64,000 nucleotides of DNA, taken from Eutreptiella sp. 'Long Island Sound 2002' (lineage: Eukaryota; Protista; Euglenida). Position 1 is the first letter of the stretch. Each line of letters opens with the position of its first letter. The stretch spans positions 3,844,001-3,908,000 of the forward strand of contig OZ038378.1 of assembly GCA_964036045.1 (NCBI GenBank). Direction: 5' to 3'. The notes below the pieces were generated by a model. The model did no database searches. It saw only the letters and a program-made list of their open reading frames with translations, and was not told the origin of the DNA. Positions 1 to 64,000 of the stretch are shown here, piece by piece. Position numbers and translations under genes: made by a program.

Positions 1-226
1 CCATATGCACCCATTATGCGTCCTACATGTGTCCTCTGTGCGCCCCCCATGTGCCCGCTACCCTCCTTGAGCCTACTATTTGCCCACTATGCCCCCCCAT
101 GCCACCAACCCATGTGCCCCGTTGACTGCCATATCTCACCTCCATTGCTTCATATCTCCTGCCCACTGCCCTGTACCACACGTTCAGCCCCCAACATCTG
201 TTGCCTGCTGCCTAGTGTGTGATGAT

Positions 227-227
<1 letters not shown>

Positions 228-270
<43 letters not shown>
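228..270. repeat. (TG)n microsatellite
   Basis: Dinucleotide run, read directly. It explains the spurious CVCV/HTHT ORFs. Confidence 0.95.
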
Positions 271-273
<3 letters not shown>

Positions 274-1117
274 CGCCCAACCATCTCAATCGAACCCAAG
301 CATTCGCCAAGATACACCACCTCTTTACACCCCTATCCGCACTACAGCAGTATTTGGTATTTGCTTTTGCCCCACAGCAACCTTTCCTCCCTCCCAACAA
401 GACACAAAAATGCACATATGTATAGTACATGTCACCCTAATGCACCCTGCATCTCCGATGCCCACGCACCAACCCTGTGTGGGGGCCGTATGGGCGAGCC
501 CACAACCAGTGTCCACTCTGTTCAGCGAGCGGGAGCCGTGCGGATCACCCACTGGTCGCTTGTGGCTCCTCCTCTGACTAACACCGCGACAAACACACTC
601 TTGGAGGCGGCAGGTTAGCTCACCTGGATGTTGTCCTACTTGCAAAAGATGTTGTACGTGTCTCTATGTGTGTTTGTGTCTATGCTTGTTTGTGTGATGA
701 TTTCTAACCAACCACCTATGGTTTCCAGAGGGTAGAAAAGTCAAAGTCGACGTTATCTGGCCATGGCACACTTTTATGTAGAGAAAAACAAGACCATGAA
801 GTGCAAAGCCAAGTAATGGCTCCGCGGATGGAATTGCTGGATATGGGCTTGGAAGCCCTTTGAGATGTTAGAGGATTTCTGCTGCAGATGACAAAGAAGA
901 CAAACAAGAAGTCAGAGTGTGGCTCCTCAAGTGCAGTCTGTTGAAAACCAAGCCCGAGACAACATCCCACAAGTCCTTATCTAGGACCTATTAGGGGATG
1001 GGACCTAGGTGGTTACTTGGCGTCTTCCACAGACACTGGCGACCTTGCCACGGCACGCTGCACCCAGATGCCCCCCCTCCCCTTGCGCAAGCGCGGGCTT
1101 GTCTGAGCACGGCAACC

Positions 1118-1345
1118 CTGTCTGACCGTCGTTTTCCTGGTGTTTTCTGACTGCGGTTTTTGTGGTCAGAAGCGTAATGTGACCAGGTTGTGCTCTGACT
1201 GTAGAGGGAAAGGGGGGCTGGATCATGCGTGTGGTAGTTCCTCCTGCTGATACCACTATTCTGCTTGCAACTGCAACCCAATGCTGTTTGTTTTGATGTG
1301 ATTTTCAGCCATGGCTGATGGTGCTGTCGCTGGCATGGCGGTTAG
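1118..1345 (-). mobile_element. Dispersed degenerate repeat, possible non-LTR retrotransposon RT remnant (copy 1)
   Basis: Aligns by eye with 4868-5090, with a shorter piece near 5840-5910. The minus strand reads ...RKTTVRQG, resembling the RT GVRQG motif, but with stops. The repeat is certain; the LINE identity is weak. Confidence 0.45.
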
Positions 1346-1886
1346 GTACATCCGGCACACCAGTGAACATGTGCTCGCCACAATTGTTGCCGCTGTTACT
1401 CGTGGAGATGATTTCTTTCATGGGAAGTGCATGCAGAATGGTCATGAGAATGTGATCATAGTCCTTTGGGTTGTGTCCTCTTCCCAATCCAATTCAATTG
1501 TGGTCAGGGTGAGGTATGGGCAGGTTTTCGATACGCACATTCTTTTGGTACCTCGCGTTGCGTGCAAGCACAGCCTTGTCCAAGCATGGAGACCCTGTCT
1601 GACCGTTGATTTCGTGGTTTTCAGCATGCTTGTGGAAGGGGGGGGGGGGGCACCCAGCCACCCACCCACCCAAGGACATCTCGGCAACCTCCCTGAATGC
1701 TGCCCACGGATTCGCCTCTATTGGGGAGACGGGCGCAAGGCGCACCTCACTCAGCCGGAGCCCAGATGGGGGCTACGTGCCGTGCTGGTGCAAAAAAGTT
1801 TAAAGGAAAAAATTTCGAAATAAAAAACAGAAAACAAAATTTCGAAAATTTCCAAAAAAGGACCTTACTGCCACAGTGCCGAAATA

Positions 1887-1934
1887 CGCAACGGCCTGAA
1901 AGAATAGCACCGCAACGGCCTGAAAGAATAGCAC
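1887..1934. repeat. Perfect 24-bp tandem duplication
   Basis: CGCAACGGCCTGAAAGAATAGCAC x2. Confidence 0.95.
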
Positions 1935-2132
1935 CTGTTGCCGCCGGAGTGCCGACTGGCGCAAGAAGCATCGCTGCCCGGGGGCGATAAGTGCTGTACA
2001 CAGTAGCAAGTAAGTCCAAAGGTAAAAATTACTTGTTGGTCTACGGTCCTTACTAGTACTTCTATTTTAACAAGGTAGGTATGGGGATAGTGGGCTAGTG
2101 GTCGAATCAACTAAGGGATAGGGATAGGGGAT

Positions 2133-3570
2133 AGATCAATATGGCTACATCACCCATGCCTTCTCGGGGTCCCCATAGTGGGGAAAGATCAATATGGCTA
2201 CACCACCCCTGCCTTCTCGGGGTCCTCATAGTGGGGATAAATCAACCTAGAAAGGAATGGATGAGCAAAAAATGTGTGAAAAGGGGGTAAAAATCCAAAT
2301 ATACCACATCCCCAATGCGAAAGAAGCATCGAAATATCCGTTTCCAAACAACAATGTGTCCCCAACACGGGGACAAAAAATGCGGAAAATGGGGGGACTT
2401 AGGGAAATAAGGGGAAAGTTTGCCCAACACGCTAACGTACTCTCAAGGAGTGATGGGATCCAGCTCAGTGAGGCTCCAGCAAGCCCACACTTCCTCCAGG
2501 TCATCATGAGGGGGAGCCCACGCAACTATTTGGGCGCCTGGCCGTACTAGAGACCCATACTTTGAGATACTAGGGGCCCCTAGGGGCATCATGGTGACCC
2601 CTAGCGGAGGTTTTGACTTCTGATTTTGTCCCCCTTTGTTGGGGACCCCCGAGAATGCAGGGGTGGTAGACCTGAATGAAGTTCACGTGGAGTTGTTCGC
2701 GTGTAAGGAGCAGCATATGATGCAGCTCTACTGTCCGCGATACCTCAATAACGCCTATCGCTTCTACTGGAGATCGATGGGGTTGTGCTATGCTAACCCC
2801 CCATTCTCCCAACTTGCTAAGGTGTTGACCAAGATCGCCCTTAAAGGAGCGAGAGTGGTACTGTGTACCCCAATTTGCAACTTTCTTGAGCTGAGGCAAT
2901 TTGGGTCACCTAATGCTAAGGGCGTTTCCAAGGGGTGTGCTTGGGGGCTCTTCGGGGGGAACATAGTCTAAAAGTAGCGCGCAGTGCGCGTGCAGTGCGC
3001 GAGCAGTGCAAAGATTCCCCCTGAGCCTATTTGACATGGACATTCTGAGCTCGTCAAACCCAAGATGCCAAGCAGGCACTTCCATGTTGTGTTTCTTGGA
3101 AACGACCCCTACAAAGGATTCCCAGGCCAAGTTGTTGCACTGCGTGCGGAGTGCGTGGGCACTATGTGCGCGTTGTGTGCACCTGCCGGGAAACTCACCC
3201 AAGATCACCTACCACCTGTCTGCTAGCACAGCAAAGCAGCAAAGCCCACAAGATAACAACCAACACATGAGGTGGCACAATGGGGCCAAGGGCTAGACGA
3301 GGGGTAGCGAACCTGGCGCCAAATACAAAAGTGGGTGAGGTACAACAAGATGCGAATAGATTTGTGAAGGGGGGTCCCATTGCCCCCTCCAAATATTGCG
3401 ATAGCCTTCGTACGCACGGGATCTTAACAGTGATGTACACCACGGAAACGAGCGCTGGGTCCAACAGTATCGCAGCCCGACGACAAGTTTCGCGACCCTG
3501 AGAAGGCAAGGGTGATGTAGCCATTCCGCCCACATGTGGGCCCCCGAGACGGCAGGGGTTAAGTAGCCAA
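2133..3570 (+). mobile_element. Degenerate DIRS-like retroelement remnant with inverted terminal repeats
   Basis: A tandem pair of the ATGGCTACATCACCC..GCCTTCTCGGGG unit at 2133-2237 is mirrored by an inverted pair at 3495-3570. A methyltransferase-like fragment lies between them. Confidence 0.55.
2660..2872 (+). pseudogene. DIRS-type Dam-like N6-adenine methyltransferase domain fragment
   Basis: VELFA...YCPRYLNNAYRFYW...CYANPPFSQLAKVLTKI..GARVVLCTP follows the DIRS MT pattern, including an NPPF motif. It is interrupted after VVLCTP. Confidence 0.65.
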
Positions 3571-4867
3571 CTACTGAGTGACAAAGGAAGCTGAAGTACG
3601 GTGCTGTGCGCTTCTAGGGACAAGTGTTAAGGAAGTTGATGACCCAAGCACTGCCTCACGAGATGATTGTGATGAAGATGATGAAGATGTTTGTGCTTTG
3701 TGTTGTCACAAACGCACCACCACAGTTAGTGGGCAGTGCAATGAGAGGTATTGCGTTGAATGTATTGACCCTCACGCTTGTGGGGATGAAGTTGTGCATA
3801 TTGCACCATAATTTTGCACTGTTTCTTTACATCCGTGACCTTCCCATGTTACAATACACCCTATATTATTTCCTTGGAACACAATCCTAGGAGTCATTAC
3901 GGTTGTGGAATAACGATGCATGAAAGGTTCCTTGTTCACCTGCAGTTGTGCTTTGTGGTGTCATTCGTGCTTAGGGTTCTTGGGCTGCAGGAGGGAATAT
4001 CTAGTGGTAAAGCATTGGGATGGACAACCGGGACATTGATTTGGATGCCGGGCAAACGTACCCTCCTTCTCATCCGCTGGTCCCTACGCCAATTCCCCTT
4101 CTGTCTTTCTGTGGATTGTGGGTCACCAATTCTAGAAAACGATCTGGTTGTTGTCCAGTGTGGTGTGTGGGGGTTGGTTTCGCTAGGTTTACCCTCGGTC
4201 TACTTGACACAATGAGGCTCTATCAAAGGAAACAGAGACTTGCACTGCAGTGTGGCCCGCATTCTGCTGGTTGACCGGTGTCCACACCTGAGGTGGCGAA
4301 ATCCCCCCCCCCCCCCGAGATATGAACCAATGGACAGTTCGAACCCCGGGGAGGTAAACTGGGAAACGGGAGCGGGCGGTTGGGAAAACGGTTATATTGG
4401 TGACGGCCAAGCAGCAAACCGGAAATGCACTGCACACACACGCCACAGAACACGGGTTCGAGCCCAGGTCCCGGCCGGCCTGCCATGGAGCCGTTGCTTT
4501 TGTTATACTGTGATGCAAGCCCAACCGGCCCAATGGGGGGTGTAGGCTTGTAGGCTTTACCCAAACGGGCCCAGAAACATTCGATAGCCGCTGACTGCGG
4601 TGAGCTCAAGGCAACATTCGGCGCTCGTTTGAGTACTGCAAAGCAGCAGGTCAAACATTGAACTGAATTTTGTGGCGATGACCATATGCCTGTGACACGG
4701 GGGCATATGTGAGCTCTGTATCCGTTGCTTTATGGCCCTGTGCAAGCATGGGCTTGTCTACGCACAGTGCCCACGGTGCCCATGTTGTACAATGGAACTG
4801 ATTTGTCCTGCCGGTGGGATACCGGGGGTGACGGCTATCGTCGGATTATGGCTAAGCACGGTGCCCC

Positions 4868-5090
4868 TGTCTGACTGTTGCTTTTCTGGTTTTTTCTGAC
4901 CATGGTTTTTGTGGTCTGAAATGTACCGTGACCTGGTTGTGTTCTGATTATAGAGGTAAAGTGGGGCTGGGCCATGTTCCTGGTAGTTCTTCTTGCTCAG
5001 AACAACGTTCTGCTTGGCACTGCAACCCAAAGCTGTTTGTTGTGATGTGATTTTCAGCGATGGTCAATGTTGCTATCGCTGGCATGGCTC
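4868..5090 (-). mobile_element. Dispersed degenerate repeat (copy 2 of 1118-1345)
   Basis: Collinear similarity to 1118-1345; the minus strand reads ...RKATVRQG. Confidence 0.45.
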
Positions 5091-5379
5091 TATGGACCAA
5101 AGCAGGCCGTGGGATTTGGGGCCTTGGCCATGTGTTTGAGGGCAAGCTTTACTTCACCAAAGATATTGTTGATGTCAGTTTTGTACCAAAGAACAAGAAG
5201 CCCAAACCCATTCTAGAAACCTGCAGCCAAGGCTGCTCCAAAGCCTGCCCGAAAGGGCAAGCATGTCCCCCCCCCTTGAAATCCCCCGCTTGCAATCCCC
5301 TGCCCCCTGCTGATGGGGGAAACCATCACTTGGCCACTGATGCACCCTTCATGCCAATGCAATTCTCGTATCACTGCAC

Positions 5380-5670
5380 CCCTCCTGCCAATGCACCCCT
5401 CCTGCCAATGCACACCTCCTGCCAATGCACCCCTCCTGCCAATGCACACCTCCTGCCAATGCACCCCTCCTGCCAATGCACCCCTCCTGCCAATGCACAC
5501 CTCCTGCCAATGCACACCTCCTGCCAATGCACTCCTCCTGCCAATGCACACCTCCTGCCAATGCACACCTCCTGCCAATGCGCCCCTTCTGCCAATGCAC
5601 CCCTCCTGCCAATGCACCCCTCCTGCCAATGCACACCTCCTGCCAATGCACCCCTCCTGCCAATGCGCTT
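5380..5670. repeat. 17-bp minisatellite (CCCCTCCTGCCAATGCA variants)
   Basis: About 17 tandem units. It produces repetitive ORFs in all frames. Confidence 0.95.
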
Positions 5671-6104
5671 CTCATGCCAACGCCCTCACGCCAGTGCACC
5701 ACTCATGCCAATGCCCTCTTCGCAAATCCATCCAGTGCCTGTGATGCCAGTGGAACATGTGCAAAAGTTCAAAGTGGTGTGGTTTCATGATGCAAAAATT
5801 CCACACTGTACCACCATGCGTCGCGTGCAAGCACGGCGTTGTCTAAGCACAGGGAACACGTCTGACCGTAGTTTTCCTGATTTACAGCGTCCTTGCGCAA
5901 GGGAGGGGGCTTGATTGGAGTTGGAATTGGATTGTGACATAGTGTACCTACCCAGGGACATTCTTGTGGCTGTTGTGGCTATCATCTTGTACATGACATA
6001 CTGGTGACTGACTTGCGTGCTCATAAATACCCCACAATTCCAACTACCACTGCAATACCTGCAGGTCTGAAGTCTCGCCCAGCCAACTGCTCTGTGGCAG
6101 CAAA

Positions 6105-6763
6105 CAGGGGGGGGGGGGGGAAATTGAGGTCCGCAATTTTTCGCAATTTTCCGCAATTTCGCAATATTTCGCAATTTTTCGCAATTTTCCGCAATTTTCC
6201 GCAATTTTTCTCACTTCCCGATTTTCTGACTGCCTCCCCACGCTGGTGCAGAACAGTGAGAAAAAAAATTTTTTACTATGCCATTCACTCTCTAATGTTT
6301 CCAGGTCATCAAATTCTGACATAGGTTAGTAGGTAGTAGCACTAGGGTCTAATCTCAAACGTCCTGGGTTCAAACCCAGTTGGGCACATTATTTTTACCT
6401 TCGCTTTTTCGGTCTTTTTCATGCCTTCATGTTTGCATGTTTGCTTTTTCTCACAGTGTGGGACAGTTTCAAAGCGGCAGCACAAATTGGATGACAACAT
6501 CCGCCGCCTTCGGTTCATGCTGCAATTCCACGGTGATATCGAGGGGCGCCTCCTGTAATTGTACTGTCCATGGACTATTTGTTTCAGTGAAATTCTGAGA
6601 ATTCTGAGCCACTTGTCCAGAGCTGTAGCACCTTGAGGGTTCAGGAGGGCCGCTTACGACATCGCAATTTTTCCGCAATTTTCCCGCAATTTTCCGCAAT
6701 TTTTCCGCAATTTTTCGCAATTGGATTCGACCCCCCCAGACCGCAATTCCCCCCCCCCCCCTG
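6105..6763. mobile_element. MITE with CAG(G)nAATTG TIRs and internal (CGCAATTTT)n arrays
   Basis: Left end CAG(G)nAAATTGAGGTC; right end GACCGCAATT(C)nCTG. CAGCAAA is duplicated at 6098-6104 and 6764-6770 (8 bp GCAGCAAA if the terminal G is assigned to the target). Confidence 0.9.
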
Positions 6764-7077
6764 CAGCAAAGTGGCCTGTTGCACCGTGGCTGCAAGGACA
6801 ACTGCTGCATCCAAGATAAGCGCACTGTGGCAGCAGAGAGGCCTGCTGTACTGTGGCAGCAGGGAATGCGGGGAGGTCATGGTGGTGTGTTAAGTGAGGA
6901 TTGTTTCCCTGGACCTGATGAGACGCGTGAGTACGAACACCAAAGTGTATCCCCGCCCATAATGGAAAGGAGCACTTCTGGTGCCAAGGCTTGTGTGCAC
7001 ACTCTCTGGGCTCAGGGAGGTCAGCGGCCCATCTCCGGGATTTCTATTTTGCGTCGCAGGTGTTGTAATGGCCTCTC

Positions 7078-8661
7078 ATGTCACTCCTACGCTATTTTGG
7101 CTTGGGTTTGTTGCTTTTTTGGAATGAGGGTGTTCATGTCGGTCTCCACCTCAATCACCATGGGAGTAATATCGCGGTATTGGGGCCAAACGGGGTTCCT
7201 CTCGTCCTTCAACTGCACTCTTGCGTTTGCTGCGCCTACGAGAAAGGGCAGTACAGAATAAGAACTACAGCGAGAGTCAACAAACACAATCGTTGCGCTG
7301 ACAAGGCCTGGAGTAGGCTGTCAGAAATTGCGACGAAGGAATGGGGCTGGCAGTACACTGTGGAAACCATCACATCCGCTCCTCAAGTTTTCGATATGCA
7401 ACTCGCGGACCTGTACCCCAACAACGTGCCCACGTTCGCAATCACACATGCCAACGCACATGCTTGTCATGCTTTCTGGGACTCCCCATTCCAATCAGCA
7501 GTGCTAATGATGCTTGATGGTGGTTACAAAGGTGAAGGGTCTTGCTTCGTGTTCTTGGCCAAGTACAATGCTTCCGGTTTCATGGTTTTTGACCTCTTGA
7601 AGGCTTGTGAGCTCCGAACAGTCAGTTGGCGGCGGAAAGGTATGCTTGGCCTGGAGCCGAAGGAGGAGGCCGGAAGACGGGACATGTTCCACGCCTGCGA
7701 CGTTCTGATGGACTACTCCCTCTTGGGGTCTGCAAAGGCTGACTTGGCAGATGCCGCTGCAAACGATGATGTCCCGAAAGACCTCGAAAGTCGCATCAAA
7801 CGCAATCCAGCCCTGGCGAGGGACTGGATGGCGACGGTGCAGTCACACCTGGAACAGCAAGTGTTGGCAGAGCTGCGGGCCGTGCAGAATGTCATGAGGG
7901 ACGTGGATGGCATCATCATGACCGGGGGTGTCGCATTCAACTGGCTGCTGAACACGAGAATACGGCGCACGTTTGGGAAGCCACTGCACGTGCCGAGCGA
8001 TCCCGGGGACTCTGCCCTGTCCGCGGGCATGCTGCTGTGCCGGTCTGCACAGAGATCCCGTGGCCCGCACCCATTCCTGGGCCCGAGCCTTGCGAGTCGG
8101 GGCAAGAATGTGCCGAGGGCGTGGCAGAACGCCAGCAGCACGGCTGTGGCACGGCTGCTGAATCTGGGCAAGCCTGTGGCTGTTCTGCGGGGCCGTGGTG
8201 TAACAGGGCATCGGAAGCTTGGTCACGCATCCGTGATCGCCATCCCTTCTGAGACCAATTATGCGACGCTGACCGGCCTCAAGCATCGCAAGAGCCAATG
8301 GACTCGGCTCCCATGCCTCATGGCGGAGGACCACCTGCCACTTGTGGCGACCGACCCGTTCCCATCTCCGCACCTTTCCTTCGTCACCTCCTTCCAGCCT
8401 CAAGTGGTGCAGCGGTTCCCGTTTTTGTCCGGTCTTTTTCCGTTCCAGACCGTGGACGCCGCGTCGGACGCCTGGTTGCACGAGGTATTGATCTCTTTGG
8501 CTCCTCAGCATCACGTGCTGTTGGCAGTTGACCTGGATCACCCTTTCAAGTACACTGACAGTGCTGTCCCGTATCTTCGCCGGAGGCGGTTTCCCGGGTC
8601 TGTCGTGGTGAACACTGAGCTTTTGGAGGATATCTATGCAAACTTCAGTGGTGCCCCATAG
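7078..8661 (+). CDS. Carbamoyltransferase, NodU/CmcH/TobZ family, intronless, with an N-terminal hydrophobic segment
   Basis: 527-aa ORF with GLHLNHHGSNIAV, HANAHACHAFWDSPF..LMMLDGG, TGGVAFN..LN, VPSDPGDSALSAG and LLNLGKPVAVLRGR...GHRKLGHAS. An AG acceptor lies at 7058-7059. Confidence 0.85.
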   Translation: MSLLRYFGLGLLLFWNEGVHVGLHLNHHGSNIAVLGPNGVPLVLQLHSCVCCAYEKGQYRIRTTARVNKHNRCADKAWSRLSEIATKEWGWQYTVETITSAPQVFDMQLADLYPNNVPTFAITHANAHACHAFWDSPFQSAVLMMLDGGYKGEGSCFVFLAKYNASGFMVFDLLKACELRTVSWRRKGMLGLEPKEEAGRRDMFHACDVLMDYSLLGSAKADLADAAANDDVPKDLESRIKRNPALARDWMATVQSHLEQQVLAELRAVQNVMRDVDGIIMTGGVAFNWLLNTRIRRTFGKPLHVPSDPGDSALSAGMLLCRSAQRSRGPHPFLGPSLASRGKNVPRAWQNASSTAVARLLNLGKPVAVLRGRGVTGHRKLGHASVIAIPSETNYATLTGLKHRKSQWTRLPCLMAEDHLPLVATDPFPSPHLSFVTSFQPQVVQRFPFLSGLFPFQTVDAASDAWLHEVLISLAPQHHVLLAVDLDHPFKYTDSAVPYLRRRRFPGSVVVNTELLEDIYANFSGAP

Positions 8662-8829
8662 ATGAATTCGCAGGTTGTGCCATGGCTGAACGGGCCAGTG
8701 CGGGTGTGCCTTGAGGGTATTGATATGCCCAGTGCTATGGCTGTCAATTGTCGAGCCATGGATTGTGTGGCTCTATGGTTTGCCCGTTGATGTATTGGTG
8801 CATGGCATGGCTCGTGAATGACACCGAGG

Positions 8830-8965
8830 TTTGCGGACGCGCAGGTCGGGGGACGCGCATATTTTGGGACACACAGATTGGGACTTGCAGGTTTGGCTAC
8901 GCGCAGGTTGGGGACGGCACAGGTTGGGGGACGCGCAGGTTGCAAGACGTGCAGGCTGGGGGACC
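8830..8965. repeat. Degenerate ~16-17 bp tandem repeat (GACGCGCAGGTTGGGG-like)
   Basis: About 8 diverged units visible. Confidence 0.75.
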
Positions 8966-11900
8966 TGCTGGAATATCTCGGCAGGATGGGATGGGTGCAG
9001 GTAGAGTGACTGGGATGCGTATCGGGACGCGGTGCGCCCCACTTGGAAGAATTCCGTCCACCCAGTCTCAAGTCCCGCCACATGATGCCCAACCTTTGTG
9101 CTTTCAGCCTTCCCCAAGCCTTGTTCCCTCTGGTCATTTTCTGTTGGGGTTAGGGTCATCTGTTGTTGGCACATTCTACTCCAGTCTGGGGCTGGTCTCT
9201 TCCACTCCATTGATACTGCTTTACATGGTATCCTGTTGGGTACCCTGCCGCCTCGCACAGAGGACAGCGACAGCGACGAGAAGCCCCCACTTATGATACT
9301 TGGTAACCCCGTGGTCAGTTTGGCCTGTTAGAACCAATCTGTGCCTTTGCATGAAATTCCACTGCTGAATCTAACTGTGATTTTAATAGGAGGTATGGCC
9401 AGTCGCATTCTCTATGCAAATGAATGAGGGAAGACTGCATGACGGCCATGCACATATTTGACCTGCTGCATAGTGCTCCTCTTCCACATGCACCATGTAT
9501 TGGAGTTTTAACTTTCAGTTTTCCTGAACCCTTTCTATGAGGCCCAAACCAGTGCATTTGACTGCTTCATAAATGAACAACGCCTGTTTGATGATACAAC
9601 CAATTCAGCCTTTGCATCTCACTGTTGCTTGTGTTGCTTCGCTCTTGCAACCATGGGATGCTGGAGAGGAGAAGGGGCTGATCTACCACTGAGCCACTTG
9701 CATTGATCGTTGCCTCAGTGGCAGTTTTAGCGGACAGTAATTTCTCCGTCACCTTTTTTCTCGAAGACCACTCTGAAATTGCCTGCTGCGAGCATGCTAC
9801 CGGTGGTACCGCCTTCTGTGTACTCTGGATTCTCCTGCTCGGTGAGGGTCAGGGTGCCATCTGTGCCATGCCATGTCAGCCTGATGTGCACAAATCATAT
9901 CTCTAGAGATATGGTGACACCAAGTGTTGTTCAAAAGTGGGCACCAGGCACCAAATGAAAGGAAAGGGTGATGCTATTTGTGTGTACCAGTGAAATTTGC
10001 AGCAACTCTTCAGGGGCAACCTGTTGAGGTGAATGGGGCATGCTTTGATGCATGCATATGACCAGAAGTTCAATGTGCCTATAGGTCTGTGGTGATGTGG
10101 TGCTACCCCCTACTTGTTGCTGCAAGGCAGATGCAAATCGGGGGGGAGGGGGGGATGCGGTCTGCAATTTTTCGCATTCTCTCCATTTTGTGGCCCAGTG
10201 TCCTATTGCGACGGTCAAGAGGAAACTTCTTATTATGAGCAGCACCTCAGCTAAAGTGTAGTCGATTAGTGTGCCCAACATTGCCACTTATATGCCTACC
10301 TATTGCTTCCATTTTCCCCCCTTTTCAACAGGAATGTCAGAGACCTTGAACTCCTCTTCTGTTAGTGACCCAGCTTCTGATGATGGCCAAGGCACTCCAG
10401 CTTGGTGGCAAGGGGAAAGGTGGTGTTGGTGCAAAATATTGATGGGGTGAATAGTCAAGCACCGGGCCCGTAAGCATATGCAACTTCCGACAACCGCTAA
10501 CATAGTCCCACAAGCGGTTTCAGTTATCCAATAAAGGGCACATAGCCGGAGGCACTGAACTGCGAACGGCATCCATATGCCAACCTCACAGGTTTGGGCA
10601 ACTTGTGGGGTTGGGAGGCACGTGTGAGTTGCCTGCTGCAATGGGGTATGGGGTGGAGGCAGTATTGGGGGCTGCTTGCTCAGGGATTAATGCCCCTCCT
10701 CCACAACCACAATAGAAGGGTGCGATTCCCTACCAAGCCTTGTATGCCAAGATTGGGCCTTCAGTCCCCTTCTCTGCTTTTTGAGCATAGATGCACGAAT
10801 TGCGCTGGGCAGCAAGTTATCTGTGTCGCTCTCCTTGGCACTGTCAGTGCTATCCATGCTTTCAGTGCTATCTTGTGAAGTATGCCATGGACTGATCCAA
10901 CCCACATCTAAGGCATCTAACATATCTATACTCTGACTATCATCCATTTCGTATATGTCCCGCATCGATTTGCACAAGGGGGTTGGGGGATGGGGGATAT
11001 AGCTGTTGGGCCGCCACCAAAAATGGTGGGAAAATACAGAAAATGCGGCAAAAAATCCGATAAAAAAAGCGGGTTTGTTGTCATCGTGTATGCACCCAAA
11101 ACTCTTATTTTTTTCAAAGTGCATGTTTGTTGACACCATAGCTCTGTTCAAGAGGGCTGAGTTGTAGCCGTAGTTGATGTAGAAGCAAGCTGACTAGGTT
11201 CTGAGGGAGGGGGGTGAGCAGATGGGCAGTTAGTGAAGGGCCATGTTGACGCCCCCCCACTAATCCTGTAGTCCTCTGCCTCTTCCAACCCCCGCACAGG
11301 GGATGATGCCCTTCCATACGTGCTCATCCGTGGGAAGCGATTTGAGGTCCCCAAAGCGTATCCAAAGGGCGCAGAGGGTCGGTTGGTGAACGACCAACAA
11401 TTTTTTGATAACTTGAACCTAGAAGTACCTTGTAAAGGATATCCATGACGCTTGTGCGCGGAACAGCAATCCGCATGCAAAGTCAAAGTCATCAGACACG
11501 AAGTCTGATTTGATTTACATGCGTGTGTTTGCCGTCTTCTTGCAGTTGGCTCCACACCATTATGGTGCATACAAAGGATGTAATTGGCCCAAGGTGACCA
11601 GAGTGAGGTGGTATCATTGGCTTGAGCTTCGCAGCCAAGGTGGCGCCGGCAGCAATATATTCATCTTGATACTACTTGCCAAAGGCCGAAGGGCAAATTG
11701 CATTTTTCGCTTGCGATCACGATGAGCACCTCATATGGGTGTGCTCCAATTTTAATTCTTTCTTTCCGCCATTTGCAGGCGATGAGTATAAAAAGCACTC
11801 TTCACGCCACGGTTCCATTGCTTTACCCATGCTGGAGGTTCCCAAAATGTCCATGGGGGCTATATGCTTCACCTCCTCTGGTAGCAATAGTGATTGTTGG

Positions 11901-12965
11901 GTGGTTGTTGTGTTTTTCTAGGCAATCTCCTTTTTTTTTCCTAAAAAAAGTTGTTTTTTCCATACGCAACACCAACAAAAAAAAGTTACCCGACTTACAC
12001 CCCAAAAAAAACGCGACTTATGTTTGTTTCCGCAATGGAGCTACGCTTTCCTTGTTGTTTTTGCTATGTCGGCGTTTTTGGCGACCTTAGTGACCCCGTG
12101 GTACCTAGTGTAAGGGGTGCAAGTGGGGATGTTGTGATTGTATATGCCTACTAGGATACAAAAGGACGTTTTGTGCCGTCTCTAGTGTTGCCCAGGGCCG
12201 GTCAAGGGCTGTATGAAAGACGTGAAATCACCGGTTCTACCAAGAATGGCTTACATGTGTACATGGGCTCGTACACAACCTGCTATTGCGGTTTTTCATC
12301 CTGGGCAGTCCAAAATCAAACTTTTTGAAACTTGTTTTTTTTATAATCATGACCACTCACAATGACCATCCAAGCCATGTAAAGCATGTTTTAGGCAGTA
12401 TTTTTTGTGTTTTTTTACCCTATTTGAGCTAGTCATTAGGGTGTGCATTGCTCGGGGTAGATTCTTTGTGAGGTGGACTTGACGAAGGCAAAAGGATTTG
12501 GTACACCCTCAGAACTGTGGTCTGGGTACCAAATTAGTACTGAATGGTGTGTACAACAAACACTCCTGTTTGGACCATGTTCTTTGAGAACATTATTGTT
12601 CGCTAGACACCGGGGGGGGTTGGGGGGTAACGCTTGCTACTGCCCGTTGTTTGTGGTCATGAGCTACTGCTGTTGCATTTTACCCGCATCATCTTCACCC
12701 ATGTACCCATTTTCTCCCACCTTTTCCCCCTGTCCCCCCTCAGCCCCCCCCCCCCCCCCGCCCCGCCCCATTTTCCTCGGCATGTGACACAGGGGTGTAT
12801 GGGAATGCCATGCACGCAGTGCGCACGCAGTGCGAAGTTTTGGATGTCGGCAAATACTCGAACCCTAGTTTTGGCCCCCTTTCACAAGTTTTTGGTTCCG
12901 TACCAGGGTTTTTTTGGCTTCCCAAGCATTTAGGATGTGGCATATTTGAATTGTCAACCATTTCC

Positions 12966-13410
12966 CCCTAGAAGAGGCCCATCGACAAAGTGTACACCGT
13001 CGACACGACCCGGATCTCGACGTCGTCATTGTCGACACTGCAGCAAGCCTGGTATCCGTAGAGGCAGTTCGATTCGCCCTGCAGAGTACTCTTCCCGACA
13101 GTTCGATTCGCCCTGCAGAGTACTCTTCCCGACAGATAGTATGTGCACCAAAACCTTGGTCGACTTCAAGGTGATTCTCGAACCGAGATGCTCAAGATCA
13201 TCGATCGGTATGGCCACGTCCACAACTGCAAAGAAGTCAACGTGGTCATCGTCGCTCGAAGGCTCTCGATCGCCGATACTCGATGGTGGCGAGTCGACAC
13301 CAGGACCGGACAGTTCTTCTTCGACGATGCTGTTGGTGATAACTACAACCAGAAGTATCGATGGACACCTGGCCAACCCTATGGTATTGACACCTTTCAG
13401 TCTTCCCCCT
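12966..13410 (+). pseudogene. CpG-rich, codon-structured gene fragment of unknown origin
   Basis: Runs of C-ending codons (KRPIDKVYTVDTTRIS...; MLKIIDRYGHVHNCKEVNVVIVARR...). It is broken by a stop and a 34-bp tandem duplication at 13065-13132. Confidence 0.45.
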
Positions 13411-14237
13411 AGTAAACAGGTGACAGGTATTCTTGGGTGAGTATCCTAGCCTCTGCGTGCGCAATATGCACGCAGTGCACACGCAGTGCGCACGCAGTGC
13501 AAACACTTAGCCTATGCGAGCTCAGTATCCTTTGCTCATGGCCCATTTTCCTTGGGTGCCTACGGACTTGGGTACCCCTAGATTGGGGTGCCATGACGAG
13601 CCCTCCTTTGCTCAATTACAGAGTTGTCAGAGTTGTCTGAGGCCTCCGTTGTCAAGTCTTGGGAGATCACTAGCATTTTGCGCGTGGTGCACCATGCAGT
13701 GCCACAGATTCTCGCCCATATTGACACAATTGCCGCTTGGTTTTCAAGGTGATGATCATGAGGTTTCTATGTGCCGCAATTATTGCCATGAGCCCAATGC
13801 TTAGGAAACATGTCCTGTTTGCTCTAAAACTCTTTGTCAAGATTGCAGGTTGAATCACAACGTGTATTGCTTGAGAATTTAAGCAACTGGCAGACTGCCT
13901 GTAGGTTGCATGAATGCTCTACACTACTTTTATGTGTGCACACATGGGTTTGGGTGAAATTATCCTGGGAGGGGCCTCGGACCGTGATAATTTTTACCGC
14001 TTGTAATTTTTGCCGCTCGTATTTTTCTACTCCTGCTGTATGGCAACCCGCCCCCCCCCCCTCCTCCCCCGCTTGCCCCCCGCTCGTTTACCTCAGTAGC
14101 CCCCCCCCCCCCCCCCCCTGTTTCCCTTCCATTTCCCCCTCTTTTTCTTGGGGTTGGGGCAAACAAAGTTCAAAAGGCCAGGGCCACCATGGGGCCCTAG
14201 ACAAGACACATGGATCTCTTGGCTGCCGCCGGGGCCG

Positions 14238-14300
14238 GTGACCCTAGTGGTAAAGCAGGGGATGCGCGTCCAAGAGACCCGGGCTCGATCCCGGCTGATG
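14238..14300 (+). mobile_element. tRNA-derived (SINE-head-like) sequence
   Basis: A-box-like TAGTGGTAAAGC followed by B-box-like GGCTCGATCCCGG. No complete cloverleaf. Confidence 0.4.
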
Positions 14301-14744
14301 TCAACTCTCCTCAACCTGGTGTACTTCGGCCTAGCTGAGCAGAGGGTCAAGGAGCGACGAGCGCTCAACCCTGGCCAGCGGACTCTCCTTCCCGGCGATC
14401 GGGTCGGTGGGCGTGGGACGGCCATCAGGGCTACCAAGAACCAAGAACCATAACCCCCCCCCCCCCCGTTTCCCCTCGGCTTTCCTCCAGTTGCCAGGGT
14501 CAAAAGGATACACCGTTGGAAACAAGAAGATACCCCGTAATCGGATCTCACTGGTACCATCCTCCCCCTTGAAACACAAGCGCCAAACAATAAAGCCACG
14601 AACGCGATGATTTGACGGAATTCACGAAAAGTAAACTCCGAAGCCAAGACTCTGTGACATGCCGACTGGGGCCATGCGTTCCAGCTTTTTGATGTCCGCA
14701 TCAATGAAATGTGAGATGGACATCGTTTAGTTTAGTTTGACATA

Positions 14745-15789
14745 CAGGGGGGGAGAATTTCGTGGGGGGAATATTTCGTTGTGGGAAAATTTTGTATTTC
14801 AAATGTGTGCGGAATTTCCCGCTCAATTTTCAGGCCGCTGTGCGAAATAAACCCGGTGCGAAATTTAGCCACACGTGCGAAATTTAGCCACTGGGGATTC
14901 GCCGGATTCGCAGGAGGGATGCTTCTTGCCCCCCCCCCCCCCCCTCTTCCGTGGGCTTCTGGGTTTCACTCGCTGCTCATCCCCCCTCTCCCTGTCTCTC
15001 CCCTCCATGTAACCCAAAGCATTGCAGATCGTTGATGAATTAAAAAAGCGCCGTGCCCTGGGTGTGGTGCCTCAAAAACAGGCCAGTAAGAGGCCATTGG
15101 ATGCCTCTTCGTTTCTGGATTTGCGCAAGAAACGGCACAGAAAGGAGGCACGCAAGTAGTGGTATTTGGATCCTCTCTGTTTTCTTCAGTGCAACCTTTT
15201 TTTTCGAATTTGAAGTGATATTTTATCAATCTTGACTCGCAGCCTGAGTGTTATGACTTGCAAGGTTGGGAGGCTTTGTTTGTGCAGGAAAAAAGTATTT
15301 TCCCTTCAGGCTTCCCGCTGCAAGGCTGGTGCTCAAATTGTAGATAGTGGGAATTGAATCCAGGTTATTTTTTTGTAAGACCACTGCACATACCACTAGA
15401 GCACTCACCATCACTGACATACTGCTGCTCAAGAATCACATAGAGCCTAAGGGGTGAAAATTTTTTTCAAAAATTGAGAGAGGTTTTTGGTGTCCACATG
15501 TTTGTAGCTGCACAACAACCAGAAGGAAGGTGGTTGGGGCATGGGATTGAGATCCAGGTCATGCAGGAACCCCCTGAAAATGAAGAATGCCCAGCTGGAA
15601 GCTCTTGGAAATTCGCAAAACAATCCTGGAACCTGCTGGAATTTGGCAGTGCAACTACCACTAGCAAACAGTACAATCCTGGAAGGCTGCGAAATTTCCT
15701 GCGGGATTTTCAGGCCACTGTGCGAAATAAACTCGGTGCGAAATTTTCTCGTGCGAAAAAACCCCTGTGCCAAATTTTCTCCCCCCCTG
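14745..15789 (+). mobile_element. Non-autonomous deletion derivative related to the pogo-like element at 56473
   Basis: CAGGGGGGGAGAATTT...AAATTTTCTCCCCCCCTG ends, with TA on the left flank. It carries LQIVDELKKRRALGVVP (about 15020-15158), matching the transposase C-terminus LRILDHLKKRRALGVAP. Confidence 0.85.
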
Positions 15790-16446
15790 CAGTCTTTGGG
15801 TTGGGTTGAGGTTCTGGTACAGATGGGGACAAAACATAGGAGACCGCCTGTTGACATGCCAGACGCTACCCCCTCCCCCCCTCCCTGCATATGCATACCA
15901 GGACGTGCATGTGTAGAGCACTTTAAGACCTGCTTGCGCCCCCCCTCCCTGGACACCCCAGACTCCCACCCAGGTGGCGACCAGTTTTACAAGTTGACTG
16001 GGCACCCATGGCGCCAGAGCAAATTTCGACGAAATTTTTTACCCCAACATATATGCATCAAAAGGATGGCCCCAAACACATGCACCAGGAGCGCAGCAAA
16101 AGGGAACAGGAGATGTCTCCTCAACCCCAGCTCTTACCCAGAATCGGCTCAATCTGCAGAGGCACAGGCAGCTCCTGTAGCCTTCATACCTGATTCACCC
16201 ACTCCCCCCACCCACCCCCTGCCCCCGATCTCGGCCCCGAAAGTGTCCATCCTGGCTTCTTGATGAGCCATGCATTATTGCCGGCTGAAGGCTCGCCGGA
16301 AAAGTCGTGGCCAAGGACAACAGGTTTTCTTTTTTCTTTTGTCATTCTGTCACTTAAACTTATGGATGAATTCTTTGCTCTTTGTGTCTCATAGCTGGTT
16401 TCTCCTTGCGTTTGTAATAGACCAGCAAACCACAAACTGTCACCTA

Positions 16447-17049
16447 CCCCCCCCCCCCCCCGTCCTGCCCCATCCCTTGTCCTTCCCCAGGGGGGGGGCT
16501 GGGGGACCGTCACTTGGTCAACACAAAAAGTTTTATTACGGCTCACTGTGTTGTTGTGTGGGGGGCTGTGTTGTGAGGCACTGCCACTTGTATCCCTTGC
16601 ACTCTTGGCAGGACATTTTGCTCACTTTCGCTGAAATGGAACTTGACAGCACAACCATGTTTACCCCTGGGACGAATGTAATGTTCATCTGCTCCACAGG
16701 GGAACCTGTTTGGGCGCAGGTAGTTGGGTATTCAGAGCACGGTGATGCATATCTCCGCATCTCTTATGGGCATGAAGGCAAGACAGTCCTGCCACTGTAT
16801 TCCTTCGTTTTGCAGTGCAATTCCTGTGCCTGAAAATGTGCGTGTATGGTGGCAGTGCAGTTCCCCAGGGGGGGCGGGGGGACCGTCAATTGGCAGCCGT
16901 CCCCCAGGGGGTGGCGAGGTGGCGGGGGACCGTCTTCCCTGGGGTGGGGCAGGACAGGGGGATCAATGGTTGGTACTGATCGACTGAATGTCCCCGCCAT
17001 AGATACTTTCAGCCATTAGTCCAGGGGCAGGACAGGGGGGGGGGGGGGG
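16447..17049. mobile_element. TA-flanked MITE with (C)nGTCCTGCCCC TIRs
   Basis: TA at 16445-16446 and 17050-17051; inverted ends (C)nGTCCTGCCCC and GGGGCAGGACA(G)n. Confidence 0.75.
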
Positions 17050-17774
17050 TACGACATCTGAGTATCTGGCAGTGGCTGCCACTGTATCTTCATCACCAAC
17101 AGCAGTCTCCAGGCCTATGGCCATCAGCGAAATGTACCTACCAACATCTACACGCTGTACATAGCCGAAGCACACCAATACTGTTGCAGTGGAAATGATG
17201 ATTGTACCCACAACATCTGCCTGTGTGAAGCGAGGTTTCAGTGTGGCAATTTACACGGAAGTAAAGTGTAGGCCTGGCGTACCAAGTGATGCCCGCTGTT
17301 CAACAAATAGGCTGCTGTTTAATGGTAGTGTGGAGGGTCGGTTCAACCCAATATAAGACCATTAGCACTCTGGTTACTCAATGCTACCTGTGTTTTAGGT
17401 ATAGAGCCATGAGTAGCCAATATGATCTCAGCACCACCATTGGACCAAATGCAGTTGCCTACAAGTGGTTCTTAGGGGTCCTAGGTGATGACTCAAGCCA
17501 ACATTCGATAGCCCAATGGGCGAACTCAAGGCAACATTCAGCACCGGCTCGAGCGGTGACCGTATAGCCCACCATGCATTAATGCAGGGCCCCAGGCGAA
17601 GCATACTGTTGACAACACCCTGTGCTGTTTCTGTTACTTTTTGGTGGTTTTGCCGTTGTCTTTGCATGCCGGCCGTGTGAAATAGTCCTGGGTCTGACCC
17701 ACGATCCATCCGCACATGCAACCTTTCATGTTCCCTTCATTGCGCATTCAGGGCGTCCTTTTCTTCCTTTACCA

Positions 17775-20700
17775 ATGTACGGAACCGTGCACAAGGATGA
17801 GTATGTGATGCTGCCCCCTGCCCGAGGGGACACTGAGAGGGCTACTCTGATACCCACGGAGAGTGAGCCAGGGCGGTATGCATTCCTGCACAGACGCAAG
17901 ACGCGAGCCATGGCACTTGTGGGGGTGGTGGGCATGATGGCCATGGTTGCATGGGGTGTATCCCCGGGGTCCTCGCCCCACCCGGACGCGTCGATCACTC
18001 TGCCTCCAATGTACACCCTGACCACCGTGGGAGAAGAGCAGCACACAAGACCCTCAAACGACGTCAAGGCAGCGGAAGCCGCGGCCCAGAAGGCTCTTGA
18101 AGACGCGGCGAAGAGGGAGGATTACAGCCTTGCCGCCACCGGAGAGCAATATGTGGGGCCCGCTGACACTAAGGCTACTGAAGCAGCGGCCGCGAAGGCT
18201 CGTGAGGATGCAGCGGCTGCCTCTAAGCGCGTGGAGGAGCTCAGGTGGGCTTTCTCCCGTAGGGAGGTTACTATTCAAAGGGGGGGGGGGGGTCACCATG
18301 AGCCCAAGTGGACCCTGTCGTCACCGATGGGTACATAGAATGGGGGTGTTCCATAAAAGGTGGTTGGGCTTCGTGGAGCACAGCCAGCTTCCACTGGCAC
18401 GCAGGTTGTGTGACCAACGGTTTGTTGGTTTTGGTGGGTGACAGTGGAAAGTTTGCAAAAGAAAGGGTGGGCTTCATTTGGCTCTGTTCCGGTGGGTTGG
18501 GGGTGACGGGACTTGGCACTTTACTCAGGACGCAATGCCCGCCTGGGATACACAAAAAACACCCTGTTGTTTGGGGGCGGAGAATGACTAGCAGCAGAGC
18601 CCAGACACAAACATGTGGTTTGCCGCAGATCATCTCAGGGTCACACTCTGAGCATTGATTGAACGGATTTATGGCCCCGTCCCATACAGTGTACTGCGTT
18701 GGATGCTGGTGGGTGATCGCCATTGTCCATCAGGGGTGTGTTGCTTGTTGGAGGAATCCGGGGTGGGGCAACATTTGGCCAGGGCCCTAAAAATGCAGGG
18801 AAATCTGCTTGGGGCCTTCACAGAGCACGCCCAAGGCGCTCCACGTTCAAGTGCCCTCCAACGCCTTTTACAACCACCGATAACCACCCCTGCCGTCCGC
18901 CTTGGGGAATCATGTCGACTGTTTTCGTGCTGCAAATGTCGCCTTTCCAAATCCACACAAACCCACACGCCACCACACAAATCCAAACGCCACCTTGACG
19001 CTCCACCGACTTCCAAGGGAAAGTGTGCAACCATTGTTTCCCAACCAGTTTCGGTGACGTTTTGCGATCCATGATTGCAGCGTTCATGGAGTTGATCCTT
19101 GGTTTCTGCAAATCTTCTCCTTAGCGAATAGCCGTAGACTTGCATCTGTTCATGAACAAACGGTTGACATTTGTGCCAACAAACCATTGCCTTTTCCACA
19201 GCCAAGAAGTGAGTCACATATCACATGGGCAATCGTGGTAAATTCTGCCGGGGACCCATGCACGCGGGTGAAACGCAATGGCTACATAATGCTTGTCCTA
19301 TTGGGGACCCCACAACGGGTAGGAATATAGGGATCTGGGAACGACCCCCCTTTGAAGGACATTTTCCACAAATGCCTTTGCTAACGCATTGGTGCAGCGT
19401 TAGCCGTCCCATACTGTATATAAGTGAACAGCGACAAAATGCCTCAACAATGTCACACAACACACAACACACCAAATAGGATGACCATGGCAACTGAGAG
19501 CCAAAGGAGTGCTTCAATACAGTAGCAGTGGCTGACAGTACAGACAGTAAGTAGCATGCAGGCACCATCCTACTGCCGACCACACACAACGTCGCTCAAG
19601 ACCGCAACTCTTGAAGTTCGATTGCAGATATGGATGCAAAAGTTGATGACGGATGAATGCATTGTGGTTCGTCTCGATTGTTCATAGCATATCTCTTCGG
19701 ACACATGAACTGCTGCAGCTTGAATGATGATTGCGCCAAGCTCAGATTTGTCCAAGCCACACTACCCATAGGGGCCGTATTTCTTTCGTTACCCGAATGG
19801 ATTCAGTACCAATTTGGTGGTCAGCCTGAGGAGCAATTATTTTGCGTGTGTGCAATGTTGACAACCTTCTGTTCTTCGAAAACCTAATTTGAAGTGGTTC
19901 AGGGGGTGGGTCATGGGAAAGTAAGGTATGAGAGGAAGGCAAATGCTGGGGCATGTGTTGCTTTGGAGCAGAAGTGTGCCGCTGAATTCGTGGGTCGTGC
20001 CCTTTTTGTTGGGCCCCCAGTGGGCTCAGGTCCTGGTATGTATTGGCTTGCACAGCTGCTGTCCATCCCCATGGGACCGTCATGGAACCCCTCCCCCCCC
20101 CAAATGTGTCGAATTCGAGCCGCCTCTATGGAAAGTGACCCAGAAACGTGCGAACCTGTGAAATCAAAGCCAGGGTCCGACATCGCTTTGAGTTCACCGA
20201 ATGCGGACGTCGAAACCAGTCTGACACCCGATCCACCGCTCAGGTATGCCGCCGCCGCTGCCGCTGAGCAGGACGCCAAGACCAACGAGGAAGTAACCGA
20301 CAAAAAGGGGCTCCAGCACACTGCGGAGGCCACAAGTACGGATGCGAAGGCCGCCGAGGCCCGGGCCATTGCCGCGAAGCCCGAGGCGGAGACGACAGCA
20401 AGCGCCGCGGCCCAAGCGGCACAAGAGGCGGAGTCTGCCCTCTCAAAGGCCCAGGACGTTTTGAAGAAGGCTGTGGCCGCGGCAAAGGAGGCACCTGAGG
20501 GCGAGGGCGGGCAGGAGGCAAGAGACGCCGTGGTACAGGCGACTGCGGACCAGGAAAAGGCGTTGGCGGAGTATCGAGCCAAAAAGGTGGTGCCTGGGGG
20601 TCTGGGGACGGGGCTGTGACGGGTGGCAGCAGAATCATAAGGCATTGAGGGTGGGCCCCACTGAGTGGGAGAAGCATGTGACCGTTCAAGGCTCCTGGCT

Positions 20701-22014
20701 CGGCGGGCCGGGAATTTCATTTTCCCCCAAGGAAACAGTTTGTGACGGGAGTGGGGGCGTAGAGAAGGGGGGGCCGCCACCCACACAATGAGTTTGAATC
20801 CCGCCCCCTGTGACTGAGATGCGGGGGGTGGGGGAACCCTGATGGGCTGAACGGGGACAGTGGGTGACATGGCCAGTCAATTATTCTTGCCTCACAAATG
20901 GACGCCATAACCCTAGACCAGCAAATTAAGGCAGTGGTGTGCAGAGTCGGTGGGCTGCCTGAACCCTCCGCTTTTTGCTGTACAGTGGCTGAATTGCTGG
21001 ACTGCGACATGGAACCGAAGGCTTGGCCCTCAGGCCCTATCCCAGGGGTGTGGGACTAGTGCGGGACCCACTAATCCGGGCCAAGCAGTGAGTCTGCATT
21101 TCCAGAGAGCCAAAGTGCATCAACTGAGACCAAACCCAAATGCAGCCTCCGATTCGATGCTGGCGGCCGCGCCTGCTCCATCAGGAGCGCCTGCAGGCCT
21201 CAGCAGGAAAATTGCTTGGCCACAAGGGGGGGCGGGGCTCAGATTGGTCCGGTGCGTCGCCATGCACTTCGCTCTGGCCGCGCCTGCCGCTTGACGTTCC
21301 TTGGCACTAGAGGTTTCTCCACAAGCCAATGACCGGGGGTGTGTGATTCGGGGTTCTTTATCAAGGAGGCAAACCGGTTGATGGTGTCGGACAAGAACGA
21401 TGGAACAACGTGGCATTGCATGCGTGTTGTGAGCTGCTGTCCTGTGTGCATGAAGGGAACAGCAACAGCAAATGCTGGACTCCATCGCACCTCAACAAGA
21501 GCGTCGGCTAACCAGCAACTGCTGTCGGCGTGCAGTGAAGAACACCTGCACAGGGTATAGGAAAGTATAGACGTCTGCATGCGTGTGGAACGACTGGGCC
21601 TCGGACGGGAACGGTCTGGGAGTGCGTGTGAGAATGTGTGGTATTGGTGCCTGTGGGACTAGCGTGGGCTGGCGTGCGGCAGCAGCTGCTTCCCCACATT
21701 TGCCGCAGGGCTTTGCTGACGATGCCGCGGCCATGGCCGCCGACGCGAAGCTGGAAGTGGGCCGAGCCACCGCCGCGCGACAGGCCGCAGAGGTGGCCGC
21801 CACTGCCGCGGCCAAGGCCACGCAAGACGCAATTGCCGCGCACACGAAGGCTGCGGATGCCGCCGCGAAGGCCTTGGCGGCGGCCACGGCTGCATCCGAC
21901 GCCCAGCGGGCGGCCGCCGCACGGGCCTCGGAAACGCAAATCGCGGCCGGGAAGGCCGCGGCAGTGGCCGCCAACCCGCCCTCGGAGCCCAAGAAGGCGG
22001 AGCGCAAGGAGTAG
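17775..22014 (+). CDS. Ala/Lys/Glu-rich helical protein with a single N-terminal TM segment; exons 17775-18244, 20244-20586, 21709-22014 (372 aa)
   Basis: The GT-AG junctions are phase-compatible (ELR|YAAA, AKK|GFAD) and sum to 1119 nt ending in TAG. Hydrophobic AMALVGVVGMMAMVAWGV; AG acceptor at 17750-17751. Confidence 0.75.
18300..18800 (+). pseudogene. Possible LINE APE-endonuclease remnant inside intron 1
   Basis: Broken frames with GWASWSTASFHWHAGCVTNGLLVLV and WMLVGD, resembling APE motifs. Weak. Confidence 0.3.
21358..21611 (+). repeat. Left arm of a 254-bp inverted repeat
   Basis: Reverse complement of 23202-23455 with one mismatch. Confidence 0.97.
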
Positions 22015-22180
22015 GGCACTGCAGCGCCATTGGGCTCTGGGTGCGGGTGTGGGAGGGTCACGGGCCGTTGTTGGTCGCATGGGGTCCTGCGGGATCTGGC
22101 ACGGCGGCCCCCTGCCCCAGACCCAAGACCAGACTTGCCACTAGCGTCCGCCAGCTCCGACGTGATCAGATGGAGCAGGG

Positions 22181-22286
22181 TCCTACTGAGCCACATGCCG
22201 GACGCAGCACGTTCCTACTGAGTTCTGGTGGTGCGGGGGGCGGGTATTACTGAGTGGCCTTTGATACGGGGCCAATTCCTACTGAG
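22181..22286 (+). repeat. Four 10-bp motifs (TCCTACTGAG) at an exact 32-bp period with dissimilar 22-bp spacers
   Basis: Motifs start at 22181, 22213, 22245 (TATTACTGAG) and 22277. Confidence 0.9.
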
Positions 22287-23201
22287 AATCAGTTTCCCTG
22301 CCGGACGCTAGTGACATGTCTGCCCAAGACCCCTCCTGCCCCTCCGTTGTGGAGGTCCCGGACACATGTCCCGTCTTCGGTGATCAGGCGTTCGGTTGAT
22401 GGGCCTGCGTATTGCGGGGGGGGGGGGGGGTGAGTCAGACCCCCCCCTCCGCCCATCAACGAAGATTGGCGTCTGCACCGTTGATCCCCGGGTCCGGGGC
22501 CATTTGTTTTGTTCGTTGGGCCAGGGCCGTGGCCTTTGTGGAAAGCCGAGGAACTGCGTTTTTGGTGTTTGGGCATGCGGTGTGCCCGTCGGTGGGCAGG
22601 GCCGGCCGGCCCAAGGGGGCGTACGTGGCCTCGGCCACGCGATCTGGTCGAGAGCACTAGGGGCGGGCATCTCCTTGGCGACCCATTGTTAGTTGAGTCC
22701 TTGAGCGGTTCTGCATAGTGCCCCACCTTTCCGTCGCACACGTTTCTCCACGTCGTGGATAGTTTATTGCAAACTTGGAATGATTGCTTCATACGGGAAT
22801 AGGCCATCCTCCACATTGAAGTAGTCAATAGTACACAGTGGACTGCTGCACCGCAGGAGGAGCGGAGGCCAAGTGCGAGCACCGTGTTGGTGCCCCCGCC
22901 CGCTCTTCTCGCTGCCAAAGAATGCGCTGGCCGACAGCTTACGGGCGGGTCCGGGGATCCCCCCCTCCCCCCCTCCCACACACACCCCAAACAGCCCGTT
23001 GCTGTGTGCAGGAGTAGTGCATGGGGGAGCCTACTTCCTTCCATGCCTGAACCCCCGAATCCCACCTTCTCCCCCTTGTTTAGGGCCCGGTGATGTGGGC
23101 CAGGGTGCTGCCTCCCTGAAGTCCAGCGCAGCCATTGCACTTCATGGATTTGCCTGTCAAGAGATGCGCAGAGGAGGCACAAGATGCCCCCTCTCGTCGC
23201 A

Positions 23202-23455
23202 TTCCCGTCCGAGGCCCAGTCGTTCCACACGCATGCAGACGTCTATACTTTCCTATACCCTGTGCAGGTGTTCTTCACTGCACGCCGACAGCAGTTGCTG
23301 GTTAGCCGACGCTCTTGTTGAGGTGCGATGGAGTCCAGCATTTGCTGTTGCTGTTCCCTTCATGCACACAGGACAGCAGCTCACAACACGCATGCAATGC
23401 CACGTTGTTCCATCGTTCTTGCCCGACACCATCAACCGGTTTGCCTCCTTGATAA
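23202..23455 (-). repeat. Right arm of the 254-bp inverted repeat
   Basis: 253/254 identical to the reverse complement of 21358-21611. Confidence 0.97.
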
Positions 23456-23644
23456 GTCCGGTGGTGTACGGGTGCAGACGGTTGCATCCTACGACCCCGT
23501 TTTCGGTGCGTCGTCGGCAACGGAGCCCTGTGCAGCCCCACACATCCCAAGGACAAGCGCACAATTTGCCCCACGCGCAGACTTGGCCCTCGCGTCCGTT
23601 CTTAGGCGGCCATGCGTCCGTTTGCATCCGTTTTCGGTTTTGTG

Positions 23645-23668
23645 TAGCGTCCGTTTAAACGGACGCTA
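23645..23668. repeat. Perfect 24-bp palindrome
   Basis: TAGCGTCCGTTTAAACGGACGCTA. Confidence 0.95.
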
Positions 23669-26499
23669 AGGCCAAGTATGCCCACGGGCCGCGCAGCCCA
23701 AGGTCTTGGGTGACAAGACTGGCCATGGTCTTGCCCAATCCCCGCCCCCCGGGTCGGATGGGCGCTGATCGGTGGGCGCGGGGGTGTCGGGGCGGCCGGC
23801 AGAGGGCAGGTCCCTTCAAGCTCTGCTGTGCCGGCAGTGTGCCTGCAGTGAGGCCTCACCGATTCCCAAGCCTTTCCACACGCGGATCCTGCTGCATCGT
23901 GGGCGTTGGGTGGTCCATCCCCAGACCGCACCGCCCAAACACGCCGCTTCCTCGGCGTGCGGGACGGCCGGGAAGCACCGCCCTGCGTTGGGATGTGAGA
24001 CGCCGCTGTTTTGTGGGGCGGTTTGCAACAGTTGAGATGGGCCCCCAGTGCCAATCCACCATTCTTTCATTCCTGTTGGGGCACACCCCCCAGAGTTTTG
24101 CTTAACAAGTCAGCGTCTCCTGGGCGGGGGAATCTGACAACCCCCCCCCCCCTCGAACCCGGATTTCATCGTGGGAAAAACTGAAATTTTACAAAAGGAA
24201 ATATTGATTTGGCTGTTTTTGGTACACAAACTTTTGGGTTCCAGGACCCCACCCCCCCTTAAGGAGAACTCCGTTGACACAACCAAAACACGTTCGGACC
24301 CACAGAGGGTCAGAATGTGCAGGGGCGAGAGGCCAATAGGCGCCGCCAAAGGCAAACAAAGTACCCCCATGGCCTCGTGCCAAACCCCCCCTTCGCACAC
24401 CCCCTGACCAGACACCCCCTTGTGGGTGGGGATGGGGGTGGGGGGAGGGGGGGGGGTCGAGAGAGGCCGGTTGCTTTGGATGCCCCGTCACATGCAGTGC
24501 CCTCCCGTGGCCTTCTCATGCCGTGTCCCGAGGGGCTGGATGACTCTCTGCCGGCCCGCAGCAGCCCGATGGTGCGGCCCCTGTCGGCAGGTCGACAGTG
24601 GGCCTGGACGGGAATGTTTAGCCCCCCCCCCCCCCCCCCACAGGAGCGGTCACTCGGGTGGTGTGCCCTCCCGGCCCCCCCGTTTACGTGGACAGTCGCA
24701 CCGCCGCCCGGACCTCTGGCCCGGGTGGACCCCAGGGCAGGGAAGCGCTCGGCGCGCCCTGGGGCCCCTCCAACCGCCCGCCCCGTCACCGTGGGAGGCT
24801 GGTCCAGCCTAGAGCAGCACCACCCGTGCCAGTGCAATCAGGGAGTGCGGACCGCCCCCAGTCGTGTGTGGAGCTTGGCCACCCCCTGCCGTTGGCAGTA
24901 GTGGGCGACCAGCGGCATGTCGGTAGACCTGGAGGTGGCGTGTCCAGACCGGCGACTCCCCCGGTTGGCTCAGCGTCAGGCTCCCCCAGCCCCCCCACCG
25001 GGGCCTGGAGCACCAGGCGACACACTACCCCCCCGATGCATACCTCAAAATGATCAGCGCGTCGTGCAGAGCAGTTGGCTCATGTGTGTTAGGACACCCC
25101 CCCCCTCTCGAACCCCCCGTGATGGGCCCTGTCTGGGGGTCAGCAAGGGCCTCGGTCACGAGAGCCCTCTTGGGGACGGCCACAAGCTGCAGGCCTTGAG
25201 GCACCTTTCCATTCGGTTCCATTAGGACTGATCTGTCAACGTTGGGTTTTGCGGGGGGGGGGGGGGGGGCATTGCTTTGCGTGTTGGTGGCCTGCCCACT
25301 GGCACCTCTGTGTCTCACTCTTGTGACAGAAAGGTACCTATGGTCTTTTAGGCCACTGACGAGCCAATTTTCTTTCTGCGTTTTTGTGCTGGCCGCGTCT
25401 TGTGCCCACGTGCAATAACTCAGCATTCCTTCGGGGGGGGTGTGCTTGGGGCCCCAGTTGTCCCGGATGTAGCCGGGGCTCCTCAAGAAGTTGGCGTGAC
25501 GAATGCGTGGGTTGGACGGTGTGCTCTGTGGGCCCACCGTTGGTCTTAACGTGCCACACGCGCGCACCGCAGGCGCGGCAGGATGCAGGATGGCCCTCAT
25601 GCCTCCGGGGGTGTTCTGCGTAGTGGAACACTGTCGGTGTGATTGCATGCGTTGAACCCACTTCAGATGTGCCTATGCTCGTTTGGAGGACAAGCTGCTG
25701 CCCTCTTTGACGTCCGAACAGGTGTGCACTGGCACAGTGCTGCCGTCACCACCCGCCGCCGGCTGCTGTTGGTTTTCCCACCAAACGTCCTGTTTGACAG
25801 CCCAGGAGTATGGCGGTGGGGTGGATCGGCTGCCTCAGGGGGTGTGCCTGCTCCGCAACAGCAGGGGTGATCCTCAGTGTCACGTGTCCACATCACGGAT
25901 CACCTGTCTCGTGATTTGTCTTGTGTTTGCGAGCGGTGCGAGCAAATAAAAGTTTTCGAATAGTATGTATCCAGTTGTATTGTATCTCAGTTGCAATTTG
26001 TTGCCGGACCACCCAGGTCCAACAGGCGAGTTATGCCAGCCCGGACACAGATGAGAATGTACGGTGATTGCTGAAAACTACCTCAGAGCCGCAAATTCAA
26101 GGTAAGAAATGCGCTCTATGGGGCCCATTAGCCCTTCGCTTTGTACGTATTATCCTTATGCCTGTCGCCCGTGCGCAGGGCAGACACTCATTCCCCTCCC
26201 CCCCCCGCCTGGTGTTGGCCAGCAGAGCACAACCCAAAGTCGCAAGTTCGTTCCTTCAGGTGGACGTGCCCCAGGTGGTGCGTGTCCAAGCCACCTCTTG
26301 TCCAAGCGGAAGTACCTCGAAGGACTGTACTGTTTTAATAAGCAGTTGTGTCGGTGTCCGTATAGACCAGTCCCTAGACCTGCCCCCACCCGCACCGCAC
26401 TGCTCCAGGTGCCAGAAGCACCCTGATTTCACTACCATCGACAGTTAACGCCTGTGAACATATATGTCAGACTATTTCCGTGGCCCAATCTCTGATATA

Positions 26500-27350
26500 A
26501 GTTTTTTCTGTGGCACGCTTTGTCACGTTGTCCTTCATCGGAAAACGATGCGTGCTGTATTCAGTGGTCCATGTTCTGGGGCTCACAGCCACCATGTGGG
26601 CGCCGGTGTGGCCAAGTCTCGTCAAATTCAGGGCCTACATGCTGCATCGTTCCCAGCAGCATGCCTCTCCACACCGCGCCCGTGTTGGACGTGCTGACAC
26701 TTGTATGTCTGTCCTGTATCCCAAGTGAAGTGTGGTACGGCGCATCGTGCATGGCTTCTGTTCGGGGGAGAATGTGTATTTCAGACTGCTCGTCGTGAAC
26801 AGTTTGATCTCCCAGGCCTTCAAACCGAACCCAAGTTGCCAAAGGCACGACACGTTGATATGGAATGTATTTGTTCGGCGATCATTGCATTATTTCCAAA
26901 CAAAGGCTCGAGGCTTTTGAAAGGACAGAGAATGCCAAGACCTGGTTTTTGGCGAAATTGGCTGCCTAGAGTACCATTTCCCATGCTTCTGTGCCATGCC
27001 AATCGTCCTTGTAAAAAGGAGGCTCCACATTCCCAGAGAACTCCACAAGGTAGGAAACGAGGGTTGCAGTGTGCCGTCTATAGTGAACTTGGATTTGCGT
27101 GTGCAGCTCATCTCTACACGTCCCCTGGTGCGAAGAATGGAGATTTGTTTGAAGGCTGAATCAGGGGGGCGGGTCCTGGATGTGTGGGCCAAGGTGCTAC
27201 TCTTTCATGAAAGTCTCATCAACTCACATTTGAGCGTATTCTACACCTTTGCTGGACTGACAAGGCACATGAGGAGCAATGTGCCCAAATCTCGCTTTTC
27301 GTTGTGGCAAGCAATAAATGCTGCAGGCATATGTTGTGCTGCCATAATGA
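26500..27350 (+). pseudogene. Possible degraded non-LTR retrotransposon coding remnant
   Basis: Fragmented frames, e.g. GCSVPSIVNLDLRVQLISTRPLVRR, resembling the post-RT region. No diagnostic motif is intact. Confidence 0.25.
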
Positions 27351-27859
27351 TCTCTTGACAAGGAACCGCATAATGTGTCAAGCACTAGATGATCAACAAA
27401 GCATATGATGACCAATGGACGCTCAATGGAAGCAAAGCTAGAACTTGTTAGAAGACAAGGAGTGTGTTTCCCTAAGAATCTGGACTTCGACAATGCGTGC
27501 AAGCAATGTTGTCATAGATGAGGGTCAACAACCGGTGCAAGCAATTTGTTCTTAACACATTATTGCAACCCAGCATTCCCATCATGGCATATTTTTCCAG
27601 AAAATCAGATTTCCCTGAGTAGCAGCTGGAAACCAGTGGATGCCTCCAGAATCAAGAAGTCCAGGCGTCATTTCATTTGTGGTTTCATGCAGACACAAAT
27701 TTGACAGTACCAAGGGGGGGGGGGGGGGGTAGAAAGGGACAAGATTGTTGTGGACAAATTTGGAAGCCCTACCTCGTACCAAATGTTTCCTTCAATTTTA
27801 AGGATGCGATGTGCCAAATGTGCGGCAGAAATGACTAGACATTAAGGAACGCCCAGCAG

Positions 27860-28020
27860 CATACAGAATCCATATTCCTGACGGATATTCAAAGCTCCTG
27901 CCAACGTCTGTGTATGCGTGCGATGAGACAGCGCTGCACTACAGTCCAGACATGCAAGGAACTTACGAGGATAAAGCTGTAATGAGGGTGTTCTTGATGA
28001 ACCAAGGAGAGAAAAGGACC
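27860..28020 (+). pseudogene. Fragment of a pogo-like DDE transposase
   Basis: YACDETALHYSPDMQGTYEDKAVMRVFL..EKR aligns with LAADETPVHYFPEMRGTYEATGVQNVFI..EKR of 56695-58830. Confidence 0.75.
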
Positions 28021-28112
28021 CACCAGGAAATCTCAGCAACCATCCAGAGGCCACCAGGAAATATCAGCAACCATTTAGAGGCCACCAGGAAATATCAACA
28101 ACCATCCAGAGC
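28020..28112. repeat. 31-bp tandem repeat x3, plus degenerate copies to about 28180
   Basis: CCACCAGGAAAT(A/C)TCAGCAACCATCCAGAGG-like units at 28020, 28051 and 28082. Confidence 0.9.
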
Positions 28113-30616
28113 CCGTCAGTCTAGCAGCGACCATCCAGCATGCACTAGGAAATAACAGCAACCATCCACTAGGAAGCAACAGCAAGGGGCTTTATACCAA
28201 AATTTTCCTTCATTTCTAAGGACTGGTTCCAAAATTTTCCCCTCCTAATTTTAGCCCTCCACAAAAACCCCCTCAAATAAATCCCCCTGTGGTATTCCAC
28301 TCAGCGGTTACATGAGCTGGACTGCCAAAAAGGGCACATGGTTAACAAAGGGCCTGCGAACAAAAAGGCTGATGATGGTGCCCCCTCAAAGGAGTCTGCT
28401 TTCGTAGGGTCAAAGAATGGTTAAAGGGAAATTATGCCATGAATACATTGTATTGTGGCACAAACAAAACATTGTCGTTCTTGTTTATTTGTCAGCTCAG
28501 TGCTCAGAATCACAATGGGTCATCCTGTCTTCTTGTTCCTGTCATCCTGTTTTCAGTTGTCTAGGAAATGTCCAACAATTTGGTACAAAAATACACTGGT
28601 GTGATATGTTGTTCAGATTGCTATGCTACCCCCCCCCCCACACACACACCCTTGATTAGTACCCACCCCTGTATCCCCCCCAGGGGGGGGGGGTCATCAC
28701 TTTTTGAGTTTTCCAATTTTAATTTAAAGGTTGGATATTGAGGTTCTCTTTTGTGTTTAAGGGTTGGAAGTATTATTGGTGCATTGTTGTGAAGTTGGAT
28801 TTCTTCCATCCAAGGTAGTATGCGGTACCCTGTATCATGCCAGACATTTAGTTCAATTTCAGCCATGGATGTCGATCATATTGACATGTAACCAGCTGAT
28901 ACTATTGTCAATTTCGAATGTTCAGAGGGCAGCGTTGTGCTTGCCAAGTGGCCTTCCAAGTGGTGTGGAAGAAGACATTGACAGTGCATCAGACACTGAG
29001 ATTCTGTGGGCAGAAAGTGCCCATGCAGTATGGGGGTTGGCAAACATTTTGGCCAACATAGGTCCACAGATCCCGTTTCTAGTACACCATGTTGCACCCT
29101 ATGCCCAGCCATAGCAACGGGAGCGGCACAGTCCACTCCCCATCAAGGGGTGCACTTGCATACTCGGCTGCTTGGCGCTCAGATCGCCGGCTGCCCCACT
29201 GCACCCGTACCTGGGGACCATACTGCCCAGACAAGGCCATAGACCATAGGCGTGGGTAGGAGGGCCAAAGCCCTTCATCATTTCCTCTGACTCAAACAAC
29301 ACGGGGTTATTAGGGGCCGTTGATGTGGATTGGATCATGGAATACGATGACCCGACGAGGCTGTTCGACCATCCATAGGGTGATAGCCGTCACGATGGGA
29401 GGCGCAGTTGTACAACGGGCACAAGGACATACACCTCATGTGTGGGGCAAAACTACATCAACGGGCCTTGGGTCATATCAGTCCAAGTCAAGGCCTACAG
29501 GAGGGTACACGCCAGACCGCTAGCCACAACGCAAGTACGAGGTGAGGCAGCGTGGTGCGGAGCTGTAGAGAAACTTCTTGGAGCAGATGGTGCTGGACAT
29601 GGTGAAGGAGATAGATTCCATGTAGCACGGCCAATTTACCGCGTTCGCCCATTGGTGGGCACATTCCAACCCAAAGTAGCCGTGCTCTTTTGGAGCAGAT
29701 GTAAAAGACCCTATCACCAATTAATGATAATGTCAGAAGTTGCCCAAGAGCTCACTTTGAATGTGGTGTGCCGGGAAAAAAATCGATAAAGCATGTCGGA
29801 AGAGTGTTTAAGAATGAACAGAGTGGAGGGAGCAAGAAGCAAAGTGGCTTGGAAAACACCCCAAGAAACATGCCCCCCATGGTATCACAGCGTTCCCATT
29901 GAAAAGGAGGGAGAATGATGCACGAATATCCTCCTTCGGTGGCCTATGCTCACGCCACTCTACATTTACTTCTAGGTAGGGGGTTTTCAAAAGAGCCTAA
30001 TTTGTGCACAATTTGTGCACAACGCTCATTGCACCCCCTTGTGCAACAACTTCAACAGGGGGCTGGCAAGAGCCCATCAGGCATAAAGGCGGATGTGATC
30101 ATGTGGTGAGATTCTCGTAGCAGTGCCTTCAAGCATTCTTGCCCTCACGATGCTCCGGAACAGGGTACTCCTCATGCATCCTGTACCCAAATCACCACAA
30201 AATAACCCCTTACAATGTGATTTTTTGGTTCCAAGCCTCAGTTGAATGAGGGCACTTGAAGCACAGTGCACTCGATGCAACTCCCAAGGCAACTGGGGGC
30301 AGCCCAGTAGGAGTGGAAAGAGCACAGTGGGAAGTGTGAAACATGATAGTAGCTCTGGTATATAATCCGGCTCCCAAGATAGGCACCTCAAAGGGTGTGT
30401 ACGGCGGTGATTTCCCGGCTGCAGGTCCCAGACTGCACACTCCACAGGTCACACTGTTGTGTTCATCAACGGTCTGCAACTGTCTGGTTCCAGCAAACGC
30501 TCCACAGTGTTGTGCCTCGATGACCGCCTTTGGTGTCTCTGGTTTACAACGTGGAAGCCCTCTTCATAATTCTCCGTTTTTTTTTGGTGTCATGTCTCGC
30601 AGGTGCAGTGTAAGTC

Positions 30617-31255
30617 ATGGACGTAGATGTGCAGCTGCATGGCAAGCTGACGGTGCAACTCAACCCACCGCAGGGGTTGCATCAATTGGGCCCTGAAATA
30701 CATTCCGAAATCATTAATGATGCCATCCAAATGGGCATTGAAGAGCAGATGGGGGGATTCAAGATCCAGTCGCTGCGGCAAGTGGACGGGCAGTATACTG
30801 CCACAGTCGATTTCCCGGTTCTCATGCAGTCCATCCGCAACCTCATCCAAAGCCATGACGCCTTAGAACAGCAACTGCGAGAACTTGGAGTGGCCCCGAA
30901 CGCCCCGGATGAGAATGACGCTGTAGCAGCCCCAAGTACAGGATCGGACAGTCCCAGCGCATGCCCTTTACTGGCGGATGCGGACCCCAGTCCCTCCGGC
31001 AGCCCGCAGGAAGGGTCCAGTGGTGTGTCTGCGATGGCTACTGGTGTGCCCCCCCCGGTCCCTGACCGCTCCACCATTGGGACGTCCAATCTGAGCGACG
31101 ACGACGGCGACGGAGATGAGATGGAACCTGAAGAGATGGGGTACAGCGCGTTGCCGGCGGAGGAGGACTCTGATGAAGAGGGTGCAGCGCAGCACAGTGC
31201 AGACGACGGCAGCCCATCAACCACAGCTGATGCTGGCGCGGACTCTGTGGCGTAG
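30617..31255 (+). CDS. Hypothetical protein, 212 aa, with a structured N-half and an acidic disordered tail
   Basis: Pyrimidine tract and CGCAG acceptor at about 30575-30602, with an in-frame stop before the ATG. GC-rich coding-like composition. No family recognised. Confidence 0.65.
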   Translation: MDVDVQLHGKLTVQLNPPQGLHQLGPEIHSEIINDAIQMGIEEQMGGFKIQSLRQVDGQYTATVDFPVLMQSIRNLIQSHDALEQQLRELGVAPNAPDENDAVAAPSTGSDSPSACPLLADADPSPSGSPQEGSSGVSAMATGVPPPVPDRSTIGTSNLSDDDGDGDEMEPEEMGYSALPAEEDSDEEGAAQHSADDGSPSTTADAGADSVA

Positions 31256-31817
31256 CCCCGTGCGTCCCGGCCTACTGCCTCGTGCATCAGCGTTGCATAG
31301 CAGTGTGCGCGTAGCGGCTGAGTTGCTTTCCGTCCGGTTGTGCCAGCTGCCTGGCCTCATGATGAAGCCGATGTGCCGAGACAGTGGCGGTGCTGGCCCT
31401 ATTGATTTGCCCATAGGTGCAATTACGTGGCTCGAATGATGCAGCCCGCACCCGCTGCCCCTCCATCGCAACAGGCGCAGTGATTTGTATGGTAGCACAT
31501 TTGTATCATATCAATGATCTCTTGGAACTGCCGGACATTGCTGCATATGCATACCAGGACGTGCATGTGCAGAGCGCTTTGAGACCTGCTTGCGCCATCG
31601 CGACTGTCGGATCTGGGTACGGGCTGCGATGCGGGATGATTCGCGGGGGGCTTGGGCGCAGGGCCCTTTCGCTGCTCCAGCGCTGACCCCAGAAGTGAAG
31701 CATGTCCGCAATCCCTATTCCCCAATTCAGGTTCCCCGCGAATCGATGTTTCATTGCCCCGCACCCCAGGGCGCTCACTAGCTGCACTACCAGCGGCTGC
31801 GGGTGGAGGCATGCATG

Positions 31818-32103
31818 CAGAGTTCCACTTCACAACTCAGCTCAAGTGGGGGTGGGGGGTGGGGGGGGCTCCAGACAACCCCCCCCCCCTTTAAGTGATT
31901 GGGCCGGAGCCTAATGCGGACATTGCAACCATTGAGGCCCCTTAAGTGAGGCCAAATTTTGCTCCGCACCTTCGGCCAATCAAAAGCTCTGGCGCCTTCG
32001 GTGCCTCTAAAAACTCAGCACCGCGGGGCGGGGGGGGGGGGGGGGCTGGACCCACCCACCCACCCCCCTCAGACCCCGCCCCCCCCCTTTAAGTGGAACT
32101 CTG
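31818..32103. mobile_element. hAT-type MITE, 13-bp TIR CAGAGTTCCACTT, 8-bp TSD CATGCATG
   Basis: TSD at 31810-31817 and 32104-32111; perfect TIRs. Confidence 0.92.
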
Positions 32104-35013
32104 CATGCATGGCTGTTGAGGGCTGTAATTCATAGGGTGTGATGGGGGACGGGGGAGAGGTGCCCTGGTTGAGCAGTGAACTTGTGACCGCAGGGGCTTA
32201 TTACTGAACCCCCTTGCCCTGTGAGGGCACAGAGTTTGTCAGGGCGAACCCCGGGGGGGGGGGGGGGGTTGAAAGGTCGGAGGTCAGAGGTAGGTCAAAG
32301 GCATGTTTCAGTGATTTGGGGGAAATGGGACCCCCAATCCCCGGTGGGTTGTTTCTGGGTCTGGGGTTTACGAGCGCTTGGGACTTCCTGGCAAAAAGTG
32401 CAGGTGTGGCTGTGCAAAGCCTTCGACGCCGCATGGCAGTGATGATGCCGTGTTGTCTGCCAATGAAGATTCTCGTGCAGAAATGGCAGTTCGTCATCTT
32501 CTTCAGCCCGCAGTCTAAGCGATGAACTTCCACTGCTGTGGAGCAGCCATCACGGCAGATTAGGGGATCGATCACCAAGTGTCCCGAGCGGTGTGGCGGC
32601 GTTGCTCCAAACTACTGCCCACCTGGGCCAGCGGTGCATACATACCTCCCCAGCCCCACCCCCACCCTGGGTGGAGAGGGGTGGGTAGGCGGGCTGTTGG
32701 GTCATCTTCAGCCACCGCAGGCTCCAACCCCCCCCTCCCTCCCCAAGAAGTTCTCAAGCACAAGCCTGAGTGAGGTGGCGGCCATTAGCGAGCGACCAAG
32801 GGACGGGAGCAGGTTGGGATTCTGGAGTACAGCATGACTGTAGGGCACTGCTGTGTGCTTTGGACACCTGCGTTGCAGGGACTCAGCATCAGTCGCATGC
32901 GTGCCGAACGGCAGACCTCTCGATGCCCCCCCCTTCCCGTCTCAGACCAAGGACTGGGCAGGGGACAGGGGCTCAAGTGGGTGCTGGGGCACACGCAGGC
33001 CCAATTCGTCGAAAGTCGGCACTGGACGCCTGCTGGGGCGGGAGCGATGCAGGTGATGTTGCTGGCGGTGGCATTGGGTGGTCCATAGCGGGCCCATAGC
33101 CGGGGGTCCAAGGGATGACCCCTGCGCCCCCCCCCCCTCCGTGCGACGCCTGTACCCACTGGGTTCTTAAACCTAAGGTCCAACAACCGTCCAACGTGGT
33201 GCGGGCCGAACGGGGCCAGCAATCAGCACGCACAACGTGGGACTGACCGCTGACCGGTATGCACGCCTAACCCAATAAAGTCCACGAGTCCAAGGGCCCA
33301 GATCTGACCGTAAAGGGCGAGATGACCAGGGAGAGGGCAGGGAGCGAGCACACAAGACATTGGCTGTGCGGACGATTGGCGGACATTGGCTCGAACAATG
33401 GACAGCAGGCGGTGAAGGCCGTGGGGAGCAGGCGCGGCTGGAGCCTAATGCGGACATTGCAACCTGACCCATTGCAGCCCCTCCGTGCGAAAAAGAGCAC
33501 TGACAGCGAACAGGGCACGGGCGCAACCCTGGGTGCATTTGTTGCCCAGCAGGGCAAGGGCCAGGGCAAAGGCCAGGGCTCAGGTCAGAGAGCACCTGAG
33601 GCTGCGGTCAGGGGACTATGAATTTCATCGGGGGCTGCTTTGCAGCCCTGGAAGGAACCCGCCTGACCTGAAGACCCCCATCAGTACTGGCCAGGCCACA
33701 TGGACGTTCTGAGGCTGGCAGGTGCCCGTACGATGGTGCAGGCTCGGAATGGGGCCCTGTCAAGATACTAAGGTACATGGGCCATGGGTCAATGGACCTC
33801 TGAGTCAGCCTCTCCTTCCATCTGAGATTGCCCACCAAAATCGGAACAAATGTGTGCAAATGGGGGGATCAGGGAAACACAACACAATATGACCCCGCAA
33901 TTCTGGCCTGGCGTACGGCAGTCAATGTGGAAAGTGGGCGTCTGTGATATGCAGTGGCCTAGTTCACAAGCAAGTGATGCGCAGCATGGGAAAGCATTCT
34001 TGGCAACTTCAGCCCCTTGCAGAAATGCACCATTCTCGGTGCAACTGCCCCACTGAGACTCTTAATTTGCATCCGCAAACTACCTATTTGGGCAAATCTG
34101 GGCGCCAATGTGCGCAGGCTGGGCGCACATTGGCAGGAAATGGAAGGTGGATGTACATGGCCACAGCATGGGGCTGTGCATGACAGCAGTGTGAACCACT
34201 TATTCAAGTTGCAGGCAGCCATGGCATTCTGAGGTATCATAGTGAGCCCTATAGGGTACAGGAACGAACATGCAGGACTATGGGTTGAAAGCAAGGGCTT
34301 CTGCCATCTATCTGGGCTAGGCCTGATGCATGCTGTAGGAAGCGTTTTCTGGCGAACAATATGTCAATCAATGAATGCAATCACCCCAGATCCTAGATGC
34401 AGCAGTATATTGGCATACAGAGGATGCTTTTTAAATGAGAGTACGTTAGTGCACTGGGCGCACGCCAGGCAAAGTTTTCTCCTATTTCCCCCTAGTTCTC
34501 CCCCTCTTTTCCCATTTTTTGACCCCATGTTGGGGACCCGTTGTTGTTTGAAAACGGGTATTTTGGCATTTACAGCCCCTTTTCACCATGCATGCCCCGT
34601 TGATGCCGAATTTTTTAGAATCAAGTAAATCAACAAGCACATTGCCCCTTGTGGTTTTTGGGCCAGAAAACAGCTGTAAAGTGCAGTGAAAACTGCATGT
34701 GCTATTTGTGAATGCCATGATTGTTTGACAAGGACAAACTTTTAAGACAGCAGTGTTGGAAGTTTGAATTGGTCGGCAAGTGATCTATTTCGCAATTTCT
34801 GTTTGTGTGGCAGAAGATCGGGTCTTTGTTGGCATGAACACATGAGAAATATTCGACACAAAGTTTCTCCTTTTGAATGCGGTGGCATGCCACATCTTGT
34901 GAAGGCCCCCATGAAGGGTGCCCGCATTTCCTCTCCTTATTCAACAGTTGAGGTGCTGTGTGTTTAGGGGCTTTGTGCTTTCCTGTATTCGATCTTGGGG
35001 TTTGGGCTTGTTC

Positions 35014-35210
35014 GGGATAGATCCGATTTATGCGTCACTTGGGGGATGGGGTTGGGGGGTAGTGAATCCTGGGAGGTCACAACATATACAAAGGGTTATT
35101 GTGGGAAATCTGCATTTTCGAAAATATTGTGACGCCTGAAAGGTACTTCTTGGGGCCAGGTGCGACTGTTGGTCTACTGTCATGTGTGCAACTGTGACAT
35201 ATGGCACTCT
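35014..35210 (+). repeat. Dispersed repeat shared with 63726-63945, probably the MULE terminal region
   Basis: Collinear GGGATAGAT...GGGTAGTGAATC...TATACAAAGG...GTGGGAAATC..CGAAAATAT.GTGACGCC...GGGGCCA. Confidence 0.75.
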
Positions 35211-35371
35211 TTTCGAATGTGTAATTCAAGCAACACAGAACCTTAGATATAGCTACTAGAACACGGCAGGAAAGGTAGCCCTGGCTTGTAAGTAAGGCCG
35301 ACCTGTGCCCATACGGTATCAAGCTAACCCGGGACTGTGATACGGGGCTCTGGAAAATATCCGAGCCTGGC

Positions 35372-36468
35372 TTGGAGCATTCTGACCATTGGTGGCCTGC
35401 TGAGGAAGAAGCCCCACCACAGGATAAGACTTCTCTTCCTCAGGAACTGTGGGAGGACCTTAAACGAGCATATGAACACCGTGAACTGCCGCAAGACATT
35501 CTTGTAAATGTGCGGAAAAAGTGCAGTGCTGAAATGTACCCAGCAAGCAAAGGGTTCTTGAGCGAGCACATCCGCAATTTTTGCAAATCCATTGAACGCA
35601 AGATGGCTCCGAATGATCTTGCACGTCTGATCAATCACCTAAAAGAGTTGAAACAGGCAAACCCTGCCTAGTATTTAACCATGAAGCTTATGACCCGGTA
35701 ACTGGGGTGGTACGAAGATGGTTTTTATGCCACCAGAGTAAGTTCGGAAGGCCAAAAAACACGGGCACGTCGCCTTCGGCTGTAGGCCAAATCCTTGAAG
35801 TGCTGTATAAAGTGCCATTTGAGTGCAAAAAAAGGTTTCTACCACATTTTTTTTATCAATTCTGCACCTGCTTTCCAAGGAGGATTATAGACTCGAATAT
35901 ACTGACTTAGTGAATCAACGACACGCCAACTACCAAACAGCTAACCAAACCTTGCCATTTTATATAAATTTTGTTTCAGGCAAGGTCACAAGCCCGGTAT
36001 TTGATAGAATGATTTAGCAAATGAATGCCTCCACTGCGTATTTGGTGTATAAATATGAGGTGCAACGGGAGGCCGAATATATAGATGCCAATAAGGTGGC
36101 ACCATTATGGAAGTATGATCAACACTGTCGCAAAGCGGGAGATGCAAAGTTGGTGGACTTACCGAGATTTTGTGCGATCACTGGCCGTGTCAGCCTAATC
36201 CAGGCGAGAAAGGTTGTCTTTGAAGTAGAGTGACTCCAGCTTGACAACCAACTTTATGAATTGTGCACATTTTGTGTGCCTGTTCGAATCATTTGCTGGA
36301 GGTGAGGCCTATACGCAGTTTTGGTGCAGTTGTGGCCTAGCTATCCGGGCGGGGCATCCATGTCACCACTATCTTGCTGTTTTGCATCGCCATCCAGCTT
36401 TGGTGGCCTTTCATCTTGGATTGTTCAATCCAATTTTTATTTTGAAAAAATTTGATGCTGCGAGTTAG
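35372..36468 (+). pseudogene. MULE/FAR1-like transposase pseudogene with SWIM zinc finger
   Basis: NDLARLINHLKELKQANP resembles the pre-MULE helix, and CSCGLAIRAGHPCHHYLAV is a SWIM motif (CxC..CxH). Multiple stops. Confidence 0.75.
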
Positions 36469-37773
36469 GTCATTATTAGCTTTCAACTCAGCACGGAACG
36501 CCTCCCCCTACCCTCACCCCAAGTACCCGTGGTGATCCACTCCTAGGCCAAATTACCAGCCAAAACAAAACACAAGCGCATTGTCTACTCCATTGGGAAC
36601 TTGCAGTCCCGGATGCGTCAGTATATAAACAAAGTTGATCGCATTGCAACTCATCTCTCTGACTAGGGACAGGATGCAGAGGTCTTTGTTGAAGAGGAGG
36701 AGCGGCTATTGAACCAATTTTTAGCCATACGAGCATCCTCCATAGAGGTACATGTGACGGGCGCAACCCCCACAACCTGTTCCCCTTCCGTTAGCCCCTA
36801 AGCGAACTGTGCAGCCAACTGTCAACAAGCCCGCTAAGCAAAGAGGTGGTACGCAAGGGGGACATATGACATTGCAGCATGCCTTGCGGCAGCCGGTGCG
36901 GCTAAATCCAGGGCTGTGTTTTTTGTGACGCATATTGTGACGCTTCGTCACAACAAGGGGGGAGGGAGGAAGGGAGGGACTTTGCCAACCCTTGATGCAC
37001 TGCTTTCCTTCCGGATAGAATTTATGGAGATGCTCATCTCCTGGGCACCTTTAGCGACCTACGCTGAGAGAAGCCCTCATGCTTGGCTTGTTGGATGGCC
37101 AAGATGGCAAGAATCACCAATTCCTGTTTTCTTTCATCTTTACGTCTTCTCTTGGCTGAATTTTTCTTTTGCACTTCCTCTGGAGGACAGAAAGCAGTTA
37201 AGCAATTTTCTCGCACGCTCCCTCCACTGCTCCTCTCATTTTGAAGCGACCCAGGCGATCATAGAACTGTTGAAAACCCTGTTATTCGTATGGACAGCTT
37301 AGTGGACCGTTGTGGAGGGTGGATAGCAGGCTATGGTTGCCATGCAGGCAGTTTACAGTTTGAGAACACTATTGCCCTGCTGTAGCCCCACTCTGTGATT
37401 TGAATGTGTCTCGTGGCAACATATGCGATTCAAAATGGTCCCCATGACACGCTGATTTTTTTTTTTTTTTGAGGCATGTCTAGTCTGCCCGGGCCGCTTT
37501 GCAGCTGAATTTCGAGCCACTGCTAATCCTACGAGTTATTGGCTTTCTTTGGACAAAATATGCCATTGGTCACGGGAGCTCCTTTCCAAACACCCCACCC
37601 CCAATTTTTTCGTGAGGTGACCCCAGCCCCCCGGCATGATTGTTTCACCCACCTTGCCTTTCTTGACTTGTTGGTCCAATGATATGCATGGATGCCCACA
37701 GAATGGTGCTGCTTTGTGATCAGTGCTGTCCATGTCCATGGCATTTCCTTTCCATCTCCCAGACAGTGTGGAC

Positions 37774-40700
37774 ATGGATGACCCACTTTCCATGTCAGCT
37801 GAGATGCAGATGGATGAGGACCATCAAGACGATCTGAAGGAAGTGCTTGATTCTGAAGTCTTTATTGACCTGCAGCGACTGCGGGACAGTGCCCGGTGTG
37901 CAGCCGCTGCATGCCAGTGCAATGTTACCTGCACATGAAAAGCGAATCAGCAAGAACCAACTGCACGGAAAATACATTTGAAAGCAAGTCGGGGTTTCCA
38001 CATCTCTTCATTCCCCTTGGGGTATGGCCTGCAACCACAGAGGGGAGTCTGGCTCCGCCGGTCCTGGGGCACGGAGTCCCCCCCCTGTCCCCCCCCCTCT
38101 CCCAAGGGCCTTCGGCCAACAATTAGTTGCCAAAGTTACAGCATCAGGAGTCCACGGGTGCCAAAGGCACCCGACGGTCCACAGGCACGAAAGGCTCTCC
38201 AAGGAAAAATTTGCCCATGGTTGCCTGCAGCCAAAGTGATTGCTCTCCACTTTATACCCCAACACCCGCACTGCCCCCCCTGGAGGACCAAGGACCGGGG
38301 CACGTCGCACTGGCGGCTTCGGGGTATGCAGAGGATACCCAGGTGGCCACCCCAGGGGCGGCGGTGCTCCATCGCACCATGGGCACGGCCGAGGAGTGGC
38401 TGTTTGTCACAGGGCAGGACGTCCGCATGGACTAGTGTTCCTCTTGGGCACAAGGGGAGGCGGGGAGGCCGGCAGTGCTGCTCCGGGGCCCGCTGATCCA
38501 CCCCAACCCCAACCCTGGCCCTTTAGTAAATTCCATTTTATTTTTGAGGAAAAATTTTCTGATGTGGGTGGTGGGTGGGTGGGTCAAGGCAGAGGAGCCC
38601 AGGCTGCCATTCCGCCACCCCTCCCCCCCCCCCCCCACCCCTGTAACGATGGACAGAAGGCGATAACAGCCGTGGGGCAGGCACGGCCAGAGCCTAATGC
38701 AGACACTGCAATCTGACCATATTGAAGCCCCGTAACGGTAAGCCGTGGCCTCGTTGAAGTTTCCAGATCTTTTCACTCCCCTCAGGACGGGCGGGCTGGC
38801 TTCGTGGTCCTAGGGCGTGGGACCCCCTCCCCTCCCCCCTCAAGGGGGCCTCCGGCCAACAGTTTGCTGTGGGGGAACTCCGCATCCTAGCCGACCCCCC
38901 CCCCCCGCTTGCCTGCAACCTTAGCCTGATAGTGGTACCAGGGAGCAGTTTTGTTTGCTGCATCTTGTTGGAGATCGCAGTTTGAGTTATGATTTGACGG
39001 CCACATAAACCAACAGCAGTACTTGCCCCTGCCATTCGCACAATCCTCAGGAATGGAGTCCCGCCATCCATGCGCCAACAAGTTTGGAAGTATTTACTGA
39101 GAGTCAGCATTTTGGACAAATGTATGAAGTGCCATTATCTTCAGTGCTGGCAGCGCAGCTGATAAGGGTTCAACACTGCTGAAGCAGTTTGTGCACCTCT
39201 CCCCGGGGAGCCCCCCCCCCCCCCCCTGCACTCAATGCTTATGGGGCAGGGGGTTATTTGCTGGCGCCACCACATGTCTTTCTTCACTGGGTACATTCCC
39301 AGTCCTTTCTACTTGCTCTACAGTAGCCTCACAGGCTTGATGAGGACACAGTACAGGTGTTTAAGCGGTGGGCCAACGCTGTTGGTCTCTTGTTGGATGT
39401 CAAGTACCCCCGTACCCCCTCCACCTGACCCCCCCCCCCCCGGGGGGAATCATAGGATTCTAGATAAACATTTTCTTTCGGGCGCTTTGCGCCCATTGCG
39501 GCTCCTCTTAAATTGAGGCAATTTTAGCCCAACGGGGGGTTGTAGGTGGGGGGGTTGGGGAGGGTGTTATTCGAGGTTCTTTAAGTTGGTCCCGGTGCAT
39601 AAGTCGGGTATGAGGTTCGTTGCTTGGTCAACAAAGTCTGTTTCATTGACCAGGGGGTCGTACCTGCGGCACCCAGCTCCGTTTGACGTTGACAATACGC
39701 CTGTGGGGCACAATGTGCTGTTCGCGTCGCCGAAGGGGTTGGCGTATTATTCTCCACGTCTGGTAAGGGAGGGCAGAGTCAAGTCCTCTCAAGAAATGGG
39801 GGTCGTAGGATTGCCCACGTGGCACGGAAGGTATGACCGTTCCACAGTGGAGCAGAATCAAAGGGCCCAGCCACCCCCACACCCAAAGCAAGGCAAAGGG
39901 AGAAGAGAGAGGTGGGATCTGCCAGAAACATGGTCCAAAGGTTGGAGTCAAAAGGTGATCTTGAAGTGGTCACTATTAAAGCGTCCAGTGGATTTCCAGC
40001 AGCCACCAGACATGTGGATTCAACGGCATAGATTGATTCTGCCACAAGTCAAGAAGGATTTTATCCAACATGTACCCTGGACAAACTTGCCACCTGGGCA
40101 GTCGGCGGGCACATGTGTAGCCCGGGGACATTTTGTGCACCGTTGACGAGGCTATCTGAACTCATCGTCAACATTTGATATGATTCAACAGATTTTTGGA
40201 GCGCTTAAAGATAAGGATGGTAAATTGATCGAGCTGAGTTGGGTGGTAACCGATGACCCATTGTTGTCATTGGGTACCTTGCAGGGCCTCCTCTTGTAAG
40301 CAAGGTCCACGGTTCAATGGCTGTTGCAATGTGAGAAGAGGTACAGAGGGAGGGCTTGTCACACGTCTGCATTTATGGCCAAGCGGCTGTCTATCTGTTG
40401 GGCATGGCTTAGGCAACAAGAGATATCAGTTTCTAGGAATGATCTGTTTTTCTTGATTGGGGTCTTGGTGGATGGGTTTGTACCCTTTGCCCCAGTGCGG
40501 AGACAGCCTTCACGCCCTATTTTGGTCCCACTGTTGGAGGGGCGAGCATCATTGCGTGCCTTCATATCAAGATCTTTGGTAATGAGCAAGTGTACAAGCT
40601 GGCGGTGGAGGGATGCTGCCGGCACGCAGCCTATGAAGAGCGGGTTGAGGAGGTTGCGGCAGATCAGGGTGCAGTGCTGGAGGGGTTGGGTTTGTGTTGA

Positions 40701-43700
40701 ATGTCGAATCAGAGTATGTTGTCGGGAGGGACAAGGTCGGCAGCCTCCTAGGGGTCTCAAGGGAAGGCAGAGGGCGGGAGCCATGTGGGTGTGACGCAGA
40801 TTGCAACTGCTCTAAGATGCCCCACCCCTACAGAGCATACGTTACATGGGTTGTCTATTTCTGGCCGGTCACTAACCACACAATTTCGGTCACCAGGGCA
40901 AAGGAGGGCTAAGAGTAGAAGGATTTCAGTGGATTCAATGATCCCTATGCCCAGTGCCCCTTGCAGTGTGGTGGCGTGCAGATGGTTTTCCACTGCTACC
41001 TCGCTGTGTACTAAGGATCCCACTGCCCACTGTCTCCTACAACATGGCAGTGTGCTCACAAACTTCCACAGCCCACTGCCCCTTGCAAGGGGGCAGTGTG
41101 TACAGGGATTTTCATAGCCCACTGCTCTTGCTGTGTGACAGTGCAGTGAGGATTCATCTGACCACTGCCTCCGACACACTACCCTCTATAGTGTGGCAAT
41201 GTGCCACTGGATTTCTACTACCCTACACCCGAGCAGTGTGACAATGTAATGACGCATTTCCACTACCTGTTGCCCCTTGCGGTGCGGCACTGTATTGATG
41301 GATTCTACTCCCCAGAGCCCTTTGCAATGTGGCAGTATACTAGAGGATCTCACTGCCCACTGCCATCTGAAGTGTGGCGTTGCATTTGCACGGTCCCACT
41401 TACTACTACCCTAGTACTGTGGAAGGCACTGTACTAACGGACTTCCAATGCCCACTACCCACAACATACTACAAAGTCCTGCCCCTACAATGTGGTAGTG
41501 TACAAAAGGATCCCACTGTCCACTACACACATGCAATACAACAAAGGAAGGATCCCAGTGCCCGCTGTCCCAAGAGGTGTCAGTATGCTGACAGATTCCC
41601 ATTGCCAGTTGACCCCACTGTAGTGTGGTCTTGTACTGGCAGAATTTTGCTGCCGACTACCCCCTCCAATGTGGCAATGTACCGCAAGGTCCCACTACCC
41701 ACGGCTCTATGCCCCTTGCAATGTGGCTGTGTATTGAGGGATGGACTACCCAATATCCTTTCTGGTGTGGGATTGTCCTGACAGATTTCCACTGCCTACT
41801 ACCCCCTACAATGTTGCTGTGTGCTCACAAAATTCCACAACCCACTGTCCAGAGTAGTGTGGCAGTGTACTGAATGATACCACTACCCACCATCCATGGC
41901 AGTGCGACATTGTACAGCAAGATTCCATGGCCTATTGCTCCCTAAAGTGGGGCAGAATAGTGGAGCACTCTCACAGCCCACTGCCCCCAACAGTGAGTGT
42001 TTAGGGATTTCCACTACCCACTGCCCACTATGGTGCGGCTTAGTAGTGTGGCGGTGTACTGCATGTGGTGTGTTTACACTGCCCACTGCCCCTTGTAGTT
42101 CAACAGGTTGCAGAAGGATTTCCACTGCCCACTACTCCCTGTAATGTGGTAGTGTGAAGATGGATTTCCGTGCTTGTGTGTGCATGCGTGTCTGTATTGT
42201 CTGTGTGTGTGTGTGTGTGTCAGCCCACAAGGACTATGCCGGCGTGACCCGCTCCCTGAGTTCAATTTGACAAGCCCCTTTCACAAGAACTGGCAGATGC
42301 CTCCAAACCACCCACCCAACCCCGAGTGACCCCAACCCTGTCTCAGCGATTTGGGGGATTTGATTGGAAAAAGATCTTCGGTGCCTTTGGCCACCCCAAC
42401 ATTTGCTCCAGCACCTTTGGCACAGGTCAATTCAGGCCAGAAGCTGTCTGTGGTGCCTTGGGTGCCAAAGCAAACCAGGACCTTCCTTGATGCGCAAAAT
42501 GAGGTGGCCTGTACTCTCCAACCACGTACACCCCCTTCTTTACTGGAACTCTGCTTGAACCCTCACCCTGACCTGGCCCCTCAATGCAGCGGAGGAAGTT
42601 ACGCACGTCAAGCACCAGCTGGAGATGTACCATTCTTTCAGCAAGCAAGTGAGCACGACAGACACAGACATGCGGCTCGTGATGCAGGCGTGCAAGAAGC
42701 ACTACCCACGTTTGTTTGCAGACCCAAAGGCCCGTCAAAAGGTATCAGAGCTCCATCTCTAAGTGTGGCATATCGGAGGCATCAGGCGCTGTGCATGTAC
42801 TCCGCACTTTTTGTGCAATTTCTAGACCCCCAGCCAACACACAAGACACAAAGGCCACACCCAGGGGAGTACAAGGAGCGTGATATACATGTACTAATAA
42901 CAAGTACCCATAGTTTCAGGTACGTAGGTTTTGAGCACACAACGGGTGTTGTGCCCCCGTTGTGTGCTGTGCACAAACTCCCCCATCACTGAACAGGTGC
43001 TTCAAATTTATCATCCTCTAAACATCCGTTTCATCGTGGATGTGTGCTGCTTCTGCCCTGCCCCCATGTTCCAATGCTCCCAAAGGGGACACCTTTGCAC
43101 ACAGTGCAAAGTTTTTATACTGCCAGAAGCACTGGGACCCTATTTTCAAGTTTCTTTTGACATAATATGAAATCAGCAGAGCGTATGGGGGTTCCAAATG
43201 GAGTGTTGTATGTTTATCCTCTATGAGAACAGGTTTTGCAGCCAATGCTGCTCCTAACCACCAGTGGGGCCTAGTCCCAAATTTTGAATGCCTTTCGCTT
43301 GTAGGGAATCTTTCCATCCTTTTGTTTGGGCACACAGCACACCATGCAGACAAATTGTGCAGTACTGTATTGTACAGTGTTGTGCAGGATACTGGCAAAC
43401 AAGAGGAGTGTCTAGCAAACAAGAGGAGTATCTGCTCTACGTCCAGTCATGTCTAGTAGAGGTCACGGCAGAGATCGAGCGCTTGTGGACACAGTTGGCC
43501 AAGGCAAAAAACAAAGAGGGCCCTCAAATGCCTCACATTAGTGTGTTGCAGCTTGACAAGGCAGCAACAGCCAAAGGCTAGCCCTGTGACCATCCCTGAC
43601 CATTGCAAACTGGTGTGCCTATGTCACCCACGCTCCAAGGGCGTATTTCAATAGCCCAAGGAATTTGGGTGTGAACACCTAGATCACACCTAGGGACATC

Positions 43701-46700
43701 GCCAGGAACATCCCTCGCATGGCATAACTGGGACTGGCTCTACAACTCCCAAGGCCTATGCATGCCAATATGTGGGTTCCTCGAGCAGAACTAGCTCTAG
43801 GTGTGGTTGCTGCACATTGTTGACACAAGCATGGTCTGCTTAGGGTGCGGATTTCACTTAGCGCAGTGTGAAGTATCAGGCGGGTAGGGCTGTCCAACAA
43901 TGGTAGAGACAGGCATGCAAGTGGATTCCAAATTGACCGTCCTCCGGGCAAGGAATGGCGGTGCGCAAGTAGTGATTTTTGCGCGGAGAAAGAATGTGGG
44001 CATTGTCAGTGAAGTACGAGCAACTTTCAGCAAGTTTCCTGTGTGAAAAAGCTTTTGAGGGGGCCACTGCCTGCCCCGGTCTACGTGGTCTACGTGGCAT
44101 CCGGGGGGGCCAGCTCCACTGGTCCTAGGTCCCCCAACCTGCCTTGATAGCACGCTAGCACAGAACCTATGGAGTAATCTGGACCTGGGGTCACCCCCTG
44201 GTTCCCCGTATGCCACAGGGCTTACACACCAAGCACAGATGTCAGTTCACCAAGGTATGCCAGCGATAGTCAAACAGCCTCGTCGGCGCCAGCCACACCG
44301 ATGACTGAAGATTCCCCATGGCTGGGTACCCCCCGAAAACCTCCCCTGTTGCACTCCGTACACTCTTCCTCGGACGCTTATGTGAGTGGTCGACAGCGCT
44401 TGATCGACTTTTTATTAGCTACACAGCAAAGTGCATAGACTGACCCACCTGACCAGACAGCGCCCATCTGTGAGTACCATGCAGAGACTAGGTGTGTTGA
44501 CAAAATAAAGGCCAATACAAAAGGGGATGAAGTTGTTCATAGAACACATGTGATGGTGCTTTAGAACTGCCGAACATTGCTGCATATTGCATACCAGGCC
44601 GTTGCTTGCGCCCCCCCCCCTAGGGGGGCCTCCGGCCAATAGTTAGGTAGTTGGTACCGACCTCAAGAATCCATGGACACCAAAGGCACCCAACGGTCTA
44701 CAAAAGGCATGTGAAGGAAATTTTTGCCCATGGTTGCCTATAGCCGCATCGTTGCTCTCCACTTTGTACCCCAAGACTCGCCCCAACCCCAACCCTAGCC
44801 CTAGCCCTAATCAAGACTGAAAATTGGGACTGAGCTGTTGAGGAGGGAACATGATGCACACTCGCAAAATGGGCCCAACAACGGGGTAGCCGAAGGTAGC
44901 CGAAAATGGCTAAAAACCAACGATTGGAGCATCCCAAATGATTTGGGGTCATTTTTGGGAAGCCTGTTTTTGACACTCGGCTCCCCCGCTTTCGGTGGAA
45001 AAAGCCCCCCCCCCCCCCCCCCCGCCCCACATTCCCACCAGGCCCCACGTATTGCAAAGTGAGTTTCTACATTGCCCATTTCAAGGCATTTTGGGGAATT
45101 GCATGGGCCAATATGGGTCAAAAGTGGCACTTGTTTGAGCATCCCAAATGGTTCACAATTTTGGAAAAATCATTTTGGGGCACTTTTACACAGGTGACCC
45201 CTGTAACCTGACCCTAGCACGTGTGCTATGGGCACTCCGTGCTACCAATAGGGCCTCAAAGGGTGTTGACAGCATGAAAAATAATTTGCAAGTGATCCCT
45301 TCATCATTATTTATCACCACAAAGGTGCCCAACGCAATCCATGGTAGTCAAACCCAGCAAAGGAAGGTGGAATTTGAAGGAGTAGGCAAAATGGGTGCTT
45401 TTCAAGGCTGATTTTGCAGCATTTTTGGCCCAGAAAAAGGTCATTGAGCCCACTACTTGGGTGCAAAATGCACTAGACAATGGTCAAACATGTTTGTTCA
45501 TTATCTAGGTTGGTTCCCAATGCAAATGGCCCCCTCCATGGGCACGCTAGGCACCCAAACTGCCTGAATTCCCATATTCCACCCGGACCCCCATGTACTG
45601 CAATGTGAGTTCCTAAATTGCCCATTTCAAGGGTTTTTTGGAAGTTGCATGGGCCAATATGGGTCAAAAGTGGCTCAAAATGGCCTTCAATCACTTGTTT
45701 TACAACCTCAAATGGTCTTGAACAAGTTTGGACCGTTCACCACTTTTGTTACATCATTGCTCTGTGTCACATCCAGAAGGGGGGGGGGGGGGGCTCCCTG
45801 CACCTGGACCATGCAGACACTGCTCAATGTGTGGGTGCAGGTCCAGTGGCTATCCACCACAGACCTGTCTGATACATCATGGTCTTGCAGCCCCTTGGCA
45901 CATACATGTTTACCTCTTCCCCCCATCAGGGGAACACTTGTGGCAGTGCACCAGCACTGCAGGTATTCCAGTGTGATGGACAGAGTAGCATGCATCACCA
46001 AGGTCCTCTGCTGAGCTTTGATGGTGGTATTAGCTTGTTCGTAGTGGAGCATGACTGCAACTACATGTTTGTGGTAATGTGCACCATGAGGGTGGCAGTG
46101 CGCATGGATGGTAGTGGCATGTCATGAAGAGTTGCTTTTTGGTAGAAAGACTGCATGAAGTGGGTGGGAACAAAAATAGTCAATAGATCGCAGGTGATAT
46201 CCAAGGCAATAGGGATACAGGGAACACATTGGGAATTCGTAGGTCAGGCATCTTATCCCCAATGCGCCACTTTTATCATGGAGAAGGAAATGGGGCCTTT
46301 TCTGGGCAAGTAGTTCCAAAAAGCCAAAAAGGTGCATGTGTTGCAATCCCCCCCCCCAGCCCATCTGCGGGGCCAATCGTCTGATGGACGTTCTGTTGGA
46401 CCTCGTGTGTGCATAGGAAGACAGATTATCTCTGCCTTACCATCGAAGGGAGATAGCAGGCTTTCTGAGCCAGAGTGGCCAAGGATTGGACTAAAGCTTG
46501 CTTTCCTGCTTCGCATTTTGCCTTTTTTTGTGCAGGTTGAGCACGTGCTGCTGTGCTATCTCACCCCTCACAAGCAGCAACATCCGTTCTTTATGGAGGC
46601 TCTCGTGCATTTGGTGCGACCTTTTATCATTTTTGAGAATGTGGCGGATATGTACTACTGTTTTACTTCTTTCATGTCCATGATTGGTATGCCGCGTGTT

Positions 46701-48966
46701 GTGACAGGATGGAGGGTTCGGGAACAGAGCGAATTCCATGGTCAGTTTGGTGGTGGTCTGGGGCTGGGGGGGGGGGGGGGGGGACTGGCCAATGCAAACT
46801 CCGCATTTCTCCCCCCGTGGAGATCGCTTCAGTGCAGACTGTCTCGTGACTTTGTTGGTTGGTTGGACGAAGGAGGGACGACCTGGAAGAAATACGCAAA
46901 AGGAAGACTGCGCCTCTTTGTTTTTGGTTGCAGGAGGGTTCTTTACACTGGACAGTCTGCGACAATCAGTCGCCTCCTTTCTCATGTTGCTGCAGCACAC
47001 TCTTCCAGACTTGTATGTCCCAATGCCTTAGAAACATTCCACGACCTGCTGTGCTGATCTCTTATCTTGCATCCTGTGTCAACCTTGTTGCATGCTGTGC
47101 ATAGCTCGGTCGCCTTGCAGATTTTGCACCTGAAAAGCAAATGGGAGCAGTGTTCAGTCGGTCACAATTATAGACTTGTTACTGGCTGTTGGGTTTTGTG
47201 AGAAGCTGTTTGCATGGAGTGAAAGCATATGGTAGTAGGCATAGTCATGTGCAGCTTCCCGTTTGCCGTCTGCATTTTTCTATCGGTTCGGTTTCAAAAG
47301 ATCTCATACCACCAAGTTTGATTGGGTGTTGGTGCAAAGTGGTGATCCGTTTGAGTGAATGAAGCAGGTAGACTAGTCAACCTGCAGAACAACAGACTGC
47401 GATCCTTGCCCTCTTGCACACTCCCCTGTTGCATTTGTTGGTCTCTTTCACAGACACGCACATTTTGATGAGGAGCAAGTCGATGCAAATCAATGGTTGG
47501 TTGAATGGTGTGCCTTTATGTGATTGCTCTGTTCCCGTTCCCTCAAATGGCAGGTACGTCACTCGGTGTGGTGATCAGTAGTGAATTCGAAGTGAAACGG
47601 AGGATAGCAACCCATGGTCACTAGGCGATAAGCACAAAGCGCGCAATGATGAACGGTCTGGCAATGGGGACCTGAGGTGTTCAGGCCATTGACAAGGAAC
47701 GCCTCCAAACCGCAGCGGTGGCATGGTGTGAAAAGCAATTTGTGAGGCAGCCAATCCTGCACCCGAGAATTTTTCTGAATGACGATTGGGCAAAGCCCAA
47801 CGGCAGAAATGTGTGCATCACAAATCCTGAAATTTGTGCAGATATCTTGGGTGGGTGGTAGGTGCCGTGTATCCAATGCCACCCCAACACTGCTCCTCAT
47901 AGCCCCTCCTCTTAAGTGGAACCTTCTTATCTCCATCTACGCCATCGCTCCATTGCCTTGCCCATGCCTGGAGTGCCCCAAATGTCTGTGGGACTGAGTT
48001 CGCCTCACGTCACCTCTCCAAGCAGCAAGGGTGGTCAGAGTGTAATTTTTTTCTTTGGCATTTGCACAAAAAAACGTCAAATAGGGTTCGCCTCTGCTGA
48101 CAGTCAAAAGAAAAAGGACAAAGAATATTTCTGTGTTTTTTGGGCGGATCATGTGAGTGTGACGTTTTCCTCGTGATTTAAGTGGCTGAAATTCTGCAGG
48201 TCAGACCCCTGTTCTTGTAATTTGTGCCCTTTGGTCATGTGCTGTCGACAAGCTGTCTACCTCGTTGCTGCAGGTTTGCATCGCTGCTGAGCAAACAATT
48301 GCGTCTGGAGGATACGTTGCATTTGTGGGATTCCTATTTTGTGCTGGGGCCTGAGCAGGGCTTCTCTTTGCACCCGTATGTCTGTCTTGGTATGCCCGTT
48401 CCTTGGGTGCATTGTACTTTCAATTGTTCACCTCCAGCTCCATTTATGGCAATCCCGTCAGTGCTTGCTGCAGGGGCAGGGGCACCCTACCATGCACCTG
48501 TGAAGGAAAATACTGCATTCAATAAGTTCATCTGGACAAATTCTCTGCGAGTTTTTTTTTGCATATCTTGTGCGGGTTCTAAAACTTCCCCCGCACACTC
48601 TACCGACCCCTACCCTCAGTCAATACACTATTAGCAGCGAAGCATGTGCAGATGACACCCACGGGACCGCACACTTACGAGCACACCAGGGGTTGGCATG
48701 CACGATGGCAGGCGAGCATGCGACGATCAAACACCTGGGCGCTGTGTATTTCCGACCTGTTTGTGCTGGGAATGGAGCCGCCCTGAGCCAGGGCTTGTGT
48801 CGAGGCCTTTCTTATGTTGGAGGTTGGTATTGGAGGCCGCCTGTGTGGCATTGCCAATACACTGTCTGGAGCGGTGGCAAAGCGTAAGTTCCAGGCTTCC
48901 TCCTTCTTATTCTTTAGACTTGGCAAGGAATTTGTTGCATCAGCCTTTGTGTGAGTGTGTGTGTGG

Positions 48967-48997
<31 letters not shown>

Positions 48998-50759
48998 CGG
49001 TGGGGGAGGAGGGTGCGCCAGAGAAACGACACTGGAGTGCACACTCGGCGTAGAGCCTACGAGGAGGCAGTGCGTACATAGATCCCAGCAACCTGCAAAC
49101 ATCGAGACGTACGGTCTCACAGCAGGGCCATCCAAGGACGAGGCCGTTTGTGCAATGGGCCACCACCTACAGCCGCCGAGACTGAGTTGGTTGCAGACCG
49201 CAAGGGTGTATAGGCCCCCATGTGCCACTGGCAGGAAAGCTCTAGGATCTGGGGTCTCCCACAGCGACCCTATGCTCACCGGTGAATTCCTTCCTGCAGC
49301 TATTCTGCAGCAGCACCGCGAGAAGCTCTTAGACATGGACAGTGACGAGCTGCTGCGCTTTTTGAGCATACTCCCGAAGACAAACATCGATATGGTATCT
49401 GTGCCTATCCCCCCCCCTGTCTGCCTCTGTGTGTTGTCCCATTTGCAAGCCGCGCCCCATGGTAGCCCCATGGTAGGGGTAGCGAAGAACTCCCAAACAG
49501 ACCTGTTTCGCACGTGTGCCATTGCCTCTGGTGCAATGGGGCTGTTTCTTTCTGCGCAGCAAAACGTGGAAGTACATTTGATGTCCTACTTGACGGCCTG
49601 TGTGTGACCATGGTCCAATTTCTGGAGCTTTGTCTGCAAATTTTTACGGCGCTTCCGCCGTAAAATCAGTTGTTCCCAAACCCCTTTGTTTTCCAGGAAA
49701 CCGGAGTTCCACATTTCAAGACAACGCCCCCAGCAACTCACTCGTGCGTTCCTTTTCTTTTTCTGTACTGTTATTTATCATCTTCTCTGCACTTGCTCCC
49801 ACGTGCTCCTACATTTTACGGCGCTTCCGCCGCAAAATTTCTGGCCAAAAATGAAGGATATTGATGGAATGGCGGGGGTTAGGACCCTGGGACGTAAAAA
49901 GGGGTGCAAATGTGCTCGGCGCGCCCACGGCACCCCCGCAAAGCATGCGCATAGTGCACCGCGAGGTCATGGGAATGACTGAATGGGAAGCATGACGGCG
50001 GCGGCATGGGAGGGGGAGGGGAAGAATGGACAAAGGGAGGGGAAGAATGGACAAAGGGAGGGGAAGAATGGACAAAGGGAGGGGAAGAATGGACAAAGGG
50101 AGGGGAAGAATGGACAAAGGGAGGGGACGAGGACAACTGGGGCAGGAAGGCAGCGCCATGTGGATTGGTATTGCTTGTGTTGAAGTCTCTCCCCCAAGAC
50201 GCAGATCAACGGTAGCTGCCCGCCGACCTCTCTTCCGCATGCAAAGCACCAGGGCGGTCCTTAAGGGACCAGATTTTTTTTTTTTTTGCTGAGGACCGCC
50301 CTTAATGACCACCCCAAGGGACCACCAACCGCCAACCGCCACCAACCGCCGCCAACCGCCAGCGGCGACCAACCGCCAACTGCCAACCGCCACCAACCAC
50401 CAATCACCAACCACCAACCGCCGCCAACCACCACCAACCGCCACCAACCGCCAGTTGCCAACTGCCAACCGCCAACCGCCGCCAACCGCCAACTGCCAAC
50501 CGCCACCAACCATGGTTGAGCACATGGAGTGCCCGCGGGCTTTTTTGGGAAAACTGGTTCCGGAACACTTTTTTTTTCCCCGTTAAGGACCGCCCTGCAA
50601 AGCACCATGAGGCTGTCTCTTGTTGCACTCCTGTCCTAAGCAGCAACACCGTTCCACGTCCTGCATGCTGTGCCCTGGGTATGCACTGCTGATCGTGTGC
50701 AGGTGATCCGCGGCGCTTACAACATTCGGGAGTTTGTCAGCTCCAGGGAATTACTGTGA
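37774..50759 (+). CDS. TBC-domain (Rab-GAP family) protein, 298 aa; exons 37774-37895, 39051-39121, 42590-42741, 46536-46686, 46934-47012, 47454-47507, 48274-48389, 49300-49394, 50703-50759
   Basis: All eight introns are GT-AG and phase-compatible, and the exons sum to 897 nt. Spliced product: EVFIDLQRLRDSARNGVPPSMRQQVWKYLL...HFDEEQVDANQWLVEWFASLLSKQLRLEDTLHLWDSYF...LHPYVCLAIL...AYNIREFV. Confidence 0.9.
40940..42160. repeat. Long degenerate satellite-like repeat (CCCACTGCCC / GCAGTGTGGCAGTGTAC motifs) in TBC intron 2
   Basis: Motifs recur about every 40-60 bp over 1.2 kb. Confidence 0.75.
48948..48993. repeat. (GT)n microsatellite
   Basis: Read directly. Confidence 0.95.
50014..50127. repeat. 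21-bp minisatellite x5
   Basis: GGGAGGGGAAGAATGGACAAA units. Confidence 0.95.
50250..50597. mobile_element. hAT-type MITE, 15-bp TIR CAGGGCGGTCCTTAA, 8-bp TSD CAAAGCAC, internal (CCAACCG)n
   Basis: TSD at 50242-50249 and 50598-50605. It lies in the last TBC intron. Confidence 0.93.
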
Positions 50760-53050
50760 AGACCTGCGATGGTAACGACTGCCATTGTGGGATTGTGGGA
50801 AAGTCGGTGGGCGGGGCCAAACCACAACGCCGGTCATCACAACCCTCCTGCACTGCCTGATCCTGCAAAGAGACCGCTGTGCTCTGCACTGTGTTGGGCT
50901 GCTACTCATGGATTAGGGCTCGAGGCAGACATGATACAGTCGGCGAAACAGGTTCCTCGGCAGTGCAGTATTTTCATCCTCCTCACCTGCTGCCTCCTGC
51001 ACTCTTTGAGTGTACAGCAAGTCATTGGGTTGTGACAATTTTGCCTGGCGGTGGTTGACAGCTTGTCAACAGTGCAGAACCAAAGGGCAAAATCACAGCG
51101 ACAAGGCTCTGACCCGCTGATCCAGGTTTCAGGTTTATTGCTACCCACAGAGCCGGTTGAATGCAACAACAATCAGCGCCCACCAACCAAGTCTAAGGCG
51201 ATCACCATAAGCCATCAATGCGCGGTGCTCATGGCATTCTGCAAACGGTGTGCGAAACGGAACGGGATCTGCAAAGCACTGCTGACAGTGGATTCATGGG
51301 CTTTGATGCTGCGCTGCCGACGGGTCACCAGACTCATCATCAGTGCCGCCAGCCCGCAAAGCCGACAACGGTGATCAAGGCCACCACATTACTTTCAGCG
51401 AGCGCTTGGGTGTCCACCCATTGTTATGTGCCCCATCTGCGATTCTTTAATGGGGCGGTGTCTTTTTTAATGCACGAAGGACAGCCAGTTTGCTCGCATT
51501 TGCTGGTCGCAGTTCCTCCGAGACGATGGGGGGCAGAGATTGGGAGCTCCGAGTCTTTTTTCTAATGCCAGTCATCATGTGGCCTTTCCCACAGTACCAA
51601 AAAAAAAATGCATTGAGGGATTTTTGTTCACCTTTGGCCCTGATCCAAGGGGCCATTGGCAAACCCCATTTCAAGAGAAAATGGGAGGGGGAGAGCCTCC
51701 CCCAGACACCACGAGGCCCGCCCCTCGTGCCATTGACAAAGACAGCACACAACAAACAAACAACATGCTGGTGCCCTGGCAACTGGTGAAGATGGATTTT
51801 CATTGGGGGAGGGGTCGATGCCCCCGAAAACTGGGGTTGTGCGGAGGCTCATTTGATCGGGCCCAATTTCTGGGCCACAAGAGGGCGCCGGAGAAAATTT
51901 TCGGTGCAAGGGTTCAATTGAGTGGGCCCGTTGCACAACAATCCTCCTTCCTCTTATTGTCCCCGGAAATCACAGGGAGTCATGCGCTGAAATACCGTCA
52001 TGGGTACTCCAGGCCATCGGCACCAGGGGGGGCGGGGGGGGTAGCCCTGCTGACACAGCGACTGTCAGCCAGCAGTGAGTTTCTCTGTCTGACCTCCAAG
52101 CACCGTGTTTCATCGGCAGTTTTGCGGTCACTAACGCATTTATTTAAGTGGTGAATGTGGTGCACGCCCATTGATGCCCAAAATTTCCCATCCGAAATTG
52201 ATGCACCGCGAACTCCCTCCCTGCTGTGCATTGGCATCTGTGTTTTCACCAATTCACCTGCAGCGTCAATGTACCATATGTGGGGCCGTTGGAAGGCAAC
52301 CCATTTTCTGTTCCAGCCGGGCTACAAGTACACCAGTAGCCTGACAGATGAGCTGTTGTGACCTGACATGTCTTTGAAGCATATGCGAAACAGACCAGCT
52401 CTTTTGCAGAGATATGTAGAGTATATTTTCTATTTCCACTGACCATGCCGTTGGCATACACGGGATGAATCCCTCATGTTTGGGAGTGTTGTGACTGTTG
52501 GATGGCAAGGGACAGCACAACAAAGGCAGCAGATGCAATTTGATTTGAACACTGACACCGAAAAGGGGCAAAACACCTCTCACAACTCTCACCAACCCAC
52601 TCACATTACTGTTATACATCCTCGAAGCAATTTTTTTCCCCACTCTTATCGATTCCCCTCATATCCTCTCAGCTTGATCCTTGTCACTCGTTGCCTTGAC
52701 CCACCACCATTGCAAACCCGACTACACTCGCTACCAGGACCTAGGTATGCACCCTTGCCCGGTCCGGCTGATCCCCTGTGTTGATTGGCAGAACACTGTT
52801 TTGGGTTTCCTGTACCTGGTCAAGCCAGCATTAATGGTTGACGTGTGGAGAAACCGTGCACAATCTTGTCCACAAGGGCAGGGGTACCAGTGCGTCTGGC
52901 CCGGCAGATATTTTTCAGCTATGTTTATCAAGGGATGTGAATCAGTACATTCACAACACCTCTCAAATGCTTTTTTGCCTTGTATTGTAAAACCTTTTGT
53001 GCATTTCCAATCACGCTGTGAAAGTCAGTCAATAACAAAAAATGGACATA

Positions 53051-53449
53051 CCCCCCCCACTTGTATAAGCTACGCCCTTGTCCAAGCTACAGTAGGCGTA
53101 GGGACCGTATTAATTTGGTACCTAATTTTAATTCGGTACCAAACGTAGTGCAGCCACATAAGTCATGCGTTTGGTGACGAATTTGCGAGCCACATAGATT
53201 CATGGGCATATTTGTTGTGAGTGTTTGCCCACTTGAACCCACATAGCTCTGATTTTGGGGATATTTTTGTATTATATTCCCCTTGCTTGCACCAGCTTAC
53301 CATGCAATCCTGTCTTTTTGAACCTGGGCGCCCGATGTTGGTAGTTGTATGTGTCGCGCGCAAGCTACACCCGTGTCCAAGCTACAGTAGGCGTAGGGAC
53401 CGTATTAATTTGGGACTTTGGCCTAGCTTATACAAGGGGGGGGGGGGGG
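53051..53449. mobile_element. TA-flanked MITE
   Basis: TA|(C)nACTTGTATAAGCTA ... TAGCTTATACAA(G)n|TA. A ~39-bp internal direct repeat (GTCCAAGCTACAGTAGGCGTAGGGACCGTATTAATTTGG) lies near both ends. Confidence 0.85.
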
Positions 53450-56400
53450 TACACGGGGTGTGTACAATGGTGTGTCAGGCACCAGGTTGTTCAACCTATG
53501 TTCATGCAATGAACCTCAGTTTACCCCGTTGTGGGTTCCCATCGCTCTGCTTGGACTCACTGTGCTTTTTTCTACCCTTGGGTCACCCAACGCCTGAGAC
53601 AAGTGCCCACCAAATGGAAGTTGACAACAAGGAACAGCCTGTCGGTGGTGCGAAGGCCTCGCAAGCACCAGCACCAAAGCCGAAGGTGGTGGCGTAACAC
53701 ATAAAAGACTGCGAGAGAGGCAGCCGCGCAAGCGGTCCGAAAATGGTGGTAGTGAGTGAAAGGCCCCTATGCGACCCTAGTGGAAAACAGGCTCCACGAC
53801 GCTCAGATGGCCGAGTGGATGGTCCAATTCGAAGATATAGAGTAGGAGGTTTATGAAGGAGCCGTGGGGGAGCAGGATTTCAACATTTGGACAAGCCCCA
53901 AGTGACCCATGGCGGTATACCAGATCCGGAAGAACCTACAGCCGGATTTTTTACATGGCACATTCATTGTTTTAAAGGCAGCGGAGGAAGAACCACAGGA
54001 TTGAGCCCAAGGAGTGGATCCCCAATGACCAGCTGTTTAATACTAGTGATTGCTAATCCATGGAGTTCTACATAAAATTTGAATGAAAAGGAAGTTTTTG
54101 TGGCCCAAACATGATTTCTAATGATTAAAACATGAAGATTGAGCATCGACAAACTGATTGAAATTGAATCGTTTCTAAAAAAAGAGGGGTATCCGAATTT
54201 TGCGGTATTTCCACGGTCATTTCTACCATTGTTTTGATTTGTATCAAAGGAGTTTTCGGTTTTGTTTTATGATTTGAGCTTGTTTTACGGAGGAAAAAAT
54301 TATTTTCAAAAGGGCGTTTTTGTGTCCCATTCATGTACTGATTTAATTTTGCAGTTTTCTTTGTTGATCTATTGGGACAAGTTTTAACATTGGTCACAGA
54401 GAACTTGGTACAAATTTTCTTCATACACATTATTCAAAATTTTAACTATCTTGAAAACAATCCTTTTTTCTTTCTGCAAGCACCGCATGAGGGCAGTGAT
54501 CTAAGGACATGAAATGTCATTGAAATCAAGCTGGACTAACTAGCAGCAAACAATACAAATTCCATTGCCTAAGCAAAGAGAAATTAAGGAACCTTGAATT
54601 TGAAGGTGTGTTTGTACTCAGTTTGTATGCCGGTCGAGTCGTTACCTGAAGCATGGGACCAAATTGGCTTGGTTGTTATCTTGGTTTTAAGCGAACGAAA
54701 CCGGTATGGGCATTAACTAGGGATGAACCCAAGAAGTGGACCAAATTGGATTGGGGATAACCAGGGCACGAAGCAATGTATCATTCAAATCTCATTTGAT
54801 AGGCAATAAAACTCGAATGTTCTTCATCTTTCTAATCGCTTACAACTCACAAGCCCTGTTAGATCCATCATAGGCGACAAAAGACGGTGACAACCGCGAT
54901 AGGCCTTCTGAAGCGTCTAAATGCCTTCTAAGTTTCCAATGCATTAGAAGGCTAAAAATCTTAAACACCATGAATATATCACATTAATGTCATGTGGGAT
55001 ACGTACTGTTCTGGTTGTGGTGGTGGTTGGCGTTGTGGATCGAAATGCTCCAAGCACGCCGTGTACATTTCTTGGTCAACCGTCTGCAGTCCTTCACACT
55101 GATCAATTCCTGGTACCTTGGACCAATTAATCGTTCTCCGCCGTTGTCCCCCGGGTCCCACATCCCATTCACCTCATTTTCCTGGTGTGGGTGTCCAATG
55201 CCAGTCACTTTTGTATCCATCAAATCTTTTCTTATTACAACTTATTATTACAACGATCATCATCGGGTGATGAATGATGGATCAAATGTGTAGGCATCGT
55301 CGTGGTCGTTTTTTGATGCAAGCAATAATGCATGTTCACAAATGTGTTCTGTGTGTCATGTATATGCAAGGGCGGAATCTGGTTATTGTTTGAAAACTGA
55401 AAAATATGATTGGCACTGAAACAAAACGTCGGAAAAGGTCCCCAGACAAGGATGGGATTGCAGAAATATTGCGTACACTTGACGTGCACGGTATTCAGCT
55501 CCACGGACACACCATCAAAATGATAGACAACCTCATCATATTGGCAAAGGACCGCGGAATGGGGCTGGTCCTGCGTGTATTTTTATTCTGTGCCAACCTT
55601 CTGTCCGGGAACTGGGAACTTTGTTCAAATGAAATAGCCACCACGATGACTGAGCTTCTAGCCATAGAAGCCCGTGATCCCGCGTACCCAGGCAATAGTG
55701 GTACAGTGACGCTTGAATTTTTTCAACCAAAACAGATCGCCCTCTATCCAGCAATGGGTCGACTTCCGTGATGTACATAAATTTCTGCATATTGACAAAC
55801 ATGAAAACTGGAACCATGTCAGAACCGATGCAGATCAATCTCGCCTTTGTTTTTGATAAGGGACAAGAAAAGACATCTATGCAACATGGCAACAGTGTAG
55901 GAGTACCTTCTTCCATTTGTGGTATTGCCGGGGATTGTGTCCCGTCGTGTGTTATCCGCGACGTCCACATCCTCCAAGGGCAGGTTGCTAAAGGTTTCAA
56001 GGAAGACGAACCCGCTGAAAGACTCAGAGTTTGAACTCGAGACATCCGTGTCATTTCGCAGTCTCGGCCGCTTTTTTCGCCCCTGCAAATTGACGAGACT
56101 CGTCGACAAAGGCACAAGGCACAAGGTTCACCAAACACAAGCCGGAACCACGAACGGTGCCACAGCCTTCCACGGCAGTGAGCCATAGTGGTGTGTACCT
56201 GGACGAACTTGATCGCATCACCATGGCACAGTTTGTAGACCCTGTCTTTTATCAACTTCCTGGCATTGAGAAACGTGCTATTTGTGCTTTGGTCACGTAT
56301 GGCACCAGACAAGCGGCCATCGTAAGGACTTTGAAATATTTCACAATGAGTGGCACTAGTTTTGCTAATGGCAATGCACATGTCGCAATCCGGCGTGCTT

Positions 56401-56694
56401 CGTGCAGAAAGCAGCAAGCTGCTCAATTTGCAGGTCAGTTAGGCAAGCCATCGGAGCAAGCAAAGATAGCTACAGGGGGGGGGGAAATTCTGTACGGGGA
56501 TTTTTCCGCAGGGGAAAATTCCGCATGGGGAAAATTCCGCACCTGTCCCAAAAAATCAGGGGAAAATTCCGCACCTCCCAAATCTTCAGTGCATTCGAAG
56601 CAAAAGGGATCCTGGGATTGCGATCCCCAAAAGACACACACTACACCAAAGCAACCATCAATGATTCTGCAGATGTCTGATTTGTCAAAGAGTA

Positions 56695-58830
56695 CTACGC
56701 ACGTGCTTTTCGCTTTGCCATAAAATCAGCTGGGACTGCTTTTGGGGCAACACCCAATGCACGGCGTTTTTTCAAATGATCAAGAATTCGCAAGCTGTGT
56801 CCTTCAAGGACGTTGGCGTCCTTCAAAGCCTTTGCAGTTATCAAGGAGAGTTCAGCCATGGAAGTAAATCCAGCTTCAGCCAATGGTCCAGCATACTGCT
56901 GGTACCCAAGGTTTTTCAGAAAAAGAACCACATTGGCATCTGGTGTCAGTTTTACAACAGGGCTGGCAACTTTTGACCTTTTCTTTGGCCTTTTGCTCCT
57001 CGATTTCTGGCGTGCATCATCTGTAGTCTCACTGCTGGTACTGCCACCACTACTACTGGTACTGCTGTCACTTGGACTGCTTTCAGAATCTGAATCAGAT
57101 GAGGCACATGCAGGTGCAGGTGCAGATGCAGATGCAGATGCAGATGCAGCTGCAGATGCAGATGCAGATGCACGTGCAGGTTCAGATGCAGATGCAGATG
57201 CAGACGCAGCTGAGGCACGTGCTCTCACAGCAGCTGAAACGGCAGGTTGCCGTGCCCTCTTGCGCTTCGTGGCGGGCTTCCATTTGTTTCGTTCCCGCTC
57301 TTCTGCAGCCTCAATTAAAGCAGTTAAATCCTCAGCAGGTGGAGCAGGTATTGGGTTGTCCACCAAGAGGGAAGGGGGGGCAGGAAGTCGAATAACTTCT
57401 GCAGGGGGCGGCACGTCATCTACAGAGGTGATCTCAGGCACAATGGTCAGTGCCTTCTCCCAGGAATTCAAAACCCAACCACGCATCTGTGGGTCTGTGA
57501 TCCATTCAGACAACCAAAGTGTAAGAAGCGGCTTAATCACCTCCTCACGCAGATCAAGAGGTGTGCCCTTCGCGAGTTTCCCCTCTGCGATTTTCATACA
57601 GTGCCTCAGGAGCCTCAACTTTGACCTCTGACGCACATGGGCACGACATGTGACGTTAATCAAATGATCACCTGAGTTAAGTACATGCGACCTATTGGGA
57701 AGGCCCAGGATTAAATATACTTGAGTGCCTGCTACTCGATAAATATGAAGCTCAAGCTTGACGAGAGCATTGCGGTCAATGTGACTAGGCACATTATCAA
57801 TGACAACAACAATGGGGGTGTCCATTGGTAAACCTGCGGCAGCAATCACCTCGCGGGCACGCTTCACAATCTGATCCACAAGCCTCAGAAAAGTGGCATG
57901 ATTTTGGGTTTTTTTTTTGGCATGATCATGATAAATAAGGGGGCTTACATGTGCCTTTAACGTGTCGCCAATCTTTGGATGGCACCGCTCAGTTGAACCT
58001 TTCCATAGTATTTGAAATAGGAAAAGCTCACCATGGGCGTTTGTAATGGGAGTTCCCGTGACTTGCCGTTTTTCCTTGCCATATGCAATGAAGACGTTCT
58101 GAACGCCCGTTGCTTCATACGTGCCACGCATCTCAGGGAAATAGTGCACAGGTGTCTCATCTGCAGCAAGCCGCAAGCATGTGGGGATGCTCTGCAAATT
58201 CTCTGGCATTGAGATGCCATGTTTCCTTGGGTTTTCGAAGACATCCTCCACCAAGCGGCGCCACTCGTTGTCTTTCAAGATATCAAGGACCGTCGACGGA
58301 CGCCGATCTGTGCTGCCGGCACGAAAAGACCAGCCTTTTCTGCGTTTGTAGTCTCTAGCGTAGGAGTCCCCAAACGTTGGTACCTCCTCAATATTCAAAT
58401 CAGCACGGTTTTTACGAATCACCTCATGTGCCATGACAACAATTCCCTCACGGTCTGCAACTCCACCTTCTTCCCGCACTTTGTTGAAAAACTGTTCCAG
58501 GGCAGCATCCTCATTTGGTGTTAACTTTGGTGGCCGCCCCACAGGTTTGATACACCCCTGAACAATCAGTTTCGTACCCCACTCTCTCATGGTGGACACA
58601 GGTGGACATTCATCAAACCCATATTTCACAATACAAGCCCGCTTGCCTCCACTTCGGTACAAACTGGCAGCCTCTTCTCGCTGCTTGTCATCCCATTTCT
58701 TCCATGGCTTCGAAGTGCCTGTAGGCGTCTTGCGTGTGCCCTTTTGGGCTGAGACAGCTTGCAAATGGTGCACCAAATCGCGCACAGCAGTGTTTTGGGT
58801 GTCGCTTTTGCGCACCACAAAGCGGTCCAT
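56695..58830 (-). CDS. pogo-like transposase (HTH + CENP-B-like HTH + DDE_1, DD42D) with a C-terminal SAM-like domain
   Basis: 711 aa; GRPPKL..., AADETP, VIDNVPSH and NSGD, then an Ala/Ser linker and FLKNLGYQQYAGPLAEAGFTSMAELSLITAKALKDANVLEGHSLRILDHL. An AG acceptor lies 9 nt upstream of the ATG. Confidence 0.9.
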   Translation of the reverse strand: MDRFVVRKSDTQNTAVRDLVHHLQAVSAQKGTRKTPTGTSKPWKKWDDKQREEAASLYRSGGKRACIVKYGFDECPPVSTMREWGTKLIVQGCIKPVGRPPKLTPNEDAALEQFFNKVREEGGVADREGIVVMAHEVIRKNRADLNIEEVPTFGDSYARDYKRRKGWSFRAGSTDRRPSTVLDILKDNEWRRLVEDVFENPRKHGISMPENLQSIPTCLRLAADETPVHYFPEMRGTYEATGVQNVFIAYGKEKRQVTGTPITNAHGELFLFQILWKGSTERCHPKIGDTLKAHVSPLIYHDHAKKKTQNHATFLRLVDQIVKRAREVIAAAGLPMDTPIVVVIDNVPSHIDRNALVKLELHIYRVAGTQVYLILGLPNRSHVLNSGDHLINVTCRAHVRQRSKLRLLRHCMKIAEGKLAKGTPLDLREEVIKPLLTLWLSEWITDPQMRGWVLNSWEKALTIVPEITSVDDVPPPAEVIRLPAPPSLLVDNPIPAPPAEDLTALIEAAEERERNKWKPATKRKRARQPAVSAAVRARASAASASASASEPARASASASAAASASASASAPAPACASSDSDSESSPSDSSTSSSGGSTSSETTDDARQKSRSKRPKKRSKVASPVVKLTPDANVVLFLKNLGYQQYAGPLAEAGFTSMAELSLITAKALKDANVLEGHSLRILDHLKKRRALGVAPKAVPADFMAKRKARA

Positions 58831-58940
58831 GATGTGTTCCTAAAAACATCATGGGGAACACAAACATATGGCACATGAGGAATCCGAAAAACCCTGCTGA
58901 GCTAACAACGACAATCCTTCAAATTTTGGTAGACAACGAG

Positions 58941-59329
58941 CGGCTTGGTGCTGATGAGACACCTGTGCACTATTTCCCTGGGATGCGTGACACCTGTGAA
59001 GCAACCTTGCAAAAAAAAAAAACACAGAAGCATGCCACTTTTCTGAGGCTTGTGTAGCAGGCACTCAAGTATATTTAATCGTGGGCCTTCCCAACAGGTC
59101 GCATGTGCCTAACGCAAGTGACCAATTTTGGTTGTCTAAATGGATCACAGATCACAGATCGTGGGAGAAGGCAATGACCATTGTACCTGAGATCACCTCT
59201 GTAGATGGCGTGGCCCGCCATTCACAAATTATTCGACTTCCTGCCCCCCCTTCCCTGTTTGTTGACAACACCTGCAGAAGAGCGGGAAAAAAACAGATGG
59301 GAGCGCGCGGCGAAGCACAAGGCATACGG
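58941..59329 (+). other. Inverted six-fragment condensed copy of the transposase coding sequence
   Basis: Six collinear blocks matching the reverse complement of parts of 57250-58173. Confidence 0.92.
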
Positions 59330-61634
59330 TGGTACGGTTGCTTACATGGACAAAATTCCGCACGGGGAAAATTCCGCACCTCCCCTTGAAAAATCAGGGG
59401 AAAATTCCGCACCAAATTGAAATACGGAATTTTCTCCGCGGAAAAATCCCCCCGCGGAATTTCCCCCCCCCCTGTACAATAGACCGCTTGAAGCATACGG
59501 GCACGTGGCAAGCAACAAATGACAAGGGCATAAGTGAGCAGAAACACAAGCAAACCTATTCTGAATTGGTCTTTTGCAATCATGTGGGTCTCCACTGGAC
59601 GTTCAATATTAATCAGCTTGCCCCAAGCCAATAGTGGAACATTGATGGAGTCTTGGGATGCGTGGGCATGCTCTTGTGTAGAAATTGTGTCATCGCTTTG
59701 TCGCGTTAGAACTTTTTGCGTCAACGACGTTTGTTCCTCACCCACCATTGGCAATCATCACAAACCTCACGTGAATGAAAGGAAGCAATTTTTGGCAAGT
59801 TGATGCACATCACACGTGCGAGCATGTGTAAGCAATCAAGGCGAGCAGAATTTGAGCCAACAAGGTTCCTTGTTCCTCCAAAGGTTCTGCATGCAATGCA
59901 AGGCAACGTGTATGCGGTGCTTATGAGAGATGATGAAGTGGCTCAAGTGGAGGCATGTTGCTGGTGTACAAGCTCGCCCATCTGCTGGGCTGTGCAAATC
60001 TCGTGATCAAGCATTCAACAATCTGGAGCTGGTGCATTTGACCACCTTGCGATCTGGAAATCACTGGGTCATCGGAGGCCTTTGCAAACTGATTCCAAGG
60101 GATCGCATACAGCACACGAGCTCAGCATCGTTTAGTGTCTTGCATCGTGTATGTCGTGCATCTTGCAGTGTGCAACGACATGCATCCATTAATGCTAAAT
60201 CCAAAAATGCAATACAACCATCCAATGCAGTACACTACCCCACCAACCCTTGGTACTTAAGTGGGGACAAGGCCTCCTTTGGGAGGAGGGGCCTAGGGGA
60301 CTTCATAGGCGCTTTGTCCCCCATTCCCCTAGCTAGAGGTGCTAGAGATTGTTCCTAGAAATGAAAAGTGTGGAATGAAAGGTGAAAGGGAAGACAAAGT
60401 TGTTGTTGTTGGTACAAGAAAGCATGGCAAAGCTTTTAAACTTGTGGCCCGCCTTTCACTTGCCCGATTTCCATGATTTTCGTATTTTTCGGGCCGCGAG
60501 CCGACATCGCGTGCCCATTGCAATCCCCCCAACACATAAAACAAGGGCACAGTGGAGTGTGGCAGTAAAACTTGCATTTCATCCTGTGTGACAAGGTAAT
60601 CTTTACACAACCAAGCATGCATCATACTTTGTATCGCTGGGGATCCGTTAGCACCGGGACAGTCCCACATATTATGCCGCGTGTGTTTTCAACTTTCTGT
60701 CACCTGGGCATGTCGGAGTTGGGCACTTCCTTTTACAAATTCAAAATGTACCCAGCAGCTGGGAAAGTGACCCGTAAGTGTTGTGTGCCTCGCTACGTAT
60801 GAAAGTCACGAGGATGGCATGGGTGCAGTGGTTGTGGGGCAATGAGTCGTGGCAAGGTTGCATGGTGCCTGAATCGCCAAAGGCCCATGCTTACATAGCA
60901 GGCAAGAAGCACGGAGCAACATGGAGTTGGCCTCTTTGGTGACATAGGATGGCACATTTGCATAACGAGGCTCAATGTGCTGCGTTTCACCGTTGCCAAA
61001 TTACCGATACCATACGAAGTCACAGTATTTTTTTTTTTGTGTCCTCAAAGAGGGTGGTGCTTGGTGCTGGGCGTTATGGAGACGTCAACATCGCGTCGGA
61101 TAATAATAACGGGGGAAACCCGCAGCAACCGCTGACCACCGTCGGTAAACCACCAACAGACTGTCAACTGCCATTGGCTGAGTAACGTTGTCCATCGCCA
61201 GAAAAAGATCACCGGGAGAAAATAAACGAACCCCTTCTCAACAGCAGCTCCAACAGCAGCTGGGCGACGCAGTGCATTTTAATGGCGCAACCCAGCCCCC
61301 TGACCCACGCTGCAGCTTGACAAGTAGCTGTACCCCCGCACTGCACGGCAACCCGTGCACTGCTATGCCTAAAAGCCCGGTTTCTGGATTGCCAGTGCAA
61401 TTCGTTGGGACGAATAGCGGCAATTGTGGGTTTGCCACCGCGGTTTACTCTACACAGCACCAACAACGCATACCGTCGAGAAAACAAGCCTGCTGCACGA
61501 CGTGCTTGACTGGTCGCATCGGTCGCACTGCGAGTAACCCAGATCTATGGGCCATGTCTTGTTGACTGGTCGAATCACACCTGATTGACCCTTCCCTTCA
61601 ATTGCACTCACCACGGATTCGTTTCTTTACAGTA

Positions 61635-63266
61635 ATGGCCCCACCAGTGTCTTTGCAGGACGAATGCGAACCCCTGTGGAAGGGGTACCGGTTCCGGTCG
61701 CCCAGCAAAGAGGACCAATACCGCGACAAGTGGCAAACACCTATGGTCCAAGTGTGCCAAATATGGTGCTTGGTCCACTTGGTGATGGACGGGCTTGTCC
61801 CAATCCCCAACTTGTTTGAAATCAGTAAAGTCGGCCTAGGACATGCTTTCAGTTTGTCATTTGTGCCTTCTTTGGCACTGGCCGTCACTACCCTTTTCCT
61901 CGTTTCCTTCGTGCCCTGGTGCCGGAGGCACATCGTGACGGTCACCAGTATTGCCTCTGTGCTGATGGCGGCCTTGACTGCTGCGATGGTGCACACCCAC
62001 ACAGATCTCTGGATTCACCACTCGCAGCAAAGAGATCTGTCCCTTGTGGTCAACCGCGTTGCGGGAGATGAGGAAGCTATGGCGCAGCTGCAGACATTTT
62101 TGACAAACCAATTCAGCAGCTACCAAATATGGAAGAATTTGTTGCTCCGCACAGGCCTTGAAGTCCTCCTCCTGTCCTATGTGGGGGTCTACCAGAGCAC
62201 TGTAGTTGCCATGATCCTGGTTTCTGCAGTCCTGTGCACCATATTTTCATGGAGCCCCCTAATCCCTTTGTGGGCAGCCGTGAAAGGGTCAATGGTGGTG
62301 GTGGTGGTTATAGTTTGGGTGCTGCTGGTTGGCAGGTTGTGGACCAAAAGCCGTCGCCATTCATTCCTCCTGGAACGATTCTTTGAGGAGGCATTAAAGG
62401 TGGCAGTGAATGCCTCCCGACACGCAGACAGTATTCTTAACCATACGCTCAAGAACACCATGGCGGATGCTGCCAGCGATGTGGAGCTTTTCCTTGAAGG
62501 TTTGGAGGCTGGAACAGGTGCCATCGACGAGACCCACCTGCAGAAGGCCGCTGCCTCGCTTTGGAGAGGCATGAGATCCTGCCGCAACCGTCAGGCGTAC
62601 TTAAATTTGGTGGCAGGAAAGTACTGCATCGCCTTGCAAAGCACACATCTCACAAAATTCGTTGAGGAACTCACCGTTGGGCGCAATGTGCGGGTGGATG
62701 TCCCCGATGAGGTGGTGTGCATCGACGAGCGCTTGTGCAATCTCATTCTTGACAACGCCCTCAGCAATGCGTTCAAGCATGGGCATCCCAAGCACCCAGA
62801 CGTCCAGTTGTCAATCCAGGTGTCACAGTGTATCCCAAGCCCAGACAAAGCCCAACTCACCGCGACTGTCACCAATGTATCTCACCCAGCCAGGCCCGCT
62901 GTCACCCCTGAGTATGTCGCAAAGGTGCTTGCGGGCGAGGCTCAGTTGGGTCCAACAACGTCGGCGATCTCGGACCGGATTGGCCTGCAACACTCTTTTA
63001 TGGCCGCGGAGACCATGGGTGCAGACCTGAAATTGACGCAAACTGGCCAACAAGTTGCGTTTGTCATACAGTTGGAGGTCGAGGTGGCTGATCATGTTCC
63101 TGCAAAGTCCAGCGCAGACTCTCACTCTGGGGCGGCGACGGTGGTCTTTCCTTGTGACTTGTGCATCTGCTGTATCGACGACTCTGAGGCGGCTCGGCGA
63201 TTGCTGCACCACCACCTGGTCACCCTGGCCAACACCAAGCAAGTGCACATGTTTGGTGCCAACGAG
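61635..63266 (+). CDS. Membrane hybrid histidine-kinase-like protein, first large exon (TM helices, H-box, HATPase-like domain, start of a receiver domain); 3' exons not resolved
   Basis: LNHTLKN H-box, LILDNALSNAFKHG N-box, IGL...AAETMG and CIDDSEAARRLL receiver start. TTTCTTTACAG acceptor before the ATG; probable GT donor at 63267. Confidence 0.8.
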
Positions 63267-63725
63267 GTGCCCCTCCCCCTGCCCCAGGCTTTGCCCGTGC
63301 CCTTTCTACTGCCCCTGCTGCTTTTCCCCTGTGGCGTTGGAGCTGGGGGGCCCGTGTCAATGTGGGCCTTCTTTGTTTTGGTAACCGTTGTTCATCTTGG
63401 TCCCACCTGAATGCTGGGAACCCATTTCCTATCACCAGCTTTTGTCCATGGTTAACCACAGCCGCAGGGCCGTCCGAAAAAATGGCCTCGATTCTTAGTG
63501 TGTGATTGGGCAACCGCTGTGCCAGGGATTCCCCTCTGTCGACAGCTTGATTGATCTGGCCCGGTATTGCTCACTTGCTGCCCACTTGATGAGGCCCGCC
63601 TCCGTTTGTGGTACCGTTTGCTACCTTGTGATTCAAGTGGAATTGGTCCCTCATGTGTCGATGCGCAGATCGCCTTCTTTGTGTGGTCGGGCTTACCCGC
63701 TACCCCTGTGGAGACTCCCCCACAG

Positions 63726-63945
63726 GGATAGATATAATTTTCGCATCACTCAGGGTTGGGGGTCTGGGATGGGGGTGGGTGGAGGGTGGGTAGTGAATCG
63801 TGACATATCACGATATATACAAAGGTCCATAGTGGGAAATCCGCAGTTCCGAAAATATCGTGACGCCCAAAAGGCTCCGTGGTACTTTTTGGGGCCATGT
63901 GTGAACGTTGGTGTACTGTCATGTTGGTGACTGTGACATTGCGTT
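63726..63945 (+). repeat. Second copy of the 35014-35210 repeat
   Basis: Collinear similarity, by eye. Confidence 0.75.
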
Positions 63946-64000
63946 TTTGTGACAACCTCTGACAACCTTAGAACACCATCTGACCATCTGGCGGAAACGC

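Follow-up and report, generated by a model that had tools for sequence, protein, structure and literature searches.

Elements of the Tc1/mariner superfamily can give double-stranded RNA by intramolecular pairing of inverted sequences in read-through transcripts, as is known for Tc1 of C. elegans, and small RNAs derived from MITEs or hairpins are known as well. Inverted copies of transposon sequence are also found at loci that silence or stabilize an element. The maize locus Mu killer is described as a naturally occurring partial inverted duplication of MuDR (mudrA) that adjoins a TIR, and a long hairpin RNA complementary to the transposase mRNA is expected from it (Front Plant Sci 2012, PMC3440606). 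Ac killer 1, also from maize, is described as an inverted-repeat allele that arose by alternative transposition (bioRxiv 10.1101/2020.01.07.897926; PMC13635294); this transposon-derived inverted repeat, a product of aberrant transposition or repair, yields small RNAs homologous to the element. For Tam3 of Antirrhinum, one report describes Old Stabiliser, a copy with a rearranged 5'-terminal region, and New Stabiliser, a head-to-head pair that gives a hairpin transcript; at both loci the element's 5' end is the source of small RNAs (bioRxiv 10.1101/2024.06.24.600476). Here we describe an inverted copy of coding sequence that resides inside an intact transposon of the euglenid Eutreptiella, in a genome of 2.28 Gb. 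The window, that is, the whole stretch of DNA that was analyzed, is 64,000 nt long, and within it one transposon carries eight inverted pieces of its own transposase gene, together called the digest, between its 5' subterminal repeats and its transposase ATG.

The element and its antisense digest

The element is an intact, recently active, TA-duplicating pogo-like DNA transposon. Recognized by its TIR pair and TA-flanked termini, the complete minus-strand unit measures 3,006 bp including one TA per end (56471-59476) and runs from TA and CAGGGGGGGG at one terminus to CCCCCCCCCCTG and TA at the other. The TIRs are 47 to 56 nt long and 85 to 88% complementary, and they may be drawn either at 56471-56517 and 59430-59476 or at 56471-56526 and 59422-59476. 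The same limits, TA-CAGGGG...CCCCTG-TA, bound the window copy and all 17 of the 17 other copies examined, the flanks of which are otherwise unrelated. Each end also contains a subterminal repeat, block A, which at the 3' end has GGGGAAAATTCCGCAC-type motifs and was picked up as direct repeat families D2 and D3. The 3' copy (56515-56575, plus strand) and the 5' copy (59352-59413, plus strand) are 90% identical over 62 nt on the same strand, and block A (about 60 nt) is directly oriented at both ends here and in other families. The end that adjoins the digest had been taken for the normal 5' end of the element in an earlier note on this DNA, and indeed, a related 1-kb element (14743-15798) has a left end, 14743-14866, that can be aligned to TIR and block A (59353-59476) at 74.6% identity over 126 nt. 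The 5'-end arrangement of the two elements is the same.

The transposase is encoded by an intact ORF of 711 aa (56695-58830, minus strand), as established from the ORF listing and from an alignment with the relatives P0002 and P0003, in which the motifs DETP and IDNV(P/S)SH are invariant. At its C terminus is a SAM domain (aa 633-688; 56767-56934, minus strand; Pfam SAM_1, E = 1.1e-7, 32.6 bits against a cut-off of 23), and homologous C termini were found by tblastn in the related lineages L068, L073, and L076. SAM was the only match in a Pfam scan of the window's transposase, in which no transposase domain appeared at E <= 0.1 and HTH_Tnp_Tc5 was not detected. A profile built from the window protein and its two homologues retrieved 748 relatives. 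Among the distant relatives reached with this family profile, P0149 (E = 8e-16) and P0110 (E = 4e-19) match Pfam models above the curated cut-offs, DDE_1 in both and HTH_Tnp_Tc5 in P0110 only; a sequence search of PDB chains with the profile gave chance-level matches only. The TA duplication and the DDE_1 and HTH_Tnp_Tc5 matches of these distant relatives are the grounds on which we class the element, from sequence, as a divergent pogo-like member of the Tc1/mariner superfamily. It resembles the pogo/Tigger group in its TA target duplications, its TIRs, and its one transposase ORF. It differs from that group in that its protein combines the lack of a Pfam transposase match with a C-terminal SAM domain and in that its ends have long, directly oriented subterminal repeats.

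The digest is 455 nt long (58867-59321) and consists of eight collinear inverted blocks that are about 87% identical to the ORF span 58435-57259 (57259-58435, minus strand). The blocks have the ORF sense on the plus strand and are antisense within the element's own minus-strand transcript. The digest starts 37 nt from the ATG and is ordered such that proximal ORF sequence adjoins the ATG and distal ORF sequence adjoins block A; its pieces abut or overlap by 1 to 7 nt and span ORF residues 132 to 524. Nearest the ATG, block 0 (58867-58900) copies 58435-58400 (aa 132-144; 85.7% over 35 nt), and block 1 (58909-58944) copies 58295-58260 (aa 179-191; 28 of 36 positions identical). Block 2 (58940-59005) derives from 58174-58109 (aa 219-241, with DETP inside; 60 of 66, perfect run of 28 nt), block 3 (59013-59060) from 57918-57871 (aa 305-320; 43 of 48, perfect run of 24 nt), and block 4 (59054-59127) from 57735-57662 (aa 366-390; 66 of 74, perfect run of 27 nt). 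Block 5 (59125-59158) corresponds to 57520-57486 (aa 437-449) with a core in which 24 of 25 positions agree, block 6 (59159-59271) to 57465-57353 (aa 456-493; 98 of 113, perfect runs of 22 and 28 nt), and block 7 (59272-59321) to 57308-57259 (aa 508-524; 42 of 50). All eight lie on the plus strand. The seven skipped ORF segments measure 104, 85, 190, 135, 141, 20, and 44 nt. BLAST E values of single blocks range from 1e-10 to 1e-32, with a weaker value of 2e-4 for block 0, which pairs with its own source in the minimum free energy (MFE) fold discussed below. The same leader-versus-ORF BLAST settings applied to four relatives (L076, L070, L071, and L078) gave zero matches. The earlier note had reported six inverted blocks that follow the order of the ORF in opposite orientation. 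BLAST recovered all six at essentially the same coordinates, bore out the collinear inverted series with its skipped stretches of 20 to 190 nt, and extended it by two further blocks on the proximal side. The digest also lies inside the element, as that note had held, with no inner TIR and with a 5'-type end and directly oriented block A outside it.

The digest is a fixed feature of its family, with the same breakpoints from copy to copy. The whole digest with identical junctions is present in eight copies on seven chromosomes at a mean column identity of 97%, and a search with the digest only gave 179 candidate loci, 40 of which were scored and 40 of 40 matched, such that at least 40 loci carry parts of it. 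Later loci of the same organism were taken from the ENA assembly by exact-protein look-ups; such a look-up with the window's transposase gave a genome assembly contig as its sole match. Most digest-bearing copies are deletion derivatives with differing breakpoints, and many break inside the digest, in a sampling biased towards such copies. One of these derivatives, a 485-bp MITE composed of element positions 1-164 and 2686-3006, is found in at least 25 near-identical copies and keeps blocks 6 and 7, or 163 nt antisense to the transposase. The digest is inherited by every derivative of the subfamily.

Digests in related lineages

Whether the digest was a singular event can be judged from its relatives. 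A word search of 5.8 billion proteins returned three homologues only, two of which are distant (47-48% identical to the window protein), and the loci of both distant homologues carry digests of their own. At the first (L068, family 3), the leader 2570-2730 contains five collinear inverted blocks of its own ORF that are 81-95% identical, and two more blocks match the frameshifted C-terminal region; the true ATG is at about 2807, and the digest ends just upstream of the start. At the second (L069, family 2), the leader 7-269 holds six blocks 78-97% identical to its own ORF. This locus is a 1,587-bp JGI contig that is 100% identical to a deletion copy in the present genome. The digest lies at the 5' end of that contig, where no spliced leader is recognizable. 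A sublineage of family 2 (L073, 89% amino acid identity to L069) likewise has five or six collinear inverted blocks of its own ORF immediately upstream of the ATG. The two family 2 leaders are identical over the proximal 120 nt or so and then contain different, interleaved ORF pieces, and between families the positions of the digest blocks on the protein alignment differ.

The digests of families 2 and 3 each match their own ORF at 78-97%, and the proteins are now only about 47% identical; thus, the digests of the families are not passively inherited from a common ancestor. Instead, they appear to have been gained separately, at least twice, or to have been renewed. Renewal is suggested by the heterogeneous block identities of L069, which reach 97% over 103 nt and fall to 78% over 45 nt. 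Moreover, analogous own-ORF digests in two further families make a pure one-off accident unlikely. Altogether, digests occur in five of the six lineages of the present genome in which both leader and ORF are readable, and in those five they are always antisense and always directly upstream of a candidate splice acceptor and the ATG.

Lineages that have no digest also exist. In a maximum-likelihood tree, for which tblastn segments of broken copies were joined by X, the window's family (family 1) groups with L076 (support 88/92), and families 2 and 3 form a separate clade (99/99). This sister lineage, L076, comes from the same genome and is full length, and it is without a digest. The leader-versus-ORF BLAST found no digest in L070, L071, and L078, relatives from other samples, and L078 shares the TACAGGGGGG terminus and the MDKFV start yet lacks one. 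An older sublineage retains little of the digest. In the decayed near-full-length copy that represents it (L031, 88-90% identical), the insertion boundaries are those of the window copy (58881/58882 and 59325/59326), and the stretch that they enclose is only about 100 nt long. Its digest is two inverted blocks of its own ORF, 87 nt in all, with limits different from those in the window; the block sources correspond to 58189-58150 and 57954-57903 and overlap window blocks 2 and 3 only partly.

RNA folding, possible roles, and origin

What becomes of the digest in RNA may depend on trans-splicing. Spliced-leader trans-splicing is an established part of euglenid biology, and on that account a pyrimidine-rich tract in front of the transposase start (58840-58862, minus strand) is a candidate trans-splice acceptor; its terminal AG (58841-58840) precedes the ATG by 9 nt. 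A pyrimidine-AG arrangement 5 to 12 nt before the ATG is found in the window element, in L069/L073, and in L068, as well as in the digest-free L076 and L078. This suggests that the leader would be an outron and that the digest would be discarded with the leader before the mRNA is used. An AG acceptor had been proposed at this site; the pyrimidine-AG site is confirmed and recurs in sister families, and its use as an acceptor is deduced from euglenid biology.

Before such processing, the digest would be expected to pair with the ORF. A hypothetical precursor from 59420 to 57200 had an MFE of -1078 kcal/mol, compared with -747 +/- 6 when the digest was dinucleotide shuffled and -745 when it was flipped, a gain of about -330 kcal/mol. 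In the native MFE fold, 407 of the 455 digest nucleotides are paired with the ORF blocks from which they derive, the skipped parts of the ORF form loops, and the perfectly paired digest/ORF runs are 28, 24, 27, 22, and 28 nt long. The earlier note had suggested that a transcript from the 5' end could fold into long double-stranded RNA, and the in silico fold that it called for does give a long interrupted duplex with the ORF. Transcripts of digest-bearing lineages should therefore, as modeled, fold into long double-stranded RNA. Hairpin-RNA (endo-siRNA) precursors are expected to have paired runs of at least 21 nt, and the five runs here are 22 to 28 nt. Moreover, the same genome encodes Piwi domains at at least three loci and one RNase III-domain protein. 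With the predicted duplex, its perfect runs of 22 to 28 nt, and the Piwi and RNase III genes, the structural prerequisites for an RNA interference (RNAi) trigger are in place.

How the digest might restrain the transposase can be outlined. A transcript entering from the 5' end would contain the antisense blocks first and the sense ORF second and could form an interrupted duplex of roughly 400 bp with five perfect stretches of 22 to 28 bp. It counts against this outline that, with fast trans-splicing, digest and ORF may never come together in cis. The outron released at the AG before the ATG could also pair in trans with mature transposase mRNA, and read-through transcripts of digest-bearing MITEs could do the same. 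The duplex should feed RNA interference by the encoded Argonaute/Piwi and RNase III proteins, and transposase output would be dampened family-wide. The digest would then be a leaky brake by which the element limits itself, and no off switch. A repair-born, eroded antisense digest that acts as a leaky RNAi brake on the transposase is the best explanation that we can offer, and we hold it tentatively, at a little under an even chance.

Strong silencing is difficult to reconcile with the history of the family. Divergence between digest and ORF is about 12%, and the ORFs of all sublineages lie at roughly the same distance from the digest, whereas the dozens of digest-bearing copies differ from one another by 1-7%. 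Thus, the family transposed long after it gained the digest, which argues against strong silencing. At most it leaves a brake, and it does not fit a kill switch such as Mu killer. Two further observations count against a silencing role, namely, that the digest of the older sublineage L031 is so reduced and that the sister lineage L076 does without. The proposal of a built-in silencing module is partly supported: structure, fixation, and folding hold, and any silencing predicted from them cannot be strong.

A neutral repair scar, in which fold-back or template-switch patchworks are left behind without regulatory effect, is quite conceivable and almost as likely as a regulatory role. With the same reserve, such a scar could persist since the 5' leader is dispensable, being removed by trans-splicing, while equivalents in the 3' untranslated region or the ORF would be purged. 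Consistent with a neutral scar, digests erode by deletion and point change, the family was active after acquiring its digest, and the digest-free L076 is a full-length lineage. At sites where sublineage ORFs differ, the digest matched the window ORF or another ORF in 19 versus 10, 9 versus 9, and 10 versus 6 cases; window-ORF matches were thus not above expectation, their excess being attributable to private decay of the pseudogene copies. Ongoing gene conversion from ORF to digest thus finds no support, the window ORF being matched only marginally more often. Block placement was not enriched for conserved residues in family 1 (P = 0.15) or family 2 (P = 0.78), family 3 having been left out because a frameshift separates its called start from the true ATG. 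These values likewise give no support to selection for antisense against conserved motifs of the protein.

Rearrangement, moreover, is common in this family, which also favors a scar. The 3' region of L073 (5940-6318) contains a patchwork of five ORF pieces in direct orientation, which makes patchwork duplications near the ends a general property of the family, and among the numerous rearranged copies is one with an internal inversion (L032). The family is prone to such repair accidents. Against a neutral scar, however, stands the prevalence of the digest in five of six readable lineages, all antisense and all immediately before the ATG. Several independent gains or renewals are implied by the match of each digest to the ORF of its own element, and the unequal identities within L069 suggest renewal as well. 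Furthermore, family 1 kept 455 nt through about 10% divergence of its master lineage. The recurrence in five of six lineages, the constant antisense orientation and position, and the heterogeneous ages of the L069 blocks slightly favor function.

The antisense leader digest might even be a selected, repeatedly evolved self-limiting module, an RNAi trigger placed inside an outron, a proposal that we consider possible but on the whole doubtful. Trans-splicing would then physically separate the trigger from the message, transposase output would be set by a race between trans-splicing and duplex formation, and the outrons together with the digest-bearing MITEs would serve as trans-repressors across the family. 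If such a module exists, it would be a eukaryotic, cis-encoded counterpart of the antisense regulation of transposase in bacteria, and it would have evolved in a host, presumably clonal, in which the fitness of the element is tied to its own.

The hairpin might instead act in cis without RNAi, by a block to translation or export or by an effect at the level of DNA, and this we regard as improbable. In RNA form, un-trans-spliced transcripts or read-through transcripts of host genes would be blocked and only trans-spliced mRNA would yield transposase. In DNA form, the inverted repeats would influence synapsis, gap repair, or the formation of deletion derivatives. The duplex would indeed sequester about 400 nt of the ORF in the unprocessed transcript, the acceptor AG lies between digest and ATG in all three families, and, with the sampling bias given above, many deletion derivatives break inside the digest. 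Nothing in the sequence calls for a role of this kind, however, and neither their ends nor the context of their acceptor sets the digest-free L070, L076, and L078 apart.

The origin of the digest, whether as a brake or as a scar, was probably an inverted repair duplication that was then eroded by deletions. Origin from spliced RNA, as in a processed retrocopy, was rejected because the skipped segments are without GT..AG borders, which were absent from seven of the seven. Short microhomologies occur at several block junctions. Moreover, the different pieces within the same boundaries in L031 are what would be expected from independent deletions of one longer ancestral inverted copy. We propose that a break or stalled repair synthesis occurred at the junction of block A and the leader and that fold-back or template-switch synthesis, with the coding strand of the element itself as template, repaired it, which would have produced a longer inverted duplication. 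Such synthesis would yield the observed order of block A, distal ORF, proximal ORF, leader, and ATG. Microhomology-mediated deletions and point changes would then have eroded the inverted copy, differently in each sublineage, and across the families the duplication would have occurred at least twice or been renewed.

The digest could alternatively be composite or nested, an internally deleted copy inserted inversely beside, or head to head with, a full-length copy, the inner ends having since been lost. The family is rich in copies that carry several collinear internal deletions, and head-to-head pairs are known silencer loci, as the Tam3 work describes for New Stabiliser (bioRxiv 10.1101/2024.06.24.600476). 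Even so, a composite is very unlikely. No TIR-like sequence flanks the digest, and the outer end is 5'-type with block A direct, whereas an inverted second element would give a mirrored 3'-type end; the same boundaries, moreover, recur in the L031 sublineage. A two-element composite or nested inverted derivative was rejected for want of inner TIRs and for the 5'-type adjoining end. Finally, the chance that an assembly chimera or fortuitous similarity explains the digest is negligible, as 8,136 bp around the transposase gene are 100% identical in a contig of a second assembly record (ENA ERZ25074135), identical junctions recur at many loci (the eight complete copies and the at least 40 loci above), and block E values reach those already given while the control leaders had no match, so the digest is neither unique to one copy nor chimeric, two of the outcomes that the earlier note had named as refuting its reading.

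Comparison with known systems

The digest would matter whether it acts or not. Should it work as an RNAi trigger, a eukaryotic DNA transposon would offer a rare example of copy-number control that is built in, and there would be a handle on how spliced-leader trans-splicing in euglenids relates to RNA interference. An inert digest would be a recurrent signature of fold-back or template-switch repair at one specific site of an element and would indicate that trans-spliced leaders can shelter strongly structured junk. A full-text literature search, the coverage of which was incomplete and which is not proof of absence, found no description of a cis-linked self-antisense digest inside an intact element.

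Mu killer was the analogy first offered for this locus, and it holds as far as the inverted duplication of a transposase gene is concerned. It fails in that there is no separate locus and no kill switch here, transposition having gone on. Mu killer is described as a separate, rearranged, non-autonomous locus that depends on flanking-gene transcription and silences MuDR heritably in trans (PMC3440606). The present inverted copy, in contrast, lies in cis, inside an intact autonomous element and all of its descendants, and it differs further in being eight short blocks at about 87% identity, in being found in three families, and in having been compatible with continued transposition. Ac killer 1 is reported as one rearrangement of a chromosome that lies outside a functional element and is neither a heritable part of a mobile unit nor multi-fragment (PMC13635294). 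The small RNAs of the Stabilisers are reported to come from the transposase-binding region at the terminus and to leave transposase production unreduced (bioRxiv 10.1101/2024.06.24.600476), whereas the inverted material here is coding sequence and is situated, in an intact copy, between terminal repeats and ATG. The duplex of Tc1 read-through transcripts is formed by the TIRs themselves, and the one predicted here is formed by an internal antisense copy of the ORF.

Thus, Mu killer, Ac killer 1, and the Stabiliser loci are all separate, non-mobile or rearranged, and trans-acting, and the present digest does not share that feature. Its inverted copy belongs to the mobile unit, an active autonomous element and its MITEs having carried it to dozens of loci, and structures of an equivalent kind arose in two or more clades of this transposon group.

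Transposase tail and element ends

The SAM-like C-terminal tail of the pogo-like transposase is kept in four lineages of the genome, the overall identity of which is only 43-48%. The tail is encoded at window 56767-56934 in the element, at L068:4715-4951 in family 3, at L073:5469-5693 in family 2, and at L076:5432-5545 in a digest-free lineage, and it is missing in P0004, a relative from another organism. We note that the Ala-Ser run of the transposase is encoded by an array of GATGCA-type hexamers (window 57089-57236) that differs in length among copies.

How the ends of the element are organized is also shared. In several families, a subterminal repeat block is found at both ends in direct, not inverted, orientation, and such pairs lie at window 56515-56575 and 59352-59413, at L068:2207-2250 and 5865-5908, and at L075:3194-3242 and 4384-4432. 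Because the block is in direct orientation, the 5' end holds a small palindrome in which the block faces the terminal inverted repeat (TIR). The palindrome could be a pseudo-end or a fragile site.

A MITE and other rearranged copies

A MITE of 482-483 bp is derived from the element, with at least 25 copies in genome G000 (e.g., L055-L066) that are 96-97% identical. Its structure is the equivalent of window 56471-56634 fused to 59156-59476, and its interior is made of blocks 6-7 of the digest, 163 nt that are antisense to the transposase and match the ORF at approximately 90% identity. If transcribed by read-through, the MITE copies could be a source of antisense RNA in trans.

Other copies are rearranged. 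In a relative of 75% identity (L032/L028, G000:C13:17673000-17678000), the 3' half of the ORF is flipped in place, the inverted part being equivalent to window 56811-57771 with a breakpoint at 57771/57775. The remainder of the copy is collinear, and the rearrangement is an internal inversion. Locus L034 (G000:C20:23565500-23575499) carries two deletion derivatives, 98-99% identical and in opposite orientation with approximately 4.8 kb between them; both lack 58034-58781, and the left derivative ends within the digest at 59068. The pair resembles an inverted segmental duplication of local extent. Finally, a related family is represented at window 14743-15798 by a deletion derivative of 1 kb, in opposite orientation and 70-75% identical at both ends, in which approximately 80 nt of the SAM-coding region is kept and the digest is absent.

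Other repeats in the window

A perfect 254-nt inverted repeat (21358-21611 and 23202-23455, 100% complementary, 1,590 bp between) sits in a GC-rich (62%) stretch and probably forms the long TIRs of another element. Moreover, a 17-bp unit is tandemly arrayed in approximately 28 copies at 5272-5747.

A sense-orientation patchwork

L073, a full-length family 2 copy, carries a patchwork 3' of its stop codon (L073:5940-6318), in which five segments from its own ORF and 3' UTR (sources 4335-4382, 4418-4473, 4991-5026, 5596-5659, and 5670-5744) are repeated in direct orientation at 72-94% identity. The patchwork is like the leader digest in kind but differs in its sense orientation and in lying at the opposite end of the element.
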